Assembly: GCF_003334785.1 (NCBI RefSeq)
Contig: NZ_QOWV01000009.1
Length of the DNA: 64,000 nt
Strand: one strand, 5' to 3'
Source of the DNA: Escherichia coli
Lineage (GTDB): Bacteria; Pseudomonadota; Gammaproteobacteria; Enterobacterales; Enterobacteriaceae
Shown here piece by piece: positions 1-64,000 of the stretch (positions are counted from its first letter, which is position 1; every line of letters starts with the position of its first letter). The position numbers and the translations under genes are program-made. The notes beneath the pieces were generated by a model, which was not told where the DNA came from, ran no database searches, and saw only the letters and a program-made list of their open reading frames with translations.

Positions 1-13641: not shown

Positions 13642-13860
13642 ATGTCCGAAAAACCTTTAACGAAAACCGATTATTTAATGCGTTTACGTCGTTGCCAGAC
13701 AATTGACACGCTGGAGCGTGTTATCGAGAAAAATAAATACGAATTATCAGATAATGAACTGGCGGTATTTTACTCAGCCGCAGATCACCGCCTCGCCGAA
13801 TTGACCATGAATAAACTGTACGACAAGATCCCTTCCTCAGTATGGAAATTTATTCGCTAA
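13642..13860 (+). CDS. hha: haemolysin expression-modulating protein Hha (H-NS partner)
   Basis: Internal Met of ORF 13396..13860; 72 aa, [72 protein letters not shown]. Confidence 0.93.
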
Positions 13861-14031
13861 TAAATAATTCGCTTTCGGAGCTATAACCGGCTGTTTATTA
13901 AGAATTTTATACTTTTTCGCCATGAAGACATACCCTATGTGATCTTTATCACACAGATGTAATGGGAACGTTCTCTTCACTGACTTTTCGTCTTACTGTG
14001 TTGCCGCATTTTCAGCAACCGGAGGTCAGTA

Positions 14032-14583
14032 ATGAGCACAGAAAAAGAAAAGATGATTGCTGGTGAGTTGTATCGCTCGGCAGATGAGACGTTATCTCGC
14101 GATCGCCTGCGCGCTCGTCAGCTTATTCACCGATACAATCATTCCCTGGCGGAAGAGCACACATTACGCCAGCAAATTCTCGCTGATCTATTCGGTCAGG
14201 TGACAGAGGCTTATATTGAGCCAACGTTTCGCTGTGACTATGGCTATAACATTTTTCTCGGTAATAATTTTTTCGCCAACTTCGATTGCGTGATGCTTGA
14301 TGTCTGCCCTATTCGCATCGGTGATAACTGTATGTTGGCACCAGGCGTTCATATCTACACGGCAACACATCCCATCGACCCTGTAGCACGTAATAGCGGT
14401 GCTGAACTGGGGAAACCCGTCACCATCGGTAATAACGTCTGGATTGGCGGACGCGCGGTCATTAACCCTGGTGTGACCATTGGTGATAACGTCGTGGTAG
14501 CCTCAGGTGCAGTTGTCACAAAAGATGTCCCGGACAACGTTGTCGTGGGCGGTAATCCAGCCAGAATAATTAAAAAATTGTAA
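14032..14583 (+). CDS. maa: maltose O-acetyltransferase (hexapeptide-repeat acyltransferase)
   Basis: ORF 14032..14583 (+), 183 aa; hexapeptide repeats ([31 protein letters not shown]). Confidence 0.92.
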
Positions 14584-14698
14584 TCGGTTTTTCGCAACTG
14601 TTATGCAAAATTGTGGTAGATCTGTTACTTCCCCTCTACTATTCCCACGTTAAAATAGGGTGTTCCCTGGAAAGTTGCAGATACCACGAAGGCAAACG

Positions 14699-15169
14699 AT
14701 GACCGAAATACAACGCCTGCTGACCGAAACGATTGAGTCTCTGAATACCCGCGAAAAACGCGACAACAAACCCCGCTTTAGTATCAGTTTTATCCGTAAA
14801 CATCCGGGGCTGTTTATCGGTATGTACGTTGCTTTTTTTGCCACCCTGGCGGTGATGTTGCAGTCCGAAACGCTGTCAGGCTCTGTCTGGCTACTGGTTG
14901 TATTATTTATCCTGCTTAATGGTTTCTTCTTTTTCGATGTCTACCCACGCTACCGCTATGAAGATATCGACGTGCTGGATTTCCGCGTTTGCTATAACGG
15001 CGAATGGTACAACACGCGCTTTGTACCTGCCGCGCTGGTTGAAGCCATCTTGAACTCTCCGCGTGTCGCGGATGTTCATAAGGAACAACTGCAAAAAATG
15101 ATCGTCCGTAAAGGTGAACTGTCTTTTTACGATATTTTTACCCTCGCTCGCGCCGAATCAACATCTTAA
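14699..15169 (+). CDS. ylaC: inner membrane protein YlaC (DUF1449)
   Basis: Internal ATG of ORF 14660..15169; 156 aa, [23 protein letters not shown]...; two predicted TM helices. Confidence 0.85.
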
Positions 15170-15326
15170 GTTAGGGTTACATACCAGGCGTAAAGCTCTG
15201 CGCCTGGTCAAATGACAATGATCGTTTCCACCCATCACTTCATGAAATACCAGCTCTACCTCCTTATCTCCAGCCAGCCTTTTTCCACAATCAGATATAC
15301 TTTCCCTACACTGTGTTAATAAGGAT

Positions 15327-16883
15327 ATGCTGGTGAGAACACGACATCTGGTCGGCCTTATTTCGGGAGTACTGATTCTTTCAGTATTGCTGCCTGTCGG
15401 CTTAAGCATCTGGCTGGCCCATCAGCAGGTAGAAACATCGTTTATTGAAGAGCTGGATACCTATTCCTCCCGCGTCGCTATTCGAGCCAATAAGGTGGCG
15501 ACACAAGGGAAAGATGCGCTGCAGGAGCTGGAAAGATGGCAAGGCGCTGCCTGTAGCGAAGCCCATCTCATGGAAATGCGTCGGGTATCTTACAGTTATC
15601 GCTATATTCAGGAAGTGGCTTATATCGATAACAACGTTCCCCAGTGTTCGTCTCTGGAGCATGAAAGTCCGCCCGATACCTTCCCCGAGCCAGGTAAAAT
15701 TTCGAAAGATGGTTATCGTGTCTGGTTAACATCGCATAACGATTTAGGCATTATCCGTTACATGGTCGCCATGGGAACGGCACATTATGTCGTCATGATC
15801 GACCCCGCTTCCTTTATTGATGTCATTCCCTATAGCTCATGGCAAATTGATGCCGCCATTATTGGCAATGCCCATAACGTTGTCATAACCAGCAGCGATG
15901 AAATTGCTCAGGGAATTATTACCAGGCTACAAAAAACACCCGGTGAGCATATCGAAAATAATGGAATCATTTACGATATCCTGCCCTTACCGGAGATGAA
16001 TATTTCGATCATCACATGGGCTTCAACGAAAATGTTGCAGAAAGGCTGGCATCGGCAAGTCTTTATTTGGTTACCGCTCGGGTTGGTGATTGGCCTGCTG
16101 GCAGCGATGTTTGTGCTGCGTATTTTGCGCCGTATTCAGTCACCGCATCATCGGCTGCAGGATGCTATCGAAAATCGTGATATTTGCGTGCACTATCAGC
16201 CGATTGTCTCCTTAGCCAATGGCAAAATTGTCGGTGCTGAGGCACTGGCGCGCTGGCCGCAGACAGACGGTAGTTGGTTGTCACCAGATAGTTTTATTCC
16301 GCTGGCACAGCAAACGGGCCTTTCTGAGCCATTGACGCTACTGATTATAAGAAGCGTCTTTGAAGATATGGGCGACTGGCTGCGTCAGCATCCACAGCAG
16401 CATATTTCGATCAATCTTGAATCCCCCGTGCTCACCTCGGAAAAAATCCCGCAATTGCTGCGTGACATGATCAATCACTATCAGGTTAATCCCAGACAGA
16501 TCGCGCTTGAACTCACTGAACGCGAGTTTGCCGATCCGAAAACCAGCGCCCCGATAATTTCTCGCTACCGGGAGGCGGGCCATGAAATTTATCTTGATGA
16601 TTTTGGTACGGGGTATTCAAGTTTAAGTTATTTACAGGATCTGGATGTCGACATTCTGAAGATCGATAAATCTTTCGTTGATGCGCTGGAATATAAAAAT
16701 GTCACGCCGCATATCATCGAAATGGCAAAAACACTGAAACTGAAAATGGTAGCGGAGGGAATCGAAACCAGTAAACAAGAAGAGTGGTTACGCCAGCATG
16801 GCGTGCACTACGGTCAGGGCTGGCTCTACAGCAAGGCATTACCGAAAGAAGATTTCTTACGCTGGGCCGAGCAACATTTGTGA
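15327..16883 (+). CDS. pdeB: c-di-GMP phosphodiesterase PdeB (CSS-EAL domain protein, YlaB)
   Basis: ORF 15327..16883 (+), 518 aa; N-terminal TM/periplasmic CSS region and C-terminal EAL domain (EALARW..., DDFGTGYSSLSYL); the true start may be the GTG two codons in. Confidence 0.9.
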   Translation: MLVRTRHLVGLISGVLILSVLLPVGLSIWLAHQQVETSFIEELDTYSSRVAIRANKVATQGKDALQELERWQGAACSEAHLMEMRRVSYSYRYIQEVAYIDNNVPQCSSLEHESPPDTFPEPGKISKDGYRVWLTSHNDLGIIRYMVAMGTAHYVVMIDPASFIDVIPYSSWQIDAAIIGNAHNVVITSSDEIAQGIITRLQKTPGEHIENNGIIYDILPLPEMNISIITWASTKMLQKGWHRQVFIWLPLGLVIGLLAAMFVLRILRRIQSPHHRLQDAIENRDICVHYQPIVSLANGKIVGAEALARWPQTDGSWLSPDSFIPLAQQTGLSEPLTLLIIRSVFEDMGDWLRQHPQQHISINLESPVLTSEKIPQLLRDMINHYQVNPRQIALELTEREFADPKTSAPIISRYREAGHEIYLDDFGTGYSSLSYLQDLDVDILKIDKSFVDALEYKNVTPHIIEMAKTLKLKMVAEGIETSKQEEWLRQHGVHYGQGWLYSKALPKEDFLRWAEQHL

Positions 16884-16924
16884 ATTTTTGGGCTGACGGC
16901 ACGCCGCACAGCCCGTCACGCTAC

Positions 16925-17278
16925 CTATTCGTCGATGATTGACTCGAATCCGCCATAGATCATTCGCTTGCCGTCAAACGGCATGGACTCGCCGAACTCT
17001 TTCATCCGTGGGTCCGACATCATCTTTTGATTAGCAGCGTCGCGGACCTCTTTTGAAGGGTATTCAATCCAGCTAAAGACAACCTCTTCATTCTCTTCCG
17101 CTTTCACCGCCATACGAAAATCGGTCACTTTGCCATCCGGTACATCGCTGGCCCAGCATTCGACAATACGAAGCGCGCCAAACTCTTTAAACAATGGCGC
17201 AGCCTTAGCGGCCATTTCCCGATAGGCATCCTTTTTATCGGCAGGAACGGCAACCACAAAACCATCAACATACTTCAT
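16925..17278 (-). CDS. ybaA: DUF1428 family protein
   Basis: ORF 16925..17278 (-), 117 aa, MKYVDGFVVAVPADKKDAYREMAAKAAPLFKEFGA... Confidence 0.88.
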   Translation of the reverse strand: MKYVDGFVVAVPADKKDAYREMAAKAAPLFKEFGALRIVECWASDVPDGKVTDFRMAVKAEENEEVVFSWIEYPSKEVRDAANQKMMSDPRMKEFGESMPFDGKRMIYGGFESIIDE

Positions 17279-17388
17279 CAGACATACCTCCGAAGCGTAC
17301 TGCGCAGCCAGACAATTCTTGCGACGTCAGTTGTGGTTAAAGTTTAGCCATGTTGGGATTTTTTGACGAAACGGTGGGAGGCAGAAAT

Positions 17389-17502
17389 GGGTGGGGGCCC
17401 TGCCAGCTACATCCCGGCACACGCGTCATCTGCCTTGGCTGCTTCCTTCCGGACCTGACCTGGTAAACAGAGTAGCGTTGCGGGAGAACCAACAGAGCCC
17501 CC
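17389..17502 (-). ncRNA. ffs: 4.5S RNA (signal recognition particle RNA)
   Basis: Minus strand reads GGGGGCTCTGTTGGTTCTCCCGCAACGCTACTCTGTTTACCAGGTCAGGTCCGGAAGGAAGCAGCCAAGGCAGATGACGCGTGTGCCGGGATGTAGCTGGCAGGGCCCCCACCC (114 nt), the E. coli 4.5S RNA; coordinates anchored through the overlapping ORF 17337..17675. Confidence 0.95.
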
Positions 17503-17578
17503 ATTGAGAGCGTTGAGAACCAACGCGCAGGCGCATTATCACTGCTGCCCCGGCTAATTGCAACCCATCGCGTGCCAG

Positions 17579-17968
17579 ATGCTGGTTTCTTGCGCAATGC
17601 GACTTCACTCGGGCGTTTTTCCAGATTATGCTGAAAAATTACCTCAGGAAGAAAAGATGGAAAAAGAAGATTCATTTCCCCAACGCGTCTGGCAAATCGT
17701 CGCCGCTATTCCCGAAGGCTATGTCACCACTTACGGTGATGTGGCGAAACTGGCGGGATCGCCCCGCGCCGCGCGCCAGGTGGGCGGTGTGTTAAAGCGT
17801 CTCCCTGAAGGCAGCACCTTACCCTGGCACCGGGTGGTTAATCGCCACGGCACAATTTCGCTAACCGGACCGGATTTACAGCGTCAGCGACAGGCATTAC
17901 TGGCAGAAGGTGTGATGGTATCGGGAAGCGGGCAAATCGACTTGCAGCGTTATCGCTGGAACTACTAA
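17579..17968 (+). CDS. atl: alkyltransferase-like protein Atl (YbaZ)
   Basis: Internal Met of ORF 17558..17968; 129 aa, MLVSCAMRLHSGVFPDYAEKLPQEEKMEKEDSFPQRVWQIVAAIPEGYVTTYGDVAKLAG... Confidence 0.88.
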   Translation: MLVSCAMRLHSGVFPDYAEKLPQEEKMEKEDSFPQRVWQIVAAIPEGYVTTYGDVAKLAGSPRAARQVGGVLKRLPEGSTLPWHRVVNRHGTISLTGPDLQRQRQALLAEGVMVSGSGQIDLQRYRWNY

Positions 17969-17988
17969 CCCTCTCCGGGCGGAGAGGG
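17969..17988. terminator. bidirectional terminator hairpin between convergent atl and ybaY
   Basis: CCCTCTCC-GGGC-GGAGAGGG perfect 8-bp stem filling most of the 30-nt gap. Confidence 0.65.
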
Positions 17989-17998
17989 TTAACGTCGC

Positions 17999-18571
17999 TT
18001 AATATTGCGTAGGAGCTGGAACTGCCGAAGACGGATTCACCTGAGTTGGTGAAGTCGAAGGTACGGTAGTCGTTGCGCCACCGCTGGCCTGAACCGGCAC
18101 GGCGGTTTGCTGTACCGGCACCAATGTCAGGTCGGCTTTAGTTCCGCCCTGGTTGATCACCGGCTGAACGGTATCGGTGATAAATACCTGTTTGTCATTC
18201 ACGGTAATCGCCGCACTCAACAGAATACGCGCGTTCGGCTGAACATCTGCCGGGTTAAATGGCAGAACAAAGCTGAATGGTGACTGTTTACCTTCAGTAC
18301 GCACCGCTTTCTGCGCCAGCACTTTTGACGGTGCATCGGCTAACGACGCGTCAGAAAGTGTCACGGTCAGCACAGCATCAGGCGGCAGTGCGACTTTCTG
18401 ACGGATCCAGACGGTACCGGAGACATTCGGTTGCTGGATAGCTGGTTGTTGTGTTGCTGAAATAGACGTATTTGCAGCCGGTGCTGGCGTCTGAATATCC
18501 GCGCTTTTATCTGCGCAAGCCGCCAACGCAATCGCAACCGCTAAACCACTGGCCATGTGCACGAGTTTCAT
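17999..18571 (-). CDS. ybaY: outer membrane lipoprotein YbaY
   Basis: ORF 17999..18571 (-), 190 aa, MKLVHMASGLAVAIALAACADKS (lipobox LAAC). Confidence 0.88.
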   Translation of the reverse strand: MKLVHMASGLAVAIALAACADKSADIQTPAPAANTSISATQQPAIQQPNVSGTVWIRQKVALPPDAVLTVTLSDASLADAPSKVLAQKAVRTEGKQSPFSFVLPFNPADVQPNARILLSAAITVNDKQVFITDTVQPVINQGGTKADLTLVPVQQTAVPVQASGGATTTVPSTSPTQVNPSSAVPAPTQY

Positions 18572-18788
18572 TCATTTCTCCTTATTATCAATGCACCAGC
18601 GGGCTAACTTTCCTCGCCGGAAGAGTGGTTAACAAAATAGTAACGTCAACAAGTGTGGCACACATCACGCATTTCTGCCTGTAATTAGCCCGTAATTCAG
18701 ACCATTGCACCCATCGGACCAGTAGCAAATTTGCGTTATACTCAACTCACTTTGGCTTGCTGCGGCAGCTTTGTTACTGGAGAGTTAT

Positions 18789-19649
18789 ATGAGTCAGGCG
18801 CTAAAAAATTTACTGACATTGTTAAATCTGGAAAAAATTGAGGAAGGACTCTTTCGCGGCCAGAGTGAAGATTTAGGTTTACGCCAGGTGTTTGGCGGCC
18901 AGGTCGTGGGTCAGGCCTTGTATGCTGCAAAAGAGACCGTCCCTGAAGAGCGGCTGGTACATTCGTTTCACAGCTACTTTCTTCGCCCTGGCGATAGTAA
19001 GAAGCCGATTATTTATGATGTCGAAACGCTGCGTGACGGTAACAGCTTCAGCGCCCGCCGGGTTGCTGCTATTCAAAACGGCAAACCGATTTTTTATATG
19101 ACTGCCTCTTTCCAGGCACCAGAAGCGGGTTTCGAACATCAAAAAACAATGCCGTCCGCGCCAGCGCCTGATGGCCTACCTTCGGAAACGCAAATCGCCC
19201 AATCGCTGGCGCACCTGCTGCCGCCAGTGCTGAAAGATAAATTCATCTGCGATCGTCCGCTGGAAGTCCGTCCGGTGGAGTTTCATAACCCACTGAAAGG
19301 TCACGTCGCAGAACCACATCGTCAGGTGTGGATCCGCGCAAATGGTAGCGTGCCGGATGACCTGCGCGTTCATCAGTATCTGCTCGGTTACGCTTCTGAT
19401 CTTAACTTCCTGCCGGTAGCTCTACAGCCGCACGGCATCGGTTTTCTCGAACCGGGGATTCAGATTGCCACCATTGACCATTCCATGTGGTTCCATCGCC
19501 CGTTTAATTTGAATGAATGGCTGCTGTATAGCGTGGAGAGCACCTCGGCGTCCAGCGCACGTGGCTTTGTGCGCGGTGAGTTTTATACCCAAGACGGCGT
19601 ACTGGTTGCCTCGACCGTTCAGGAAGGGGTGATGCGTAATCACAATTAA
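18789..19649 (+). CDS. tesB: acyl-CoA thioesterase II
   Basis: Internal ATG of ORF 18771..19649; 286 aa, [48 protein letters not shown]... Confidence 0.95.
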
Positions 19650-19655
19650 AAAAAT

Positions 19656-19688
19656 AGCCGGAGGTGAAAACCGTCCGGCTGTTTTTTG
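19656..19688. terminator. bidirectional intrinsic terminator between convergent tesB and amtB
   Basis: AGCCGGAG-GTGAAAACCG-TCCGGCT hairpin flanked by AAAAAAAT on one side and GTTTTTTG on the other. Confidence 0.8.
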
Positions 19689-19697
19689 CAGTGCTTG

Positions 19698-20984
19698 TTA
19701 CGCGTTATAGGCATTCTCGCCGTGGCTGTTGACATCCAGCCCTTCTCGCTCCTGCTCTTCCGGTACACGCAGACCAACCGTCAGATCCGCCAATTTGTAG
19801 CCGATAAATGCCACAACACCGGACCAGACGATCGTAATGGCGATGCTTTCCAGCTGTACCAGCAACTGATGGCCCATCGTCACACCTTCAGCGAAGCCCA
19901 CGCCGCCCAGCGAGCTGGCGGCAAAAATCCCGGTCATGATACAGCCGACAATGCCACAAACGCCGTGCACACCGAAGACATCGCAGGGATCATCCACCCG
20001 CAGCAAGCGTTTGAGCATGGTAACGCCCCACAAGCCCGCCAGACCAGCTACCACGCCGATAATCAACGCGCCGCCAACCCCAATGTAGCCGCAGGCTGGC
20101 GTCACGCCGACCAGACCGGCAATCGCGCCAGAACACGCCCCCAGCAGTGAAGGCTTACCACGCAGCGCCCATTCACCGAAGATCCAGCCAAGAATTGCCG
20201 CCGCCGTTGCGACCACAGTATTCACAAATGCCAGTGCCGCGATTTCATTCGCCGTGCCCGCTGACCCGGCGTTAAAGCCAAACCAACCGATATAGAGAAT
20301 GGCAGTCCCGGTGAAGACCATCGGCAGGTTGTGCGGTTTAAACGCCTCTTTACCGAAGCCCACGCGTTTTCCTATCAGATACGCGCCCACCAGACCGGCG
20401 ATTGCGGCGTTAATGTGCACCACGGTGCCACCCGCGAAATCCAGCGCACCGTGAGAAGCCAGCAAACCACCGCCCCACACCATATGCGCAATCGGAATGT
20501 AAGAGAGCGTCAGCCATACCACCACGAAAATCAACACAGCTGAGAAGCGGATTCGTTCCGCCAGCGCCCCAACTATCAAGCCGACGGTAATGCAGGCAAA
20601 CGATCCCTGAAACGCCACGTGGATATACTGATAAATGCTGCCCATCACCGCCGTCAGTTCGATGTTTTTCAGCATCAACCAGTTAATGTTGCCGAAGAAG
20701 TTGTTGCCCTCACCAAACGCCAGCGAGTAACCGTAAACCACCCAGAGAATACAGACCAGTGCAAATGTCACCGTCACCTGCGTCAGCATCGACAGCACGT
20801 TTTTGCCGCGAATCAACCCACCGTAAAACAGGGCAATCCCCGGAATAGTCATAAACAGCACCAGCGCAGTACAAATCATCATAAACGCATTGTCGGCTTT
20901 ATCGGCCACCGCAGGTGCAGCCATTACCAGTCCCGGAAGCATCGCCAGTGAAGCAAGCCCAGTTTTTATCGTCGCTATCTTCAT
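19698..20984 (-). CDS. amtB: ammonium transporter AmtB
   Basis: ORF 19698..20984 (-), 428 aa, signal peptide then polytopic membrane protein. Confidence 0.96.
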   Translation of the reverse strand: MKIATIKTGLASLAMLPGLVMAAPAVADKADNAFMMICTALVLFMTIPGIALFYGGLIRGKNVLSMLTQVTVTFALVCILWVVYGYSLAFGEGNNFFGNINWLMLKNIELTAVMGSIYQYIHVAFQGSFACITVGLIVGALAERIRFSAVLIFVVVWLTLSYIPIAHMVWGGGLLASHGALDFAGGTVVHINAAIAGLVGAYLIGKRVGFGKEAFKPHNLPMVFTGTAILYIGWFGFNAGSAGTANEIAALAFVNTVVATAAAILGWIFGEWALRGKPSLLGACSGAIAGLVGVTPACGYIGVGGALIIGVVAGLAGLWGVTMLKRLLRVDDPCDVFGVHGVCGIVGCIMTGIFAASSLGGVGFAEGVTMGHQLLVQLESIAITIVWSGVVAFIGYKLADLTVGLRVPEEQEREGLDVNSHGENAYNA

Positions 20985-21013
20985 TTTTCGTTCCTGTTGC
21001 TGTGTGCCAGAGA

Positions 21014-21352
21014 TTACAGCGCCGCTTCGTCGGCTTCGCCGGTACGAATACGAATGACGCGTTGCAATTCAGCGACGAAGATTTTGCCGTCGCCAATTTT
21101 TCCGGTGTAAGCCGCCTTACTGACGATATCGATCACTTCATCGAGTTGGTCATCAGCAATCGCCACATCAATTTTTACTTTTGGCAGGAAATTGACGCTG
21201 TATTCCGCCCCCCGGTACAGCTCGGCATGCCCTTTCTGACGCCCGAAACCTTTCACTTCGGTGACGGTCAGGCCCTGAATACCAATGGAAGATAACGCTT
21301 CACGAACGTCTTCCAGCTTGAATGGTTTGATTATCACGGTCACCAGCTTCAT
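21014..21352 (-). CDS. glnK: nitrogen regulatory protein PII-2 (GlnK)
   Basis: Internal Met of ORF 21014..21490; 112 aa, MKLVTVIIKPFKLEDVREALSSIGIQGLTVTEVKGFGRQKGHAELYRGAEY (T-loop Y51); 29 nt upstream of amtB. Confidence 0.95.
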   Translation of the reverse strand: MKLVTVIIKPFKLEDVREALSSIGIQGLTVTEVKGFGRQKGHAELYRGAEYSVNFLPKVKIDVAIADDQLDEVIDIVSKAAYTGKIGDGKIFVAELQRVIRIRTGEADEAAL

Positions 21353-21404
21353 AGATCCCCTCCGGTCAGAATTCGGTAATGGTTCTGCTACACGAAGAAG
21401 GTAT

Positions 21405-21420
21405 TGCAAGCGGTGTGCCA
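21405..21420 (-). promoter_or_regulatory. sigma-54 (RpoN) -24/-12 promoter of glnK-amtB
   Basis: Minus strand reads TGGCAC-ACCGC-TTGCA, the sigma-54 consensus (TGGCAC-N5-TTGCA), about 55 nt upstream of the glnK start codon. Confidence 0.8.
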
Positions 21421-21532
21421 GAAATGAAAAACGAGAAAGAGAGCAGGAAGTTAAGAAGTTTGAAAATGAAAACGCACTATGACAGTGCACAGTGCGTTAC
21501 ATTTTTGCACCAACGATGAAATATTGCGCTAT

Positions 21533-25079
<3,547 letters not shown>

Positions 25080-25108
25080 GCGTTGTGTCCTGACCTGATT
25101 CTGGATAT

Positions 25109-25567
25109 TTATTCGATGGGTAAAGAAGTGGTGTATTTAATCTGTTCCATCGCGAAGCTGGAAGTGACGTCCGACAGCCCCGGCACGCTGTTTACCAGAC
25201 GCTTATAAAACTCGTCGTAGCGTTTCATGTCGGCAACCTGGACGCGCATCAGATAATCGTATTCACCAGCCATGCGCCAGAACCCCAGCACTTCTGGCAT
25301 TTCGGTAACCACCGTGACAAAGCGGCAATACCATTCGCTGCTGTGATGTTGCGTTTTTATCAGCACAAAAGCGGTCAGGCCGAGGCCTATTTTTTCCGGA
25401 TCCAGCAGGGCGACTTTGCCGATAAGGATACCGTCGTCCTCCAGCCGTTTCAGGCGCTTCCAGCAAGGGGGGGTTGTCAGATTAACGGCTTCAGCCAGTG
25501 CCTGCAAAGAGAGGGTGCAATCCTGCTGCAGTAAGGCCAGCAGCTTACGGTCAATTTTATCTAACAT
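25109..25567 (-). CDS. decR: Lrp/AsnC-family transcriptional regulator DecR (YbaO)
   Basis: Internal Met of ORF 25109..25795; 152 aa, [62 protein letters not shown]... Confidence 0.9.
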
Positions 25568-25719
25568 AGCCCTTCCACAGAGAATTTTTTTCTCTTTTAA
25601 TTTTATTTTAAAGGTGAAATCACGACAATTTATTCTGTGCGGTTTAAACACCACGGCACAAAATGACAAATTCAACGCAAAAAAAACCGGGCAATTGCCC
25701 GGTGCTGGAAGGGATCTCG

Positions 25720-26538
25720 TTATTCGGGGGAATAAGGTAGATGTGGATAGTCCAGCCAGTGCGTCAAATAGTGAGAGACAGCCTGATTTCGGCAATGTCC
25801 AATCACCGGTAAATGCGGGAGCTCCGCGCGCAGTTGCGGCATCGCATTGCCCATAATAAATCCGCTACCGACGCTGACTAACATTTCGCGATCGTTCATC
25901 GCATCACCAAAGGCCATGCAATCGCGCAACGATAAACCTAAATGTTGGGTCAGCACCGTCAATGCAGCGCCTTTATTGCAGCCCACCGGCAGCACTTCGA
26001 GGCAATCCGTGGCGGAAAAACACAAATGTGCACGCTCGCCTAATGCTTCGTATAGCTGGATCTGCAAGCGTGTAAGATCGTCGTGATCGCCACAGAAGCA
26101 GATCTTGGTGACGCTGCCGAGTGGCATTTTTTTGACATCGATTATCTGATAACGAAAACCGCTATAGACAAATGCCTGCAACAACGCAGGGATCTCTTTC
26201 CCGGTAAACCAACCGTCGTCATTGAAGATATGCATGCTGGCTCGGGTATCCCATTGCTGATACAGCACCAGCTCCGCGACATCCGCAGGTAAATCATCAC
26301 GATGTAAAAGTTCACCTTCCAGAGAATGCACGCGCGTTCCGTTGCCGGTAATCAAATACGCATCCAGCGATAGCGCCCCGAGAATATGCTGCATCTCCAG
26401 CGCATGACGCCCCGTGGCAAAAGTGAGGGTAATGTCGCGTTCACGCAGTCGCGCCAAAGTAGAGAGGGTTTTCTCACCTAAATGATGGTCAGGCATCAAT
26501 AAAGTGCCATCCATATCAAATGCTGCCAGACGAGCCAT
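25720..26538 (-). CDS. cof: HAD-family HMP-PP phosphatase Cof
   Basis: Internal Met of ORF 25720..26550; 272 aa, [14 protein letters not shown] (HAD motif I DxDGT). Confidence 0.92.
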
Positions 26539-26637
26539 TTCTTTCTCCACTCTGTGACACGGTTAATGGTGATTGAGTATCACCTGATATATACGGAAGT
26601 AATAGTGAATAGTTAAATAATATTGTTCCGGGTTTAT

Positions 26638-28338
26638 ATGCGATTGCTCAACCGTCTTAACCAGTATCAACGTCTGTGGCAACCTTCCGCCGGAAAGCCG
26701 CAAACCGTCACCGTCAGCGAACTGGCCGAACGCTGTTTTTGCAGCGAACGCCATGTTCGTACGCTGTTGCGTCAGGCACAGGAGGCGGGATGGCTGGAGT
26801 GGCAGGCGCAGTCAGGACGCGGAAAGCGCGGACAATTACGCTTTCTGGTCACGCCGGAATCGCTACGCAATGCGATGATGGAACAGGCACTGGAAACCGG
26901 AAAGCAGCAAGATGTGCTGGAGCTGGCGCAACTGGCCCCAGGTGAGCTGCGCACTCTGTTACAGCCGTTTATGGGCGGACAATGGCAAAACGATACACCC
27001 ACGTTGCGTATTCCCTACTATCGCCCGCTCGAACCGCTACAACCAGGCTTTTTGCCCGGCCGTGCCGAGCAGCATCTCGCCGGGCAGATATTTTCCGGCC
27101 TGACCCGCTTCGATAATAATACTCAGCGCCCGATTGGCGATTTAGCGCATCACTGGGAAACCTCTACTGACGGGTTACGCTGGGACTTTTATCTTCGTTC
27201 AACCCTACACTGGCATAACGGCGATGCAGTAAAAGCCTCACACTTACACCAGCGATTATTGATGCTGTTACAACTGCCAGCACTGGATCAATTATTTATT
27301 AGCGTGAAGCGTATTGAAGTCACCCATCCGCAGTGTCTGACCTTCTTTTTACATCGCCCTGATTACTGGCTTGCGCACCGGCTGGCGAGCTATTGCAGCC
27401 ATCTGGCGCATCCGCAATTCCCACTGATCGGCACGGGTCCTTTTCGCTTAACACAATTCACAGCAGAGCTGGTGCGCCTGGAAAGCCATGATTATTACCA
27501 TTTACGTCATCCGCTGCTTAAAGCGGTTGAGTACTGGATAACTCCGCCGCTTTTCGAAAAAGATTTGGGAACCAGTTGTCGGCATCCCGTGCAAATCACC
27601 ATCGGCAAACCGGAGGAGCTGCAACGGGTCAGCCAGGTCAGTAGCGGCATCAGTTTAGGTTTTTGCTATTTGACGTTGCGCAAAAGTCCCCGACTCTCCC
27701 TCTGGCAGGCGCGAAAAGTGATCTCCATTATTCATCAATCCGGTTTATTACAAACGTTAGAAGTCGGAGAAAACCTGATCACCGCCAGTCATGCATTACT
27801 GCCAGGCTGGACTATTCCGCATTGGCAGGTACCGGATGAAGTCAAACTACCGAAAACCTTGACGCTGGTTTATCACCTACCGATAGAACTTCATACCATG
27901 GCAGAACGCCTACAGGCGACACTGGCAGCGGAAGGCTGTGAACTCACAATTATTTTTCATAACGCAAAAAACTGGGACGACACGACCCTACAGGCACACG
28001 CAGACCTCATGATGGGCGACAGATTAATTGGCGAAGCACCGGAATATACTCTGGAGCAATGGCTGCGCTGCGATCCGCTGTGGCCACATGTTTTCGACGC
28101 TCCAGCATACGCACATCTACAATCGACACTGGATGCCGTGCAAATAATGCCTGATGAAGAAAACCGATTTAATGCCCTGAAAGCGGTTTTTAGCCAGTTA
28201 ATGACAGATGCGACGCTGACGCCGCTGTTCAACTATCACTATCGCATTAGTGCCCCTCCCGGCGTGAACGGTGTGCGACTGACACCGCGCGGCTGGTTTG
28301 AATTTACCGAAGCCTGGCTTCCCGCGCCATCGCAATGA
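26638..28338 (+). CDS. ybaE: SgrR-like protein with N-terminal HTH and solute-binding-protein-like domain (YbaE)
   Basis: Internal Met of ORF 26623..28338; 566 aa, MRLLNRLNQYQRLWQPSAGKPQTVTVSELAERCFCSERHVRTLLRQ... Confidence 0.88.
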   Translation: MRLLNRLNQYQRLWQPSAGKPQTVTVSELAERCFCSERHVRTLLRQAQEAGWLEWQAQSGRGKRGQLRFLVTPESLRNAMMEQALETGKQQDVLELAQLAPGELRTLLQPFMGGQWQNDTPTLRIPYYRPLEPLQPGFLPGRAEQHLAGQIFSGLTRFDNNTQRPIGDLAHHWETSTDGLRWDFYLRSTLHWHNGDAVKASHLHQRLLMLLQLPALDQLFISVKRIEVTHPQCLTFFLHRPDYWLAHRLASYCSHLAHPQFPLIGTGPFRLTQFTAELVRLESHDYYHLRHPLLKAVEYWITPPLFEKDLGTSCRHPVQITIGKPEELQRVSQVSSGISLGFCYLTLRKSPRLSLWQARKVISIIHQSGLLQTLEVGENLITASHALLPGWTIPHWQVPDEVKLPKTLTLVYHLPIELHTMAERLQATLAAEGCELTIIFHNAKNWDDTTLQAHADLMMGDRLIGEAPEYTLEQWLRCDPLWPHVFDAPAYAHLQSTLDAVQIMPDEENRFNALKAVFSQLMTDATLTPLFNYHYRISAPPGVNGVRLTPRGWFEFTEAWLPAPSQ

Positions 28339-28402
28339 ATAGCTGGTCCGGGTTAATCGCAGGCGTTACCATAACGCTTTTATTGTTCAAGCAGGATTAT
28401 CT

Positions 28403-29098
28403 ATGAAACGTGCTGTCGTTGTGTTCAGTGGAGGTCAGGATTCCACCACCTGTCTGGTGCAGGCATTACAACAATATGATGAAGTCCATTGCGTGACGTT
28501 CGATTACGGTCAGCGGCATCGCGCAGAAATCGACGTGGCACGCGAACTGGCGCTGAAACTGGGGGCACGCGCGCATAAGGTGCTGGATGTCACCCTGCTC
28601 AACGAGCTGGCGGTCAGTAGCCTGACGCGTGACAGCATTCCGGTGCCTGATTATGAACCTGAAGCCGATGGTATCCCGAATACGTTTGTCCCAGGGCGTA
28701 ATATTTTGTTCCTGACGCTGGCGGCAATATATGCGTATCAGGTAAAAGCAGAAGCCGTAATTACTGGCGTCTGCGAAACGGATTTCTCCGGCTACCCGGA
28801 TTGCCGCGATGAGTTTGTGAAAGCACTAAACCATGCCGTCAGTTTGGGCATGGCGAAAGATATTCGTTTTGAAACGCCGCTGATGTGGATTGATAAAGCG
28901 GAAACCTGGGCGCTGGCAGATTATTACGGCAAACTGGATTTAGTCCGTAACGAAACGTTGACCTGCTATAACGGCTTTAAAGGCGACGGTTGCGGTCATT
29001 GTGCGGCATGTAATTTACGCGCCAACGGTTTGAATCATTATCTGGCCGATAAACCGACGGTGATGGCTGCGATGAAGCAGAAAACCGGGTTGAGGTAA
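28403..29098 (+). CDS. queC: 7-cyano-7-deazaguanine synthase QueC
   Basis: ORF 28403..29098 (+), 231 aa, [18 protein letters not shown] (PP-loop SGGxDS), C-terminal Zn-binding cysteines CGHCAAC. Confidence 0.95.
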
Positions 29099-29112
29099 TT
29101 ATTCCGGGTGTC

Positions 29113-29137
29113 GCCGGATGCGGCTTGAGCATCCGGC
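29113..29137. terminator. hairpin between convergent queC and fadM (REP-like GCCGGATGC arms)
   Basis: GCCGGATGC-GGCTTGA-GCATCCGGC perfect 9-bp inverted repeat. Confidence 0.55.
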
Positions 29138-29149
29138 ACCACAAAACGT

Positions 29150-29548
29150 TTACTTAACCATCTGCTCCAGCTTTTCGCGCAATTCCCCTTCCAGAGCTAA
29201 TGCTTTCTGCGTTTTAAGATCAATACAAACAAACGTAATAAGCGCATCCGCTACCACCTGCCCTTCCGGCTCCAGTGTAATGACCTGGCTTAAGATGCCG
29301 CTTTTACCGTTTAATTGCTGCAACTGACTGGTAATAGTTAACAGGTCACTTAATACCGCTGGGCGACGATAGTTAATATTGATATTGACCACGACGAAGG
29401 CGATGTTATGGGCCGTCATCCACTGAAAACTGTCGCTATTTTCCAACCCATCCCAGCGGGCTTCTTCGAGAAATTCAAGGTAGCGGGCGTTGTTGACGTG
29501 CTGGTAAACGTCGAGATGATATCCACGAACTTTGATTTGTGTTTGCAT
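29150..29548 (-). CDS. fadM: long-chain acyl-CoA thioesterase III FadM (YbaW)
   Basis: ORF 29150..29548 (-), 132 aa, MQTQIKVRGYHLDVYQHVNNARYLEFLEEARW (hotdog fold). Confidence 0.92.
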   Translation of the reverse strand: MQTQIKVRGYHLDVYQHVNNARYLEFLEEARWDGLENSDSFQWMTAHNIAFVVVNININYRRPAVLSDLLTITSQLQQLNGKSGILSQVITLEPEGQVVADALITFVCIDLKTQKALALEGELREKLEQMVK

Positions 29549-29589
29549 AGCGCAATAACCTTACGTTGTTGTTATAAGTACAGAGGTCA

Positions 29590-32035
<2,446 letters not shown>

Positions 32036-32226
32036 GGTGTAACAACACTCCGCTGTAGATGACTGTGTACCTCACGCAACGTATCGATGCGCGCAAAGGC
32101 CTATTGTGACAAGAAACGGGGGCAATTGTCAGCCCACAAGACGCAGAAAGTCACCGAATACAAATAAAAAAGGCACATCAGTAGATGCGCCCTTGAACTT
32201 CGTCACATCCCCACTGGGGACAACGC

Positions 32227-32499
32227 TTAGTTTACCGCGTCTTTCAGTGCTTTACCTGCACGGAAGCTCGGTACTTTAGCAGCAGCGATGGTGATCTCTT
32301 TACCGGTCTGCGGGTTGCGGCCAGTACGGGCAGCACGCTCTTTAACGGCAAAAGTACCAAAACCTACCAGTGCTACATCATCCCCTTCTTTCAGAGATTC
32401 AGTTACGGAAGCAATAATAGCATCTAACGCACGGCCAGCCGCAGCTTTAGAGATATCAGCCCCTGCAGCAATCTTGTCGATCAATTGAGATTTATTCAC
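32227..32499 (-). CDS. hupB: DNA-binding protein HU-beta
   Basis: ORF 32227..32499 (-), 90 aa, [69 protein letters not shown]... Confidence 0.97.
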
Positions 32500-32638
32500 T
32501 CTTCTCTTCCTCTTTATAATTTATATCGCACTTGAATCCTTCAAGGTACGAACGCGCAGCAGTTATATCAGGCCAGCCATCCCCTTACAACACCCCTTAA
32601 TAAGGGCAAGCCCGATCCGCCATCTAACTTAGCGAGAC

Positions 32639-32675
32639 AAAAAAAGGCTGGCAAGCCCGAATTAGCCTGCCAGCC
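32639..32675 (-). terminator. lon intrinsic terminator (hairpin plus T-tract on the minus strand)
   Basis: GGCTGGCA...TGCCAGCC inverted repeat at 32646-32675 preceded on the plus strand by AAAAAAA (U-tract for the minus-strand transcript), about 30 nt past the lon stop. Confidence 0.7.
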
Positions 32676-32707
32676 CTGTTTTTATTAGTGCATTTTGCGC
32701 GAGGTCA

Positions 32708-35062
32708 CTATTTTGCAGTCACAACCTGCATACCAGACGGTTCATTTTGCAGCGCCAGAGTCAGAACTTCCTCAATGCGCTTCACAGGATGAATGTCCAG
32801 ATCGGCAATTACGTTGTCAGGAATCTCTTCCAGATCGCGTTTATTTTCGAACGGAATTAGCACTGTTTTAATCCCGCCGCGATGCGCTGCCAGGAGTTTT
32901 TCTTTCAAACCACCGATCGGCAGTACCTGACCACGCAGAGTGATCTCACCGGTCATTGCCACATCGGCACGAACCGGGTTACCGGTCAGGCAAGAAACCA
33001 GCGCGGTGCACATAGCAATACCGGCACTCGGACCATCTTTCGGCGTCGCACCTTCCGGTACGTGGACGTGGATGTCACGTTTTTCGTAAAAATCAGGGTT
33101 GATCCCCAGTTTTTCCGCACGCGCACGAACCACCGTTAACGCCGCCTGAATGGACTCCTGCATCACTTCGCCGAGCGAACCGGTATAGGTCAGTTTGCCT
33201 TTACCCGGAACACATGCGGTTTCAATGGTCAGCAAGTCACCGCCCACTTCCGTCCACGCCAGACCGGTTACCTGACCGACACGGTTTTCGTTATCCGCGC
33301 GACCATAGTCGAAACGCTGAACACCGAGATAGTCATGCAGGTTATCGCCGTTAATTTCGATATGTTTTAATGACTTATCGAGCAGTAACTGCTTAACCGC
33401 TTTGCGACACAGTTTGGAGATTTCACGCTCCAGACCACGCACGCCCGCCTCACGGGTGTAGTAACGAATAATGCCGATAATGGCGCTATCGTCGACGGTC
33501 AGCTCACCTTTTTTCAGTGCATTACGTTCAATCTGCTTCGGCAGCAGGTGACGTTTGGCGATGTTCAGTTTTTCATCTTCGGTATAACCGGAGAGGCGAA
33601 TCACTTCCATACGATCCAGCAGCGGTGCCGGAATGTTCATGGAGTTCGACGTCGCGACAAACATCACGTCGCTGAGATCGTAATCCACTTCCAGGTAGTG
33701 GTCGCTGAACGCTACGTTCTGCTCTGGATCCAGCACTTCAAGCAGTGCAGAGGCCGGATCGCCACGCATGTCAGAAGACATTTTGTCGATCTCATCGAGC
33801 AGGAACAGCGGGTTTTTCACGCCCACTTTCGCCATTTTCTGGATCAGTTTACCCGGCATAGAACCGATGTAAGTACGGCGGTGACCACGGATTTCCGCTT
33901 CATCACGCACGCCGCCCAGCGCCATACGGACATATTTACGCCCGGTGGCTTTGGCAATGGACTGACCAAGAGAGGTTTTACCTACCCCCGGCGGCCCTAC
34001 CAGGCAGAGGATCGGTCCCTTGATTTTGTTGACACGGCTTTGAACCGCAAGATACTCAAGGATTCGATCTTTCACGCGCTCCAGACCATAATGGTCGGTA
34101 TCAAGGATTTCCTGCGCCTGACGCAGGTCTTTTTTGACCTTGCTACGCGCATTCCACGGCACCTGTACCATCCAGTCGATATAACCACGCACTACGGTCG
34201 CTTCTGCCGACATCGGAGACATCATTTTCAGCTTCTGCAACTCTGCTTCCGCTTTCTCTTTTGCCTCTTTCGGCATCTTCGCCGCGTCGATTTTGCGCTT
34301 CAGGGCTTCGTTTTCGTCCGGCGCGTCGTCCATTTCACCGAGTTCTTTCTGAATAGCTTTCATTTGCTCGTTCAGATAGTACTCACGCTGGGATTTCTCC
34401 ATCTGCTTTTTAACGCGGTTGCGAATGCGTTTCTCAACCTGCAGCAGATCGATTTCCGATTCCATCATTGCCATCAGATATTCCAGACGTTCGTTAACGT
34501 CGGACATCTCCAGAACAGACTGTTTGTCAGCCAGTTTCAGCGGCATATGTGCAGCAATGGTATCCGCCAGACGCGCCGGATCGTCGATGCTATTCAGCGA
34601 CGTCAGCACTTCTGGTGGGATTTTTTTGTTCAGCTTGATGTAGCCTTCGAACTGGCTGATTGCAGTACGCACCAGCACTTCCTGTTCCCGCTCATCAATG
34701 GTCGGCGACTCCAGATACTCCGCCTTCGCAGAAAAGTGTTCGCCATTGTCAGAGAGCGCAGAAATACGCGCGCGCTGTAACCCCTCGACCAGCACTTTGA
34801 CGGTGCCGTCAGGCAGTTTCAGCATCTGCAATATAGAGGCCACGGTCCCGACGGTGAAAAGATCGTTTACACCCGGCTCATCCGTTGAAGCTTCTTTCTG
34901 CGCGACCAGCATAATTTTTTTATCATGGTCCATCGCCGCTTCCAGACAACGGATAGATTTTTCCCGCCCGACAAATAAGGGGATGACCATGTGCGGATAA
35001 ACCACCACATCGCGCAGCGGCAATACGGGGATTTCAATGCGTTCAGAACGCTCAGGATTCAT
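32708..35062 (-). CDS. lon: ATP-dependent protease Lon
   Basis: Internal Met of ORF 32708..35107; 784 aa, [37 protein letters not shown]...; Walker [10 protein letters not shown]; catalytic Ser in PKDGPSAG. Confidence 0.97.
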
Positions 35063-35144
35063 AGAGCTCTCTCTTAGTTTAATTTCCGCCAGGTAATCAG
35101 ATGACACGACTGTGCTTCACGCCATCTATTAACATGTACGTCAG

Positions 35145-35180
35145 TATATGGGGATGTTTCCCCCACATTCAACGCCGAGA
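35145..35180 (-). promoter_or_regulatory. sigma-32 heat-shock promoter of lon
   Basis: Minus strand reads TCTCGGCGTTGAA - 14 nt - CCCCATATA, matching the sigma-32 -35 (CTTGAA) and -10 (CCCCATnT) consensus, about 80 nt upstream of the lon ATG. Confidence 0.75.
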
Positions 35181-35249
35181 ATAGAGGAAAAATTAAAGGG
35201 GAGATAAAATCCCCCCTTTTTGGTTAACTAATTGTATGGGAATGGTTAA

Positions 35250-36524
35250 TTATTCACCAGATGCCTGTTGCGCTTCCGGCTTGCCATAAATCAGCAACGG
35301 TTTGCTTTGACCATCAATTACCGACTCGTCGATAACCACTTTTTCGACGTCTTCCATGGACGGCAGATCGTACATGGTATCGAGCAGTGCGGCTTCTACG
35401 ATGGAACGCAGGCCACGGGCACCGGTTTTACGCGCCATCGCTTTCTTAGCGATAGCATCCAGCGCCTCGTCACGGAATTCCAGATCCACGCCTTCCAGAT
35501 TAAACAGCGCCTGATACTGCTTGGTCAGGGCGTTTTTCGGCTCTTTGAGGATCTGAATCAGAGCTTCTTCGCTCAGTTCATTCAACGTTGCGACAACCGG
35601 CAGACGACCAATAAACTCAGGGATAAGACCAAACTTGATCAGATCTTCCGGTTCAACCTGCGCCAGCAGCTCGCCTTCGCTTGCTTTGTCGGACTTCGCT
35701 TTTACCGTCGCGCCAAAACCAATGCCGGAGCCGGTTTCTACACGGTGGGAAATCACTTTATCCAGACCGGCAAACGCACCGCCACAAATAAACAGGATCT
35801 TAGAGGTATCAACCTGCAAGAATTCCTGCTGCGGATGTTTACGCCCACCTTGCGGTGGAACAGCAGCTACCGTACCTTCGATCAGTTTCAACAGTGCCTG
35901 CTGTACGCCTTCACCGGAAACGTCTCGGGTAATGGACGGGTTGTCTGACTTACGAGAAATCTTGTCGATTTCATCGATGTAGACAATACCACGCTGTGCT
36001 TTCTGGACATCGTAGTCGCATTTCTGCAACAGCTTCTGAATGATGTTTTCAACGTCTTCACCCACATAACCGGCTTCGGTCAGTGTAGTCGCGTCGGCCA
36101 TGGTGAACGGAACATCCAGCAGGCGCGCCAGCGTTTCAGCCAGCAGCGTTTTACCGGAACCGGTCGGACCGATCAGCAGAATGTTACTTTTGCCCAACTC
36201 GACGCCATTGCTGGTATCGCCGTTGCGCAGACGTTTGTAATGGTTGTATACCGCGACCGCCAGCACTTTTTTCGCCTGTTCCTGGCCGATAACGTAATCG
36301 TCCAGGTGGTTGCGAATTTCATGCGGCGTCGGTAGCGCACTGCGTTCACGATGCGGTGCAACTTCTTTAATCTCTTCGCGAATGATGTCGTTACATAAAT
36401 CAACACATTCGTCGCAGATATACACGGATGGACCGGCAATCAGCTTGCGCACTTCATGCTGGCTTTTGCCGCAAAAAGAGCAATACAGCAATTTGCCTGA
36501 GCCATCTTTGCGTTTATCTGTCAT
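35250..36524 (-). CDS. clpX: ATP-dependent Clp protease ATP-binding subunit ClpX
   Basis: ORF 35250..36524 (-), 424 aa; zinc-binding CSFCGK...CDEC; Walker A GPTGSGKT. Confidence 0.97.
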
Positions 36525-36649
36525 GGGTCAAAACCTCTTCTTTGTTCTTTGTGCCGCACACGACGACGCAAATGCCATTCTCAGGCGCAAGCCGCTTACA
36601 GCGTTGTGCCGCCCTGGATAAGTATAGCGGCACAGTTGCGCCTCTGGCA

Positions 36650-37273
36650 TCAATTACGATGGGTCAGAATCGAATCGACCAGACCGTATTCCACCGCTTC
36701 AGGGGCGGAAAGGAAGCGATCGCGCTCGGTATCACGTTCAATCTGTTCTAATGATTGACCCGTATGAAGCGCCATAAGTTCATTCATGCGCCCTTTAACT
36801 TTCAGAATTTCACGGGCATGAATTTCGATATCGGTCGCCTGGCCCTGGTAGCCGCCCAACGGTTGGTGAATCATCACGCGCGAATTCGGCAGGCAAAAAC
36901 GTTTACCTTTTGCCCCTGCGGTCAGCAAGAAAGCGCCCATCGAGGCCGCCTGGCCCATACAGATGGTGCTGACATCAGGCTTGATAAACTGCATGGTGTC
37001 ATAGATAGACATCCCGGCAGTGATCACCCCGCCTGGGGAGTTAATGTACAGATAGATATCTTTTTCTGGGTTTTCCGCTTCCAGGAACAGCATCTGCGCC
37101 ACAATCAGGTTAGCCATGTGGTCTTCAACCTGGCCAGTCAGAAAAATGACGCGTTCCTTAAGTAGACGAGAATAGATATCAAAAGAGCGCTCACCGCGTG
37201 AGGTCTGTTCAATGACCATCGGCACCAGCGCCATATGGGGTGCAAAGTTATCTCGTTCGCCGCTGTATGACAT
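36650..37273 (-). CDS. clpP: ATP-dependent Clp protease proteolytic subunit ClpP
   Basis: ORF 36650..37273 (-), 207 aa, [38 protein letters not shown]...; active-site GQAASMG. Confidence 0.97.
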
Positions 37274-37350
37274 TTCCGTCTCCTGGATAAAATTGAAAAA
37301 ACCTGCTGTACCGATTGTAACCTTATGGACGGATTATCAGCTAGTCCCTG

Positions 37351-37381
37351 TGTTATGGGTACGGCATCACCATATTTCAAG
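37351..37381 (-). promoter_or_regulatory. putative sigma-32 heat-shock promoter of clpP
   Basis: Minus strand reads CTTGAAA ... CCCATAAC with appropriate spacing upstream of clpP; weaker match than the lon promoter. Confidence 0.5.
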
Positions 37382-37452
37382 CATAACAATCTTTTGTTGT
37401 TACGCTAACACCGAAAGAGGCTTTTCGCACGGTTCCATGCAAAATTCATGAC

Positions 37453-37484
37453 AAAAAAAAGCCCACCACCTGGCGGTGACGGGC
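37453..37484 (-). terminator. tig intrinsic terminator
   Basis: GCCCGTCACCGCCAGGTGGTGGGC hairpin followed on the minus strand by TTTTTTTT (plus-strand AAAAAAAA at 37453-37460), about 35 nt past the tig stop. Confidence 0.75.
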
Positions 37485-37518
37485 CTTTGTGCGAATTTAG
37501 CGCGTTATGCTGCGTAAA

Positions 37519-38826
<1,308 letters not shown>

Positions 38827-39160
38827 TCAAAAAATCACAGTGCTCGGTCAACTCTTACCCCGCAAGCACAGGTTGTTGGCTTCGCGGAACCGGGATGTTC
38901 TTATAATCAATCACATTCCCTGTTACCAGAATCATCCCGAAAGCATTCAAATAGGACGCGGCATTATAGCGGCATCACTTTTATGAGTCGAGAACGGTTA
39001 TTGCGCGCTGTCGCGTATTTTTTCACAATTCCCGGGCAATTTTCGTCTGAATGCTGGGCAAAAAGCGCAAAATCCAGACAAAACAAAACGGCCCGCAGGC
39101 CGTTTTTCATAAAATCTTTAGCAACATACTGGAAAAGCGCCGACAGTTGCAAATGCGTTT

Positions 39161-39478
39161 TTACGCGATGCTTCCTGCTCCACGACAGGGAGGAGAGGCA
39201 AAGACGGTGTCCTGCAACCCTTCCCACTCCTTAATAGTGTAAGTATGCAGAGCCAGCGCATGAACGGTAGTAGAGAGTTCCTCCGCTAAAGTACTGTAAA
39301 TCATTCGATGACGATTCAGAAAACGTTCACCCGTAAAACGATCGCTGACCAGCACAACTTTAAAATGGCTTTCAGAGCCGGCTGGGACATTGTGACGATA
39401 GCTTTCATCCACTACTTCGAGGAATACGGGTTGGAACGCCGCCCTTAATTTTTCTTCTATCCGCTCACGTATCATCAT
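39161..39478 (-). CDS. bolA: stress-response/morphogene regulator BolA
   Basis: Internal Met of ORF 39161..39511; 105 aa, [51 protein letters not shown]... Confidence 0.92.
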
Positions 39479-39782
39479 GAAATATCTCCTCCGACAACGC
39501 TGAGATGTCATCCATCCCTTTAAATACTAGCCGCTTTTACCGTTTCCATTGCAGCTTAACAACAAATATTTAGGTTTCGTCCTGGTTTTTCCGTCAAGCG
39601 TATGAAGTTTACTGATTTAAAGATTGAAACACAGGCCTCGCATCAGTGTTTCTTTTACCAGGGGCGATTATTTCGTCAACATGATGAATTTACATGCCTT
39701 ACCCACTTCCCCTCGCCGTTGGCAATGTTATGATGGCGGGAATTTTTACCAAACACGCTTAAGAGTCTCTGAGAGCCCGAAC

Positions 39783-40361
39783 ATGTTCAAAAAAATCCTC
39801 TTCCCGTTAGTTGCTCTGTTTATGCTTGCAGGATGCGCAAAACCGCCAACAACTATTGAAGTTTCCCCGACGATTACACTGCCACAGCAGGATCCAAGCC
39901 TGATGGGCGTCACCGTAAGCATTAATGGTGCCGATCAGCGTACCGATCAGGCGCTGGCAAAAGTCACCCGCGATAATCAAATCGTTACCCTGACCGCCTC
40001 CCGCGATCTGCGTTTCCTGCTGCAAGAAGTGCTGGAAAAACAGATGACCGCGCGTGGTTACATGGTTGGTCCGAATGGCCCGGTTAATCTGCAAATCATC
40101 GTTAGCCAACTGTATGCTGACGTGTCCCAGGGCAACGTGCGCTACAACATCGCGACCAAAGCGGATATCGCCATCATCGCTACCGCGCAGAATGGCAACA
40201 AAATGACCAAAAACTATCGTGCCAGCTACAACGTTGAAGGTGCGTTCCAGGCCTCCAACAAAAATATCGCCGATGCGGTTAACAGTGTGCTGACCGATAC
40301 CATCGCTGATATGTCTCAGGACACCAGCATCCACGAATTCATCAAGCAGAACGCGCGTTAA
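39783..40361 (+). CDS. yajG: lipoprotein YajG
   Basis: Internal Met of ORF 39624..40361; 192 aa, MFKKILFPLVALFMLAGCAKPP (lipobox). Confidence 0.88.
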   Translation: MFKKILFPLVALFMLAGCAKPPTTIEVSPTITLPQQDPSLMGVTVSINGADQRTDQALAKVTRDNQIVTLTASRDLRFLLQEVLEKQMTARGYMVGPNGPVNLQIIVSQLYADVSQGNVRYNIATKADIAIIATAQNGNKMTKNYRASYNVEGAFQASNKNIADAVNSVLTDTIADMSQDTSIHEFIKQNAR

Positions 40362-40404
40362 TTTCTGCCCTCTGGCCCGGTGCAAGCCGGGCCTGTAGAC
40401 GCCC

Positions 40405-41880
40405 ATGTCCAGTCAATATTTACGTATTTTTCAACAGCCGCGTTCAGCCATATTGCTGATCCTGGGTTTTGCTTCCGGGCTACCGCTCGCCCTGACATCC
40501 GGTACCTTACAGGCCTGGATGACGGTCGAGAATATTGATCTCAAAACCATTGGTTTCTTCTCTCTGGTAGGCCAGGCTTACGTTTTTAAATTCCTCTGGT
40601 CACCGCTGATGGACCGCTACACGCCTCCATTTTTTGGGCGGCGACGCGGTTGGCTGCTCGCCACGCAAATCCTGTTATTAGTCGCCATTGCGGCGATGGG
40701 TTTTCTCGAACCAGGCACCCAACTCCGCTGGATGGCGGCGCTGGCGGTGGTGATCGCTTTTTGCTCTGCCTCCCAGGATATTGTCTTCGATGCGTGGAAA
40801 ACCGATGTGCTCCCGGCAGAAGAACGTGGTGCGGGCGCGGCAATCAGCGTTCTGGGTTACCGTTTAGGGATGCTGGTTTCCGGCGGCCTAGCCCTGTGGC
40901 TGGCAGATAAATGGCTGGGCTGGCAGGGCATGTACTGGTTGATGGCGGCGCTGTTGATCCCCTGTATTATCGCGACGTTGCTTGCACCAGAACCGACCGA
41001 CACCATTCCTGTGCCAAAAACGCTGGAACAAGCGGTTGTTGCACCTCTGCGAGATTTCTTTGGTCGCAATAATGCCTGGCTTATTTTGCTTCTTATCGTG
41101 CTGTATAAGCTGGGCGACGCATTCGCCATGAGCCTGACAACCACGTTTTTGATTCGCGGCGTCGGGTTTGATGCGGGTGAAGTAGGCGTGGTTAACAAAA
41201 CGCTTGGCTTACTAGCGACCATTGTTGGCGCATTGTACGGTGGGATTTTGATGCAGCGCCTGTCACTGTTCCGGGCACTGCTGATTTTCGGCATTTTACA
41301 AGGTGCGTCTAACGCCGGTTACTGGCTGCTGTCGATTACTGATAAGCATCTCTACAGCATGGGCGCAGCCGTCTTTTTCGAAAACCTCTGTGGCGGGATG
41401 GGCACATCAGCCTTTGTCGCGCTGTTAATGACGCTATGTAATAAGTCATTTTCCGCTACTCAATTTGCCCTGCTCTCAGCGCTTTCTGCTGTAGGGCGAG
41501 TTTATGTCGGCCCCGTGGCGGGTTGGTTTGTTGAAGCACACGGCTGGTCGACATTCTATCTATTCTCCGTCGCCGCTGCCGTACCAGGGCTTATTTTGCT
41601 GCTGGTTTGCCGCCAGACGCTTGAATATACACGAGTAAATGACAACTTTATCTCCCGTACCGCATATCCGGCAGGTTATGCCTTTGCCATGTGGACACTG
41701 GCGGCGGGCGTCAGCCTGTTGGCCGTGTGGTTACTGCTATTGACGATGGACGCGCTGGATTTGACGCACTTCTCTTTCCTGCCTGCTCTGCTGGAAGTCG
41801 GGGTTTTAGTCGCCCTTTCTGGCGTCGTGCTTGGTGGTTTGCTGGATTATCTGGCGCTACGAAAAACGCATCTGACGTAA
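40405..41880 (+). CDS. ampG: muropeptide (anhydromuropeptide) permease AmpG, MFS
   Basis: ORF 40405..41880 (+), 491 aa, polytopic MFS transporter. Confidence 0.95.
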   Translation: MSSQYLRIFQQPRSAILLILGFASGLPLALTSGTLQAWMTVENIDLKTIGFFSLVGQAYVFKFLWSPLMDRYTPPFFGRRRGWLLATQILLLVAIAAMGFLEPGTQLRWMAALAVVIAFCSASQDIVFDAWKTDVLPAEERGAGAAISVLGYRLGMLVSGGLALWLADKWLGWQGMYWLMAALLIPCIIATLLAPEPTDTIPVPKTLEQAVVAPLRDFFGRNNAWLILLLIVLYKLGDAFAMSLTTTFLIRGVGFDAGEVGVVNKTLGLLATIVGALYGGILMQRLSLFRALLIFGILQGASNAGYWLLSITDKHLYSMGAAVFFENLCGGMGTSAFVALLMTLCNKSFSATQFALLSALSAVGRVYVGPVAGWFVEAHGWSTFYLFSVAAAVPGLILLLVCRQTLEYTRVNDNFISRTAYPAGYAFAMWTLAAGVSLLAVWLLLLTMDALDLTHFSFLPALLEVGVLVALSGVVLGGLLDYLALRKTHLT

Positions 41881-42336
41881 TCTGTAAATATTATTTAGCT
41901 GTAGTAATCACTCGCCGTAATTATTACGGCTAAATAAACATCAGTATCGCTTATTAATATTTGTTCTTTTGTGCGGCTTAGCGTTTGGAAATTATTGGCG
42001 CCATTTATAAATTCTATTTTTCTTACACGATTCAGCTAATGAGTCTTTATTTTCTCATCACCCAGTTGTCACTCTAATGATAATTATTTGTTAAATAATT
42101 GTTTTATTTCACATTGGTTATACCAATTGCCCGCCCAGACTCCTTCAGCACTCCCCTTTTGTTATAACGCCCTTTTGCAACAGCTTCTTAAAATCAACCT
42201 GATATGTTTTGCAACATATGTGACCTGGCAGCCAAATCCAAGTAACAGGAATTTAATCATGTTTACAGTAATGTAACCTTCCCGTAAAATGCCCACACAC
42301 TTTAAACGCCACCAGATCCCGTGGAATTGAGGTCGT

Positions 42337-43287
<951 letters not shown>

Positions 43288-43296
43288 AGGGGTTGA

Positions 43297-46233
<2,937 letters not shown>

Positions 46234-46244
46234 GAGCGGCGGTT

Positions 46245-64000: not shown

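Follow-up and report, generated by a model that had tools for sequence, protein, structure and literature searches.

The window, that is the whole 64-kb stretch of Escherichia coli DNA that was analysed, contains at positions 21353–21532 exactly the 180-bp intergenic region between mdlB and glnK. Both genes are read from the minus strand. The mdlB stop codon TGA (21533..21535) forms the upstream edge of the region, as seen in the sequence, in the list of open reading frames and in the K-12 RefSeq annotation, and mdlB thus ends only 180 bp upstream of glnK in the same orientation. The glnK coding sequence (21014..21352, minus strand) encodes a P-II family nitrogen regulator of 112 aa with its ATG at 21352..21350. 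A Shine-Dalgarno sequence GGAGGGG (21357..21363, minus strand) is found 4 nt 5' of this ATG and is conserved in our alignment. The coding sequence of amtB (19698..20984, minus strand), an ammonium transporter of 428 aa, follows 3' of glnK, and the two genes form the glnK-amtB operon according to the literature. In the K-12 record the genes are named mdlA, mdlB, glnK (P-II family nitrogen regulator), amtB (ammonium transporter), tesB and ybaY.

When 1 kb with the region at its centre is used as query, it matches E. coli K-12 MG1655 with 100% identity, and the whole mdlB-glnK-amtB stretch of the window is likewise 100% identical to this strain. The query is present in one copy each in 5424 of 5426 complete E. 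coli genomes; the mdlB-glnK intergenic region alone is also single-copy, at an identity of at least 95%, in the same 5424 of 5426. Window positions (w) can be converted to U00096.2 coordinates (x) by w = 493174 - x, a map that was checked with four published sigma-54 motifs, each of which lies at its predicted position. RefSeq has no annotated feature inside the intergenic region, which is normal for promoters. An Rfam scan of 20900–21900 at a permissive E-value finds no known RNA family; its sole match, a eukaryotic snoRNA, scored 20 bits where the gathering score is 50 and was rejected as noise.

The sigma-54 core promoter CTGGCACACCGCTTGCA is found at 21405..21421 on the minus strand by consensus search, by alignment and by comparison with a published ChIP-seq motif. 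Within it, TGGCACACCGCTTGCA (minus strand, 21420..21405) matches TGGCAC-N5-TTGCA with 0 mismatches. It is the sole exact match in the 64-kb window, where 0.03 would be expected from shuffled sequences. When up to one mismatch is allowed, two further sites appear, and the resulting 3 sites against 3.65 expected are no more than chance. The GG doublet at 21419/21418 (-25/-24) and the GC doublet at 21407/21406 (-13/-12) are 10 bp apart. The element is on the right strand, and its motif end lies 53 nt from the glnK ATG. From the -12 position and the rule that transcription begins 19 bp 3' of the motif centre, the start is predicted near 21394 (+/-1), which would leave a leader of 42 nt.

The published data agree with this assignment. 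The sigma-54 ChIP-seq peak OS03, assigned to glnK, was reported with the motif CTGGCACACCGCTTGCA and a centre at 471761 (Bonocora et al., PMC4591121). This centre falls exactly on window position 21413, and the published motif matches the window base for base. The same study predicted the glnK start 42 bp from the gene, and cites an EcoCyc (2015) flag by which the promoter is 'predicted' and not experimentally confirmed. Zhao et al. (PMC2831329) give tttcTGGCACACCGCTTGCAATacct as the known glnK promoter and report that glnK mRNA goes down 18.8-fold upon deletion of rpoN. A sequence-only reading of this DNA had placed TGGCAC-N5-TTGCA on the minus strand at 21405–21420 and judged it correctly positioned 5' of glnK. 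The motif is indeed there as the only exact match in the window, and its placement is borne out by the 53 nt to the ATG, by its conservation and by the agreement with OS03.

Three other published sigma-54 ChIP-seq motifs are present in the window, all at the positions predicted by the coordinate map: OS02 upstream of clpP (37438–37454, minus strand), IA04 inside yajG (39918–39934, minus strand) and IA05 inside acrR (8148–8164, plus strand). These motifs are degenerate and are missed by the strict consensus search.

Upstream of the core promoter, a dyad GCACTATGACAGTGC (plus-strand reading) is observed at 21474–21488. The sequence-only reading had described a dyad at about 21475–21490 as a possible NtrC half-site pair; the dyad is present, with its position 1–2 nt off. 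It is contained in a proximal NtrC-type site, site 2 (TGCACTGTCATAGTGCG, 21473..21489), which is centred at 21481, about -87, and agrees with the consensus at 9/12 positions. A distal, weaker NtrC-type site, site 1 (TGCAAAAATGTAACGCA, 21493..21509), is centred at 21501, about -107, and agrees at 7/12 positions. The two centres are 20 bp apart, about two helical turns, and therefore two dimers would be placed on one face of the DNA. NtrC probably binds the distal 17-mer as well, and these two sites are the most plausible candidates for the 17-mers that it contacts in glnKp.

To be noted, the sites are weak by consensus. Site 2 has 3 mismatches to TGCACC-N5-GGTGCA, a level for which the window contains 32 matches where 35.6 are expected, so that its consensus match is no better than chance there. 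For the bare dyad GCAC-N7-GTGC, 2 occurrences are counted in the window where 1.95 would be expected. Because neither the consensus counts nor the bare-dyad counts are above chance, an NtrC motif match alone was not used as evidence, and the significance of the dyad comes from its conservation and from published binding data. The sigma-54 element therefore stands on sequence alone, while the dyad does not. The other GCAC-N7-GTGC dyad in the window is GCACTTTGACGGTGC at 34792–34806 (plus strand), corresponding to about 458.4 kb of U00096.2 by the coordinate map.

The spacer between enhancer and core (21421..21472, minus strand) is 52 bp long and 83% pyrimidine on the sense strand, and its length varies between genera. 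No match to the IHF consensus WATCAANNNNTTR with up to one mismatch is found in the mdlB-glnK intergenic region. IHF-assisted looping is therefore not proposed.

The glnK loci of 79 species were compared, and mdlB is found upstream of glnK and co-oriented with it in 14 Enterobacterales of this set. When the upstream regions of 15 Enterobacterales are aligned, with genera ranging from Escherichia to Yersinia and Photorhabdus, the mean column identity is 40%. Upstream of the Shine-Dalgarno sequence and the ATG, the invariant columns form two islands only. The first, GCAC..T.GTGCG, corresponds to 21488–21485, 21479 and 21477–21473, that is the dyad of site 2. The second, TGGCA plus TTGC, corresponds to 21420–21416 and 21409–21406 of the sigma-54 core. 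Judged from the alignment, the invariance of the dyad in these 15 Enterobacterales fits a real NtrC site.

A sigma-54 element (GG-N10-GC, up to two mismatches, within 400 bp upstream of glnK) is present in 59/79 species. In the same set, the 200 bp preceding the sigma-54 element contain NtrC-like 17-mers with up to two mismatches at a density of 3.20 per kb. The glnK-amtB coding sequences, used as a control, contain them at 0.11 per kb, which makes the upstream region 29-fold denser. From the 59 species and this enrichment it follows that the architecture is old and widespread. In E. coli the centre of site 2 is separated from TGGCA by 61 bp, in other genera by 70–115 bp; the sigma-54 motif stays at a constant 64–79 nt from the ATG across Enterobacteriaceae. 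The distal site (21493–21509) is kept in Escherichia, Citrobacter, Enterobacter and Klebsiella, where the tandem of NtrC sites is thus maintained, and it is degenerate in Salmonella.

Klebsiella and Enterobacter have a third NtrC-like site (e.g. TGCACCACCAGCAGGCA) at the very beginning of the intergenic region, whose first base is also the final base of the mdlB stop codon (locus L082, about 455–473; loci L004, L005 and L006, first bases after the mdlB stop). It has no E. coli counterpart in the mdlB-glnK intergenic region.

Occupancy of the region by sigma-54 and NtrC in vivo and the dependence of glnK mRNA on rpoN and glnG have been shown in the cited papers. By ChIP-seq, NtrC peak 1 is glnK-amtB with 39.7-fold enrichment (Brown et al., PMC4066584). 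In the same study glnK mRNA was not readily detected after deletion of glnG and was restored by complementation. The reported interval, 471741–471821, corresponds to window 21433–21353 and lies over the core promoter and leader, 40–76 bp downstream of our proposed sites; this offset is within ChIP resolution, and the peak is not a site-level proof. By gSELEX, peaks of both RpoN-holoenzyme and NtrC are found in the mdlB-glnK spacer (Shimada et al., PMC8743547). Schumacher et al. (PMC3870243) describe glnKp as a 'simpler' promoter that depends exclusively on NtrC phosphorylation, and report that NtrC-specific activation at glnKp is 400-fold higher upon ammonium starvation. No paper in which either of the two NtrC 17-mers is printed was found by full-text literature search, and a study of acid resistance and NtrC (PMC5217608) does not mention glnK. 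The suggestion in the sequence-only reading that the dyad is an NtrC half-site pair gains support from the invariance in 15 Enterobacterales together with the published NtrC binding and glnG data. The nitrogen-limitation architecture that it expected here is likewise upheld by the published NtrC and sigma-54 occupancy and by the rpoN and glnG dependence.

Could the sigma-54 motif be a silent binding site, while glnK is transcribed from a different promoter or by polymerase that reads through from mdlAB? Under standard conditions most E. coli sigma-54 sites are bound in an inactive state (PMC4591121), and mdlB is co-oriented, with its end at a distance of 180 bp from glnK. However, the 18.8-fold loss of glnK mRNA without rpoN (PMC2831329) and the finding that it is not readily detected without glnG (PMC4066584) are opposed to this explanation, as is the constant distance between the sigma-54 motif and the ATG across Enterobacteriaceae. 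Furthermore, a scan of 20900–21800 for sigma-70-like promoters gives 0 sites, and the terminator-like hairpin and the anti-Shine-Dalgarno silencing of read-through transcripts, both described below, argue against expression by read-through. We give this explanation practically no chance. The 180-bp mdlB-glnK intergenic region is almost certainly the nitrogen-regulated promoter of the E. coli glnK-amtB operon, with a sigma-54 core and upstream NtrC sites. It is glnKp itself and not merely a glnKp-like element, and the promoter was already known.

The features of glnKp suggest the following mechanism. Sigma-54 RNA polymerase would bind the -24/-12 element (21421..21405) as a closed complex which does not start transcription unaided. 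When nitrogen runs out, NtrB would phosphorylate NtrC. Dimers of NtrC~P would then occupy the dyad sites at about -87 (21473–21489) and -107 (21493–21509) and assemble into an ATPase oligomer. Through a loop of the short pyrimidine-rich spacer this oligomer would come into contact with the polymerase, and ATP hydrolysis would open the promoter. Transcription would begin near 21394 and proceed through the 42-nt leader and glnK, and then into amtB. We infer the loop geometry and the exact start nucleotide from the arrangement of these elements. According to a proposal relayed in PMC3870243, glnKp fires after NtrC has risen through glnAp2. The sub-consensus character of the two sites (9/12 and 7/12) fits this published view, in which glnKp fires only after a rise of NtrC~P, and also the reported requirement of glnKp for more NtrC~P than glnAp2 has.

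A CT-rich block CCTTCTTCG is found at 21393..21401 on the minus strand and spans the predicted start at 21394. This is the published anti-Shine-Dalgarno 'insulator', which is present only in read-through RNA. The CT-rich block of glnKp has been demonstrated experimentally to silence translation of read-through transcripts (Levy et al., bioRxiv 10.1101/086108). Our folds are in line with this result. In the read-through RNA 21440..21340, CUUCUUCG (21400–21393) pairs with CGGAGGGG (21364–21357) at the Shine-Dalgarno sequence of glnK. In the fold of the RNA that begins at 21394, most of the CT-rich block is missing and no unusual structure is observed.

Terminator scanning and folding reveal a terminator-like RNA hairpin on the minus strand, that is on the mdlB sense strand. 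The feature covers 21461..21498, with the hairpin itself at 21498..21471, and consists of the arms AACGCACUGUG/CAUAGUGCGUU followed by UUUUCAUUUU. The scan reads it as AACGCACTGTG-CACTGT-CATAGTGCGTT and then TTCATTTTCA. The hairpin starts 35 nt past the mdlB stop codon. Its stem is 11 bp long and includes 5 G-C pairs, its loop comprises 6 nt, and its folding energy is -14.9 kcal/mol with z = -4.06. The upstream A-tract can pair with the U-tract, which extends the hairpin and brings the energy to -18.8 kcal/mol. To be noted, the hairpin is composed of the right halves of both NtrC sites and a 3-nt linker. From its shape and position, the hairpin can reasonably be considered a putative intrinsic terminator of mdlAB. 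A literature search on mdlB, glnK and terminator returned nothing relevant, and the Term-seq data that were searched contain no entry for mdlB or glnK. The sequence-only account of the upstream region had recognized the dyad and had missed the second site, this hairpin and the CT-rich anti-Shine-Dalgarno element.

The hairpin was surveyed in 24 distinct Enterobacteriaceae versions of the region, from Escherichia, Citrobacter, Enterobacter, Superficieibacter, Salmonella and Klebsiella. In 24/24 of them a hairpin closed by site 2 is present, with energies from -7.0 to -17.8 kcal/mol, and 4–8 T are found in the next 8 nt. In a pair count over 13 sequences, 89.9% of cells are paired and there is one compensatory pair only (C-G in 7, U-A in 4), which is probably one evolutionary event; palindromic protein sites would yield pairing anyway, and the count cannot separate selection for RNA structure from palindromy.

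Outside this group the picture changes. The T-run after the kept NtrC site is absent in Yersinia, Rahnella, Acerihabitans, Photorhabdus and Serratia. Instead, Serratia (L120–L124 type) and Y. aldovae (L010) have a separate GC-rich hairpin with a T-run right after the mdlB stop. Hafnia-type loci (L126, L128) are an exception to this pattern, with a separate hairpin after mdlB and also a partial T-run past the NtrC site. The separate hairpins of the Serratia-, Y. aldovae- and Hafnia-type loci all lie within about 60 nt past the mdlB stop. Erwinia is similar to E. coli, with a T-run after the NtrC site. In Enterobacteriaceae and Erwinia the T-run is thus present, and a separate terminator is not detected in most of them.

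In Klebsiella an extra terminator-like GGCCGC-TTT-GCGGCC-T6 hairpin is observed between the enhancer and the core promoter, where it abuts the -24 element. It is found in L082 at about 610–635, in the K. pneumoniae-type loci L081–L090 and L103–L107, and in the K. aerogenes-type loci L097–L102.

These data also bear on what the dyad is conserved for. If it were kept as the stem of the mdlAB intrinsic terminator and not as an NtrC site, one would point to the hairpin and T-run past the mdlB stop on the mdlB sense strand, to its folding energy and z score, to its presence in all 24 unique Enterobacteriaceae sequences and to the compensatory change from C-G to U-A in the stem. However, covariation is weak as support here, with a single pair that probably reflects a single event. 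The bases that do not vary in the dyad coincide exactly with the NtrC half-sites GCAC/GTGC, and they are still unchanged in Yersinia, Rahnella, Acerihabitans and Photorhabdus, all without the T-run. Serratia retains GCAC-N7-GTGC without the T-run as well, and both Serratia and Y. aldovae have their separate hairpin and T-run after mdlB. In addition, NtrC occupancy and glnG dependence are published (PMC4066584, PMC8743547). Conservation of the dyad as a terminator stem in place of an NtrC site is therefore very improbable in our view, and we keep the dyad as part of a probable NtrC site.

A different possibility is that both functions reside in the same sequence. In Enterobacteriaceae the tandem NtrC sites may act as the glnK enhancer in the form of DNA and, together with the T-run, as the mdlAB intrinsic terminator in the form of RNA. 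We consider the chances of this dual use to be about even. The comparative pattern points the same way, with a separate terminator and no T-run after the NtrC site in Serratia and Y. aldovae and the reverse in most Enterobacteriaceae and Erwinia; the Hafnia-type loci are the exception. If the dual use is true, glnK-amtB would be protected from read-through by two barriers in a row, the enhancer itself and then the anti-Shine-Dalgarno block. It would also be a compact example of one sequence serving as protein-binding DNA and as terminator RNA, and it would be relevant to the reuse of glnK enhancer fragments in synthetic circuits. This overlap of enhancer and terminator is the only lead that goes beyond the literature examined, and its interest is modest.

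A comparison with known systems places the region clearly. It is the same element as E. coli glnKp, the upstream region of b0450: sequence, motif, promoter string and coordinates match, and nothing differs. In studies of bacterial nitrogen control this promoter serves as a reference, and it is a standard reporter with which NtrC~P activity is followed. Its logic is the same as that of glnAp2, with a sigma-54 -24/-12 core, tandem upstream NtrC dimer sites and looping by NtrC~P. The NtrC sites of glnAp2 are located at -108 and -140, 32 bp apart, while those of glnKp are at about -87 and -107, 20 bp apart; the glnKp sites are nearer to the core and further from the consensus. Furthermore, glnKp has neither an overlapping sigma-70 promoter, as glnAp1 is, nor governor sites like p3/p4 of glnAp2 (PMC3870243). 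The insulator of Levy et al. (bioRxiv 10.1101/086108) is from the same promoter, and its CT-rich block, centred at about -4, pairs with the Shine-Dalgarno sequence in read-through RNA. That work tested a 50-bp glnKp fragment in synthetic constructs, and mdlB is not mentioned there. The hairpin on the mdlB transcript resembles canonical intrinsic terminators in its 11-bp stem, 6-nt loop, U-tract and upstream A-tract and in its location just past a stop codon. It differs from them in that the U-tract is interrupted (UUUUCAUUUU) and the stem is made of transcription-factor half-sites.
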